Under the pieces are notes generated by a model. It was not told the origin of the DNA. It ran no database searches and was given only the letters and a program-made list of their open reading frames with translations. Source: Candidatus Heimdallarchaeota archaeon (GTDB taxonomy: Archaea > Asgardarchaeota > Heimdallarchaeia > Heimdallarchaeales > Heimdallarchaeaceae). From it: a stretch of 46,807 bases of DNA. Numbering within the stretch: the first letter of the stretch is position 1; each line of letters opens with the position of its first letter. The translations under genes were made by a program, and so were the position numbers. Shown piece after piece: positions 1 to 46,807 of this stretch. The stretch spans positions 1-46,807 of the forward strand of contig JABCTC010000027.1 of assembly GCA_018238545.1 (NCBI GenBank). The letters are read 5' to 3'.

Positions 1-5
1 TTTCT

Positions 6-998
6 GTGAACCAAGAATACGTTGCTAATAACATGCATCCCTTCTTTGCTACTATGACTAGAAAATATACTGGTCCAGTTTTTGATGCTCATACTCATCT
101 AGGTTCTGTTAAAGATGTTAAAACCATGGTTGAGTATTCTGAAAAATTCAATGTCAAAAAAATCTACGGTATTGTACGAGACTATGAAAGCAGAATTAAG
201 CTTGAAGAAGCCTTCCCTGACCTCTTCGTTTATTCGATCTTTTTGTCTATTCAAGACGCTATAAAAGGGGACATAGATATCTCTCTCAATCTACTTGACA
301 AAGCATATGAGCAAGGTTTCTCATTAGGTAAATTATGGTTCTCTCCTAGATGGGTCCGATATTTTGAAGGAGATCTGAAAGACAGATTCAGAACTAAAGA
401 TGTTCATCTTAATGACCCCAACTTAGAACCAATTTTTTCTAGATTGGAAGATTTACGTTTTACTCTATTACTACATGTTAGCGACCCAGACTTACTTTAT
501 GCACAGAATTACCAACCCGCCAGTAAATATGGAATAAAATCTGACCATCTTGAGGCTTTAAAGAATATCTTAGAACGTTATCCTAAATTAAAAATAGTTG
601 GGGCTCATATGGCTGGACAACCTGAGGATCTCCAACAACTTGACTCATGGTTAGACAAATATCCTAATTTCTTTGTCGATACAGGATCCGCAAAATGGAT
701 GGTAAGAGAGTTTGCATATAAGAAGGAGGAGGTTATTAAGTTCTTCAATAAACATTCAGATCGTATTCTTTTTGGAACAGATTTTGTTGCTGGTAGAAAA
801 GATAGAGAACCTATACCAGGTTATTACATCAACAGATTTCTTAGTTTTCAAGCTCTTCTGGAAACAAATGCAAAGGAGATTCCTTTTCCAATTCCTGATC
901 CTGAAAACGATAATAAGACAGTGATTAATGGTTTAGATTTACCCATGAATATTCTAAAAAAGATATATTGGGAAAATAGTTCAAAGTTATTTGGTTAG
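6..998 (+). CDS. Amidohydrolase_2-family metal-dependent hydrolase (may begin upstream of the window)
   Basis: DAHTH (HxH) motif, LLHVSDP, GAHMAG and RILFGTDF, typical of TIM-barrel amidohydrolases. No in-frame stop before position 6. Confidence 0.85.
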   Translation: MNQEYVANNMHPFFATMTRKYTGPVFDAHTHLGSVKDVKTMVEYSEKFNVKKIYGIVRDYESRIKLEEAFPDLFVYSIFLSIQDAIKGDIDISLNLLDKAYEQGFSLGKLWFSPRWVRYFEGDLKDRFRTKDVHLNDPNLEPIFSRLEDLRFTLLLHVSDPDLLYAQNYQPASKYGIKSDHLEALKNILERYPKLKIVGAHMAGQPEDLQQLDSWLDKYPNFFVDTGSAKWMVREFAYKKEEVIKFFNKHSDRILFGTDFVAGRKDREPIPGYYINRFLSFQALLETNAKEIPFPIPDPENDNKTVINGLDLPMNILKKIYWENSSKLFG

Positions 999-1074
999 GA
1001 TTAATTTTTAAGAGTGTTAGTTAGGAATAGATTGTTATAGTAGAGTTCATACAGTTTAAAAAAACAAATACTTA

Positions 1075-2820
1075 GTGATTTCATTGCCACAAAAATGTAT
1101 TACCATTATTAAAACAACGAATATCATTTCATTGATATTCAATTCCGTGGCTATAATATTAGGTTTAATTTACCTTCTCTTACCAGTTTATTCAGTTATT
1201 TGGAACATTTTTGGGTATATTTATGTTGTCGCTATTGCTCTAAATTTCTATCAGATTTATTTCATTGACCGACGGATACAGCTGAAGGGTAAAACTGGTA
1301 GTCGACTCTATGTTTTAGGATTCTTCTATCTTATTTTCCAAGTTTTTTCTATATTGAACATGAATCTTGGAAATATGTTTATCTCTGTAACTTACTCAAA
1401 TCTTTTTGTAGACAACATTTACTCGTATATTTTATTAGCTGATGGATTCTTCGGTGTGTTCATCATCGGTTTGATATTTAATTTTACTATTTTGCGTAAC
1501 CAGAACAAACCAGAACTATGGGTTGAGGAGTATGACATTAAGAAACGATCTTTCTTCGAAGGATCTTTGTTCAGAAAAACATTAAGAATTTTGCTCATCA
1601 TTGGTAGTATTTTGGGAATAGCAACAGGTCTTCTTAGCTCCTTCTTAATTGTAGCAGGAGTCAATTCTGGCCGAGTATTGGGTTTTGCTAGTGTATCCAT
1701 TTCTCAAGTTGGATTTTCGTGGAGTTTAGTGTTCATAACTTGCTCTGTAATTCTTATCAAACTATTTCGTAGAAAAACATATCCGCACTTATTTTATCCA
1801 ACTCTTATTCTAGGTTTGGTTGTATCAACAATTAGTTTGTTACCAATTGTATCAACACCATTTGATATTAGGAGCGCACAAAACAGTTTTGATGAAGCTT
1901 TTAATCCAGCTTTTGGTGGGGACTGGAAAGCTATAATAACTCCAGAAATTGAAGGGTATTTTCTTGAAAATCCTTATTATTTTATGCAATATTTATTAGG
2001 TGTACCTCCTAAGGAATGTATAATCATTAAAAACGTCCCATTCTTTTATGGTTCGCAAAGCGCATTTGAGGTTGATCAGAATATTAGCTTGTTCTTTGAT
2101 GTATACCTTCCACTTAATTCAGGTGAGGGACTACCTGGTGAAAACTCAACCTTGATCCGTATTCATGGAGGTGGATTGGTTATGGGAGATAAAGGAATTT
2201 CTAACATGATGCAGATGAACAAGTATTTTGCTGCTCAAGGATACATTGTTTTTGATATTCAATATGGCATTATAGATACGGGGAGTTCCGATTTCATTAC
2301 TCCTGAATATCGAAAAGGAAATTTCACTGAGGAAGATATCATAAGACATGTAGGTAATTTTACTTACTTCCTTGCTAATCATGCTGACGATTATGGAGCT
2401 AACGTTGATTCGGTTTTTATCTCAGGTGGTTCAGCAGGAGGGTTTCTAGCATCTGCTGCTGCCTTGATGACAAGTAATGGCACTTATACAAATATCTTTA
2501 GCCCTGATCTAACAATTAAGGGTTTAATACCCTATTATCCTGCTAACAGAATTTCTGATGAAGATGATCCCTTTGCAAATCCAGGTATCTTAGTAGATGA
2601 AAACAGCCCTGCTTGCTTAATATATCAAGGGGCTCAAGATGGTTTGGTTCATCCTGAAGTTTCTGTGGATTTGTATGATAGATATATTGAAAGCGGAAAT
2701 ACAAATTGTTCCCTTATCATGATACCATTTGCTGGTCATGCTTCAGATGTTTACTTCACAGGAAATTATAATCAAATTTTTCTTTATTTCATGGAACGTT
2801 TCATCTATCTTTTTCATTGA
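1075..2820 (+). CDS. Polytopic membrane protein with C-terminal alpha/beta hydrolase (HSL-like esterase/lipase) domain
   Basis: About 7 hydrophobic segments in aa 1-262, then HGGG oxyanion motif, GGSAG nucleophile elbow, QGAQD acid and AGH histidine. Confidence 0.85.
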   Translation: MISLPQKCITIIKTTNIISLIFNSVAIILGLIYLLLPVYSVIWNIFGYIYVVAIALNFYQIYFIDRRIQLKGKTGSRLYVLGFFYLIFQVFSILNMNLGNMFISVTYSNLFVDNIYSYILLADGFFGVFIIGLIFNFTILRNQNKPELWVEEYDIKKRSFFEGSLFRKTLRILLIIGSILGIATGLLSSFLIVAGVNSGRVLGFASVSISQVGFSWSLVFITCSVILIKLFRRKTYPHLFYPTLILGLVVSTISLLPIVSTPFDIRSAQNSFDEAFNPAFGGDWKAIITPEIEGYFLENPYYFMQYLLGVPPKECIIIKNVPFFYGSQSAFEVDQNISLFFDVYLPLNSGEGLPGENSTLIRIHGGGLVMGDKGISNMMQMNKYFAAQGYIVFDIQYGIIDTGSSDFITPEYRKGNFTEEDIIRHVGNFTYFLANHADDYGANVDSVFISGGSAGGFLASAAALMTSNGTYTNIFSPDLTIKGLIPYYPANRISDEDDPFANPGILVDENSPACLIYQGAQDGLVHPEVSVDLYDRYIESGNTNCSLIMIPFAGHASDVYFTGNYNQIFLYFMERFIYLFH

Positions 2821-2920
2821 TTTACAGAAGGTAAACCAAGATATGTTTTTCAATTTTTTTAGGCCTTAATCACCTAATTTGACTGAATGATTTATAAGTG
2901 ATAACGGTACTATTAATATA

Positions 2921-4330
2921 GTGTTGAAGATGAGAGATAAAAAGGATAAAGACAATATAGAATTGCAACAGAAACTATTTGATTTTCTGGAAGGTTTCTC
3001 TGTTATACTTAGTAGCTTAGGAAACAAGAAGCGATTGTATATTATGTCACTGCTTCTAGATGGTCCCAAATTACTTACTTCTATTGAAAAAGAATTGAAA
3101 TTAGGTAAAACAGCTGTTGCTCACCATATCAATCTTTTATTGAGCTCTAAATTGATCGAAAGAGTAACTCGGGGAGAGTATAAAATATCAGCTGATGGTT
3201 TAGAATTCCTTCGAGAAAACTTCAACATTTATACAGCCTCATCTTTCAAATCAAAAGAGGAAGCTGAACAACGTCAAAAACGGTATATTAAGGCATATAA
3301 ACTAAGAACTGAGCACAATGGAGTCGCTAAGAAAATCTTAAAAGAAGCTAAGTTTCAAAAACATCATTTAACATTTGTTGGTGCGATGGCAGGCGCTTTC
3401 AGTTCTTTAGGGAAGAAAGTAACAGCTGATGAGATCGCAGGGTTTACAGGATATGGGTTCTTGTTGAATGTGCCAAAACAAGGATTGTGGTCTTCAAGTC
3501 CAACGTCACATAATGGATTTGATATGATTATAAGATCTATCTCAAAGTTTGGATGGAAGATAAAGAAATATCATGAGCCTGAATCCTTACCTTCTGATTT
3601 TTCACACTCAAAGCCATTATCTATGAGAGACGAGGTTAGAGCTAATAACATATTTGAAATGATCAAGAAAGAGATCGATAAGGATAAACCCGTCGTGTTA
3701 TGGGGTATTCATGTTCCCGAGTATGGTATTGTAAATGGATACAATAATGATAATTACATTGTGAGCTCAATTCATACACTTGATGAGAGGTTCAAAAATC
3801 AAATACCTTACAATAAATTGGACGCTGAGGGCTCTGTTATAGCATACATGTTTGACCGTAAAGTTACCACTAAAATCGAAAGTGAGGACCACAAAAAATC
3901 AATTAAGCGTGCTATAAAGTTTGCTGAAAGTAAGAAACTTGCTTTCGAAATCTTTGTTTCTGGAGTTGATGCTTATGATGTTTGGATTAAGCATATTGAA
4001 GAAGGTTTTACAGAAGATACAAAGTACTTTGGAAACCAATACATGATCAATTCTTATCTCGATGCACGGAAAAGTGTTGTAGAGTATTTAGGTAAACTCA
4101 TCAAACTTTACAGGGGAACTCCACAAATCAATGAGCTGTATCAAACGTTCTATGAATACCAAAAAGTTGTAAAGATATACAAGGAATTATCAAAATTATT
4201 TCCAAGGAGAGGGTTTGATTCCATAACTGAAGACAAATGTAAGAGAGCAGTAATCCTTCTGAGACTTCTGAAGAAGCATGAGTTAGAAGCAATTGCTTGC
4301 ATGAAAAAGGCAGTAGAAATTTGGGAATAA
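2921..4330 (+). CDS. ArsR-family wHTH regulator fused to a BtrH/C39-like (papain-fold) C-terminal domain
   Basis: SSLGNKKRLYIMSLL...TAVAHHINLLLSSKLIE ArsR pattern. C-terminal part has TFVGAMAG, GFTGYGF and IKKEIDKDKPVVLWG..PEYGIVNGY. TTTATAA at 2891-2897 fits a leaderless start. Confidence 0.7.
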   Translation: MLKMRDKKDKDNIELQQKLFDFLEGFSVILSSLGNKKRLYIMSLLLDGPKLLTSIEKELKLGKTAVAHHINLLLSSKLIERVTRGEYKISADGLEFLRENFNIYTASSFKSKEEAEQRQKRYIKAYKLRTEHNGVAKKILKEAKFQKHHLTFVGAMAGAFSSLGKKVTADEIAGFTGYGFLLNVPKQGLWSSSPTSHNGFDMIIRSISKFGWKIKKYHEPESLPSDFSHSKPLSMRDEVRANNIFEMIKKEIDKDKPVVLWGIHVPEYGIVNGYNNDNYIVSSIHTLDERFKNQIPYNKLDAEGSVIAYMFDRKVTTKIESEDHKKSIKRAIKFAESKKLAFEIFVSGVDAYDVWIKHIEEGFTEDTKYFGNQYMINSYLDARKSVVEYLGKLIKLYRGTPQINELYQTFYEYQKVVKIYKELSKLFPRRGFDSITEDKCKRAVILLRLLKKHELEAIACMKKAVEIWE

Positions 4331-4359
4331 GATTTGGGAAAATAATCAGAATCAAAGTT

Positions 4360-6243
4360 TTAATTTGTACTTTTATGGTTATCTCCATAATCTAAAGATT
4401 GGTGTCTGAAGTATAAATCATATAATTGCCAATACTTTCCACGTTTAGCCATTAATTCATTATGTGTTCCTTCTTCTTGAATGAGGGCATCATCGATTAC
4501 AATAATCCTATCTGAATTTTCAACTGTTGTTAACCTATGGGCAATTATTATTGCAGTTCTATCCTTTAACAGAATCTTCAATGCTTCTTGGATTAATGAT
4601 TCTGTGTAAGCATCAATTGCACTAGTAGCTTCGTCCAGAATTAGAATCTTAGGATCTGATAGAAGGGCTCTTGCAAATGCAACTAGTTGTTTCTGTCCAG
4701 CGGATAATTTTGTTCCTTTTTCCCCAACTTCCGTATCTAAACCATCAGGTAGACTTTGGATGAATTCCCACGCATAAACTGATTCAGCAGCTTTAGTAAC
4801 TTCTTCGCGTGTTGCATCAAGTTTTCCATATCGAATATTTTCTTCAATTGTACCAGAGAAGAGTATGTTATCTTGTAAAACAATACCAATTTGGTTTCTA
4901 TACTCTTCTAATTTGTAATTTCTGATATCTACTCCGTCAACCAAGATTTCTCCTTCTTTAACATCGTAAAATCGGGAGATCAAGGATATTAAGGTGGACT
5001 TACCTGCACCAGTCTTACCAACGATTGCACATGTTTGTCCTGAAGGGATATGCAAAGTGAATTGTTTGTAGAGTGGTTCCTTTGGCAGATAGAAAAACGT
5101 CATGTCTTTGAATGTTATATCCCCTTTAACTTCTTTAATGCTAATTGGATCCTCAACTTCAACAACATCTGGATTGCTATCCATTAGACTGAAGATTCTT
5201 TCAACAGCTGCCAATCCCGCCTCAAACTGATTAAAGAACTGAGTTATTTGCATTAGAGGAAAGAAAAATCTATTGAGCATCAATATGAAAAATATCAATG
5301 TTGAAATCTCGATTCTCTCTGTTACTATTGTCCAATTTCCTCCATAATATAGTATGAGAAAAGTACCTATTCCGAAAATCATCTCAACGAAAGGAAAGTA
5401 TATACTTATTCCAATCGCTCTGAAAAATGCAGCACGATAATTATTTTGGTTAATTTCCTTAAACCTTGTAAATCCTTCTGCTTCTTGATTAAATGATTTA
5501 GTTATCTCTATCCCAGATATTGATTCTGATACGTTAGCATTCAATATAGCAATAGTTTTTCGCCATTTTTTCGATGTTCGTTTTGCAAGAATTCTAGCTC
5601 CCATTGCAATACCAAATAAAAATGGCAAAGTCGATAAAGCAATCAAGGCAAGCAAAACATCTGTGACTAAGAGAATTACCATTATTGTTAGCATTACAAA
5701 ACTATTGATAAGAAATGATGTGGTTAGATTGACCATATTTCCAATTGTATCTGTGTCTGAGGTAACTCTACTTACTAACTTTCCACTCTTGTTTTCATCA
5801 TAGAAAGTCATATCTTGAATTAATAATTTTTCATAACAATCCTTTCTTACATCTCTTAAAAGATTCCCACCTAGAGTGGCTAGAAGATACATTGCTCGAT
5901 ACTGACCAAGCCAATTTATTGCATAAAGAATAGCTACACCAACTGCTAGAATGTAAACCATATAACCTATATCACCAGGAGTAAAACCTTGTGCGACTAA
6001 ATCAAGATATTCAGAAACATCCATAACTCTATAGATAATTCCTTGTTCAAGATAATCTATTACGAATTTTATTAGATAGGGAATACCTATGCTAGAACCT
6101 GTTGTTACTACCATCCAGCCTAAAACCTTTAAGAATGTAGGTAGATCGTGTTTCCCCATATAGGCAAAGAGTCGTTTAAAGAGGTAGAAGTCACCATACT
6201 TACGATCATATTTTTCGTCAGGGATATTGTCAATGAAACCCAT
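4360..6243 (-). CDS. Heterodimeric type IV ABC exporter, TMD-NBD half transporter (subunit B, TM288-like)
   Basis: 6-TM domain, Walker A GKTGAGKST, signature LSAGQKQ, Walker B ILILDE, H-loop AHRL. Abuts the partner gene. Confidence 0.92.
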   Translation of the reverse strand: MGFIDNIPDEKYDRKYGDFYLFKRLFAYMGKHDLPTFLKVLGWMVVTTGSSIGIPYLIKFVIDYLEQGIIYRVMDVSEYLDLVAQGFTPGDIGYMVYILAVGVAILYAINWLGQYRAMYLLATLGGNLLRDVRKDCYEKLLIQDMTFYDENKSGKLVSRVTSDTDTIGNMVNLTTSFLINSFVMLTIMVILLVTDVLLALIALSTLPFLFGIAMGARILAKRTSKKWRKTIAILNANVSESISGIEITKSFNQEAEGFTRFKEINQNNYRAAFFRAIGISIYFPFVEMIFGIGTFLILYYGGNWTIVTERIEISTLIFFILMLNRFFFPLMQITQFFNQFEAGLAAVERIFSLMDSNPDVVEVEDPISIKEVKGDITFKDMTFFYLPKEPLYKQFTLHIPSGQTCAIVGKTGAGKSTLISLISRFYDVKEGEILVDGVDIRNYKLEEYRNQIGIVLQDNILFSGTIEENIRYGKLDATREEVTKAAESVYAWEFIQSLPDGLDTEVGEKGTKLSAGQKQLVAFARALLSDPKILILDEATSAIDAYTESLIQEALKILLKDRTAIIIAHRLTTVENSDRIIVIDDALIQEEGTHNELMAKRGKYWQLYDLYFRHQSLDYGDNHKSTN

Positions 6244-8088
6244 CTAGTCATTCCTCCTACTCTTATCAGGTTTAACGAACTTGTCACGTATTTCTGAGAA
6301 TCTAGCAAAAACTCGCCAATAATCTACTGATGTCTTTAAGAGCTCATCGTGCTTACCCTTTGCAACAATCTTTCCTTGCTTCATCACAATTATAAGATCA
6401 GAAAGGCGTATTGTACTTAACCGATGAGTGATAATAAAACTAGTTCTGTCCTGAAGAACCTGATTAATCGCTTTTTGAATAAGGTCTTCAGTTTCACTAT
6501 CAACACTTGAAGTAGCGTCATCAAAAACTAAGATTTGAGGATCAGAGAGTATCATTCTGGCTATTGCTAAACGCTGTTTTTGACCACCAGAGAGTGTCAT
6601 TCCTCTTTCTCCTACTACAGTTCCATATTTCTTATCAAAACCTTCGATAAATTCATGAGCTTGAGCTAATTTAGCAGCCTGAATTATGTCCTCTTCAGTC
6701 GAATCAGGTTTACCATAAGCTATATTTTGCTTAACTGTTCCTGAGAATAGTATAACATCCTGTTCAATCACTCCAACATTGCTCCTGATTGTGTCAAAAG
6801 ACAGATTTCGAATATCTTGATTATCTAAAAGGATAGATCCAGATTCAACATCATATAATCGCGTAAGCAATTTCATCATCGTTGTTTTCCCACAACCAGC
6901 TGGGCCAACTATAGCTGTTCGACTTCCTGAAGGAATCTTAAATGTAACATCATTAACTACTTTTGTTTTTCCATCATAAGAAAAAGTTACATTTCTAAAT
7001 TCAATATCTCCTTTAGCTTTTTCAATAACAATCGGATTTTCTGATCTGGGGATTATTGTTTGTTTAGTGAGGATTTCAGTAATTCTTTTAGCACCTGCGA
7101 AACCCATCTGTGTTAAAACAAGACTCCAAGAGAGAACCCAAATAGGGAAAAAAAGATTTCCCATAAGCATCACATAAGAGTATAATCTACCTATGTCAAA
7201 GATTCCAACTTGTATCAAAATTACACCATAAACAACGGCCATACCTACACTAATTCCAACTAACAGAACAGGATAGAATTTAGATCTTAACTGACCTCTT
7301 TTAATTATCTGATCGGATAAAGTATTATTCTTATCTCTAAACTCAACCCTTTCATGTTGATTTCTAGCGAATATCTTAACTACGCTAATACCTAGCAATT
7401 TTTCTTGTAAATATGAGGATAAACCCGAATAGGATTCCTGGATCTCCATGGAAATAGGACCAATAGATTTGAAATATCTTCGAGCTAAGAAGAAGATTGG
7501 AACGGATATTGTTAAAGGTAGTAACCACAAGATGGGTATACCATTCCAAAGAGGGTCAATAAACAACATTCCACCCATTGCGAATGCTACTCCTACAAAT
7601 GCTGAAAACAGAAGGTGTATGCAAGGATTTACCAAATAATTTACCATTCTTGTATCAAATGTAGCTCGTGCCATCACATCGCCAGCCTTCACTTCATCGT
7701 GGAATGTCATACTCTTTGATAGCATTGACGCATAATATTCATCTCTAATATCTCTCTCCAATTTTTGAGATGTAACTTCAATTACAACACTGGATCCAAA
7801 ATCAACAAATCCCCTCAAAACTGTTAATCCTAGAATTATTAACGCGTAATTTTTTACTCCTACCCAGTTCTTTGTATAAATTGCATCAATTAAGTATCTT
7901 CCCGTGATTATTGGATTTATTGTAGTAATTGCAATCGATATAATTGCAAATAACATAAATAATGCAAGAAGTTTTTTGTAAGCAAAAATATGACTAAGAA
8001 TCCATTTGATGTGAGTTTTCTTATTATATTTGACCATAATAGGATCAAAAAATTCCCCTGTTTCTAGATGGGTAGTTTGTGATGCCAA
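6244..8088 (-). CDS. Heterodimeric type IV ABC exporter, TMD-NBD half transporter (subunit A, TM287-like)
   Basis: Walker A GPAGCGKTT, LSGGQKQ, Walker B ILVFDD. Start moved from 8214 to TTG 8088 because GAGGTGA lies just upstream of it and a TATA box lies at 8125-8132. Confidence 0.9.
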   Translation of the reverse strand: MASQTTHLETGEFFDPIMVKYNKKTHIKWILSHIFAYKKLLALFMLFAIISIAITTINPIITGRYLIDAIYTKNWVGVKNYALIILGLTVLRGFVDFGSSVVIEVTSQKLERDIRDEYYASMLSKSMTFHDEVKAGDVMARATFDTRMVNYLVNPCIHLLFSAFVGVAFAMGGMLFIDPLWNGIPILWLLPLTISVPIFFLARRYFKSIGPISMEIQESYSGLSSYLQEKLLGISVVKIFARNQHERVEFRDKNNTLSDQIIKRGQLRSKFYPVLLVGISVGMAVVYGVILIQVGIFDIGRLYSYVMLMGNLFFPIWVLSWSLVLTQMGFAGAKRITEILTKQTIIPRSENPIVIEKAKGDIEFRNVTFSYDGKTKVVNDVTFKIPSGSRTAIVGPAGCGKTTMMKLLTRLYDVESGSILLDNQDIRNLSFDTIRSNVGVIEQDVILFSGTVKQNIAYGKPDSTEEDIIQAAKLAQAHEFIEGFDKKYGTVVGERGMTLSGGQKQRLAIARMILSDPQILVFDDATSSVDSETEDLIQKAINQVLQDRTSFIITHRLSTIRLSDLIIVMKQGKIVAKGKHDELLKTSVDYWRVFARFSEIRDKFVKPDKSRRND

Positions 8089-8124
8089 TGATTCACCTCT
8101 TTCAGAATTTATGATTCTTTTGAA

Positions 8125-8160
8125 TATATAAACCAAAAACAAAGCAATATTGTTTTGGTT
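8125..8160 (-). promoter_or_regulatory. TATA box (TTTATATA) of the ABC exporter pair with an abutting inverted repeat
   Basis: AACCAAAAACAA...TTGTTTTGGTT at 8131-8160 directly upstream of TTTATATA (8125-8132, minus strand). Confidence 0.5.
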
Positions 8161-8203
8161 TTCTTTCATATTTTCCTTAATAAAAGTGATTATTAAGCGA
8201 ATC

Positions 8204-9220
8204 TTAAAAAACAATCCAAATTTCTACAATCCTTCCTATCATCTGTATGTCGTTCAATGCATTTCCAACCAAACGCAAAGGTGCTTCATTGAGAGGTAAG
8301 AATAATGAATTCCTCTTAACTGCTAAAAGGATATCATCATTATGTGAAACAACACTGCTATTGAGCGTTACTATTTCTTCATCTGAATTTTTCAAGAGGA
8401 TATCATAACCATTTAGTGCTAAAGATTCATTAAATGTATATGAAGTACTATCTTCCAGTTCTCCATCTATAATAGAGATAATTGTCCATAGTGGGATTCC
8501 TGCATATGTATTAATTCTGTCTCCGTCTTGCATCTCATAGAATGCTATGGTATGTGCGTCCCCACTTGCCATTTTTGATTCAAAAAAAGGTCGATCAACA
8601 CTGTCATTTGTTATACCATAAAGATATACTATCCATGATTCAGTTACCGATTTGATTTCTATTTCTTGTACTTTCTTAGCCCAAAGATTTCCATCTGATA
8701 AATATCCTTCATCAGACAGATAGACTATTCTTAAAGGACCATCAGCTGTAGCAAGAGCATTCCCGTCTTGCTCGTATGCTAAAATCATCTCAAATTCATT
8801 AATCCCTAAATTGGCTCCAGTTTCATTATCATAAGCTGTAACTTGACCAGCAATCATAGAATAGGAATAGGATACTATATATCCATCAGTTGCTCTTATT
8901 GTTAAATCAGAAGAAGGTAACATTCCTCCAATATCATCCAGCAGAGAGATAATTGGTACACCTTTGTAAGTTGAAGGTCCAACGATTATCCCTGTTGTCT
9001 TCTTATATCCTCCCAGACCTGAAACACTGGGGAGGGTTTGTAAATCCGACATTGTATAATTTTTATTTGTATTTTCACTTACTAATGACAAAATTACCAT
9101 GTCAGTATCAGAGCCATTATTATTTTCATAGAAAAAGCCGAAATATATCCCTATTCCAGTACCAGTTACAACTAGTAAGGATATCAAACTGAAAATAATG
9201 ATTTTATTCTTTGCAACCAT
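8204..9220 (-). CDS. Membrane-anchored exported protein with two oxidoreductase molybdopterin-binding-like domains
   Basis: N-terminal TM. Repeat 1: YKGVPIISLL..ATDGY..ILAYEQDG..GPLRIV..WAKKVQEIEI. Repeat 2: YAGIPLWTII..LLAVKRN..APLRLV..IGRIVEI. Confidence 0.7.
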   Translation of the reverse strand: MVAKNKIIIFSLISLLVVTGTGIGIYFGFFYENNNGSDTDMVILSLVSENTNKNYTMSDLQTLPSVSGLGGYKKTTGIIVGPSTYKGVPIISLLDDIGGMLPSSDLTIRATDGYIVSYSYSMIAGQVTAYDNETGANLGINEFEMILAYEQDGNALATADGPLRIVYLSDEGYLSDGNLWAKKVQEIEIKSVTESWIVYLYGITNDSVDRPFFESKMASGDAHTIAFYEMQDGDRINTYAGIPLWTIISIIDGELEDSTSYTFNESLALNGYDILLKNSDEEIVTLNSSVVSHNDDILLAVKRNSLFLPLNEAPLRLVGNALNDIQMIGRIVEIWIVF

Positions 9221-9354
9221 TAAATTAAGTTATATTAAGATAAATATAAATCTGTTTGAATGGCAATATCATCTATCTTTAGGCAAAATTTTAAGTAAGC
9301 TATTTCTGGAAGAGAAATAGGAAAATCTTATACATTGAGTAGTGTGTCTTTCAT

Positions 9355-10605
9355 ATGGTCTCCAAGTATATTAAAATAGGCTTGTCAGTTATTCTTATAC
9401 TTGGGGTATTAGGACCCATTATTTTTTTCAGCTTTTATAAAAATCCTAACAGAGAAATTGAGATAGATTTATGGTATACTTACGAAGGTGGAGATGTAAT
9501 AGATTCCAAAATAGCAGCTTTTATGGAGGATAACCCTAATATTCAAATCAACTTCGTAGAACAACCTTCATCAGGTTGGCTTGATAAATTCATCAGTGTA
9601 GCGCAAACTGGTGAAGCTCCAGATATTTTTTTAGGAAAAGGTTCTTGGTTTGGTGAGCTAGCCCAGCTAGGGTACATTCACCCTTTAACGAATTTTATAA
9701 CACCAGAAATAGAAGCTAAGTTTTTTCCCTCGGCAATTAGTAGTTTGGGATATAAAGGAGATTATTGGGGTTTACCTATGTGGTATGATTCTATCCTTTT
9801 GTTCTATAATAAGGATTTATTTGATGCTCAAAACGTAAGTTATCCACTTGCAAATTGGACTGACATTGAACTTTTAGATGCAGCTACCACATTAACAGAT
9901 CGTTCAGTGAATCAAATTTATGGTTTGGTATGGGCCACTCTATCTCCTTATATGTGGCCAGCTTTTCAACATGGTTTTGGTCATGGACCCCTCTATCAGA
10001 ATGAGACAATAATTGTTAATGACACTGCTTCTTATAATGCAATGGACTTCATTTATGATTTGAAGTATAACTCTAGACTTGTGGAATATGATGAAACTAG
10101 TGGTTCCGCTACTCAAGCTTTTATTACTAACAAAGGGGCTATGCTTATTTACGGAGGCTGGTATATACCTATGCTTGAAGAATTGGGAGTCAATTATGGC
10201 GTTCAGATTTTACCCTCAATTTCATCTACAGGAGAGAGAATTACACCAATGGTTGAAATCAAAGGATGGGGAATTTCAAAAGATACAGAACATGTCGATA
10301 CTTGTTATGAAATTATCAGTTTCTTATCTTCGAAAGAGGTTCAAGAAGAAATGGTTAAGGAAGAATTTAAGGTTCCTACTTTAGTTGAATTGTTGAGTTT
10401 ACCAATTGTGAAAAATGATCCAAGAATAATGATACAACTAGAACAAATTAAATTCAGTCAACTTCATCCTTTAGATCCTATCTACAACGTCTATTCAGAT
10501 TATATGAGAGCAGCTTTACAGTTCATTTTACTTGATCACTTAGATATTCAAACTACTCTTGATAACGCTCAAGCAGGTATAAATTCAAACAAGGGGGTAT
10601 CTTAA
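9355..10605 (+). CDS. Carbohydrate ABC transporter substrate-binding protein (MalE-like, CUT1)
   Basis: N-terminal TM anchor, GEAPDIF, YWGLPMWYDSILLFYNKDLF, FITNKGAMLIYGGW. Confidence 0.9.
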   Translation: MVSKYIKIGLSVILILGVLGPIIFFSFYKNPNREIEIDLWYTYEGGDVIDSKIAAFMEDNPNIQINFVEQPSSGWLDKFISVAQTGEAPDIFLGKGSWFGELAQLGYIHPLTNFITPEIEAKFFPSAISSLGYKGDYWGLPMWYDSILLFYNKDLFDAQNVSYPLANWTDIELLDAATTLTDRSVNQIYGLVWATLSPYMWPAFQHGFGHGPLYQNETIIVNDTASYNAMDFIYDLKYNSRLVEYDETSGSATQAFITNKGAMLIYGGWYIPMLEELGVNYGVQILPSISSTGERITPMVEIKGWGISKDTEHVDTCYEIISFLSSKEVQEEMVKEEFKVPTLVELLSLPIVKNDPRIMIQLEQIKFSQLHPLDPIYNVYSDYMRAALQFILLDHLDIQTTLDNAQAGINSNKGVS

Positions 10606-10606
10606 C

Positions 10607-13600
10607 ATGTGGGGGAAGAAAAGAAAAATTACTTTCATAATTTCTGTATTTTTAATCTTGATTACCCTCTGCTTAATTATAAGTGAAAATGAACAAATGA
10701 AAATTGGTTTATCAACAGCTCAAGAAACTAATAGTCATATTGTTGAAATCGGAGATCGCTTTGTAATTTTAAATTGGACCATTCCAGAAAATTACTCGTT
10801 TAGTGGTTTTCGGATAGAAATTTATGACAGTTCTCTAAATCTTTCTCATACCTGGTCAATTATACAAATTAATCAAACTGCAACTCCAAATTATTTTGAT
10901 CAAGTAAACCTTGTAAACTACACTGATTCAAATGGTGATATCCTAACCTCACAGAAGGAAATTTCACTTAATTTTACCTATTTCATCGTTCCCACTAGCA
11001 CAAATTCAATCCAAGTTAAGGTAAATGGTTTGAAAACAATTAATCCCTACCAGATACAAATATACTCCACAAATTCAACACTTGTTCCAAATAATGAGCT
11101 TAGTATATTGCTTGTAGAAGAGGAGGAATCTTTCTGGATAACAGAGGAGTTTTCCACACTCCAAAGTATAGATGAAGCACTAAAATATTCCAGGACTGCA
11201 ACGACGATAACCATCCTAGCAATTATTCTGGTTTTCATTGTTATTTTTGTAATCATAGCAAAGATAGATGTTCCTTTCAATAGAGTTGCGTATGTTTTTA
11301 TCTTTCCAGCCCTTTTTGCTCTTGTTTTGCTAGAAGTATATCCGATGTTATATGGTATTGTGTTATCCTTTACATCCTACAACCTTAGAAGAGGAGAGAT
11401 TCCGCAATTTAATTGGCTGGAAAATTATATCCATATTTCAAATAATCCTCAATTACCAATTGCATTTACGACAACTTTGGTTTGGAGTACAATCATTATA
11501 TTTTTGAAGATAGTACTAGGCTTTGTATTAGCATATATCATTCATTACAAAGTTAAACGAAAGAAAGCGTGGTATCTCCTTCTCTACCTTCCTTGGGTTA
11601 TTCCTACCTATATCAAGATTTTATCTTGGAGAACTTTCATACAGGGGAGTGGAGGAGAATCATTATTCAACATGTTATTTGGCACAAATGTGAATCTCAT
11701 AAATCAGCCATATGTTGCCCTTCTTCTAGCTTGTTTTGTTGAAGTTTGGGATTCTATCCCCCTTATAACAACGTTGTTTCTTGGGGGTCTAAGTAGCATT
11801 CCTAAAGAACTGAATGATATTGCCAAAGTTGATCAGGTATCTGAAAGGGCAAGTATTAGAAAGATAATTATTCCCCTCATAAAGCCGATAATTTTACCAG
11901 TCATAATTCTGGAGATTATCAAAACTTTCGGAAGTTTCAATGTAGCATTTCTTTTTACGAGCGGCTATCCTTTATTGCCTTATGGTATGAATGAAGCGGG
12001 AATTATTGGAGCAACGGATCTTTTCAGTACTTTCACATTTTACATGTTTTACCAGAGGAGAGACGTAGGAATAGCTGCAGCTTATTCAACTATTATGAGT
12101 ATTCTCACCCTATTTTTCGTTTTGGTATGGATAAAAATGTCAAAAGGAACTGAAAGTTCTTTTCAACCATCAGATACAAAGAAGAAGAAAAACTACAAAG
12201 TTATCATTCCAATTTTTCTTGTAGCTCAAGCAATAGGATACATAGTTTCAGGTGTTATAGGATTTAGATACTTTGGATACCACTGGAATCCAGTTCTCAC
12301 CTACGTAATGGCAACATTCTTTGCTATAGCTGGTGGAATATTTATCTGGAAACCAAATCAAAGCTCAAAGGGACTTAAATTGTTACTAGCCATGGATTTG
12401 ATTTTCTCTTTAACTCAATTCTTCTTGTTCCAGATGTGGTTTGCTTTTAACTGGAACATTTTCATAATTGCAGTAGAATTTTTCATTATTGCTAGTATCC
12501 CACATAAGAAAATCAAGCCTCATTTTGCTCTTAAAAGATTACAGCAATTAGTTCAGGATTCGAGGAAACTAGTAACAAAGACCTTTCAATGGGTAGATAC
12601 AAAATTAACAGACATAAATTTTATCCATCTCATTTTGGTTGTTCAAGCTTCCATTTTTCTCATTTCTAACCTTACTCTAAGTTCAAGTTCTTGGTTAATG
12701 TGGAGCATATTTGGATTAAATATATTAATCATAATTTCTTCTATTTTCTCACAAATTATAACTAAATTTACTGTCCTTTTCCAACCCTTAGTTTGGATAG
12801 GTTTGGGTTTTGGATGGGGACCAATAGGTTGGAAAATCATCCATGCTATAGTTTCAATTGTATTTATAATCAATTATCTTCAAAAACTGCTAAACAAACC
12901 AAAGAAGAACGAATTCGAAAGAAAGATTTATTCTATTTTATCTTTACCTGTAAATAGTTCTGTGGTTTTGTTATCTATTTCCTTAATAGCATTTATTCCT
13001 ATATGGAACATATTTTGGATAGCATTCTCACCTTCAAACACTGTTGTACCAACAAGTATTTTCCCTAGCAATCCGACACTTAACAATTTTGAATTATTAT
13101 TTACACAAGAAAATATACTATTACACTTTGGGAATTCACTATTAGTTTCCTTGGGAGCTGCAACGTTCTGTATATTGCTAACAGTTTTAGCAGCTTATGC
13201 ATTTTCTAGATACACATTCAGAGTAAAGAAGCAGTTAATGGTGGGTGTTTTTGTTATGAAAATGTTTACAGGAATATTGACATTGATTCCTTTATATCTT
13301 ATCATGTTCAATTTAGGTTTGATTGATACATATATCGGTGTCATTTTAGCATATAGCACGCATACAATACCTCTAGGATTATGGTTAATTAAAGGATACA
13401 TGGATTCAATTCCAAAAGAGTTGGATGAATCAGCTCTATTAATGGGAAATTCACCGCTAAGGGTTTTAAGAAAAATTGTGTTTCCTTTGGCAGCACCAGC
13501 GATTGCAGTAGCTTTCTTGCTTAGTTTCCTTACAGCTTGGAATGGTTTTCTATTAGCATTTGTTCTGTTGCAATCACCCCTAAGGTATACATTACCAATA

Positions 13601-13765
13601 AAGTTGTATACCTTTTTAGGGTCTATTGAGACAAGTTCGCCTGAATGGGGCATGTTTGCTGCGGCTTCATTATTGGTGATGATACCAATGATAATTATGT
13701 TTATTTTTCTAAGAAATTACCTGCTTAAAGGTGCAGATGGTTCTATACGTGGAGGAGATGTATAA
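10607..13765 (+). CDS. Fused carbohydrate ABC permease (MalF-like + MalG-like) with extra extracellular and TM domains
   Basis: Two permease cores with EAA-type loops SIPKELNDIAKVDQ and SIPKELDESALLMG. Lies between the SBP and ATPase genes with 1-nt and 0-nt gaps. Confidence 0.88.
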   Translation: MWGKKRKITFIISVFLILITLCLIISENEQMKIGLSTAQETNSHIVEIGDRFVILNWTIPENYSFSGFRIEIYDSSLNLSHTWSIIQINQTATPNYFDQVNLVNYTDSNGDILTSQKEISLNFTYFIVPTSTNSIQVKVNGLKTINPYQIQIYSTNSTLVPNNELSILLVEEEESFWITEEFSTLQSIDEALKYSRTATTITILAIILVFIVIFVIIAKIDVPFNRVAYVFIFPALFALVLLEVYPMLYGIVLSFTSYNLRRGEIPQFNWLENYIHISNNPQLPIAFTTTLVWSTIIIFLKIVLGFVLAYIIHYKVKRKKAWYLLLYLPWVIPTYIKILSWRTFIQGSGGESLFNMLFGTNVNLINQPYVALLLACFVEVWDSIPLITTLFLGGLSSIPKELNDIAKVDQVSERASIRKIIIPLIKPIILPVIILEIIKTFGSFNVAFLFTSGYPLLPYGMNEAGIIGATDLFSTFTFYMFYQRRDVGIAAAYSTIMSILTLFFVLVWIKMSKGTESSFQPSDTKKKKNYKVIIPIFLVAQAIGYIVSGVIGFRYFGYHWNPVLTYVMATFFAIAGGIFIWKPNQSSKGLKLLLAMDLIFSLTQFFLFQMWFAFNWNIFIIAVEFFIIASIPHKKIKPHFALKRLQQLVQDSRKLVTKTFQWVDTKLTDINFIHLILVVQASIFLISNLTLSSSSWLMWSIFGLNILIIISSIFSQIITKFTVLFQPLVWIGLGFGWGPIGWKIIHAIVSIVFIINYLQKLLNKPKKNEFERKIYSILSLPVNSSVVLLSISLIAFIPIWNIFWIAFSPSNTVVPTSIFPSNPTLNNFELLFTQENILLHFGNSLLVSLGAATFCILLTVLAAYAFSRYTFRVKKQLMVGVFVMKMFTGILTLIPLYLIMFNLGLIDTYIGVILAYSTHTIPLGLWLIKGYMDSIPKELDESALLMGNSPLRVLRKIVFPLAAPAIAVAFLLSFLTAWNGFLLAFVLLQSPLRYTLPIKLYTFLGSIETSSPEWGMFAAASLLVMIPMIIMFIFLRNYLLKGADGSIRGGDV

Positions 13766-14878
13766 GTGAATATCGAAATTAAAAAACTAACAAAAAATTA
13801 TGGAAAAAAGATTGCTCTTAAAGATGCAAGTTTGGTATTTCCAAAAGGGAAAATTACAATTATTTTAGGACCTTCAGGAAGTGGAAAAACAACAATGTTG
13901 CGGTTAATTGCAGGACTATTATATCCAACTTCAGGAGAGGTTCTGTTTGATGACACAAATGTTTCGAATAGACCAGCTAATAAGAGAAATGTAGCAATGG
14001 CTTTCCAAAATTACCCGTTGTTCCCACATATGACGGTTGTAGAAAATCTGAGATTTCCTTTGGAAAGTAAAAAGGAGGGTAAATTGTTCAAGTTCAATGT
14101 TTACTCAGAAGAAGAAATAGAAAAAAAAGTTAACGAGATCTCTTCTCTATTGCACATAGAAGAACACAAAGATAAATATCCTTCACAACTTTCTGGTGGT
14201 GAAAAGCAGAGGGTTGCCATAGGGAGAGAGCTTATTCGTGATCCTGATGTTTTTCTTTTTGATGAACCTCTTAGTAACATCGATGCAAGATTACGATATG
14301 AAATGAGAATGTGGATTAGAAAACTGCACGAGCTACTTAACAAAACTATGATTTATGTTACCCATGATCAATCCGAGGCTATGGCCCTAGGAGACATGAT
14401 AGTACTTCTAGATGATGGAAAGATAGCACAAGTAGGATCACCAGATGAACTATATTATGACCCTAGTTCTAAGTTTGTAGCACAATTCATTGGAAATTAC
14501 CCAATGAACTTCCTTTCATTCACAGTTGAAAAAAATAAATGCAAACTTACAGCAGATAAGAAAAATAGCCTACCTGAAAAGGCATCAAAATTCATCCTTA
14601 GCAAAGGCATTAAAAAAGGCACTCTTGGCTTCAGAGCAGAAACAATTAGAGAATTCGATCATAAGAAACCAATCGACAAAGATATGTTCAAACTTGAGTG
14701 TAATGTTGAGGATGTAGAAAAGGTGCTAGATCAACAAATCTTAACTTTAAACTATCGAGGAGAGCAGATATTCTATGTCACAAAAACAAAAAAGAGGTTC
14801 TCTAAGAAAGATTCAATATCTGTAATTGTGTACTCTGATGATATTTACATATTTGATGAAAAATATGAACGAGTTTAA
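13766..14878 (+). CDS. Carbohydrate ABC transporter ATP-binding protein (MalK/UgpC-like)
   Basis: GPSGSGKTT, LSGGEKQRVA, FLFDEPLSNID, YVTHDQSEAM, C-terminal TOBE-like region. GGAGGA upstream. Confidence 0.93.
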   Translation: MNIEIKKLTKNYGKKIALKDASLVFPKGKITIILGPSGSGKTTMLRLIAGLLYPTSGEVLFDDTNVSNRPANKRNVAMAFQNYPLFPHMTVVENLRFPLESKKEGKLFKFNVYSEEEIEKKVNEISSLLHIEEHKDKYPSQLSGGEKQRVAIGRELIRDPDVFLFDEPLSNIDARLRYEMRMWIRKLHELLNKTMIYVTHDQSEAMALGDMIVLLDDGKIAQVGSPDELYYDPSSKFVAQFIGNYPMNFLSFTVEKNKCKLTADKKNSLPEKASKFILSKGIKKGTLGFRAETIREFDHKKPIDKDMFKLECNVEDVEKVLDQQILTLNYRGEQIFYVTKTKKRFSKKDSISVIVYSDDIYIFDEKYERV

Positions 14879-15050
14879 TGAGAATTCGTTTTGGCAGGTA
14901 ATTTCTAGCTAGGACTATGGCAATCTTATTATTTGAAAAAACAATTTGTTTAGTTAGGAACTATATTTGTCATATTTGCTTTAGACAATCCAAAAGCACG
15001 TAAAACAGAGTTTCTGGGTTCAAACTGCTGTATAAGTAAAGAGTGGTAAC

Positions 15051-18000
15051 ATGATAAGTGATGAAATGAGAGATTTATTTGATCACATTAACGAAGGTGT
15101 TACTTTAGTCAAGGAAGGTAAAATAGTTTATGTTAACAAAAAATTAACAGAAATTCTAGGCTATACTTTGGAAGAATTAATGGAAGAGTCCATTTTTCTG
15201 TTTGCTTCTACAGAGAACCATGAGAACATAGAAGATAAGGTCGAAGAAAAGAAAATAAGCAGCACTCCTTTGAAACTCTTGGAATTCTGGGTCATTGGGA
15301 AAGATGGGAAAAGAAAGTATATTAGAAATCAATATCACGATATAGAAAAAGAGGGAGAAAGAGTAGGCCAGATAATATATACTCAAGATATTTCTGAAGA
15401 GAAACAAAAAGAGACATTAATTCTCGCTTCAGAATTTAAAAAATCGAGATTTCTAGACTTTCTTTCTGAACACGTTATATTCCACGATGTTAATCTAAAT
15501 ATATTATGGGCTAACAAAGCTGCAACAGACTCTTTAAACATCAGCACGAATAATATTGTAGGTAAAAATTGCTACAGATTATGGCACGGTAGAGAAACAC
15601 CGTGTGATATATGTCCTGTATTAGTTGCAAAAGAAACTGGAAAAGAAAGCAGTTCTGAGGTTACAACTCCCGATGGTAGAGTATGGCATATTAGAGGTTT
15701 TCCAGTATATGGTGATGAAGGTACATTAATTGGGATGGCAGAATTAACTAGAGAAATTACAGAGCGTAAAGAAGCTGAAACCGAATTAATGGAAAACGAA
15801 GAGAGATACAGACATATTTTCCATGGTGTTGTAGATGCAATTTTTATTCATGAGATTGATGATGATGGAAATTTCGGAAAGTTCATAGAAGTGAATGATT
15901 TAGCATGTCAGTGGACAGGTTACTCGCGGGAGGAATTGATGAATAAAACTTCAAGAGATATAAGTCGTAGAGATCCTTTAGAGATTGAGAAAAACATTTC
16001 TAAAGAGCTAATTTCTTCTGGAGAAGCATCATTTGAGATGTCTTTAATTTCGAAGAGTAATAAATTAATACCTGTAGAGATACACTCCACATTATTCAAT
16101 TTAAAGGGAGAAAAAGCTGTTTTATCTATTGCCAGAGACATTACTGAACGCAGGAAAGCAGAAGAGAAGTTAAAAGATAATGAAGAAAAATTCCGTCAGA
16201 TTTTTCACAAAACAAACGACGCCATATTTCTAGCAAAATTTGAAGAAGATGAGAACACAAGCCAATTCATAGAAGTAAACGATGTAGCTTGTGAGTGGCT
16301 TGGTTATACAAGAGATGAATTGCTTAACCTGAAATCAATTGACATAACAGCTAAAGTCTCTACATCTCAACATCTCGGAATTCTTCGTAATATTCTAAGA
16401 AAAGAGACTCATAGTTATGATTCTATTGTTCTAACCAAGGATGGAACAGAACGGCTAGCTGAAATGGAATCACATATTTTTTACTTAAAGGATGAAAAGT
16501 TAGTACTTACTTTTGCCAGAGACATAACGGATAGGAAAGAAGCTGAAGAAGAACTACAAGAAAGTGAAGAAAAATTCAGGCAAATATTCCATAATGCACA
16601 AGATGCAATGTTCATAAACAAAATTGAAAATGGTACCAAACTTGGTGCTTTTATTGAAATTAATAATACTGCTTGTCAGTGGATAGGCTATTCTAGAGGG
16701 GAATTATTAGGTTTAACTAGTTACGAAGAAGAAGATAAAACAATAGAAAATTTCTTTTCTTTCCATCTAGATGAGGAAATATTAAGTTCTGGGAAACAGA
16801 CATTTGAAACAGTTATTATTAGTAGAACTAAAAAACAGATTCCAGTTGAGGTAAGATCTCACTTGTTTGACCTTGCTGACGAACAAGTTATCTTATCCAT
16901 CGCAAGTGATATCACAGATAGGAAGAAGGCAGAAGAGATAATTAAAGAGAGCGAGGAAAAATACAGAACGCTAATTGAAACATCATCCAATGCAATCATT
17001 CTTCTTAATCTCGATGGAAAACTTCAGTATGTCAATAAACTATCTGCTACTATGTTTGGTTACAAAACCACAGAAGATATGCTGGGTTTAACACCCATAG
17101 ATTTCGTTTCCCGTAAGGATTATGAGATAGCATCAAATTCACTAAACGAAACAATAAAAATAGGTAGTGTTAGAAACGTAGTGTTTTATGCAATTAAAAA
17201 GGATGGAGCAAGTTTTCCAGTAGAATTTAGTGCTACATTGTTACTCGACAAGAATGATAAACCCAGATCAATTATGGGCATTATTGAAGACATTACAGAC
17301 AGAAAGAAAGCTGTAGATGCACTTAAAGAAAATGAAGAGAAATTCAGACAAACTTTTGACCGATCAAACGATGGTATTATTCTTCATACACTTAAGGGGA
17401 ATATCATTGATGTTAATTATAGGCTTAGAGAACTTGTGGGATATTCAAAATCAGAAATACTACTTCTAACTATTCATCAATTACATCCTGTAACTGAACA
17501 AGAAGATTCCAAAAAAGCATTTGAAATTATACAAAAAGAAGGCTATGTCAAATTTGAGATTAGTTTCAAGAGAAAAGATGGCTCAATATTTCCTGCAGAG
17601 GTTTCATCCAGTCTATTCGAAATTAGAGGAGAGAAAATTGTTCAAGGGGTCATCCGAGACATAACAGAGAGAAAGAATTCTGAAAGAGAGCTTAAGGAAA
17701 GCGAAGAGAAATTTAGACAGATATTCCATAACGCTAACGATTGTATCTTTCTTACTCCGGTTAATAGAAAACTTGGAACTACTACAGAATTTATAGAAAT
17801 CAATGAAATAGCTTGCAAATTATTAAATTATACAAAAGAAGAACTCCTCACTATGAAATCTGTTGATATTACTGCACCAGAAGAAAGAGAAACTAACGCA
17901 GAAATCATTAGAGAAATTATTGCTCAAGGTTCAGGTACTTTTGAGACCAGTTTGATTACTAAAGACGGTATCAGAATACCCACAGAGTTGAGTTCACATC

Positions 18001-18710
18001 TTTTCTTCTTTATGGATGAAGAAGTGATTTTGACTATTGGAAGAGATATTTCAGAGCGTAAAAAAGCTGAACAAGATATCCAAGAAAGTGAAGAAAGGTA
18101 TAGGAAACTTGTAGAAACTTCCCCTGATGGAATTATTCTTACTGATATTGGCAACAACATTTTAGTTGCTAATCTGCAAATTGCGGAGATGTACGGTATA
18201 TCTAACCCCGATGAATTGATTAGTATCAACTCATTAGATATGATTAAAGAAGAAGATAGAGAAAGAGCAGCTGCAAATTTCAAGAAAACCTTGAAAGATG
18301 GAAAATCTGCAACAATAGAACTAGAATTTTTGAAAAAAAATGGGGACAGTTATCCAGGAGAACTAAGAGCTACAACTATATCAGATAAAGAAAACATACC
18401 TTATGCAATTGTATGTATTATCTCTGACATAATAGAAAGAAAGGAAGCAGAAAAGATTCGAACCGAAGCTTTTACTCGAATAGAACAAAATATACAAGAT
18501 TTTGATGCACTGGTAGATAGGATAAGAAATCCATTAATGAGTATCATAGGTTTCGCTGAACTTGCAGATAGTTTTCACTCCACTGTGATCATTGAAGAAG
18601 CAGAAAAAATCGAGGTTATTACTAAGCAGATAGCTGAAAGTTGGCTAGAATCTGAAGAATTCAGGAAGATTCTTAGGAAACATCTTTTAAAGGAAGAGGA
18701 AAAGGAATAA
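15051..18710 (+). CDS. Nine-PAS/PAC sensor protein with degenerate C-terminal HisKA-like helix pair and no HATPase domain
   Basis: Repeated DITERKxAEEELxESEEKFRQIF linkers delimit 9 PAS domains. C-terminus is LVDRIRNPLMSIIGFAEL...SWLESEEFRKILRKH. Confidence 0.88.
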   Translation: MISDEMRDLFDHINEGVTLVKEGKIVYVNKKLTEILGYTLEELMEESIFLFASTENHENIEDKVEEKKISSTPLKLLEFWVIGKDGKRKYIRNQYHDIEKEGERVGQIIYTQDISEEKQKETLILASEFKKSRFLDFLSEHVIFHDVNLNILWANKAATDSLNISTNNIVGKNCYRLWHGRETPCDICPVLVAKETGKESSSEVTTPDGRVWHIRGFPVYGDEGTLIGMAELTREITERKEAETELMENEERYRHIFHGVVDAIFIHEIDDDGNFGKFIEVNDLACQWTGYSREELMNKTSRDISRRDPLEIEKNISKELISSGEASFEMSLISKSNKLIPVEIHSTLFNLKGEKAVLSIARDITERRKAEEKLKDNEEKFRQIFHKTNDAIFLAKFEEDENTSQFIEVNDVACEWLGYTRDELLNLKSIDITAKVSTSQHLGILRNILRKETHSYDSIVLTKDGTERLAEMESHIFYLKDEKLVLTFARDITDRKEAEEELQESEEKFRQIFHNAQDAMFINKIENGTKLGAFIEINNTACQWIGYSRGELLGLTSYEEEDKTIENFFSFHLDEEILSSGKQTFETVIISRTKKQIPVEVRSHLFDLADEQVILSIASDITDRKKAEEIIKESEEKYRTLIETSSNAIILLNLDGKLQYVNKLSATMFGYKTTEDMLGLTPIDFVSRKDYEIASNSLNETIKIGSVRNVVFYAIKKDGASFPVEFSATLLLDKNDKPRSIMGIIEDITDRKKAVDALKENEEKFRQTFDRSNDGIILHTLKGNIIDVNYRLRELVGYSKSEILLLTIHQLHPVTEQEDSKKAFEIIQKEGYVKFEISFKRKDGSIFPAEVSSSLFEIRGEKIVQGVIRDITERKNSERELKESEEKFRQIFHNANDCIFLTPVNRKLGTTTEFIEINEIACKLLNYTKEELLTMKSVDITAPEERETNAEIIREIIAQGSGTFETSLITKDGIRIPTELSSHLFFFMDEEVILTIGRDISERKKAEQDIQESEERYRKLVETSPDGIILTDIGNNILVANLQIAEMYGISNPDELISINSLDMIKEEDRERAAANFKKTLKDGKSATIELEFLKKNGDSYPGELRATTISDKENIPYAIVCIISDIIERKEAEKIRTEAFTRIEQNIQDFDALVDRIRNPLMSIIGFAELADSFHSTVIIEEAEKIEVITKQIAESWLESEEFRKILRKHLLKEEEKE

Positions 18711-18771
18711 TTTCACAGTCAAATGATTCTACTCCATATATTTTATATATGACTTTTTCAATAGTGTCGAT

Positions 18772-19992
18772 ATGAGTTTCATTAAAAAATTCAAAACAAC
18801 TTTCCACATTACTTTCTGGGAAGCATTAATTGCATTAATAGCAATTGCAACATTTTTCATACTTGAATATGTTGTTTTTCATGGAGAGTATCATTTGTGG
18901 TTAATTATTATGGGTTTTGTAGTAGGTATTTGGTTAGCTTTTCGTCCATCAGAGTGGGCGGTTATAGGTTTAAACAGTGGAGCTAAGTATGTCGGTTTAT
19001 CTGAATATGTTGCAGGAATCCTATCAAGTTTAGCTTCAAATCTTCCTGAAGCTGTTATTGCTATAATACTCATCGTCAAGTATAATGATACTTTAACAGC
19101 TGTCGTTACTGTTCTATCTGCTGCAGGTTTTAACACAATTATTCTAGGAATAGCAATTATAATCGCTACAATCAAGAAAAAGGGCTCAATAGCTGTTCCA
19201 GAGGATTTAAAGAAGAAAGAAGCCCCAATAATAAGATGGGCTATAGTTGTCTTAGCAATGACAGTAATATTTGGTTTCAGTCAATATTTCCACATATTGG
19301 AGATTGGCACAGAATCACTTGCTACAGCTGTTTTAACAATACCAATAGCCGCTATGCTTGCAGGCAGTTATGTTTTTTATCTGATATATATCATCGTTGT
19401 GAAGGATAATAACAAAAAAATGTCAATCGAGGATAAAGAGGATATAGAACAAACACTTAGTCCAGTGAAAGAAGAAGTGGAAAATGAAGAAATAGCTCTT
19501 GATCATGGAACTAATGGAAAACTCTCAATTCCGATTACATTGCTTTTCTTAATACTTGGTTTTGTTGGAATCTTTTTTGGTGGACATACATTGACCGAGA
19601 GTGTTCAACAGCTAATTCCAATAACAGAAGGTAGAACAAATTCAGAGATAATTATTTCTGCATTAATATTAGGAGCTTCTGGAGCTGTTCCAGAACACGG
19701 AATAGCTATTATATCAGCTGCAAAAGATGAAATTGAAGTAGGAATAGGGAATGCTATGGGAGGAATCCTGCAATCTTCATTGCTAATATTTGGTATTCTA
19801 GGAGTGATAACAGTTGTAGCTCTACATCCATTTATCCTATTACAATTGTCAGCTATAGCAGCAGTTTTGTGGTTTGTCAAACGGTGCATCCAAGATGGAA
19901 AATTTGACACGTTTGAAGGCATAATGATAATATTACTCCAGGTGATAGTTTTCATAATTCTCTTTGAGGATATAGCTCTCTTTCCTATTTGA
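18772..19992 (+). CDS. Ca2+:cation antiporter (CaCA superfamily)
   Basis: Two hydrophobic halves separated by an acidic loop. Alpha-1 repeat SLASNLPEA, alpha-2 repeat GASGAVPEH, followed by GIGNAMGG. Confidence 0.85.
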   Translation: MSFIKKFKTTFHITFWEALIALIAIATFFILEYVVFHGEYHLWLIIMGFVVGIWLAFRPSEWAVIGLNSGAKYVGLSEYVAGILSSLASNLPEAVIAIILIVKYNDTLTAVVTVLSAAGFNTIILGIAIIIATIKKKGSIAVPEDLKKKEAPIIRWAIVVLAMTVIFGFSQYFHILEIGTESLATAVLTIPIAAMLAGSYVFYLIYIIVVKDNNKKMSIEDKEDIEQTLSPVKEEVENEEIALDHGTNGKLSIPITLLFLILGFVGIFFGGHTLTESVQQLIPITEGRTNSEIIISALILGASGAVPEHGIAIISAAKDEIEVGIGNAMGGILQSSLLIFGILGVITVVALHPFILLQLSAIAAVLWFVKRCIQDGKFDTFEGIMIILLQVIVFIILFEDIALFPI

Positions 19993-20075
19993 GCATCATT
20001 TTTTTTTTATCATGATACAGAAAGTTATCACTTTCTGTTTTCTGGGTTTTTATATCCAAACTAGTCAACTATATC

Positions 20076-20300
20076 ATGGGTATACAGAAGATTCTACCAA
20101 ATTCTGAATCTAGTGAGAGTGCGATACTAATCCATAAATATGGAGAAATTATCGCTCTAAGCTATTCTATGTATCAAGTAAAAATTTATCGCGAACCAGA
20201 AAGAAAAATTTTCACAACATGCATTGAAAGAGCATATAGTATATTACAGAATGAAGAAGAGATAATTAAAATGTCTAAAGAACCGCATTGTAGGTTCTAA
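20076..20300 (+). CDS. Small hypothetical protein (74 aa)
   Basis: Fills the gap between flanking genes. TTTTTATAT lies ~25 nt upstream of the ATG (leaderless geometry). No recognisable motif. Confidence 0.45.
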   Translation: MGIQKILPNSESSESAILIHKYGEIIALSYSMYQVKIYREPERKIFTTCIERAYSILQNEEEIIKMSKEPHCRF

Positions 20301-20320
20301 AAGAAAAGAAGAAAAAAGTT

Positions 20321-21553
20321 TTAGTTTATTGTAGCAAAAACTTTGTCTATGATGCCTAAAGCCCACTGAAGTTCCTTCTTAGATATAATTAAAGGTGGAG
20401 CAAAACGTATTGAGAATTCATGAGTTTCTTTAGCTAACACTCCAATTGGTGAGTTGTTCATTAATGCTTCAGTATAAGGTCGAGCTTTCTCAGAAAGTTC
20501 CAGAGCAATTAACAATCCTCTCCCACGAACTTCCTTGATTTTTTCTGGGTATTTTTTCTGAATTTCTTTGAGACCATCCATGAAAAATTTACCGAGATCT
20601 TTTGACGTTTGTGAAAAATCTTCGTCTACTAGAAGATCACACACAGCCTCTAAAACTGCCATACCAGCGCTGTTTCCGCCCCAAGTACTTCCATGAGAAC
20701 CGGGAGTAAGAACATCCATTATCTCCCAGCTAGATAGGACACCAGACACTGGGAAAACACCTCCTCCTACTGCTTTGGCAACAAGTGTCATATCAGGTTT
20801 TACTGATTCATGTTGACATGCTAAAAGTTCTCCAGCTCTACAGAAGCCAGTTTGTATTTCATCAGCTATCATGATTACATTGTTATCCTTACATATTTCC
20901 TGTACTTTCTTAATATAATCTTCAGGCGGTATAAGGACACCTGCTTCTCCTTGAATTGGTTCAAACATGAATGCTACTGTATTCTTCGTAATAGCTTTTT
21001 CTAGTGCTTCTGCATCTCCATAAGGTATAACCTTAAATCCAGGAGTTTTAGGACCAAATCCTGTATAAGCATCTGGATCTGTTGAAAAGCCAACAATTGT
21101 AATAGTTCTACCGTGAAAATTGTTTTCACACACTATTATCTCTGCTTTATCTTTTCCAACACCTTTTTTATCATAACCCCATTTTCGAGCGATTTTTAAT
21201 GCAGATTCAACTGCTTCGGCACCAGTGTTCATGGGTAAAAATGTTTCATATCCAGTTAATTCACATAGTTTCTTTGCAGCTGTTCCCATTGCATCATTGC
21301 AAAATGCTCGTGATGTTAGGATGACCTTGTCTAATTGTTTTTTCAACGCTTTTACCAATTTTGGATTACAATGTCCAAAATTTTGGCTTGAATAAGCGCT
21401 CAAACAATCCATATATTTCTTACCGTCAACATCCCACACCCAGATTCCCTTAGCTTTTTCAATAACAACAGGAATGGGTTTATAGTTGTGAGCTGTCCAT
21501 TTATCATCTAAATCAAGATAGAATTTAGATTGTGAACTATTATTTTTTGACAT
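20321..21553 (-). CDS. rocD: Ornithine--oxo-acid aminotransferase (class III PLP enzyme)
   Basis: AHNYKPIPVV, DCLSAYS..NFGHC, PMNTGAEAVE, NFHGRT, EPIQGEAGV, DEIQTG, PLP lysine in AKAVGGG, HGSTWGGN. Confidence 0.92.
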   Translation of the reverse strand: MSKNNSSQSKFYLDLDDKWTAHNYKPIPVVIEKAKGIWVWDVDGKKYMDCLSAYSSQNFGHCNPKLVKALKKQLDKVILTSRAFCNDAMGTAAKKLCELTGYETFLPMNTGAEAVESALKIARKWGYDKKGVGKDKAEIIVCENNFHGRTITIVGFSTDPDAYTGFGPKTPGFKVIPYGDAEALEKAITKNTVAFMFEPIQGEAGVLIPPEDYIKKVQEICKDNNVIMIADEIQTGFCRAGELLACQHESVKPDMTLVAKAVGGGVFPVSGVLSSWEIMDVLTPGSHGSTWGGNSAGMAVLEAVCDLLVDEDFSQTSKDLGKFFMDGLKEIQKKYPEKIKEVRGRGLLIALELSEKARPYTEALMNNSPIGVLAKETHEFSIRFAPPLIISKKELQWALGIIDKVFATIN

Positions 21554-21636
21554 AAGTATCACTTATAACTTCAAACAAATCTAGATTAGTTGATTTTTAA
21601 AATTTTAGATGAAAAGATAAAAGAAAAAGAATGAAG

Positions 21637-22626
21637 CTATCTTCTTTTCTTTCTAATAATAATGATAGCAGATAATGCAAGAATTGGTATAATACTGAAC
21701 CATGGATATGAAGCTCTATCAATTCCAATCATAATTTCCTGATCATCTAAATCAAAGACATTGTTCAATAAGAATATGATAAAGAAATCTAAAGTTTCTT
21801 GTGTTTCTCCCCAATCAACAGTTGTCATATCAATATAGAAATCTTCTGAGACATCTCCAAGTATAGAATGTAATGTAAGTATGATACTCATACCATTTGT
21901 AACTAAATGGACGTCTTCAAAATTTACTGAAATATCTTCAATCGAGATATTATACATACCTAATTCTTCTGTAATTGGGAGTTCATTGAAATATATTTCA
22001 TCTCCTGTTATCCAATTAAGTTCTTGTCCATTTATTAGAGAGGATAAACTAATCGTGCCATTAAGATAAGCTATTGGTTCTAAAGATAGTGATGCTCCTC
22101 CTACTTCTGGTATATCAAAGTTTACAACTATTGGTGAGAAGTTGATAGGAACGGTTATATTTTCTCCAATTATTGTTTCAAAGTTAGCAAAAGACACTGC
22201 AGAACCTTCCTCTATTGATATATGGATGTCATTTGTTAGTGATGTTGTAAGATCTATTGATCCATTAACACCTAGTGACACATTACCAACACTGCTACCT
22301 ATTTGAATACCATATGTTGAAATGTCATCATTGATTTCCTTACTCAAGTATCCGGTGAAATTCAGGGGAACGTTAACCTGAGATTGAAGCGTTAAATAAG
22401 GAGTTATTTCTAAACCTAAACTCTCATTCACAAAAGAGAACAATAGGTTGGTCTTGAAATCCTTGTTAAAATTCACCACAGTTGAAGAAAAGAACCAATC
22501 TGAAAGATCGTCTATCTCCCCTAATTCAAATTCAGCGAGTGTATAGTTGCTATCTAGTGACAGTGATACAGTTACTAGTAAAATCACAAACGTGAACCCT
22601 ACGATTATTTTATTCTTTGTCTGCAC
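21637..22626 (-). CDS. Acidic beta-rich cell-surface protein with signal peptide and C-terminal membrane anchor
   Basis: Signal-like MQTKNKIIVGFTFVILLVTVSLS (GTG 22626 preferred over 22677), several N-x-S/T sequons, ends ASYPWFSIIPILALSAIIIIRKKRR. Confidence 0.75.
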   Translation of the reverse strand: MQTKNKIIVGFTFVILLVTVSLSLDSNYTLAEFELGEIDDLSDWFFSSTVVNFNKDFKTNLLFSFVNESLGLEITPYLTLQSQVNVPLNFTGYLSKEINDDISTYGIQIGSSVGNVSLGVNGSIDLTTSLTNDIHISIEEGSAVSFANFETIIGENITVPINFSPIVVNFDIPEVGGASLSLEPIAYLNGTISLSSLINGQELNWITGDEIYFNELPITEELGMYNISIEDISVNFEDVHLVTNGMSIILTLHSILGDVSEDFYIDMTTVDWGETQETLDFFIIFLLNNVFDLDDQEIMIGIDRASYPWFSIIPILALSAIIIIRKKRR

Positions 22627-22727
22627 AATAATCTTCCCAAATATATAAAGTATACAACTTCTATAAAATCTTTCCATTCAACAATTATACCAAAAATATT
22701 TAAGAGATACCAACACTATTTTCTTGT

Positions 22728-23825
22728 ATGCCTAAAGAACCTAACATAACAAAAGAAGAAAGAAAAAAGGCGAGAGCAGAGAAAAGGGAGCTCCGGAAAA
22801 AGGAAAGAGCAAGAAAAAGAGCTTCCGGCGATAATGTAGTTAGGGAAAAGATTTGGAATGGGGTCAAAATTTTCTTCAAAGGTGTTTGGAAGGTAATTAA
22901 AGGCTTCTTCAAGTACGTATTATTTCCATTCTGGTACACAGGAGTATTAATGGTGAAAACAGTGAAATTCCTGCGAATCCGTAATGAAAAACCCTTAACT
23001 GTAGAAGACAAAAATTTCCTTTCTCTAATACCAACTTTATTCTTATCTATGAGTTTGAGTATTGCAGTGGTTTTCTTACTGTTCTATTTTCAAGTATTTG
23101 ATGACATTATTGATTTATTCCTCAATGATCAATTCTGGGCAGCTATAGGTCAAATATTTGTTGTAATTGGTGAAGGAATTTGGTGGTTACTTCTAGTAAT
23201 TTTCAGAGATTTCTTTTATGAATTGATTATTGTTCCAATTACCGCAGCTTTAACAGGTCACGATTGGATAACTGCTGTAGTGTTACTAGGCGGTTTAATC
23301 ATTTTATCAGGATTAGGAATCCTCATTTACAATTTCGCTAAAAGATCAACCTTATTTGAAAGGATTAAGAAAGCTCTCAAGAAAGTCTTTCTGCTACCAA
23401 AACGTTTCCACAACTATTTGCGTGAAGAGGTCGTTTTGAAGTATTTCATTGGTCATAGATATATTGAAAACAGAACTAAGAAGTTCTTCTGGCTCAATGT
23501 TCTAATACAATCTATTCTTACTCTTCTATTTGCTATTTTCTCCTTATATCTTGGTATAAGTAAGTATTTCCTATATAGAGGTGGGAATCTAGAAACTGGT
23601 TGGGATGGTTTAGATGTTATGAGATATGCATTGTTCGCGTCTCTGATACTTTTCCTATTAATAGGCATATTCTCAACATGGTTCTTCTCTTTTGTTCATG
23701 GAGTTTCAACTATGTCAGATGAAGAATATGAAGCAAATAAGAAAAGAAGAAAAGAAAAGAAGCAACAAAGACTTGAAGCAAAAAGTAAGAAACAAGAAGA
23801 AAAACAGACTACGCAAGAAGAATAA
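22728..23825 (+). CDS. Hypothetical polytopic membrane protein with highly charged termini
   Basis: 5-6 hydrophobic segments and K/R/E-rich helical tails at both ends. Confidence 0.75.
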   Translation: MPKEPNITKEERKKARAEKRELRKKERARKRASGDNVVREKIWNGVKIFFKGVWKVIKGFFKYVLFPFWYTGVLMVKTVKFLRIRNEKPLTVEDKNFLSLIPTLFLSMSLSIAVVFLLFYFQVFDDIIDLFLNDQFWAAIGQIFVVIGEGIWWLLLVIFRDFFYELIIVPITAALTGHDWITAVVLLGGLIILSGLGILIYNFAKRSTLFERIKKALKKVFLLPKRFHNYLREEVVLKYFIGHRYIENRTKKFFWLNVLIQSILTLLFAIFSLYLGISKYFLYRGGNLETGWDGLDVMRYALFASLILFLLIGIFSTWFFSFVHGVSTMSDEEYEANKKRRKEKKQQRLEAKSKKQEEKQTTQEE

Positions 23826-23929
23826 TGATATTTTTCTTCCCTTTCTTTTATTTTGACCCACTCATTCATATCTACGTAGGAAATTTTAAATGCTAGTTTT
23901 TGCTAGAGAATTCAATACGGGTGATTAAT

Positions 23930-24937
23930 ATGGTTTTAAGAGTTGGAATCAATGGGTTTGGTAGAATAGGGAGAGGGATTTTTAGAGCTGCTTATGATAA
24001 TCCAAACATCGAAGTTGTAGGAATTAATGATATTACTGATGCGGGCACACTAGGGCATCTGCTAAAGTATGATAGTGTTCACAAGATTTTCCCGCGTGAT
24101 GTAAGTAACACTGAAAATTCGATTATAGTTGATGGTGTTGAAATACCTATTTCTAAAGAAAGAGACCCCGCAAGCATTCCATGGGATGAATGGAAAGTTG
24201 ACATCGTTTTCGAATGCGTCGGCATTTTCCGAACATATGAACTAGCTTCAAAGCACTTGGAAAGAGGAGTAAAATACGTTCTTATCTCTGCACCGGATAA
24301 AGGAAAAATTAAACCTATTCCAACTTTTGTTCTTGGTGTAAACGAAGAACAGTTTAATCCTGCAGAACACAAAGTGATTTCAAACGCAAGTTGTACAACT
24401 AATTGTTATGCACCAATTACCAAATTACTAGATGAAAAATATGGGATTGTATCAGGATTTATGACAACAATTCATTCTTATACCACAGATCAGAGATTAC
24501 TTGATCTTCCTCATAGTGATTTGAGAAGAGCTAGATCAGCAACTCAATCTATGATACCAACATCAACAGGTGCTGCGACAGCAGTAGGTAAAGTGTTGCC
24601 ACATTTAGAAGGTAAGTTACAAGCAATATCTATACGTGTTCCTACACCAAATGTATCTTTAATTGATGCGATTTACACATTAAAGAAGGAGACATCTGTT
24701 GATGAGATAAATAATATGTTCACCGAAGCTGCAGAAGGTAAACTAAAAGGTGTTTTAGCAGTTTCTACATTACCATTGGTTTCTATAGATTATAATGGGT
24801 CACCTCAATCAGCAACAGTAGATTTACCTTTAACTATGTGTAACAAGAACCTGGTTAAGATTGTTGCATGGTATGATAATGAATCAGGTTATTCAAACAG
24901 AATGGTAGATCTTGCGCTATATGTAGCTAACAAATAA
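23930..24937 (+). CDS. gap: Glyceraldehyde-3-phosphate dehydrogenase, class I (bacterial/eukaryotic type)
   Basis: VGINGFGRIGR, LLKYDSVH, SNASCTTNC, IPTSTGAA, RVPTPNVS, WYDNESGYSNR. GGTGA upstream of ATG 23930. Confidence 0.96.
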   Translation: MVLRVGINGFGRIGRGIFRAAYDNPNIEVVGINDITDAGTLGHLLKYDSVHKIFPRDVSNTENSIIVDGVEIPISKERDPASIPWDEWKVDIVFECVGIFRTYELASKHLERGVKYVLISAPDKGKIKPIPTFVLGVNEEQFNPAEHKVISNASCTTNCYAPITKLLDEKYGIVSGFMTTIHSYTTDQRLLDLPHSDLRRARSATQSMIPTSTGAATAVGKVLPHLEGKLQAISIRVPTPNVSLIDAIYTLKKETSVDEINNMFTEAAEGKLKGVLAVSTLPLVSIDYNGSPQSATVDLPLTMCNKNLVKIVAWYDNESGYSNRMVDLALYVANK

Positions 24938-24941
24938 TGAG

Positions 24942-25316
24942 CTACATATCTTCCACACTTTTTTTCATTGCAATAAAAGCTTTGTAAAGACATTCAGAGC
25001 AATGTTTCGCTTCGGGATCCATAAATAGGATTACTTCTCTAGTGTTCATGTAAATCTTGCGAGGTATAGACATATCTCCAATCTTTATTCTTTTATTCTT
25101 TGTAGGGCAGAAAACAAAATCTTCTTTATCAGCTATCACAGCATTCAAGCAGTAGGAAGGGTTTTGAAACTCACTTATGTCAATTTTTTGCAGGTCTGCT
25201 TGATGCAGAAAATTAATTAGTATAACATCATCAAATTCGTCATCTAAAATACAGTAAGTTTCGTTGTCAACTTCTTTATGTAATGGACATGGTTGCATAA
25301 TCCACAATACTGGCAC
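24942..25316 (-). CDS. Small Cys/His-rich hypothetical protein, putative metal binder
   Basis: CPLH, YC, YC, FCP and HCSEC (6 Cys in 124 aa). TATA-like TTTTTATG ~30 nt upstream. Confidence 0.65.
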   Translation of the reverse strand: MPVLWIMQPCPLHKEVDNETYCILDDEFDDVILINFLHQADLQKIDISEFQNPSYCLNAVIADKEDFVFCPTKNKRIKIGDMSIPRKIYMNTREVILFMDPEAKHCSECLYKAFIAMKKSVEDM

Positions 25317-25508
25317 CTTGCTACATAACTTGAGAGGTCTTCACATAAAAAGATTACAGATTACTGCAAGCTGTAATAAAATAAATCAACAAAATTACAC
25401 TGAGAAAACTTTATATTAGTCTTCTGAGTATCTTTTCTTTAGTTAAATTACATTATTTGATTAAAAATATCTTATGATGGAATTTCATTAAATATAGGTG
25501 AAAAAAAA

Positions 25509-25577
25509 TTGGCAGCATCTGATAAAAGTCGATTAATTGCTTTCCTAGTTTCAAAGACGACGCAGGTAATGAACTAA
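25509..25577 (+). CDS. Candidate 22-aa peptide MAASDKSRLIAFLVSKTTQVMN (or a structured small RNA)
   Basis: BRE-TATA GAAAACTTTATA at 25404-25415, GGTGA at 25497-25501, TTG start, hairpin plus T-run directly after the stop. Confidence 0.3.
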   Translation: MAASDKSRLIAFLVSKTTQVMN

Positions 25578-25583
25578 GCAATT

Positions 25584-25627
25584 GGTAAAAAATACCCTAT
25601 TTTACCTTTTATTTTTTTAAAAAAAAG
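25584..25627. terminator. Probable bidirectional terminator
   Basis: GGTAAAA/TTTTACC inverted repeat (25584-25606) followed by T7 and A8 runs, between convergent transcription units. Confidence 0.45.
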
Positions 25628-25642
25628 ATGAAAATAGATTAA

Positions 25643-28600
25643 CTATTTTCTAATGGGTGGTCTGCTTCTAAATTCATAATAGATTTTAGTAATTTCTTTG
25701 ACTAGATCTTCATTGAAAGAAGCGATTAAAACAGGTTCACCAGAGGCCGTAGTATGTCCTAAGAATCCTTCCTCAATACCATCTCTTGTACCCATATAAG
25801 CAGTTAATTGAGGATCATCTTTTACTATAACATTACCCATCCCTAATAATTTATCTAGGATCGCATTATCTGCTTCAGTATGTACTGTAGTATTGGTTAC
25901 TATTTCTAGTTTCCTTCCAAAAGTATCTAAGAATTCAGCATCTATCCAGCTCAAATTAGGACAGATTATAGTTGCGGAGGATTTTGTATTTCTTAGAGTT
26001 GACATCATCGTGGAAAAGGTTTGTTCTTTACCATGTACTAGCCAGATATCTTCTATGGGGGCAGGTTCAACACCTTTGCCCAAATTGAGAACACTTCTAA
26101 GTAATTTCATTGATTCACCTGTAGCTTCTAAAACAATATCAATCTTTGATGGGATTGATTTCAGAATGCCTGTAATATTCGAATCAACTTTATCTATTTC
26201 CTTCAGTGAACTTGAGATGAATTCTTCTTTGAATGTTTGCAGCTTCAATGAATATTCATCTTTGGTAGAAGTAGAGGCTTTTGAATTTTCTAGAGCTTTA
26301 TTCATCTTCTCAGCTATAACTCCATAGAATGTTTCAAAGATATCATCAACAGCTTGTTCAACTCCTTTAAGATCTTTATCTACAGTCTCATGAACTGAAG
26401 ATGAGGTGTCAAGTAACGAATCTTTTGTACTTTGGATATTTGTCACTAAAGCTGAAGAATTGGAATCTGAACTTGACACTAGTGAGTTGATTTGGTGACT
26501 AACATTCAGCTGGAAGTCATTACCCTCCTTCTCAAATGCGTCTTCAACAGATACTATACTTTTATCATATTCGCTTGAAATATTTGCATAAACTTTTTCC
26601 AAATCTTTCTTAGTTTCTTCATACAACTCGTCTAGAATTGCTTGTGCTTGAGAATGGTAATCATTTATTGCTGAGGTAAGATTTGATGCGAATATAGCGT
26701 TATCACTATCTAACCACTCAGGGTAAGATTCAGTAAGTTTGTTGAGTTCTGCTTTTGCTTCATTAATTGCATTATCTAACGAAGATGCTTTTTTAGGTGA
26801 AACACTTAAATCTGCTAACAAACCTTCTGAACTCTCCATAAACGCTTGTACTTCTTGATTAACAGAATCACGAATTTGCTCACCTACTACCTCTGTTTGT
26901 TGACTGTAACTTGCTGAGGCTTCATCTAGAGTAACAGACACATCTGTATCCAGAGCTTTCTTTGCTCCCTCAAATTCTGACTGGAGCATCTTCATGTTGC
27001 CATCCATTGAAGTAGCTACACTTTTTACAAGTGTTGAGTGGTCATCAATGTTAGTTTTAATTGTCTCTTGTAGTTTTTGCATTACTTCATCATTATTTAC
27101 TCGCATAGTGCTGAAAATTTCTTCTTTAGAGGAAAGTAATCCTTGTAAACCTTCTTCAATGTGTAGTTGCATTTTTGTTTTTTCTACTTCACCCTCTTCA
27201 TCACCTATAACTGACTCTCCTGCTTTTATCACTTCATCAAGATATTTGCCAGTTTTATTGATAATTGCTTGGAAAGAGTTGGTTGCATTATCTGTAATCA
27301 GCTTATTTGTTTTTTCTAATTCCTTGAAGGTAGTATTTAGCTTCTTACTTATTTCACTCTCTGAATCACTCATTGTTTGAAGAATTGTAGTTTTAGATGT
27401 GTTAATTTTCTCTTTCTCACCATCTAGAAGCTTCACTACATTTGAAACAAATGAATTAGAGTTCTTTGTCAATGTATCAATTTGTACTTGATATAGATCC
27501 TGAACCTTTTCTGGAGTGGTTATTTCATTAATAGTATTTGTTAAGCTACTTGTTGCTTCCTCAACCTTACTCTTCAAAGAGTTTATTGATTCATGCTCAT
27601 TACCAACAATGCTGCCAAGAGCCTGAGTGTTGGTATCTTGCAATTCAGTAAAACTTGTTTCATATGTGGTGAAAGTAGTATCGATTCTTTCCTTCATGCT
27701 ATCGTATGATTCTCTAAGCTGATTTGTAATCTCATCTTTAGCTTTCTCTATTTTTTGACTAATGTCCTCTACTTCTGAATCCGACAATTGTGAAAGGGCG
27801 TCTATACGGCTATTCATCTTGTTAAAAATATCAGTTGAAAGACTCTCCATTGAGCTAGTGAATGTTTTAATAACTTCAGCAATTTTACTTTCCGTATTAT
27901 ACTTCAAGTTATTAATATCAGCAATCATGGTTCCGATTAAATGAGCCATTCTGGGACCAGCTTCTTTTCCAAAAACTTTCTGTAATTGCTTTTGATCCAG
28001 GTCTTGGAAGGCTTCATTAATTTCAGTTAGTTTAGCAACAGAGGCTTTAAACTGATCATCGAGTTCTTGAACACTTTCAAGGCTTGATTGATAATTAATT
28101 TGAACTAAATTAGGTACCTCATCTCTAACATCTCTACCATTCTTAGCAAATTCTTCAGAAAATGATATAATTCTTGTCTTAATTTCCTCATTTTTAGTAT
28201 CCATGAAACTGTTCACAGTAGTTGTATTAGTATCAATATTCTCTTTGATATCTGACAAAGCAATGGTTTTAAGTTCGTTAAGATGGGTAAGATAGTTTTC
28301 TTTGAACTCAGTGTGAGTGGAAGTAAACTTCTTCTTGCTAGCGTTCATTTTTTTGGAGTAGCTGTCAATAGTTAAAGAGATGCTAGTAACATATTCTGAT
28401 GAAGCCAGCTCAAATGATGATACTGTATTGGATAAGAAGTTCAACATCGTTTCTTGGTTTGCCAAAACATCTTTCTCAAGCTTTTTGAGATAACCTTGCT
28501 CCTTTTTCTTTACAGAAGTTAAAGCAATATCGGTCTCTGTATGTATCTCTGCTGCTACATCAGTCAGTTTTGTGTTGCTTTGTTGAATGGATTCCTTAAT

Positions 28601-30067
28601 AGAAATCGATAAGAATGTATTCAACTCTTGGATTTTCTTGTTCATGCTTTCTTTTTGACTTGACGATAAATTAACAAAGTCAGAGAGATTTTTCTGCAAA
28701 TCTTCATTTATGGATAATTTCAAAGTATCAAAATCATCCATAATTTCTCCAAAGAAGCTTTTAATCTGGTCACTTACATTCTCAATGGATTTTGATAGAG
28801 TGTCCTCAAATAGGTTTAAACCGTCATTTATCCCACCTTGAAGAAGTGTTAATAGATTGTCACTATTTTTCTCGAAATCATTCAAATAATCATTTAAGTT
28901 CCCAACAAGCTTATTTTTCATCTCAGCAGTTTTAGTTTCAGTTTGAGATATTAAGTTTCCAAGCTTTTCGACTGATAGAGTCTTTATTTGGCTCAAAAGA
29001 TCTTGGAATTGTGTTTCATTTTGCTGCAAAACATTAATTGCTGAATCCTTTGCTTTTTCAATAGCATTTTTGATTCTGTTAGAGGTTAAATCTTCTAACT
29101 TTTTTAACTCTTCATTTAATGAAGATAGAATATCTTTTACTTTTGTTTGATATTCGTCTAAATTAGTGTGGTAATCACTAACAATTTTGTTTATTGTTTC
29201 TATTGATTTTGTTGTTGATTCTTTGGTTATTAATTTAGAATCACTGATGAGTTTCTTGTTAACATCATTTGTATTATCAACAATTAGAGATTTTTTCTCA
29301 CCTGCTTTGGAGTTAAACTGTTCAAGAAGTGTGCTTATGTTAGTTTTTATTCCTTCAACTTTTTCTAATATTCCATCTAGTTGCCCTTTTGCACGAGCAT
29401 TATGTTCGGTTTCTAGATTGGTATACGTCTCTTGTATCTTTGTTTTAAAACTCTCATGGTGTTCCCCAACTCTATGGATTGTTGTATCAAAAGTTGATGA
29501 GAGATTCTCTTGGATTCTTTGTATAGCTTTTTTCAGGTTGTCACTGTGTGTAGTGGTAATTATTCCTGTGTCTGTTTTAATCTTTGAAATTGCTTCTTGT
29601 ACATCGTTCTTTCCTGTTGTTACTACTTCAGAAACAGAAGCAAGAAATTGCTTTGAAATATCACTTAGCTCTTGACTATGACTGTCAGTCGATTCTGTCA
29701 GATGATTATGAAATGTAGATAATTGACCTCGAAAGGTTTTCATAGTATTATTCCAATCATTCTTCACATCATCACTTAAAGCTTTAAGTTCATTTTCAAG
29801 CCTCATGGATACATCTTCAGTTAGCTTAATTTGTGGAGGCAAGGGGATAAAATATGAGGTTCCTTCATTATTTTTTGCTATTATTTCTTTTATATAGCCT
29901 TTAGTAACTAAACTACCCAAAGCTGCAGAAATAACATCAACAGTTTGTTTATAGTAGGATTGGATTTGTCCAATGGTTCTAGTTCCAAATTGAACGACTG
30001 TTGAATAAACCTGAATTTCATCTTGCGATAAACCTATTTTTTCTAATGTTGATTCCATTTTCATCAC
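25643..30067 (-). CDS. Giant TrmB-family protein: N-terminal TrmB wHTH, ~1250-aa hendecad helical rod, C-terminal TrmB effector (PLD-like fold) domain
   Basis: LEKIGLSQDEIQVY..GTRTIGQI..ALGSLVTKGYI..YFIPLPP matches the TrmB HTH pattern. EDIWLVHGKEQ..TKSSATIICP..LEIVT..TRDGIEEGFLG..NEDLVKEI matches the TrmB C-domain pattern. The middle is almost all helix-forming residues. Confidence 0.8.
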   Translation of the reverse strand: MMKMESTLEKIGLSQDEIQVYSTVVQFGTRTIGQIQSYYKQTVDVISAALGSLVTKGYIKEIIAKNNEGTSYFIPLPPQIKLTEDVSMRLENELKALSDDVKNDWNNTMKTFRGQLSTFHNHLTESTDSHSQELSDISKQFLASVSEVVTTGKNDVQEAISKIKTDTGIITTTHSDNLKKAIQRIQENLSSTFDTTIHRVGEHHESFKTKIQETYTNLETEHNARAKGQLDGILEKVEGIKTNISTLLEQFNSKAGEKKSLIVDNTNDVNKKLISDSKLITKESTTKSIETINKIVSDYHTNLDEYQTKVKDILSSLNEELKKLEDLTSNRIKNAIEKAKDSAINVLQQNETQFQDLLSQIKTLSVEKLGNLISQTETKTAEMKNKLVGNLNDYLNDFEKNSDNLLTLLQGGINDGLNLFEDTLSKSIENVSDQIKSFFGEIMDDFDTLKLSINEDLQKNLSDFVNLSSSQKESMNKKIQELNTFLSISIKESIQQSNTKLTDVAAEIHTETDIALTSVKKKEQGYLKKLEKDVLANQETMLNFLSNTVSSFELASSEYVTSISLTIDSYSKKMNASKKKFTSTHTEFKENYLTHLNELKTIALSDIKENIDTNTTTVNSFMDTKNEEIKTRIISFSEEFAKNGRDVRDEVPNLVQINYQSSLESVQELDDQFKASVAKLTEINEAFQDLDQKQLQKVFGKEAGPRMAHLIGTMIADINNLKYNTESKIAEVIKTFTSSMESLSTDIFNKMNSRIDALSQLSDSEVEDISQKIEKAKDEITNQLRESYDSMKERIDTTFTTYETSFTELQDTNTQALGSIVGNEHESINSLKSKVEEATSSLTNTINEITTPEKVQDLYQVQIDTLTKNSNSFVSNVVKLLDGEKEKINTSKTTILQTMSDSESEISKKLNTTFKELEKTNKLITDNATNSFQAIINKTGKYLDEVIKAGESVIGDEEGEVEKTKMQLHIEEGLQGLLSSKEEIFSTMRVNNDEVMQKLQETIKTNIDDHSTLVKSVATSMDGNMKMLQSEFEGAKKALDTDVSVTLDEASASYSQQTEVVGEQIRDSVNQEVQAFMESSEGLLADLSVSPKKASSLDNAINEAKAELNKLTESYPEWLDSDNAIFASNLTSAINDYHSQAQAILDELYEETKKDLEKVYANISSEYDKSIVSVEDAFEKEGNDFQLNVSHQINSLVSSSDSNSSALVTNIQSTKDSLLDTSSSVHETVDKDLKGVEQAVDDIFETFYGVIAEKMNKALENSKASTSTKDEYSLKLQTFKEEFISSSLKEIDKVDSNITGILKSIPSKIDIVLEATGESMKLLRSVLNLGKGVEPAPIEDIWLVHGKEQTFSTMMSTLRNTKSSATIICPNLSWIDAEFLDTFGRKLEIVTNTTVHTEADNAILDKLLGMGNVIVKDDPQLTAYMGTRDGIEEGFLGHTTASGEPVLIASFNEDLVKEITKIYYEFRSRPPIRK

Positions 30068-30070
30068 ACT

Positions 30071-31519
30071 TTAAAGTTCGTTTTTTATAGATTCTATACT
30101 TCTTTCTAATCTTTCAATTCTATTAATCAGATCTCTTTTTCTTTTTTCGGCATCTTCTGCGCTCTTAACATGTTCTTTAGCTTCTACGTCTAGATCTGTC
30201 ATTATAGATTGCTGAGTTTCAGCAATTTGACTTTTAATATTGGAAGATTGGGATGCTATATTTGCTCGATTTTCTTTTTCAACAACCTCAAGTTGAGTTG
30301 TGATTTGAGAACTTGTTTGACTGATTGAAGCCTTTAATCTCTCGACTTCTTCTTCCAATAATGCTATTTTTTGGAGAAATTCTGATTCAGTTTTTTCTTT
30401 AGTTTTATCAGATTCCTCTATGACTATTGTTTGAATCTCGGATAACTTTTGTTTAATATCATTCTTTTCAGTAGAAATAATAGTCTTGGTTTCTTCTTTC
30501 ATTTCATCAGATTGTTTGGAAAATGATACTAACTCGTCATCTGCGTTCTTGTTGAAATTTTCTTGAAAGTCTTTAAGTTCGTTTCCATGAGATTCTATTT
30601 GCTGTGTTACTAATTCCTCATAAAGATTGATTATGGATGCTTTGGATTCATTGAAGTTAGAAAGGGCAACTTCATTAACATTGAACATGCCTTGCTCATA
30701 TTCTGCTAGAACCTCTTGAATCTTTGCAATTTCATCAATAAGATATTTATCCATTGTTCCTGAAATTCCAGATAGCTCTGTCTGAATCCTCTTAACAGCG
30801 TTATCTACTAGTTGAGCTAGTTCACTTTTTATCCTATTGAAACTCTCAAAAATTGATTCCATGTTCTCTGTAAGTTTATCACCGTATTCAGAGCGAAGAT
30901 GCTCTATAGACTCTTTCATAATATTTTCAGTTATATTAATATTAGATTCTAGCTGTTTCTTCATTTCCTCAGCATTTTTCTCAAACGTTGTTATACTATT
31001 TTGCCTAATATCTGAAACATCTTCCTTAACAGTTGTAATTGCCTTTCTAAAGGAGTTTACTTGACTATTTGATAATCTGTTAATATCTTGTTCATGAGAA
31101 CTTAAAATTGATGAAATTTTCTCTTCAAAGCTAGCTGAATATTTATCATACTCAGTTTTCCCTTTTTCCAAAGTAGAAAGAACGGTATCTTGTAATGAAA
31201 CTAGCATTTTCTTGGTCTCATCTAATTTACCACATACTGTTCTTGATTGGGTTTCAGTCCATTCATTTAGAAAGGTTCGATCTTTTTCCGAGCCAGCTCT
31301 AACACTATTCTCGAGACTAATCTTATTATTATCAATTAAGGTTCGAATATTTTCATTCAAAGATATGAACTTGTTTTGTATCAATGTTGCCATTGTTTGA
31401 TAATATTTTTGCAATTCTAGCTGGTTTTCCAATGCTTCTTTGAAATTGGTTGCTTGACCTTCTAAATTTTCTATTTCTCTTCTAATTTTATCTAAATCTT
31501 TAGATACTTTTTCAGACAT
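30071..31519 (-). CDS. Proline-free all-helical coiled-coil protein (~482 aa)
   Basis: No Pro, E/K/S/Q/N-rich, 4-4-3 hydrophobic spacing in the core. GGTGA SD overlaps the upstream stop codon and points to ATG 31519. Confidence 0.8.
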   Translation of the reverse strand: MSEKVSKDLDKIRREIENLEGQATNFKEALENQLELQKYYQTMATLIQNKFISLNENIRTLIDNNKISLENSVRAGSEKDRTFLNEWTETQSRTVCGKLDETKKMLVSLQDTVLSTLEKGKTEYDKYSASFEEKISSILSSHEQDINRLSNSQVNSFRKAITTVKEDVSDIRQNSITTFEKNAEEMKKQLESNINITENIMKESIEHLRSEYGDKLTENMESIFESFNRIKSELAQLVDNAVKRIQTELSGISGTMDKYLIDEIAKIQEVLAEYEQGMFNVNEVALSNFNESKASIINLYEELVTQQIESHGNELKDFQENFNKNADDELVSFSKQSDEMKEETKTIISTEKNDIKQKLSEIQTIVIEESDKTKEKTESEFLQKIALLEEEVERLKASISQTSSQITTQLEVVEKENRANIASQSSNIKSQIAETQQSIMTDLDVEAKEHVKSAEDAEKRKRDLINRIERLERSIESIKNEL

Positions 31520-31528
31520 GTTTTTCAC

Positions 31529-33292
31529 CTAAAATTCTAATTCTTTTTCAATATTCTCCAAAGAAATTTCCTTTATTTCTTCCTTTTTTGGTTCTAATGT
31601 TGGTTCCACAATTAGTTCTTCTTTCTCAAACATCATTGTTTTGAAATAATTGCGATGGATACTTTCAGGATTGAATAAATCAGCTGCTTTCTTACGTATC
31701 CTTTCAAAACTCTCATTATCACCCATACTTCTATTGCAATCTAAGCTCCTCTTGAAATATCCTCTTACAGCATATTCATTCTTCTCAATTGGAAGACTCA
31801 TTGCCATTTTTTCAAATTGGTCAGAAGCTCTTGAATAAGACCTTTTTGCTTTCAATTCTTCTTCAACTGAGTCATAATAATTCGCAGACTTCACATAGAG
31901 TTTTGCAGCAAAATAGTAGTTTTTTTCTTCAAATTCTCTTGCAATTGATTCACAAACTCCACCAGCTTGCTCCAGCTCATTTATTTGCTCAAATTGATGA
32001 GCATTAATGATTGCAAAATCGTATGCTCTTTGATACATTTCCTTTTCAATACATATCTTAGTAATTTTATTCAACTTCGCTGCAATAGCAAAATCTGCTA
32101 ATCTATCCCTTATCTTAAGAGTAAGGTTTTCAATGATTTCTATAACATTATCAGATGGAGCAATGTGATTTTCAAGATCGCTTAAAATCGAATCTAATCG
32201 TACCATTAATGTTGGTAAAGGACCAAATAAGGTTAACCTAAATTTCATAGCAGTCAATAATGAATCCTGAACTAATCTAGCGTGTTGTGATCCTAACCAT
32301 AAAATTCCTTTTTCTTCTAAACTCTTAAGTGTGCCCAGTGACACATAAGCAGTTAGCTGCTCGATGAGAAAAACATTTTCATTATAAGAGGCCATTTCTA
32401 TAAAAGCTGCTTCTTCATCATCTGTTAACTCAAAATAAGCTCGTATATTCCTCTCAACGAAATCTTCAATTTGTAAATCAGAAGATATGAAAGCTACACC
32501 TAAATTCAAATCGAAAAAAGATCGGTGGCTATTAGTAATTAATTCTAATATACCCTTATTTATCAACATTGGATCCTTTCGTCTAAGATATATTTCTGCT
32601 TCTGAAGCAGTTAAAGGCTCTATTTTTACAATGTTTGCACCATTAGTCAAGTTCTTCTCGTAATCAAAATCATAGAGATATTTTTCATTGAATGTAGCAA
32701 CAATGATGATATTGTATTTTCGTTCATTAACACCCTTTACAATTCTCGAGAATATCGGATAGAACTCCTGTAAATCCAATGTCTTAAACAGTTGTAGATT
32801 ATCAAAGAAGAAGTAAAGAAACGTGTTTGTTTCCTGTAATTTTACATTTACTTTGTCAAGACTATCGAAGAATAAGTCAACATAGTGATCTGTGTAGGAT
32901 TTTTCGGAAGGAATTTTCAGTGTTTGATTTAATTGAGGGAGATCATCACCTAGTTTCTTTTTCCCTACTTTTTCCAATAATGAACGCCAATCAGGTGATA
33001 ATTCATCTATCTTATTCTTCCATATTTTGAAAAAACTTAGGAGTTCATCCTCTTCAGGAATCAGATTTACAACATGAACTAGGTCACTTCTTCCAGAAAT
33101 TGATGTGGATAGTTTAGATAATAATGAACTTTTACCTGTTCCTTCATCTCCTATAATCAAAAATGAATGAATATTATCTTTCTTTTGTTTGATTTTACCA
33201 ATCTGCTCTGTGAAATTTTTAATTATTTCTCTTGAACCATAAAAGTCATCAGGCTGGCAAGGTTGTAAAAATTCGCTTTTTTCACTTGTCAT
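31529..33292 (-). CDS. STAND-like (archaeal ATPase/AAA_16-type) P-loop NTPase with wHTH and C-terminal TPR/SNAP-like repeats
   Basis: FYGSREII, Walker A GDEGTGKSS, Walker B LYFFFDNLQ, KIEPLTASEA, wHTH LKSLEEKGIL, TPR-like AAKLYVKSANYY..KAKRSYSRAS. Confidence 0.8.
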   Translation of the reverse strand: MTSEKSEFLQPCQPDDFYGSREIIKNFTEQIGKIKQKKDNIHSFLIIGDEGTGKSSLLSKLSTSISGRSDLVHVVNLIPEEDELLSFFKIWKNKIDELSPDWRSLLEKVGKKKLGDDLPQLNQTLKIPSEKSYTDHYVDLFFDSLDKVNVKLQETNTFLYFFFDNLQLFKTLDLQEFYPIFSRIVKGVNERKYNIIIVATFNEKYLYDFDYEKNLTNGANIVKIEPLTASEAEIYLRRKDPMLINKGILELITNSHRSFFDLNLGVAFISSDLQIEDFVERNIRAYFELTDDEEAAFIEMASYNENVFLIEQLTAYVSLGTLKSLEEKGILWLGSQHARLVQDSLLTAMKFRLTLFGPLPTLMVRLDSILSDLENHIAPSDNVIEIIENLTLKIRDRLADFAIAAKLNKITKICIEKEMYQRAYDFAIINAHQFEQINELEQAGGVCESIAREFEEKNYYFAAKLYVKSANYYDSVEEELKAKRSYSRASDQFEKMAMSLPIEKNEYAVRGYFKRSLDCNRSMGDNESFERIRKKAADLFNPESIHRNYFKTMMFEKEELIVEPTLEPKKEEIKEISLENIEKELEF

Positions 33293-33324
33293 TATTATCC
33301 TACCACTTCACTCAATTTCATTAA

Positions 33325-33367
33325 TGTAATTTTTCACTTATAAAATCTGTGTAAGTGTAAAAATACA
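33325..33367. promoter_or_regulatory. Imperfect 16-bp inverted repeat overlapping the TATA box of the NTPase/coiled-coil operon
   Basis: TGTAATTTTTCACTTA-N11-TAAGTGTAAAAATACA. Minus-strand TTTATAA at ~33338-33344. Confidence 0.5.
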
Positions 33368-33489
33368 GTTATCATATATTTTGCTTTAGTTAGGTGACAA
33401 CTCTACTGTTTATCAAATTTAGAAACATATAAAAAGATCTAGCGGGTTCATGTATATAATCAATAACAGAGGTGTAAAGATGACAATAG

Positions 33490-33924
33490 GTGAACGTTTT
33501 GTTAAAGCCAGCAATAATTTCCGAATTACAGCTGGAAAGAATCGAAAATACAGAAGAAGGGATCATCTTTGCGCAGAAGAAGATATTAGAGCTTGAAAAT
33601 GACTTGCTCTTAATGGATGAGCTTTTGAACAAAAGTTTGTTTCTTTTTATTGACATAATGAAAGACAAACAACAATTAATCTTTGCTGAAGCCATAAAAC
33701 AGTTAGACAAGAGATCTTTTTCCTTGAATAAATTAGCTGAGATTTTATCGCATAAATTAGATTTCACATTTTCAATGATTAAGTGGAACCTGACAAAATT
33801 CAGAGATTACGGATTGTTTGAATCTAATGGTCAAAGAGGAAATACAAAATCGACCTTGCTTCTAACAGAACTTGGTAGAATGCTTTATTCCACTTTTGCG
33901 AAAATGAAAACAAGAAAACTGTAA
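33490..33924 (+). CDS. Small protein with N-terminal coiled coil and C-terminal winged HTH
   Basis: SLNKLAEILSHKL..SMIKWNLTKFRDYGLFE..G..LLLTELGRML wHTH pattern. Divergent from the NTPase operon. Confidence 0.7.
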   Translation: MNVLLKPAIISELQLERIENTEEGIIFAQKKILELENDLLLMDELLNKSLFLFIDIMKDKQQLIFAEAIKQLDKRSFSLNKLAEILSHKLDFTFSMIKWNLTKFRDYGLFESNGQRGNTKSTLLLTELGRMLYSTFAKMKTRKL

Positions 33925-33980
33925 CAACCAAAACAATATATGAAAAATAGAAATCAACTAATTGGAGACTGAGTATATTG

Positions 33981-34904
33981 ATGAAAGATCAAATCTTACT
34001 ATATAAAAAATCAGGTCAAATACTTGCTCAATCATTAGAGTATGCTTTATCAATTACCAAACCAGGTGTAAAACTGATTGATATTGCAGATAAAGTCGAA
34101 AATCTAATCCGTAAGAATTCAGCACAACCAGCTTTTCCTGTTAATATTTCTATTAATGAAATTGCTGCCCATTATTCACCTGTAATTTTCGATGATTTGG
34201 TCATTCCAGAAAAGTCTATAGTAAAAATTGATGCTGGAGTACAAGTCAATGGATACATTACAGATGCTGCAAGGACCATTGTTTTTGACGAGAAATGGGA
34301 GCAAATGAGTCAACTGGCTAGAAAAGCCTTAGATAAGGCTCTAGCAATAATTAGGCCAGGAACTACAGTTTATGAAGTGGGTGAGATTGTTGAAAAAACA
34401 ATTATCAAAGAAGGATTCAAACCAATAGTCAATCTTAGTGGGCATTCATTAGCTAAATATTCTTTGCACGCTGGACTATCAATCCCAAATTATAAAATCC
34501 CAAGAAGATTGAGAGATAAAACACAGACTTTCAAAGCAGGGAAAGCATACGCAGTTGAACCTTTTGTTACAACAGGAAAAGGAAAGGTTAAGGATCATAG
34601 TGATATGACTATATTTAGACAATTTCGGGAAGCAAACATAGAAACATTTTCTAAAAAGACTAGGGAAGGATACCAATACATTAACAACAATTTTCATAAA
34701 CTTCCTTTTTCACCCAGATGGCTTTTCAATGAAGGTTTCTCAGTTGAGGAAGTAGAAGAGATTATAGACGAACTCATTAATCGAAATATTGTACATGGAT
34801 ATCCTGTCCTTATTGAAAATACAGGAGCGCCTGTTACACAAGCCGAAGAAACTATATTAGTTGGTAACAATGAAACACATATTTTAACAAAAACAAAAAA
34901 CTAG
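33981..34904 (+). CDS. map: Methionine aminopeptidase type II
   Basis: PAFPVNISINEIAAHYSP, KIDAGVQVNGYITDAART, NLSGH, AVEPF, archaeal/eukaryotic insert LPFSPRWL, AEETI. Confidence 0.95.
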   Translation: MKDQILLYKKSGQILAQSLEYALSITKPGVKLIDIADKVENLIRKNSAQPAFPVNISINEIAAHYSPVIFDDLVIPEKSIVKIDAGVQVNGYITDAARTIVFDEKWEQMSQLARKALDKALAIIRPGTTVYEVGEIVEKTIIKEGFKPIVNLSGHSLAKYSLHAGLSIPNYKIPRRLRDKTQTFKAGKAYAVEPFVTTGKGKVKDHSDMTIFRQFREANIETFSKKTREGYQYINNNFHKLPFSPRWLFNEGFSVEEVEEIIDELINRNIVHGYPVLIENTGAPVTQAEETILVGNNETHILTKTKN

Positions 34905-34952
34905 TGAGAGAATAACCATTTCATGGATTGTTACATCTCTCAAAAGATAAGC

Positions 34953-36137
34953 CTAGATTATTAGAGGCTCTAGTTCTCTCGGATATGGAGTAATTAAATC
35001 TGAACCATCTTCTGTTATGATAATTGTATCTGAATGACGAAATCCTCCAAACTTATACTCATAAATTCCAGGTTCACATGTAAAAACCATACCAGGTTGA
35101 ATTATCTCATCAACACCAATATCGAGGAATGGAGCTTCATGTCCTTCCATCCCAATTGCGTGTCCAGTGTGATGTTGAGTTAAATGTTTCATACCTGCTT
35201 CTTTGAACACATTTACAGATGCTTTGTCCACTTCACTGCAAGGGATTCCAGGTTTAAATGCTTCTAAAGCTGCATCTTGGGCTTTTTTCATGACATCAAA
35301 ATATCTTCTCTGTTTTTCAGAAGGAGCCCCAATAAACATAGTTCTCTCCAGCTCTGAAAGATATCCAGAAACATTAGCTGCTGCCCCTGTAACTAAGACA
35401 TCACCTTTTTTGAAAATTGCTTTTTCAATTACAGAATGTGGTATTGCAGACCATTCTCCTATCTGACCTCTGTATCCTGCATGAGCAGGGAGTAATCCTC
35501 GGGGGATGAAACCTTTCAAATCGTCCATCATCTGCTTTGATGCTTCAACACAAGCTTGAAGTGATACTTCTATCTCATTTTTACCCTCTTCAGTATATTT
35601 TTGTAGAAGTTGATGAGCTAAATCACCATATTTTGCAGAAACCCTTATCAGTCTAAGTTCTTCTTCATCCTTGATTTTTCTCATTTCTGGTATTAATGAG
35701 GAATGGATGTTATACGAAGTTTCTTTTGCTATCAAATCAGACAACAGAGGACCACTATACCCCCAATAAGCAGAGAATGTTGTTGATTCCATTCCAACTT
35801 TGTTGTCTAAAATCTTATGCTCTTTTAGGCTTTCAATAAACAGCTTTGCTGGGTGGGTCATATCAGGATATTCAAAATATAGTTCTCTTCCTACCCAAGG
35901 AATTTTCTCTATTAGATGTTCTTGTTCTAATCTGGGAACGAAAAACCATGGTTCATCATCATGAGGTAGAACAAATGCAATAGGTCGTTCAGTTGGGATA
36001 AAGTGGTATCCTGTTAAGTAATAAATTGATAATGGACTAAAGAAAATCATAGAACCTAGATCGGTGCTTTCTTGAAACTCATGTATCTTTTCAATCCTTC
36101 TAAGATGATTCTTTTTTGTTATAGCATAATTATTCAT
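34953..36137 (-). CDS. M24 pita-bread-fold hydrolase (Xaa-Pro peptidase/creatinase-like)
   Basis: N-domain IYYLTGY..ERP, RKIKDEEE, PHS, GYLSELERT, HHTGHAIGMEGHE, EPGIY, GGFRHSDT. Confidence 0.85.
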   Translation of the reverse strand: MNNYAITKKNHLRRIEKIHEFQESTDLGSMIFFSPLSIYYLTGYHFIPTERPIAFVLPHDDEPWFFVPRLEQEHLIEKIPWVGRELYFEYPDMTHPAKLFIESLKEHKILDNKVGMESTTFSAYWGYSGPLLSDLIAKETSYNIHSSLIPEMRKIKDEEELRLIRVSAKYGDLAHQLLQKYTEEGKNEIEVSLQACVEASKQMMDDLKGFIPRGLLPAHAGYRGQIGEWSAIPHSVIEKAIFKKGDVLVTGAAANVSGYLSELERTMFIGAPSEKQRRYFDVMKKAQDAALEAFKPGIPCSEVDKASVNVFKEAGMKHLTQHHTGHAIGMEGHEAPFLDIGVDEIIQPGMVFTCEPGIYEYKFGGFRHSDTIIITEDGSDLITPYPRELEPLII

Positions 36138-36156
36138 GTGAATTCTTTCCTTTTTG

Positions 36157-36606
36157 TTATGCAAATCCTATTACTGTACTTGTTGGCAGTAATTTTCTAA
36201 GAGTAATAAGATCTGGTTTATATAAAAATGTTAAATGTTTCGGGAGGAGATTATCAATGAATTCAACCCATGTTCCTTTGAATTTATCTAACACTTTTAA
36301 AACTAAGAACTGATCAATCAACTCACCAGAGATAGCATAGGTACCCAGTCCAAGATCTCTTCGCCTAATTATCAGAAAGGGAAGAAGAACTTCATTTTCT
36401 TTCTTGGTGGGACAAATAGAGAGAAGCAAATCTATTTCTTTTTTGTTAATATGTAGTTGGCTATTATCCCTACTAACGTACACATTGTAACCTTTGTTAG
36501 CTAAACTTAAAGGAACTCTTTTCTTAGGCAGATGTAAGTTAATTGAATCTATTTCATGTTTTAGGAAATTGCTTAATTTGTCGTCAAATCCCAAATATTT
36601 CACCAA
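36157..36606 (-). CDS. DUF61-family archaeal protein
   Basis: EIDSINLHLPKKRVPL..RDNSQLHI..E....L..LLPFLI..LRKLLPTSTVI pattern recognised as DUF61. Confidence 0.75.
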   Translation of the reverse strand: MVKYLGFDDKLSNFLKHEIDSINLHLPKKRVPLSLANKGYNVYVSRDNSQLHINKKEIDLLLSICPTKKENEVLLPFLIIRRRDLGLGTYAISGELIDQFLVLKVLDKFKGTWVEFIDNLLPKHLTFLYKPDLITLRKLLPTSTVIGFA

Positions 36607-37401
36607 TCAATTTCCTGAGTACGTTTTGGGGAAAAAGATTTTATCAATATTATAGTAAATCAAATGTGTTCCAATCAAAAATGGAATGAATAGTGTTATA
36701 ATATTGAATATGATGAAGATGAAAACTGCTCCGACAAGATAGACAAAATATAGATCTACGATGTTGAACCCAAAGATGAATACTGTGGCGATTACTAGGT
36801 TTACTAGGATGTCAAGGAAAATAGCATAAATCAGCCAAATGACTATTTCCTTTTTCTTTAGTGTGAATTTCTTAATTGATTTTCCTAGGATATAACCAAT
36901 AATAATTGCAAAAGGAACACCAAGTATTACTGAAGATCCTTTTATGAAAAGGATGGAGGATAGGTTAGCAGGAACATTCAATGATAGAGCTATATTTGGA
37001 TCTGTTGGATCATATGATGCTAGCGCTACAAGAAGATTCAATAGATAATGAAGTATTGACACTGCTATGAAAATCAGTGTCATATAGAGAAATTTCATGC
37101 CAGAGGAGTACTCTTTCAATTGTGTTGGTTCTGTTTTCTCTTTTTTCTTTGAATCCTTTTTCTTATCTGTAACTTCTGCATCTGGTATTTCCGGCATTGC
37201 AGGCATTGCTGGGTAATCAGAAGTGCTTTCCTTTTCAACTACACGAGGTGGTGCTCCAGGTACTGACACACTTGGATCATCTGCATGTTCTTTAAACACT
37301 TCAGCATTTTCATCTATATCTGTATCACAGAAGACACATTTAGTAGTGCCAGCGATATTAAGATTACCACAATTTGTGCAACGGACAAAATCTTCACTCA
37401 T
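36607..37401 (-). CDS. Zinc-ribbon membrane protein
   Basis: CTNCG..CVFC, Pro-rich then Lys-rich linker, four TM segments. Confidence 0.75.
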   Translation of the reverse strand: MSEDFVRCTNCGNLNIAGTTKCVFCDTDIDENAEVFKEHADDPSVSVPGAPPRVVEKESTSDYPAMPAMPEIPDAEVTDKKKDSKKKEKTEPTQLKEYSSGMKFLYMTLIFIAVSILHYLLNLLVALASYDPTDPNIALSLNVPANLSSILFIKGSSVILGVPFAIIIGYILGKSIKKFTLKKKEIVIWLIYAIFLDILVNLVIATVFIFGFNIVDLYFVYLVGAVFIFIIFNIITLFIPFLIGTHLIYYNIDKIFFPKTYSGN

Positions 37402-37445
37402 TAATATATAATTAAACTAATGAATTAAAAAAGTATCTAAAATTC

Positions 37446-38618
37446 TCAATGATTTACTTTATACTTCTTAGAATCATCTATCAGTTTTTGGAATAGTTTT
37501 TCTTGTTTCTTTGGAAGAGGCATTTTATCTTTCAATTGTGTTAAGAGTTCTTTTTCATTCTCGGATAATTTACCAGGGATAGCATAATGAACAATAATCA
37601 GAAAGTCCCCATAGTTAATGCCGTACTGCGTTTTTCTTTGAATGCCTTTTCGACTAAGACGCAAGACGTTGCCCTCTTTTGTTTTCTTTGGTATTTTCAC
37701 TTTTTCCGGACCATAAGGAGTAGGGACTATCATATCGCCACCTAAAACAGCAATTGGATAGGGGATAGATAGTTCAACTATTATGTTATCATTTTGTCTT
37801 TTATAGAAGAGATGAGAGTCTACTATCAATCGGAAATAAAGATCCCCTCTAGGTCCACCCAAACGACCTTTTTCGCCTTTTCCTCGTACTCTTAATCGAA
37901 AACCAGTGTCTACACCAGGAGGAATATCCAATTTAATCCTCTCATCTTCCCTTGAATCTCCGGTACCTCTGCATGTTTTGCAAGGTTTTGATATGACCTC
38001 TCCGCCACCATTGCATCGTCTGCATGTTTGTTGAGTACTAAATGTGCCAAATGCTGTTCTTTGACTAACCATCACTATACCTGCACCTTTACACTCAGGA
38101 CAAGTTTCAGGAGATGCACCCTTTTCTGCTCCAATTCCACTGCAATCTGGACAAGGTTTCTTAATTGGCACATCAATAATCTTCTTAGTACCATAAATTG
38201 CATCCTCAAAAGAAATTCCATAATTCATCAGCAAGTCCGAACCCTTTTGCGGACCAGATGGGCGCCTAGCTCTTCTTCTCCCGAAAAGACTACTGAATAT
38301 ATCATCTCCTGAAAAATCGTTTTGAAAGATAGAATTGAAAATATCCATAACCGAAGAAAAATCACCGGAATTAACATTTGAAAAACGAGATTCTACACCA
38401 CTAAAACCAAATCTATCGTAAGCAGACCTTTTTTCAGAATCAGCTAATATCTCATAAGCTTCAGAGGCTTCTTTAAATTTATTAGCTGCTTCTGGATCAT
38501 CTGGATTACGGTCAGGATGATACTGCATTGCTTTCTTTCTGAAAGACTTTTTAATGTCGGCTTCTGTTGCATCTTTCGAGACATCTAGAACCTCATAATA
38601 ATCTCGCTTTTCTGACAT
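37446..38618 (-). CDS. dnaJ: Molecular chaperone DnaJ
   Basis: DYYEVL, HPD motif, G/F region, four CxxCxGxG repeats, C-terminal domain. Confidence 0.97.
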   Translation of the reverse strand: MSEKRDYYEVLDVSKDATEADIKKSFRKKAMQYHPDRNPDDPEAANKFKEASEAYEILADSEKRSAYDRFGFSGVESRFSNVNSGDFSSVMDIFNSIFQNDFSGDDIFSSLFGRRRARRPSGPQKGSDLLMNYGISFEDAIYGTKKIIDVPIKKPCPDCSGIGAEKGASPETCPECKGAGIVMVSQRTAFGTFSTQQTCRRCNGGGEVISKPCKTCRGTGDSREDERIKLDIPPGVDTGFRLRVRGKGEKGRLGGPRGDLYFRLIVDSHLFYKRQNDNIIVELSIPYPIAVLGGDMIVPTPYGPEKVKIPKKTKEGNVLRLSRKGIQRKTQYGINYGDFLIIVHYAIPGKLSENEKELLTQLKDKMPLPKKQEKLFQKLIDDSKKYKVNH

Positions 38619-38707
38619 TGTGATTCATCTATTATTTTATGGATATAAAAACAAGAAAGAAAGAAGTAATAAAAATATTATCGGTTAAAGAGAAGTTAGA
38701 ATTTTAT

Positions 38708-40603
38708 CTAATCTTCATCTTCAACTGGTTCATAATCAACATCTATTACTTGTTCTTCATCAATGTCAGGCTGTTGAGGAGCGCCTGGTGTAGGTCCATC
38801 TCCTGCTGGAGTAAATGGATCCTGACCAGGTTGAGGGCCTCCAGGTGCTTGACCTGTTTCAGCATATATTCTTTGAGCTACTTTGGAAATCTCTTGCATA
38901 AGGTCTTCAGTTTTATTCTTCAACTTTTCAATGTCATCCTTTTCCATTTCTTTCTTAAGAACCTCAACTTTCTCGTCCATTGCCTTCTTTTCGTCTTCAG
39001 TTACTTTGTCTTCTAAATCTTTGAGAGTTTTCTCAGCTGTATAGATAGCTTGTTCTGCTGTATTTCTTGTTTCAACAGCAGTTTTTCTCTTCTCATCTTC
39101 TTCTTTATACTTCTCTGCATCTACTCTCATTTTTTCTATCTCGTCTTCAGAAAGACTTGATGATTGAATTACGATACTTTGTTCCTTTCCAGTTCCTAGA
39201 TCTTTTGCTGAAACTTGGAGAATACCATTAGCATCCATATCGAAAGCTACTTCGATTTGTGGAATACCTCTTGGAGCTGGAGGAATACCTACTAACTGGA
39301 ATCTTCCAAGTGTTATATTGTCAGGAGCCATTTTTCTTTCTCCTTGTAGAACATGTATTTCTACGGAAGTTTGCATATCAGCGGCAGTCGAGAAAACGTT
39401 CTTTTTGGTTACAGGAATAGTAGTATTTCTTTCTATAAGAGGGGTCATAATCGAACCTAGTGTTTCTAATCCCAAAGTAAGGGGTGTAACATCTAGAAGA
39501 AGAATATCTTTAACTTCACCAGCAAGAACAGCAGCTTGGACAGCTGCTCCCAGTGCAACAACTTCTTCAGGAGCTACGCCTTTGTACGGTTCTTTGTTGA
39601 AAATCTCTTTAGTCATATCTCTGATCATGGGCATTCGTGTTGCACCACCAACCAAAATAATCTTGTCTAAATCATTAGCCTTCTTACCTGAATCTTTCAT
39701 TGCCTGCTTGGTAGGTCCTACGCATTTTTTAACAAGGTCTCTTGTAATATCCTCAAATTTTGCTCTTGAAAGCTCTAAATCAAGATGTTTAGGTCCAGAA
39801 GCATCAGCTGTAACATAAGGTAAACTTATTCTTGTTTTCAATTTTGATGTTAGTTCGATTTTAGCTTCTTCTGCTGCATCTTTTAATCTCTGCATAACTT
39901 TTGCATCTTTTGTAAGATCAATTCCTTCTTTTTTCTTGAATTCATCTACAATCCAATCGATTATTCTTTGATCCCAGTCATCTCCACCTAGTAAGTTATT
40001 ACCACTAGTTGCAATTACTTTGAATAAACCATCATCAAGTTCTAATATTGAAACATCAAAGGTTCCTCCACCAAGATCAAACACTAACACTCTTTCTGTG
40101 CCCTCCTTTTCTAAACCATAAGCTAATGCACTAGCAGTTGGTTCGTTAACAATTCTCAAAACCTCTAATCTTGCAATTTCTCCTGCATTCTTTGTAGCGG
40201 TTCTTTGCGCGTCAGAAAAGTATGCTGGTACAGTAATAACAGCTTTGTTAATCTTCTCTCCTAAATATGCCTCTGCATCCTCGACCATTTTTGTTAAAAT
40301 CATTGCAGAAATCTCTTCGGGTCTGTATTCTTTTCCGTCTAGAGAAAATCTATAATCTGTACCCATCTTTCTCTTGATACTTCTAATTGTTCGGTCATGC
40401 ATTGCAATTGATTGCCTTTTTGCTTGAATCCCTACAGTTCTTGTACCATCTTCATTGATTGTAACAACACTAGGTGTTAATCGTCCACCTTCTAAGTTTG
40501 GTATGATTTCTGGTTTTCCAGCAACCATATGTGCAATACCAGAGTTGGTTGTACCTAGATCTATCCCAACAACTAACTCTTTCTTTGTTTTTTCTTTACT
40601 CAA
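38708..40603 (-). CDS. dnaK: Molecular chaperone DnaK (Hsp70)
   Basis: [47 protein letters not shown]. Short N-terminal indel form typical of archaea and Gram-positives. GGTGA points to TTG 40603. Confidence 0.97.
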
Positions 40604-40635
40604 ATCTATCACCGTTAAATAAGCATTATAGTAAC

Positions 40636-40697
40636 AAAATGAAACTCATTTTCAGAATGAAACTTCTATTCGAAATCGCAGTTCGCTGATATATAAA
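40636..40697 (-). promoter_or_regulatory. dnaK promoter (TTTATATA at 40690-40697) and repeat-containing leader
   Basis: AAAATGA-AAC-TCATTTT palindrome at 40636-40652 and two copies of AATGAAACT between the TATA box and the start codon. Confidence 0.5.
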
Positions 40698-40777
40698 TGT
40701 TGGCATTAATAAAAAAATATTAAGAGAAGAAAGAGGGAGGAAACGTAAGGATAAAAAGAAGAGGAGGAGACCTAATT

Positions 40778-41800
40778 TTAGGTTTTGACTGGCTTTTTTT
40801 GTGTTCTTCCTTTTCTTCTTGTACGTTTTGGTTTTGTATAGTAGGGAGACTTGTTCAGCAGGATTTTTCTAGCGATTGGTTTGACTAGTGAGATTAAGAA
40901 TCTTCTAAATCGGATTTTCTTTTTGAAAACTTTAAGAAAATCATCAAATGTATAGTGCTGGAAATTTAGTAATTCTTGAGCATCCTTAGTGTACATCCAA
41001 TCGCAGTGATAATAATCATCCTCAGTTCTAACTTGTTTAAATGCTGATTCAGGCAGCATATCTATTCCTAAGGCGTTCAACATCTTTGAAACATATTCTC
41101 GTTGGTACAATTGATTACTTTTACCTCCACCAATAAACAGTGTTTTGCCTACAATATCTGCAGATAAAGCATTAACACAAGCTAAAGCTGCATCTCGAGA
41201 ATCGACTATCTCTATCCGTTGTTCTAGAGGGATATCATACATGATGTCAGGAACATTCCAAGTCAGTTCAAAAGGAGTAACTGCGGCAAATCTAAGAATA
41301 ACCCAAGGCAACTTACTATTCCAAAATTTCATTTCCATTTCTATTTTATGTTTGGCATAGTTATCATAATTTAGTGGATCTAATGGATCATCAACAATTA
41401 ATGGAGGTTCATATTTCATTCTATTTCCATGGACTGCTACCGAAGATATGAAAATGAATCTTGGAGGTTTTGGACAGTTTTCTGCAGCCCGAAGTAAATT
41501 TGTAGACCCTGTAACATTTACTGCATATGCTAACTCAGGATAATCATACGCCAAAGGAGGAATAATTGCAGCTAGATGGATAATATAATCTACATCTTTA
41601 ACTAATCTATGTGTTATATCAGGATCTCTAATATCTCCCCAAACAACTTCATAATTCCCCAATTTTCTAAGTTTTAATTCAGTGTTCACATTTCGTGTTG
41701 TTCTTATATCAAAACATCGCACCGTATATTCTTTTTTTAACAAGACCTCAAGAGTTCTCTGACCAACATTGCCAAATGCACCCGTTAATAATACTCTCAT
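40778..41800 (-). CDS. Extended SDR, NAD-dependent epimerase/dehydratase family
   Basis: MRVLLTGAFGNVG, GDIRD, IIHLAA, NVTGSTNLL, ISSVAVHG, YAKHK (YxxxK). Confidence 0.9.
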   Translation of the reverse strand: MRVLLTGAFGNVGQRTLEVLLKKEYTVRCFDIRTTRNVNTELKLRKLGNYEVVWGDIRDPDITHRLVKDVDYIIHLAAIIPPLAYDYPELAYAVNVTGSTNLLRAAENCPKPPRFIFISSVAVHGNRMKYEPPLIVDDPLDPLNYDNYAKHKIEMEMKFWNSKLPWVILRFAAVTPFELTWNVPDIMYDIPLEQRIEIVDSRDAALACVNALSADIVGKTLFIGGGKSNQLYQREYVSKMLNALGIDMLPESAFKQVRTEDDYYHCDWMYTKDAQELLNFQHYTFDDFLKVFKKKIRFRRFLISLVKPIARKILLNKSPYYTKPKRTRRKGRTQKKPVKT

Positions 41801-42060
41801 GAGTCTATTAGTGCCTTTAACCGATAAGTCAAATTGCTTGCAACGATTCGACAAGAGTAATTCGGTTTTTTTAGAATTATCTCGTAGAAAAACTTATATA
41901 GTCACCAAATGACCTCAAAAAGCCCCCAAATACAGACAGAATGAGGGTCTGGAATGGATAAAGAGATTTACCAGATAAAAGAGTAATTATATGGTTTTGG
42001 AATTACTAAGAAGAAATTAAACGAAAGAAGGTTTTTGAAGTATATCAGGTGATAGAAAAA

Positions 42061-42918
42061 TTATACAATAAATTCTCCTTTCACGACAAGTATAGATTTT
42101 CCAATTAGTTCCACACGATTGTTTTCTAAAATTTTCACGATTATTTCTCCTCCTCTTTTAGATATTTGGTAACCTTTCATTTCTTTTTTGCCAAGTTTCT
42201 TTGCCCAGTATGGTGCTAAGATTGTATGAGCTGATCCTGTAACTGGATCTTCGTTTATACCAACCCATGGAGCAAAAAATCTTGAGATGAAGTCATAGTT
42301 TTCTCCACCTCTCGCTGTTACAATTACTCCACGTATTTCAAAGCTAAGAGACAAGTTTTTTAGTTTCTCAAAATCTGGTTTTAGACCAGAAATGATTTCT
42401 TTTGAATCTACTTCAATTAGCATATCTGTAACGCCTTTGGAATAAGCAAAAACTTCAGCTGTTTTTACACCTAAAGCATCGAGTAGTGTGGGAAGCGGTT
42501 CGGTAATTTCAGGTTCATTCATAGGGAAATTCAGTATAGCTCCATCTTCAGTCTTTGATGCCATTAACTCGCCACTTAATGTTTCGTAAATTACAGAGTT
42601 GGAATCTATTTTAAGTATGTGAAACAACAAATGTGAAGTAGCAAGAGTTGCATGGCCACATAAATTTACTTCAACTTGAGGAGTAAACCAACGTAAACGA
42701 AATCTATTCAATTTCTTGATTTCATCGACATTGGGAACGTAAAGAAAAGCGGTCTCTGAAAGGTTCATCTCTGCAGCAATTTTCTGCAAAGTTATATCAG
42801 GATAAGTTTCTGAGATTAAACAAATCGCTGCAGGATTCCCCCTAAAAGGTTCATCAGTAAATGCATCAATCTGATATATAGGAATAGCATTTGCTTTTTT
42901 TATCTTTTCCACCTTCAA
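42061..42918 (-). CDS. PhzF-family isomerase
   Basis: QIDAFTDEPFRGNPAA, EMNLSETAF, LRWFTP..EVNLCGHATLA, SRFFAPWVGINEDPVTGSAH. Confidence 0.95.
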   Translation of the reverse strand: MKVEKIKKANAIPIYQIDAFTDEPFRGNPAAICLISETYPDITLQKIAAEMNLSETAFLYVPNVDEIKKLNRFRLRWFTPQVEVNLCGHATLATSHLLFHILKIDSNSVIYETLSGELMASKTEDGAILNFPMNEPEITEPLPTLLDALGVKTAEVFAYSKGVTDMLIEVDSKEIISGLKPDFEKLKNLSLSFEIRGVIVTARGGENYDFISRFFAPWVGINEDPVTGSAHTILAPYWAKKLGKKEMKGYQISKRGGEIIVKILENNRVELIGKSILVVKGEFIV

Positions 42919-43051
42919 GAAGACATTATATCTATTCTTACTTTATCCTAAATCCATATTAAGTATTTTTGTAAGGATTTGGAAGTTATCTCTTTTTCTT
43001 GATTTTATATATTGGCAAAAATTTATGAATAAGATTAACTAAAGTCAGAAT

Positions 43052-46048
43052 ATGAAACGAAAAGCAATTGTTAGTTTCAGCTTTCTTTTACTTACTATTT
43101 TCATAATACAAGTTAGTGCTGTCATGATATCACCAACACAAGGTGCGATTGTTGAAGCTTCACCCTCTGAAGAGGTGTTTTTTGATTCGATGAGAGAGTA
43201 TGTCGTACTCTTTGATTCTGAAGAAGCTTTTGACAATTATGTCAGCGACGGGGATTATTTGTTAGCATTCCCATATCTGAAAATAGTTGCAATCGAAGAT
43301 ATGCTGAGTAATAAAATAGAACTCCAGAATTTAGTTGGAGTGAAAAGAATTTTTGACATAACAGATACTAAATTCCAAATTCTAAAACCCATACCATCCA
43401 GTCCAATTGATTCTGTTTTAGATAACATCAAATTTACAGTATCAACAGCCGATCAAATCAATGTTTCAGGTGTATGGAATATGGGTTACGATGGCTCAGG
43501 AACCGTTGTGTATAACATTGACACAGGAATTAACGAAGATCATTTAGATTTCACAGGAAAAATCCTTGCAGGGAGTATGTCATTCGTTAATAGATTATAT
43601 GGACATAAATATACAACAACTTCTATTAATGATAAAAATGGTCATGGTACTCATACTGCTGGTACAGCAGCAGGTGCAGGTATTGCTAACCCAAACTACA
43701 AAGGAATGGCTCCAGGAGCTGATATTCTCGTAGGTAGAGTAGGGGGAGCGGGCGATGAGCTACCCATTTGGTCAATATTAGCAGCCTTGGAATACGCCTT
43801 AGAATATGAAGCAACTGTTGAAGATATCGATGTTGTTAACATGAGTCTTGGTTCAAGCGATCAAGAAGGTATGGATCTCGAAGAAACCCTTGTAGAAATC
43901 TTATGGAGTGAAGGAATGTTCATCTCAAATTCAGCAGGAAATTATGACGATATTTCCAGAGACTATATATCTGTAGGATCAGCTAGTTCAGCTCCTCAAG
44001 TCATGAGTGTTGCAGCAGTTGATTCAAATGGTTTCTTAGCGATCTTTAGCGTTTTAGGTCCAACTGCAGACGGATATTATAAACCTGATATTGCAGCTCC
44101 AGGTGTGGATATTTTAAGTTGTTCAACCGATGGAACTGATGGTTACGTTTCTTACAGTGGAACATCTATGGCAGCTCCACATATTACAGGAGCCGTAGCA
44201 GTTATGATTGAGGCACTCAAAGATCTTGGTACCCCTTACGATCCTGGAATGATAAAAGCAGCTTTGATGAAATCAGCTCCTGGACTAGCAGATCATTTAG
44301 GAACTGGAGCGGGAATTCCTGATGTTGGTAATGCATTGCAAATGATAATTGGTGCCCCTACAAACGCTTCAGGTTATCCTACACTTATGTACGCGATTAA
44401 GAACATGCCTACAAACGATCTTAAAATTGCACCTCAAGGTTGGCATCATGAATTCTTTGTTGAATCTGTATCATCTACTCCATGGGAAGATTTAACACCA
44501 GTTTTAACAGGTGATTTAGGTCTCATTGGCTCTATTGAACCAGTACCTTATTCAGATCCATGGACTAAATTCTACAAATTTGTTTTAGATATTCCAACAG
44601 ATTTAGCCCTAGGAGACTACAGTGGAAATATTGTGTTTGAAACATCACAAGGTGTTCAAGCAACAACATATTTCGAGGTAACAGTAACTGAAGGCAATGG
44701 TAGAATATACTATGCTAAACAACACACATCATGGTCTATCGATGGTTATCTTGGCCAATATATCTTTGCAATAGAGGATTTAATGGACAAAGGTATAGCA
44801 ATAAATGAATATAGACATGGTCTGATTACTGATGCTGAATTAGCAGGTTATGATGCCATATGGTTTGCTGATCCATTTGATTATGATTTTCCAAATATGA
44901 TCGCAATCGATCAAACACAACAAAACGCAGATAGAATAACAGCTAGACCTTTGGTGCAATCAGAGATAACTGCTATTCAGAATTTTGTTGCGAATGGTGG
45001 AGGATTATTCATTGATTTACTTGGGCAAACGTCAGAAGTTATAACGCATTTAGGATCGTCAATCGTTGCGGGTAATAATATTACAATGGTCAATAACCTA
45101 ATCTCACCATATGATATAACTGTCTCAGAGGATCTCTTTGATTTCAGTGCAGTTGCTACTTCAGATGTAACAATAACCCATGCGCTCACTGAAGGTGTTA
45201 TCAAAGTTGATCATTATGGAACTACTCTAACGGCTACAGGAGATGCCAACATCCTAACAAAGTGGAATGGTAAAGGAACCACAGCTGCTTATGAAAATGA
45301 TGCAGGAGGAAGAGTAGTTGTTGTGACCACAAACTTCCATTTGGACACAATAGGATATAAAGATGCTTACAATTCTGGAACACAGAACAAGATATTTGTT
45401 AATAATATCTTCAACTGGTTTACTGCAGAAGAGCAACTCATTGGCTCATATGTTCAAGATGCCACAGGAGCAGACATAACTATTGAAAGCCTTAACATAT
45501 CCGCAACTCTTTCAGCAAGCGTTAAAATTGTCACGGCTACTGGACAAACAACTGACACTGTAACATTAACCGAAGATTCACCAGGTATATATTCCTATAG
45601 ACTCACTTTCGGAGAAGAAGCAGCATATACTTTCAAAGCTGAAAGTAGTGATGATGTCTACATTGCTGATTTCTTATTTGACTCATTAGCTCCTGAAATT
45701 ACTGTTGAAGGATGGACTAATGATACAATACCAGAGCTCGCAAGATTGGATTTTGAAGTCATAGATCAGATATCAAATATTCTTTCAATCTCTGTAGAAT
45801 TAAATGAAGAAAATATTAATGTCCAAGGTGCAGGAAAAGCAAGAACCTTTCAGATATTTACATCCAATTTAGTGGATGGAGATAATAATCTTCATATTGT
45901 TGCAACAGATCTAGCAGGAAACACTCTAAATGTCCATTACAACATTCCGACTAAATCGTCAGGTGCTCCAGTTTCAACGTTTGCAATACTTCTAGGAATA
46001 TTATCATTAGCTGCAATTGCAGCATTCAATAGAAGGAAAAAACGGTAA
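43052..46048 (+). CDS. Membrane-anchored S8 subtilisin-like serine protease with GIFT/GATase-like domain
   Basis: Signal peptide, prodomain, catalytic triad IDTGI / HGTHTAG / GTSMAAPH, Ig-like segment, LAGYDAIWFADP..EITAIQNFVANGGGLFI domain, C-terminal TM plus RRKKR. Confidence 0.92.
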   Translation: MKRKAIVSFSFLLLTIFIIQVSAVMISPTQGAIVEASPSEEVFFDSMREYVVLFDSEEAFDNYVSDGDYLLAFPYLKIVAIEDMLSNKIELQNLVGVKRIFDITDTKFQILKPIPSSPIDSVLDNIKFTVSTADQINVSGVWNMGYDGSGTVVYNIDTGINEDHLDFTGKILAGSMSFVNRLYGHKYTTTSINDKNGHGTHTAGTAAGAGIANPNYKGMAPGADILVGRVGGAGDELPIWSILAALEYALEYEATVEDIDVVNMSLGSSDQEGMDLEETLVEILWSEGMFISNSAGNYDDISRDYISVGSASSAPQVMSVAAVDSNGFLAIFSVLGPTADGYYKPDIAAPGVDILSCSTDGTDGYVSYSGTSMAAPHITGAVAVMIEALKDLGTPYDPGMIKAALMKSAPGLADHLGTGAGIPDVGNALQMIIGAPTNASGYPTLMYAIKNMPTNDLKIAPQGWHHEFFVESVSSTPWEDLTPVLTGDLGLIGSIEPVPYSDPWTKFYKFVLDIPTDLALGDYSGNIVFETSQGVQATTYFEVTVTEGNGRIYYAKQHTSWSIDGYLGQYIFAIEDLMDKGIAINEYRHGLITDAELAGYDAIWFADPFDYDFPNMIAIDQTQQNADRITARPLVQSEITAIQNFVANGGGLFIDLLGQTSEVITHLGSSIVAGNNITMVNNLISPYDITVSEDLFDFSAVATSDVTITHALTEGVIKVDHYGTTLTATGDANILTKWNGKGTTAAYENDAGGRVVVVTTNFHLDTIGYKDAYNSGTQNKIFVNNIFNWFTAEEQLIGSYVQDATGADITIESLNISATLSASVKIVTATGQTTDTVTLTEDSPGIYSYRLTFGEEAAYTFKAESSDDVYIADFLFDSLAPEITVEGWTNDTIPELARLDFEVIDQISNILSISVELNEENINVQGAGKARTFQIFTSNLVDGDNNLHIVATDLAGNTLNVHYNIPTKSSGAPVSTFAILLGILSLAAIAAFNRRKKR

Positions 46049-46080
46049 TTTTTCCATCTCATTCTTTTTCTTTTTCTTTT
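46049..46080 (+). terminator. Oligo(T) terminator tract
   Basis: TTTTTCC..TTCTTTTTCTTTTTCTTTT directly after the stop codon. Confidence 0.5.
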
Positions 46081-46161
46081 TATCAATTATTTGCAAAAGT
46101 TTCCATTTTATTATCTTGGTTTTTGAAAAACTTTATGAAAAATATACCCCTAGCAAAAGGC

Positions 46162-46807
46162 ATGAGAAGAAAATTAGTTATCGGAGTTAGTTTTTTCATA
46201 CTCACCATTTTTCTAGTTCAAACAGGTTCAACTATTCAACCAACAACTGACACTTCAGTTAATGAAAGTCTCCCTAGAGACAAAATAGTTGATAACTCTA
46301 TAAGAAAATTTGTCATGCATTTCGAATCAAAAAATGCTTACAATAGTTTTGTTGAAACACATTCTTACAAACTATCTTTTCCAAATTTGAAAATGGTTTT
46401 AGTAGAAGACAAACTAGCTGAAAAAGTTACACTCAATAACCTCGTTGGTGTAGATGGAGTTTTTGATGTTACTGACTCTAGGTTCTATAAAATCCAACCT
46501 GAACCTGGTGCAGACTTACTATATGCGAGTACAGAAGGAATTAAAAGAACAGTTGCTTCTAATGATTTACTCAATCTCCAACCTCTTTGGGATATGGGTT
46601 ATAAAGGAGATACCATTGTTGCTTATGACATAGATACGGGAATACGAACTGATCATGTCGATTTTGCAGGACGAATTATGCCTGAAAGTAAGTCTTTCAT
46701 AAGCCCTACTTATGGATTTACCAGGACAGACCTTTCAATAGAAGATTCTAATGGTCATGGAACCCACACAGCTGGTATTATGTTAGGAGATGGTACCGGA
46801 AATTCTG
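46162..46807 (+). CDS. Second S8 protease, tandem paralog of 43052-46048 (truncated by window end; absent from the ORF track)
   Basis: My translation: MRRKLVIGVSFFILTIFLVQ...LWDMGYKGDTIVAYDIDTGIRTDHVDF...EDSNGHGTHTAG. BRE-TATA GAAAAACTTTATG at 46125-46137. Confidence 0.9.
   Translation, partial: MRRKLVIGVSFFILTIFLVQTGSTIQPTTDTSVNESLPRDKIVDNSIRKFVMHFESKNAYNSFVETHSYKLSFPNLKMVLVEDKLAEKVTLNNLVGVDGVFDVTDSRFYKIQPEPGADLLYASTEGIKRTVASNDLLNLQPLWDMGYKGDTIVAYDIDTGIRTDHVDFAGRIMPESKSFISPTYGFTRTDLSIEDSNGHGTHTAGIMLGDGTGNS

Follow-up and report, generated by a model that had tools for sequence, protein, structure and literature searches.

Three adjacent genes of the archaeal contig, encoding an ATPase (P0001), a single-helix protein (P0002) and a giant TrmBL2-type protein (P0003), are tentatively interpreted as one vertically inherited cell-structural module of Asgard archaea, most likely a long-range tether or spacer. 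Domain identities, an 11-residue (hendecad) helix periodicity and conserved synteny were observed for the three genes. The literature search found no published description of such an operon, in line with the original prediction that the combination was new.

Organization and conservation of the operon

The three genes are co-oriented on the minus strand of the window (the whole analyzed stretch of 46,807 nucleotides) with a spacing of 0–12 nt, the P0002 stop and the P0003 start being 3–9 nt apart (Table 1). The predicted arrangement was confirmed in its details, including the overlap of the P0001 stop codon with the Shine-Dalgarno-like sequence of P0002 and the TATA box under an inverted repeat. 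The TATA box TTTTATAA is located ∼49 nt upstream of the P0001 ATG between the arms CACTTA and TAAGTG (33352–33357 and 33335–33340). Comparison of five species with ATPases 81–94% identical to P0001 showed the ∼38-nt promoter block to be invariant and the spacer around it to be diverged. None of the three proteins contains a transmembrane segment, as had been predicted, the maximum Kyte–Doolittle mean over 19 residues being ≤1.15. The predicted divergent gene is present, preceded by a conserved TATA box and a Shine-Dalgarno sequence of its own, but its winged helix-turn-helix (wHTH) character is only a lead, based on the ESM Atlas, where 26 of 30 matches in one set resembled wHTH proteins of the ArnR1 type (score 0.91), and a Pfam search with it gave no match. 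It was seen within this genus only; at locus L035, from another genus of the same family, the gene upstream of the ATPase, at a distance of 197 nt, encodes an M24 peptidase, and the small gene cannot fit between them. Housekeeping genes (GAPDH and M24 peptidases) adjoin the operon, the setting of which is that of the core genome, without the character of a defense island.

All four families (4/4) of the order, and other Asgard classes as well, share the gene order ATPase–helix–giant, and across the classes the tight spacing persists at only ∼20% identity. An ATPase match and a match to the C-terminal domain of the giant were found on one contig, within 18 kb and mostly <8 kb apart, in 52 genomes from 13 families, and none of the listed genomes carries the two far apart on one contig. 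Synteny in other genomes had been set beforehand as a refutation test, and the genes proved to be syntenic across 13–14 Asgard families. Each genome of the genus (23 of 23) and each further genome of the family (29 of 29) gave a single strong match over the full length of the ATPase. Identity to P0001 is 61–94% within the genus and falls to 40% within the family and 20–25% within the order. Since the divergence of the ATPase tracks taxonomy, its inheritance is, as judged from sequence comparison, vertical and of the core-genome type. At E ≤ 1e-5, the ATPase profile matched 95 of 399 genomes, weak partial matches included, and by this profile the module is patchy at the phylum level. One family harbors a two-gene form without P0002.

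Table 1. Coordinates of the genes, signals and protein regions of the operon in the window
Feature	Coordinates	Strand	Remarks
P0001	31529–33292	−	587 aa; effector-less STAND NTPase
Walker A, GDEGTGKS, residues 48–55	33128–33151	−	G51 and G53 invariant in 18 orthologs
Walker B, FFFDNL, residues 160–165	32798–32815	−	D164 invariant; next residue N, D or E
TPR/SNAP-like helical-repeat arm, residues 357–556	31625–32224	−	best-conserved part of P0001 apart from the P-loop
P0002, ORF	30071–31528	−	485 aa
P0002, likely protein	30071–31519	−	∼482 aa from ATG at 31519
P0003, ORF	25643–30067	−	1474 aa; likely ATG at 30064 or 30058, giving ∼1473 aa
P0003, likely protein	25643–30064	−	TrmBL2-type; ∼1220-aa hendecad rod, most likely a hairpin, in place of the dimerisation helix
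Extended wHTH, TrmB type, residues 5–78	29834–30055	−	Pfam TrmB 27.0 bits (cut-off 25.6)
N-arm, residues 79–651	28115–29833	−	one uninterrupted hendecad register, proline-free, about 85 nm as helix
Apex/hinge, residues 652–712	27932–28114	−	conserved P652; tip motif VFGKE (698–702)
C-arm, residues 713–1300	26168–27931	−	hendecad helix, 4–5 segments
C-terminal TrmBL2/TrmB-type PLD-like domain, residues 1301–1474	25646–26167	−	model pLDDT 83
P0001 stop TAG overlapping Shine-Dalgarno-like GGTG	31526–31531	−	TAG 31529–31531; GGTG 31526–31529, 6 nt before P0002 ATG
Conserved promoter block	33321–33358	−	TATA box at 33338–33345, between inverted-repeat arms
T8 run, archaeal terminator-like	25619–25626	−	17–24 nt after P0003 stop
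Divergent small gene	33490–33924	+	144 aa; possible ArnR1-like wHTH (ESM Atlas matches)

Domains of the ATPase and of the giant protein

The identification of P0001 as a STAND NTPase with a TPR arm, as originally predicted, is supported by its AlphaFold model (pLDDT 87.5). The best Foldseek match was the STAND-TPR protein 6mfv (E 2e-8), which aligns over 404–608 positions; MalT, NLRs and Orc1/Cdc6 were also among the best PDB matches, and Pfam AAA_16 was matched at 1.6e-8. Residues ∼1–357 comprise the nucleotide-binding domain and a winged helix. The former begins at residue ∼17, leaving no N-terminal effector, and the disordered, acidic C-terminal tail ends in IEKELEF. ATP turnover may be slow or absent, as Asn directly follows the Walker B aspartate in P0001 and Arg replaces the Walker A lysine in one ortholog. 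P0001 shares the P-loop domain, the helical and winged-helix modules and the C-terminal TPR arm with PH0952-type proteins (6mfv), MalT (8bob) and archaeal ATPase_2 proteins (2fna/2qen). It differs from them in the absence of an effector or DNA-binding output domain, in an arm that is SNAP-like in some orthologs, and in belonging to a narrow family, always found beside long hendecad proteins, of which a search of 1.84 billion representative proteins gave only 41 clusters at E ≤ 1e-30; long helical proteins adjoin both of the distant members sampled.

Alpha/gamma-SNAP (Sec17) is the adaptor through which NSF is recruited to the helical bundles of SNAREs, along which it is positioned. The predicted SNAP likeness held at the family level, with Pfam SNAP scoring 33.9 bits (cut-off 25) on the arm of one ortholog and matching 6 of 18 orthologs at E ≤ 1, but not for P0001 itself, which had no Pfam SNAP match. 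The profile matched Sec17/alpha-SNAP only at E 0.45, and VIA-align placed MalT on top (Z 15.8) with gamma-SNAP at Z 12.3 over residues 357–556, a structural score within the generic helical-repeat range. SNAP and P0001 both have a twisted, TPR-like helical-repeat sheet, and P0001 is encoded next to long helical-bundle proteins. However, its arm is fused to a STAND module instead of being paired with an AAA+ unfoldase, and it has no known partner of the SNARE type.

TrmBL2 is a nucleoid-associated chromatin protein of Thermococcales. The N-terminal profile of P0003 matched TrmB (3qph) at 3.1e-11 and TrmBL2 (5bpd) at 4e-9. Foldseek with the C-terminal domain returned TrmBL2 structures as the best matches (5bpd, 5bpi, 5box and 5bqt; E 6e-9), followed by TrmB (2f5t, 3qph) and then PLD/Nuc. 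In this domain, E1339, R1428, D1429 and E1432 are invariant, the HKD catalytic motif is absent and, as in TrmBL2, there is no sugar-binding subdomain. The two end domains are thus those of TrmB and TrmBL2 and stand in the same order, i.e., wHTH, dimerisation helix and C-terminal domain (PMC4877046); in contrast to the joining helix of roughly 30 residues in these proteins, P0003 possesses ∼1220 residues in two mirror-matched hendecad arms. TrmBL2 stalls Smc-ScpAB and makes stiff DNA filaments (PMC11840125), whereas DNA binding by P0003, whose gene neighbors encode a STAND ATPase and another rod protein, is only putative. The invariant core and the basic wing are retained, but V45, S47 and G51 are present in the recognition helix where TrmB (NRVYDTISSLKLRG) and TrmBL2 (PRTYDVLRSLEKKG) have R, Y and R, and these positions are mostly Glu in the ortholog consensus. 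Hence, the predicted TrmB type of the head was borne out, while its DNA-binding premise was weakened and DNA binding appears doubtful. The head is about neutral, with a net charge of 0 for the wHTH and −6 for the C-terminal domain.

Hendecad rods and the fold-back of P0003

The prediction of ∼1700 aa of 11-residue-periodic helix agrees with the measured ∼1220 aa in P0003 and ∼420 aa in P0002. The rods showed a spectral peak at a period of 3.66–3.67 (power 8–16 against a shuffle maximum of ∼1.5), no peak at 3.5, and autocorrelation maxima at lags 11, 22, 33, 44, 55 and 66. The rods have a narrow hydrophobic stripe (LIVMF 27%, Ala 0–8% per repeat position) at positions a, e, h and partly d and i and lack proline punctuation, the geometry being that of a coiled-coil core and not of a class-A lipid-binding helix. 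P0002 forms a single unbroken, proline-free hendecad helix of about 60–62 nm over residues ∼23–440, with a conserved core at ∼190–300 and an invariant E278; hhalign aligned it to residues 264–572 of P0003 with a probability of 98.4% at an identity of only 8%.

The register of P0003 is unbroken over about residues 78–650 and interrupted at 650–712, where the hydrophobic-basic tip motif VFGKE corresponds to hFGKK in orthologs. The C-arm exceeds the N-arm by about 30 residues and has Gly-rich phase breaks at ∼826, ∼940 and ∼1060. An ortholog from the same genus lacks residues 444–549 (106 aa) and 825–928 (104 aa), paired deletions that mirror each other about residue ∼686, with unequal offsets from the arm starts. 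Over nine ortholog length classes, the N-arm (422–755 aa) and the C-arm (478–778 aa) co-vary in length (r = 0.994; C minus N within 17–56 aa; permutation p = 2e-5). Lengths of exactly 574/604 (N-arm/C-arm) are kept in five orthologs from two other families that are overall 17–18% identical to P0003. From the mirror-matched deletions and the covariation, it is strongly inferred that the protein folds back on itself in antiparallel fashion to form a rod of about 85 nm, and the matched lengths suggest that the N-arm and the C-arm pair with each other. The long hendecad helix of the original prediction was retained, but in P0003 it most likely folds into a hairpin with two arms of matching length and does not extend as one 1250-aa rod. 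The covariation fits an antiparallel intermolecular dimer of about 170 nm equally well. As the C-arm has at least three register breaks and the N-arm none, the pairing would not be a simple uniform two-stranded coil.

The proposed topology, in which an intramolecular antiparallel coiled coil with an apex would join the end domains into one head and arm lengths are constrained to match, is comparable to that of SMC, Rad50 and MukB. Unlike these, P0003 has no ABC ATPase head, its coil is hendecad and not heptad, its apex is a short motif in place of a hinge domain or zinc hook, and the ATPase is a separate STAND protein.

Alternative explanations and proposed role

The 11-mer amphipathic helices of apolipoproteins and perilipins coat lipid surfaces. 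A protein-only or membrane-associated scaffold without DNA contact, in which the rods form a cytoskeleton-like lattice or lipid-surface coat regulated by the STAND protein and the TrmB-type head acts as a dimerisation or protein-binding module, is unlikely but deserves serious consideration. It would account for the lost R/Y/R positions, for the hydrophobic-basic tip, for the likeness of the rods to apolipoprotein A1/A4/E repeats (Pfam Apolipoprotein 86.5 bits, below the cut-off of 90) and for an Rce1-like intramembrane protease with HEAT repeats encoded directly upstream and co-oriented in two sister families. The narrow stripe lacking proline punctuation, arm lengths that point to mutual pairing, the retention of both TrmBL2 domains with core and basic wing, and the absence of a TM segment argue against it. 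The rods also match PADLOC models of the ZorA tail (P0003 at 1.4e-21 to positions 231–506 of 692 of ZorA3) and, below cut-off, NCBIfam ZorA, but both likenesses probably reflect periodicity and composition. A STAND-type defense or conflict system is improbable. In such a system, the TPR arm would recognize a protein of the invader, and the rods would serve as the effector or relay the signal, by analogy with the long tail of ZorA in Zorya; in its favor, Avs proteins have the same combination of STAND and TPR, and the Foldseek matches of P0001 included Avs3/Avs4. The ZorA likeness is confined to the tail, the MotA/ExbB membrane part being absent; nuclease, protease, TIR and other effector domains are all absent, and the ATPase had no PADLOC system match (best 2.9e-4, mads_8). 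The single match per genome with a divergence following taxonomy, the rod length fixed to the residue across families and the housekeeping neighbors likewise disagree with defense.

A transcription-regulatory unit, with P0003 as a TrmB-family regulator using its long arm as sensor or ruler, the ATPase as a MalT-like signal integrator and the divergent gene as co-regulator, has a similarly low probability. The TrmB-family end domains, the top rank of MalT and the conserved inverted repeat over the TATA box are in its favor; the recognition-helix losses, a TrmBL2-sized C-terminal domain without the sugar-binding part and the restriction of the divergent gene to one genus are not, and to our knowledge regulators offer no precedent for a 1220-aa rod of conserved length. 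That the three genes are mere neighbors is very improbable: the giant of one family lies 10–18 kb from the ATPase/helix pair, and the ATPase and the match to the giant occupy opposite strands at both loci examined (L032 and L034), but linkage in 52 genomes, an order and spacing persisting across classes, and the overlap of the P0001 stop codon with the next Shine-Dalgarno sequence speak for a common function.

Our best guess for this function is that of a tether or scaffold with a fixed length, for which the TrmBL2-like head would provide the anchor and the ATPase the switch. The two length-matched arms of P0003 would stand in for the single short dimerisation helix of TrmB/TrmBL2 and associate in antiparallel orientation, giving the rod a fixed length of about 85 nm, so that the winged helix and the PLD-like domain would come together as a head at one end, with the conserved hFGKK tip at the opposite end. 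The helix of P0002 shares its repeat type with these arms and probably forms bundles, either with other P0002 molecules or alongside the rod of P0003. As P0001 has no effector domain, its only plausible outputs would be to oligomerise in a nucleotide-dependent manner and to act through a partner gripped by its conserved TPR/SNAP-like arm; P0001 may act as an assembly switch or hub for the rods, a contact that we infer, like the partner of the tip and the cellular role. The module would maintain a defined distance between the partner of the head, be it the nucleoid or something else, and a second structure to which the tip binds.

Organization and conservation of the three-gene operon

The operon encodes, in this order, the STAND ATPase P0001, the single-helix rod protein P0002 and the giant TrmB/TrmBL2-type protein P0003, and it lies in a MAG of 3.6 Mb with 33% G+C. 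The layout given in the original prediction, i.e., co-oriented genes with tight junctions, a promoter and no transmembrane (TM) segment, was found to be accurate. The GGTG located 6 nt ahead of the P0002 ATG overlaps the P0001 stop codon TAG, 3–9 nt lie between the P0002 stop and the P0003 start, and a T8 run is present downstream of P0003. Upstream of P0001, TTTTATAA is flanked by the inverted-repeat arms CACTTA and TAAGTG, and a promoter block of ∼38 nt is invariant in five species, the ATPases of which are 81–94% identical to P0001, the remaining spacer having diverged. TM-like segments were absent from P0001, P0002 and P0003, and Rfam and tRNA scans of the window yielded no match.

Coordinates of the operon, of other genes in the window and of related loci in Asgard genomes
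Feature	Location	Strand	Length	Remark
Three-gene operon	25643–33292	minus		region filled by three ORFs
P0001 ORF (STAND ATPase)		minus	587 aa	
P0001 residues ∼558–587	31529–31620			acidic linker and terminal helix
P0002 ORF (rod protein)		minus	485 aa	from GTG; ∼482 aa from ATG at 31519 more likely
P0003 ORF (giant)		minus	1474 aa	
Divergent small gene, ATG	33480		38 codons	conserved GGTG ahead
Divergent small gene, GTG	33490		144 aa	different frame from the ATG
PAS_9 protein	15051–18710		1219 aa	
ABC permease	10607–13765		1052 aa	
ATPase ortholog with altered Walker A	L015:10339–12027			
ATPase ortholog with SNAP match	L037:10464–12332			
P0003 paralog	L042:6492–8735		747 aa	contig C94
P0003 paralog	L043:5351–7651		766 aa	contig C71
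Dna2-like nuclease-helicase	L042:9104–12145		1013 aa	
Membrane protein gene	L013:12316–14556		∼740 aa	
Membrane protein gene	L014:12645–14864		∼740 aa	
Membrane protein gene	L015:12272–14500		∼740 aa	

The frame opened by the ATG of the divergent small gene stops early, and the longer ORF starts from an out-of-frame GTG, which could be the true start or could reflect a frameshift; the same arrangement was observed in two related genomes. Elsewhere in the window, the PAS protein comprises nine PAS_9 stretches (Pfam 4.5e-98) with no kinase domain match, and the ABC permease carries two BPD_transp_1 stretches in one chain, its gene being flanked by those of a solute-binding protein and an ABC ATPase.

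The ATPase was present in 39 of the 40 nearest genomes. The expectation that the three genes would be syntenic in other genomes was borne out, as the gene order ATPase, helix protein, giant recurs in each of the four families of this taxonomic order as well as in further Asgard classes, with variants comprising middle genes of ∼770 aa, a two-gene form and a giant placed 10–18 kb away. In 52 genomes from 13 families, the ATPase and the giant's C-terminal domain are linked on a single contig at a distance of no more than 18 kb, and the cases not on one contig were split by contig ends. Searching 1.84 billion representative proteins with the ATPase profile retrieved 41 clusters at E ≤ 1e-30, followed by generic archaeal ATPases of ∼380 aa; two distant members sampled from NCBI MAGs were again located ahead of long helical proteins, and a contig scan with P0001 gave close relatives only. 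The operon neighbors are housekeeping genes. Such a pattern is more in keeping with a cellular function passed on vertically than with a defence island; the module is conserved and vertically inherited and, within the reach of the searches, lineage-specific. In two sister families, the gene immediately upstream of the ATPase gene, in the same orientation, encodes a membrane protein (three loci in the table), matches to Rce1-like CAAX protease and HEAT_2 being confined to the L014 and L015 proteins; this gene does not occupy the position in the window's family.

The STAND ATPase and its helical-repeat arm

P0001 matched Pfam AAA_16 at 1.6e-8, with ATPase_2 below threshold, and its AlphaFold model, based on an alignment of 18 sequences, showed a pLDDT of 87.5. 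Foldseek placed 6mfv, a STAND protein with a TPR sensor, at the top with an end-to-end alignment, followed by Avs3, SAMD9, NLRs, Apaf-1, Orc1/Cdc6 and the archaeal ATPases 2fna and 2qen. With VIA-align, MalT ranked first for residues 11–357 (Z 15.8), and residues 1–357 of the model also aligned to NLRP9, NOD2 and Orc1/Cdc6. The P-loop nucleotide-binding domain, with Walker A (GxxGxGKS) and Walker B (hhhhD) motifs that are conserved among the orthologs, is followed by helical and winged-helix modules and by a C-terminal sensor arm of helical repeats (residues 357–556), as in STAND proteins; the residue next to the Walker B aspartate is Asn. The AAA_16 match and the structural matches to 6mfv and MalT support the earlier assignment of a STAND-like NTPase with TPRs. 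Neither Pfam nor the AlphaFold model revealed an effector or output domain in P0001, which is without one because the nucleotide-binding domain starts at residue ∼17 and only an acidic tail of ∼30 residues follows the arm. This tail consists of an acidic, disordered linker leading into a conserved helix at the terminus (IEKELEF/IEKELDF), an ending found in two of eight aligned ATPases, namely, P0001 and its same-genus ortholog, and the helix may be a short docking motif. In the L015 ortholog, Arg stands in place of the lysine of Walker A (GSGRTS), a hint that nucleotides may be handled differently in that genus.

The SNAP likeness claimed for the arm held at the level of the family and not for P0001 itself. 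Pfam SNAP (PF14938) matched 6 of the 18 ATPase orthologs at E ≤ 1, the L037 ortholog reaching 33.9 bits against a cut-off of 25 and another 20.5 bits, whereas P0001 gave no SNAP match at E ≤ 1. Residues 357–556 aligned to gamma-SNAP 2ifu with Z 12.3 and an rmsd of 5.2 over 179 residues (VIA-align), and the LGN TPR (Z 13.2) and designed repeat proteins scored equal to or above gamma-SNAP. The likeness is therefore a family-level one, which cannot be separated by fold from a generic TPR.

Hendecad rods and the probable fold-back of the giant protein

The hydrophobicity spectra of the rods showed a peak at 3.66–3.67 residues (11/3) with a power of 8–16, compared to ∼1.5 in shuffled sequences, and no signal at 3.5 residues; autocorrelation gave maxima at 11, 22 and so on up to 66. 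Both features are in agreement with the hendecad coiled coil of the original prediction. In P0003, the phase is constant from ∼78 to ∼650, with no proline within 79–651, is broken at 650–712 and resumes in four to five segments up to ∼1300. In P0002 and in each of the eight orthologs examined (425–770 aa), the register runs through without a break, and the number of prolines per protein is 0–2. The core is formed by positions a, e and h, with a partial contribution from d and i; LIVMF make up 27%, Ala is rare and the remainder is S/T/N/Q/E/K. As the core stripe is narrow at a/e/h, the geometry is that of a coiled coil and not of a lipid-binding class-A helix. Pfam Apolipoprotein (86.5 bits against a cut-off of 90) and the ZorA tail (1.4e-21) matched the helical parts only, and we read these matches as a probable likeness of repeat type. 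Similarly, hhalign of P0002 against P0003 (probability 98.4%, identity 8%) would point to a shared repeat type, with a possible common origin, and is not proof of homology. Complex prediction of the P0001 TPR arm (340–587) with full P0002, using alignments, returned a score of 0.01 and a mark of 0.32, which is evidence neither way.

A same-genus ortholog of P0003 (1256 aa, 55% identical) differs from it by exactly two gaps, at residues 444–549 (106 aa) and 825–928 (104 aa). Counted from the apex, the gaps span residues 103–208 and 119–222, and counted from the arm starts, 365–470 and 119–222; they thus mirror each other, as expected for antiparallel pairing of the arms. Arm lengths were delimited by the conserved anchors P78, P652, F699 and I1305 in nine length classes. 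The N-arms (422–755 aa) and C-arms (478–778 aa) covary with r = 0.994 (permutation p = 2e-5), the C-arm always being longer by 17–56 aa, and matched length changes occurred in at least six separate events. Five orthologs from two other families have N/C arms of exactly 574/604 at an overall identity to P0003 of 17–18%, compared to 574/606 in P0003. Three Gly-rich register breaks would account for the ∼30 extra residues of the C-arm. Owing to the mirror-paired deletions and the covariation of arm lengths, we conclude that the P0003 rod is probably a hairpin of ∼85 nm in which both TrmBL2 domains meet at one end; these data would also be compatible with an antiparallel intermolecular dimer of ∼170 nm. 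At the apex, a hydrophobic-Phe-Gly-Lys motif is conserved, which reads VFGKE in P0003 and LFGKKD in the sister families.

The N-terminal extended wHTH of P0003 matched Pfam TrmB (PF01978) with 27.0 bits against a cut-off of 25.6, and a profile of 15 N-termini matched TrmB 3qph at 3.1e-11 and TrmBL2 at 4e-9, which supports the predicted TrmB head on a giant protein. Modelling of the C-terminal ∼170 residues together with 13 orthologs gave a pLDDT of 83. A fold search was needed here since single-sequence and profile searches of PDB sequences gave nothing meaningful; in Foldseek, seven TrmBL2 chains matched best (E 6e-9 to 2e-7), followed by TrmB 2f5t and 3qph and then by PLD-fold proteins such as Nuc and Zucchini. 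Residues E1339, R1428, D1429 and E1432 are invariant, and the HKD motif is absent from this domain. Weaker indications by sequence came from PF11495 in 2 of 13 orthologs (0.008), from hhalign against four canonical Asgard TrmB-like proteins (probability 41%, E 3e-4) and from ESM Atlas (best score 0.81, under the useful range), with PLDc_2 and Regulator_TrmB as weak leads.

TrmB and TrmBL2 are arranged as wHTH, dimerisation helix and C-terminal domain (PMC4877046), and TrmBL2 of Thermococcus is a filament-forming nucleoid protein and a roadblock to SMC (PMC4877046, PMC11840125). P0003 resembles TrmBL2 in having both end domains in the same order and differs in that the single short amphipathic dimerisation helix has given way to two arms of hendecad helix totalling ∼1220 residues. 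In HMMER alignments, the R, Y and R of the recognition helix in TrmB and TrmBL2 correspond to V45, S47 and G51 in P0003 and mostly to Glu in the consensus of the giants' orthologs. These R, Y and R residues are presumably the ones that contact DNA. The net charge of the P0003 head (wHTH and C-terminal domain) is nearly neutral, as in canonical Asgard TrmB-like proteins. With the R/Y/R residues lost, DNA binding by the head is a guess from homology, and the evidence speaks against the canonical mode of binding.

The C-terminal-domain profile matched 381 of 399 Asgard genomes in several copies per genome, most of the matches listed being inside long ORFs (460–2092 aa). Rod-bearing TrmB proteins are therefore phylum-wide, and the ATPase-linked giants form one branch. 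Both shorter P0003 paralogs in the same genome likewise combine a TrmB wHTH and a hendecad rod with the C-terminal domain found in P0003. The 747-aa paralog gave one strong match per genome, with ORFs of 747–755 aa in most of the genus and 766 aa in two, and relatives of 909–925 aa, where complete, in sister families. Its gene adjoins an RFC-like AAA+ gene and that of the Dna2-like nuclease-helicase (PDDEXK_1, Dna2, AAA_11/AAA_12), which also has a C-terminal RING-finger match (zf-RING_2, 5e-5). This arrangement is kept in the genus and absent from a sister family, and the DNA-replication context of the paralog was set aside as evidence of function.

Comparison with known systems and possible function

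Several known systems were considered. An SMC-like ATPase was rejected as P0003 lacks an ABC head, with no SMC_N or ABC match and TrmB-type domains at its termini. SMC/Rad50 proteins have an intramolecular antiparallel coiled coil; the mirror deletions and the arm-length correlation support antiparallel pairing in P0003, which may be intra- or intermolecular. Zorya was rejected for want of a membrane part: only ZorA tail positions matched, TM segments were absent and the window ORFs scanned against Pfam included no neighbor of the MotA/ExbB or ZorB type. Apolipoproteins are built of proline-punctuated 22-mer amphipathic repeats. A lipid binder of this type was rejected because the rods fall below the PF01442 cut-off, are proline-free over residues 79–651 of P0003 and have the wrong helix geometry. 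Full-text literature searches retrieved no published description of the operon or of a rod-bearing TrmB protein, in line with the initial view that no described system has this combination; the parts all belong to known fold families, and no counterpart of the assembly is described in the literature searched.

The reading we tentatively favor, at somewhat less than even chances, is that the module is a fixed-length tether or scaffold. The P0003 hairpin would place the head at one end and the tip at the other, P0002 would bundle with itself or with the P0003 rod, and the effector-less STAND protein, by way of its conserved TPR/SNAP-like arm, would serve as a hub or switch that depends on nucleotide. 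A scaffold making no DNA contact, in favor of which the altered recognition helix speaks, is rather unlikely, yet it stands ahead of the other alternatives. Antiviral STAND proteins of the Avs type carry a fused effector domain and reside in variable defence islands. Avs3 is among the structural matches of P0001, but P0001 has no effector and no PADLOC Avs match, and its core-genome setting is conserved; the vertical, housekeeping-neighbor pattern fits a cellular function better, and a defence system is improbable. A transcription regulator, which the TrmB-type end domains favor and the replaced R/Y/R residues oppose, is equally improbable. That the three genes are mere neighbors, for which the form with a distant giant speaks and against which the linkage across 13 families stands, is the least credible of these explanations.

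For the tether or scaffold, a bolder version may be considered by analogy. SNAP, together with NSF, handles SNARE bundles. ATP-switched rods of fixed length (∼85 nm here, longer or shorter elsewhere), with a TrmBL2-derived head on chromatin and the tip on the membrane or on each other, could form a prokaryotic nucleoskeleton or chromosome tether in which a SNAP-like STAND protein grips and releases helical bundles, a proposal that we consider quite unlikely as it stands. Among known prokaryotes, Asgard archaea are most closely related to eukaryotes, and the way in which their cell interior and chromatin are organised has implications for how the nucleus arose. The module combines a chromatin-protein head on a rod whose length is preserved to the residue between families, a companion rod that is a single helix, and a STAND protein that lacks an effector domain and has a SNAP-like arm. 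Should the head bind DNA, the module would be the first example of such a long-range DNA tether; otherwise, it would represent a new element of the archaeal cytoskeleton derived from a transcription-factor scaffold.

Follow-up and report, generated by a model that had tools for sequence, protein, structure and literature searches.

The transcriptional regulator TrmB (PDB 3qph, 2f5t) and the chromatin protein TrmBL2 (5bpd, 5bqt, 5box) share a winged helix-turn-helix domain (wHTH; PF01978) and a C-terminal domain with the PLD fold, joined in antiparallel register through an amphipathic helix. In the TrmB of P. furiosus, the linker helices of the two chains pair with each other as an antiparallel coiled coil (Phe81/Ile91', Phe84/Leu88') and the dimer has been termed domain-swapped (PMC4158304), which does not support the premise of the first-pass annotation of this locus that the two domains pack within one chain. 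The same two domains and the same type of connection were identified in a 1474-aa protein encoded on the minus strand (25643..30067) of the window, a stretch of 46,807 nucleotides from a Candidatus Heimdallarchaeota archaeon (Heimdallarchaeaceae; contig JABCTC010000027.1). However, the linker covers 216-1690 aa in this protein family, as compared to about 30 aa in TrmB, and forms a 1256-aa rod in the 1474-aa protein. The open reading frame was borne out; since most homologs begin at residue 4, the true start may be the ATG at 30064 or the one at 30058.

The N-terminal wHTH (aa 4-78; 29834..30058, minus strand) matched PF01978 with an E-value of 3.9e-6 and a score of 27 bits against a cut-off of 25.6, and ends where it had been proposed to end, at Pro75, Pro77 and Pro78. 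The C-terminal domain (aa 1335-1474; 25646..26065, minus strand) follows a Gly-Lys-Gly-Val-Glu-Pro motif that begins at residue 1330, in agreement with the border suggested earlier. A single-sequence search of the PDB gave no match for this domain; a family profile was required, and this matched 3qph, 2f5t and 5box. The modeled C-domain of a homolog aligned to 2f5t over 123 residues (Z 14.0, rmsd 2.4), and TrmBL2 was matched with an E-value of 8.7e-9. As in TrmBL2, the sugar-binding beta subdomain (Gly320/Glu326) is missing from the family: the chain stops after the PLD-like subdomain, and the profile spans only residues 92-207 of 3qph and 2-98 of 2f5t. Of the PLD nuclease motif HxKxxxxD, the catalytic HxK was found in 0/56 family members, including the 1474-aa protein, while the Asp is retained in 54/56; an R-D-x-E-E motif is kept in the 1474-aa protein. 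In the tree of head domains, the family, which has several paralogs per genome, forms a side of its own (SH-aLRT 98).

The DNA-contacting tyrosine of the recognition helix, Tyr50, is retained by TrmBL2 (PMC4158304, Table 1), but it was identified in none of the 56 family members, as compared to 17/18 ordinary short Asgard TrmBs, a control side that is inflated because these TrmBs were chosen via their Pfam score. The entire Pro-x-x-Arg/Lys-x-Tyr motif is missing from the recognition helix, the start of which is acidic in the family, and Ser47 replaces the Tyr50 equivalent in the 1474-aa protein. The wing remains basic, with conserved Lys/Arg residues, in much of the family. What had been described as a reconstituted TrmB head is thus TrmB-like in its wHTH and C-domain, but not in its recognition helix. 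These observations bear on the hypothesis that the proteins tether or organize the chromosome, in that a TrmBL2-like head would cover or link DNA regardless of its sequence and hold it at a distance of ~90 nm from the membrane or a second stretch of DNA, perhaps in place of SMC. The homology of the heads to a chromatin protein and the conserved Lys/Arg residues of the wing argue for such a role, as does the distribution of the SMC hinge (PF06470), for which this genome (92% complete) gave no match and which was found in only 3/45 of the host's order and in 0/22 in family f5. The operon described below and SMC were nevertheless found together in f13, f14 and f16, so that replacement of SMC does not hold as a general rule, and the rod itself is strongly acidic. 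Since the tyrosine is missing in 56/56 members, a chromosomal role is weakened further, and we consider the hypothesis unlikely.

The rod is helical, comprises ~1255 (1256) residues and has a hendecad periodicity (period 3.67), not the heptad of SMC. Its first arm (aa 79-688; 28004..29833, minus strand) keeps one phase over ~610 residues, whereas the second arm (aa 706-1334; 26066..27952, minus strand) is a hendecad helix split into several segments. Between the arms lies the tip (aa 689-705; 27953..28003, minus strand), with a short amphipathic helix at residues 692-699 and the sequence Phe699-Gly700-Lys701. The midpoint of the rod, previously placed at residue ~704, is at 706 by homologous boundaries (P78, E1334), and Pro705 is located at nucleotide 27955, as claimed, although it represents the first part of arm 2 after a turn at aa ~689-702. 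Arm 1 contains a single further proline, at position 652 and not at ~657, and the four breaks listed for arm 2 were recovered at 851, 955, 1090 and 1115, whereas the invariant Pro1306 had been overlooked.

The overall shape resembles that of SMC, Rad50 and MukB, in which a long antiparallel pair of arms, turning back at its center, rejoins the N- and C-terminal domains, and the coiled coil identified here is of this type, whether the pairing is within or between chains. The SMC analogy made in the first-pass annotation is valid for the shape, but not for the parts. The termini are a wHTH and a PLD-fold domain rather than the halves of an ABC ATPase head, with no SMC model matching the 1474-aa protein; at the apex, a ~14-aa turn devoid of cysteines takes the place of a globular hinge or a CxxC zinc hook; and no kleisin was seen among the neighboring genes. 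The rod would measure about 90 nm here, as compared to about 50 nm for SMC (PMC11840125, SMC figure). Foldseek matches of a 1199-aa rod model to MukB and condensin were dismissed as generic (TM below 0.1, rmsd near 95). An 11-residue periodicity is also found in the cytoplasmic tail of ZorA, in apolipoprotein repeats and in the peripheral stalks of A/V-ATPases, but these have neither TrmB heads nor a mirror-symmetric hairpin. Profile matches to ZorA (30 bits; cut-off 190), SMC_prok_B and Apolipoprotein (below the curated cut-off) were rejected as being under or far below threshold, and those to ZorA and Apolipoprotein mirror composition and periodicity only.

To locate the center of the rod, a hidden Markov model of the tip region was applied without midpoint information. 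In homologs of 714-1812 aa the center motif stayed central, as the first-pass annotation had predicted for a hinge, and the length of arm 2 followed that of arm 1 with a slope of 0.98 (r 0.998, n=32), excluding L035 and L036, in which the model was drawn to a wrong site (position 72), and L042, which has a non-homologous N-terminus. A second subfamily with another center motif gave a slope of 1.02 (r 0.996, n=27). Insertions and deletions are paired across the arms (106/104, 35/37, 38/36, 22/22 and about 410/410 residues). For example, a 106-aa block in arm 1 (aa 444-549; 28421..28738, minus strand) and a 104-aa block in arm 2 (aa ~832-935; 27263..27574, minus strand; precise borders vary with the aligner) are missing from the same 1257-aa homologs. 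A proline is located within 10 residues of the midpoint in 22/62 family proteins, as compared to 6.9 expected, in a set that includes close kin. The matched arm lengths and the paired indels are the stronger evidence for symmetry. Conservation of Pro705 is limited to close kin, and Gly and Pro are both missing near the midpoint in 12/56 members. The conserved features of the center are instead Gly700, Lys701 and, about 53 residues before the midpoint, Pro652. When ranked by basic charge, the tip window belongs to the top decile in 20 of the 56 non-redundant members (about 6 expected), and tip sequences are unlike between subfamilies. A hydrophobic correlation between the arms gave no clear register (best r about 0.2, several peaks). 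The mirror symmetry of the rod is real. A parallel extended dimer, or stacked short bundles like those of apolipoproteins with an incidental central proline, would be in line with the Apolipoprotein matches and the several breaks in arm 2, but would leave the matched arms over a 1100-aa range and the repeated paired indels unexplained and is difficult to reconcile with one hendecad phase through 610 residues of arm 1; we find it hardly credible.

The AlphaFold models were in line with a fold-back, as anticipated: the 1474-aa protein was broken at aa 689-702, and a 714-aa homolog was built as a hairpin with helices at 77-317 and 323-575 on either side of a 5-aa turn. The register is that of a fold-back, with i+j near the tip at about 1390-1400 rather than the 1408 suggested previously. 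The pTM values are low (0.31, 0.33), and an antiparallel signal must be met inside the chain of a single-chain model, which therefore does not tell against a dimer. Likewise, since the antiparallel linker of TrmB swaps domains between the chains of its dimer, symmetry does not separate a hairpin from a stretched version of such a dimer, in which arm 1 of one chain pairs with arm 2 of the other about a dyad at aa ~695. This would produce a ~185-nm dumbbell or V with one head per end and a flexible joint mid-way. It would be the simplest evolutionary path because the linker of ordinary TrmB pairs between chains; it predicts the same paired indels, and it is consistent with the members that have no central Gly or Pro. 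A homodimer prediction for a 486-aa Loki-type member (score 0.40, mark 0.42) was given no weight on either side. On the other hand, the helix is broken at a conserved central site in the subfamily of the 1474-aa protein and is capped there by a short helix, which favors an intra-chain fold-back, and SMC proteins, which presented the same ambiguity, proved to be intramolecular. We consider the stretched dimer improbable and suggest that the chain probably folds back at aa ~689-702 into a rod about 90 nm long, with arms of ~610-625 aa.

On balance, we favor the hypothesis that the protein is a strut of fixed length, built on a fold-back hairpin and derived from a TrmB/TrmBL2 regulator. Judged by sequence comparison, such a regulator was the ancestor, and its antiparallel linker helix has grown into two length-matched hendecad arms. 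By folding back, the wHTH would meet its own PLD-fold domain and form the "un-swapped" half of a TrmB dimer. The protein would then serve as a structural strut of set length, neither a sequence-specific regulator nor a motor, and its heads may oligomerize or bind a partner, with DNA contacts that are at most weak and non-specific, through the wing. More tentatively, the conserved basic-hydrophobic-Gly tip could dock on a distant surface, most plausibly a membrane.

The C-domain was identified in 383/399 Asgard genomes with 1-8 copies in each, a few weak matches among which may represent ordinary TrmBs. All named long homologs are from Asgard archaea, where they are labeled "hypothetical" or "helix-turn-helix protein." No description of a TrmB-headed rod protein was found in the literature outside subscription papers, and a 2026 Asgard review mentions neither TrmB nor coiled coils. 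Because the family is conserved and its arm lengths are matched by paired indels, it is probably central to how Asgard cells are built. It also supplies, ready-made, antiparallel hendecad rulers in a range of lengths, and it illustrates the conversion of a regulator fold into a structural protein. The cultured Lokiarchaeia belong to a lineage with short members, and the family is therefore experimentally accessible now.

Unlike TrmB and TrmBL2, one subfamily is linked to a probable STAND-type ATPase and a second rod. The second rod (485 aa; 30071..31528, minus strand) is separated from the TrmB gene by 3 nt, is acidic and free of proline, and is probably one unbroken helix, with a hendecad phase that is coherent along the entire chain. 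Directly next to it, with a 0-nt gap, is a gene for a 587-aa P-loop NTPase (AAA_16) of probable STAND type, the C-terminus of which is TPR/SNAP-like (31529..33292, minus strand). The NTPase has Walker A and B motifs, with GxP in some members only, and its relatives matched AAA_16 in 22/24 cases, nSTAND1 in 4 and SNAP in 5; an NSF/SNAP-like machine was rejected as weakly supported (Sec17 E 0.003; SNAP in 5/24). A sigma-70 scan for promoters and terminators, of a kind unsuited to archaea, stayed at chance level. The gene order ATPase, second rod, TrmB gene is kept in families f1-f4, f13, f14, f28 and f32, and in f16 and f17 the ATPase directly adjoins the rod gene. The first-pass annotation was correct that the rod protein has no ABC ATPase, but a STAND-type ATPase is conserved two genes upstream. 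The ATPase is present in 83/399 Asgard genomes against 383/399 for the C-domain, and most Asgard members of the family are without it. In Helarchaeota, the locus is flanked by Roadblock genes.

Chemoreceptors carry symmetric indels about a conserved tip, and their cytoplasmic hairpin (2ch7, 3g67) is likewise a long helical hairpin with length classes. The model of the 714-aa homolog aligned to 2ch7 along the whole hairpin length (309 residues aligned, covering 157-483 of the model; Z 11.0, rmsd 10.3) and was centered on the 5-aa turn, Z-scores near 11-12 being ordinary for long helices. The family differs from the chemoreceptors in its hendecad periodicity, its TrmB heads and a length up to five times greater, with no sequence homology and no membrane span or HAMP domain; the 1474-aa protein had no match to MCPsignal in Pfam at E<=0.1. 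One hypothesis is that the hairpin is a long-range signal transducer, in which the tip binds a partner and a register shift runs to the head, with the STAND NTPase as sensor or switch. The shared evolutionary signature, the linked STAND-TPR gene and the Roadblock genes would be in line with this. However, there is no obvious output, as the DNA-reading motif and the catalytic HxK are both missing, tip sequences vary between subfamilies and most members have no linked ATPase, which makes a transducer very unlikely. For the favored strut, the gene linkage suggests that the second rod may add a third helix alongside the hairpin, and that the ATPase-TPR protein may turn the assembly on or off. A broader and more doubtful scenario is that Asgard archaea possess near-universal, multi-paralog, cytoskeleton-like struts derived from a chromatin protein, which reach about 15-125 nm from a TrmB-derived head to a membrane-docking tip. 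Among the Heimdall, Freyr and Hel lineages, a dedicated STAND ATPase carrying a SNAP/TPR-like domain would then control their assembly or release. If so, these archaeal relatives of the eukaryotes would possess an architectural system that has gone unrecognized. Counting against the favored strut are the many members without the ATPase and the length of the second rod, which does not follow that of the arms: it is 485 aa next to arms of both ~520 and ~628 aa.

The open reading frame at 25643-30067(-) encodes a protein of 1474 aa, the close relatives of which carry the names Heimdallarchaeaceae or Heimdallarchaeota. Pfam recognised a TrmB winged helix-turn-helix domain (wHTH, aa 8-63) and nine apolipoprotein-like stretches along the protein. 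All of the sequence landmarks listed in the first-pass annotation were found, and prolines in and around the rod are located at positions 75, 77, 78, 652, 705, 852, 1091, 1116, 1306, 1335 and 1337. The C-terminal ~140 aa gave no Pfam match by itself; a family profile of this C-domain matched TrmB and TrmBL2 in the PDB, and a homologue's model aligned with TrmBL2 (E 8.7e-9) and with the TrmB effector domain (Z 14.0, rmsd 2.4). Both ends of the rod protein are homologous to TrmB/TrmBL2. The protein is derived from TrmB, yet departs from it in several defining features: the sugar-binding subdomain is missing, and the HxK motif of PLD-enzyme catalysis was identified in none of the 56 rod-family members.

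The recognition helix differs likewise. Among 18 ordinary short Asgard TrmBs, it starts with Pro in 100% and carries Arg/Lys in 95% and Tyr in 94%, figures that are biased since these controls were picked by Pfam score. Tyr50 is listed as a DNA-binding residue of TrmB, TrmBL1 and TrmBL2 (PMC4158304), and the equivalent Tyr was present in 0 of the 56 rod-family representatives, a count that the control bias does not touch. The helix start is mostly Glu in these representatives, and the rod protein has Thr42, Val45 and Ser47 at the helix. Because the Tyr is absent from all 56 and the helix mostly starts with Glu, canonical TrmB DNA reading by the rod family seems unlikely. Conserved in their place are the helix-2 Gly (75%), a basic wing and, in the C-domain, R-D-x-E-E. 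Both the motif that reads DNA and the catalytic one have been lost, and a tree built from the two head domains has a single branch (SH-aLRT 98) that splits the 56 rod proteins from the 18 controls.

Strong evidence on the architecture comes from the lengths of the arms. Close homologues come in two sizes, near 1471 aa and near 1257 aa. Two blocks that flank the centre, 106 aa at 444-549 and 104 aa at about 832-935, are missing from the shorter class. A C-domain search of 399 Asgard genomes yielded members of widely differing length, for which 60 loci were fetched, and an HMM of the centre region, blind to the midpoint, was placed in 32 proteins of 714-1812 aa. Counted from the equivalent of Pro652, arm 2 minus arm 1 is constant at 105 +/- 8 aa across these 32 (slope 0.98, r 0.998), and a Loki-type subfamily with another centre motif has the same symmetry (n=27, slope 1.02, r 0.996). 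Both sets include kin, but they represent roughly ten separate length classes. The hinge thus stays central in homologues of different length, as the first-pass annotation had expected. Further paired indels measure 35/37, 38/36, 22/22 and about 410/410. We consider the matched arms and paired indels to be strong sequence evidence that the register about the centre is antiparallel, which excludes both a parallel rod and a set of independent bundles.

Some members deviate in detail. The most asymmetric (L025:7280-10810, 1176 aa) has an arm 2 about 25 aa above the expected length. Two others (L048:7045-10188 and L050:2606-5500), which differ by the paired 35/37-aa indel, have an arm 1 lengthened by a repeat of 35 aa, in which Pro recurs every 35 residues. 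In L042:3249-7019, the rod and C-domain follow a non-homologous N-terminus, possibly a frameshift or assembly chimaera.

An antiparallel register may be formed within one chain or between two. In Pyrococcus furiosus TrmB, the dimer of which is described as domain-swapped, each chain's linker helix pairs with that of the other in an antiparallel coiled coil through Phe81/Ile91' and Phe84/Leu88' (PMC4158304). Because this coiled coil runs between chains, the constant i+j is an inheritance from TrmB that is as compatible with a stretched dimer as with an un-swapped hairpin. The hairpin proposed at first pass retains its antiparallel register, but the proposal overlooked that the intermolecular linker gives the stretched dimer the same symmetry. 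Since the centre is a conserved helix break, intramolecular fold-back is probable in the subfamily of the rod protein. Neither Gly nor Pro occurs near the midpoint in 12 of the 56 non-redundant members, and these may be dumbbells.

Single-chain models cannot separate the two topologies, but they locate the turn. AlphaFold of aa 136-1334 (mean pLDDT 64.5, pTM 0.31) has a helix up to aa 688, a short helix at 692-699, a loop at 700-702 and the next helix from 703. The proposed hinge at Pro705 is thus near a predicted break, but as the helix is interrupted between 688 and 703, the predicted turn centre is about 695-698 and Pro705 would open arm 2. The full-length model of P0138, a homologue of 714 aa (pLDDT 74, pTM 0.33), consists of the wHTH, a helix at 77-317, a turn of 5 residues, a helix at 323-575 and an alpha/beta domain. 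Structural alignment places this predicted hairpin, with residues 318-320 at the centre, on the coiled-coil hairpins of chemoreceptors and SMC proteins, which implies no homology to them. A periodicity of 3.66-3.67, corresponding to a hendecad with hydrophobic positions a, d, e and h, was found in arm 1 and across the family. A single phase is held through the 610 aa of arm 1, while arm 2 is more mixed and segmented. The rod protein's subfamily has hendecad arms of matched length and a conserved central break; each arm would measure about 90 nm at 0.15 nm per residue.

Although acidic as a whole, the rod has at its midpoint 18 residues that rank within the top decile for basic charge in 20 of 56 members; in this subfamily their typical order is basic, Phe or Leu, Gly, Lys. 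The pattern recalls the short helices that target proteins such as MinD to the membrane, which is a lead only, and membrane docking by the tip is a tentative, rather doubtful suggestion. The Loki-type short-rod subfamily (P0076-P0175, L055, L061; 216-391 aa) has a central basic-hydrophobic-Gly motif of its own, and many members are extended at the N-terminus or carry, beyond the C-domain, a disordered linker and a small helical domain.

The rod-protein gene is the third and last of three abutting genes, preceded by a P-loop NTPase of 587 aa (31529-33292(-); AAA_16, STAND-like, with a TPR/SNAP-like tail) and a second rod of 485 aa (30071-31528(-)), Pro-free and with a coherent hendecad phase from end to end. 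This linkage is conserved: the order recurs in Asgard families f1-f4, f13, f14, f28 and f32, and in f16 and f17 the ATPase directly adjoins the TrmB rod gene. The partner ATPase is present in 83 of 399 Asgard genomes. Its Walker A motif is non-canonical in several lineages (L017, L031, L032, L033, L038, L039), where it may, from its sequence, be a pseudo-ATPase. The C-domain profile matched 383 of the 399 genomes (E<=1e-12, 1-8 copies), although the best short TrmBs score near this cut-off and a few weak matches may be ordinary TrmBs. In the rod protein's own genome, each of the three matches is a rod protein (1474, 766 and 747 aa). All long homologues carrying names are Asgard, and archaea make up the top Atlas clusters, Asgard being the most frequent.

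We lean towards a role for the rod protein as a structural strut instead of in transcription control. The chain would fold into a hairpin, the tip might dock on a membrane, and head and rod would act as the strut; judging from gene linkage alone, the second rod might splint the hairpin and the ATPase switch the assembly. One rival function is that of a DNA tether; non-specific DNA binding through the basic wing is possible, but the altered recognition helix means that DNA binding should not be assumed. Another is a chemoreceptor-like transducer, but the likeness to chemoreceptors is limited to the mode of length change. The stretched dimer, a rival in topology, and these rivals in function do not exclude one another. 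Of the earlier label SMC-like, the shape holds and nothing beyond it. The SMC hinge (PF06470) was not found in the rod protein's genome, which is 92% complete; 42 of the 45 other genomes in the same order and all 22 of family f5 likewise yielded none. It is present in most other Asgard families and co-occurs with the operon elsewhere. We found no description of the protein or operon in the open-access literature, and we regard them as a genuine and previously undescribed type of protein system, the anatomy of which is well supported and the function putative.

The surroundings hold several further genes. A 1219-aa protein (15051-18710(+)) has about nine PAS domains; neither a kinase nor an output domain was detected in it. 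After DnaK and DnaJ come an unknown ORF of 264 aa, DUF61 and an M24 peptidase (34953-40612(-)), with no GrpE recognised beside them. A Cys-rich ORF of 124 aa without a Pfam match (24942-25316(-)) comes after the operon in several genomes of the same family, but not in other families. The 747-aa paralogue is followed by a gene for a Dna2-like nuclease-helicase that ends in a RING finger (L154:10104-13145), and in a Helarchaeota locus (L150:3316-12349) three Roadblock/LC7 genes lie upstream of the ATPase-rod pair and one V4R-Roadblock gene lies downstream.
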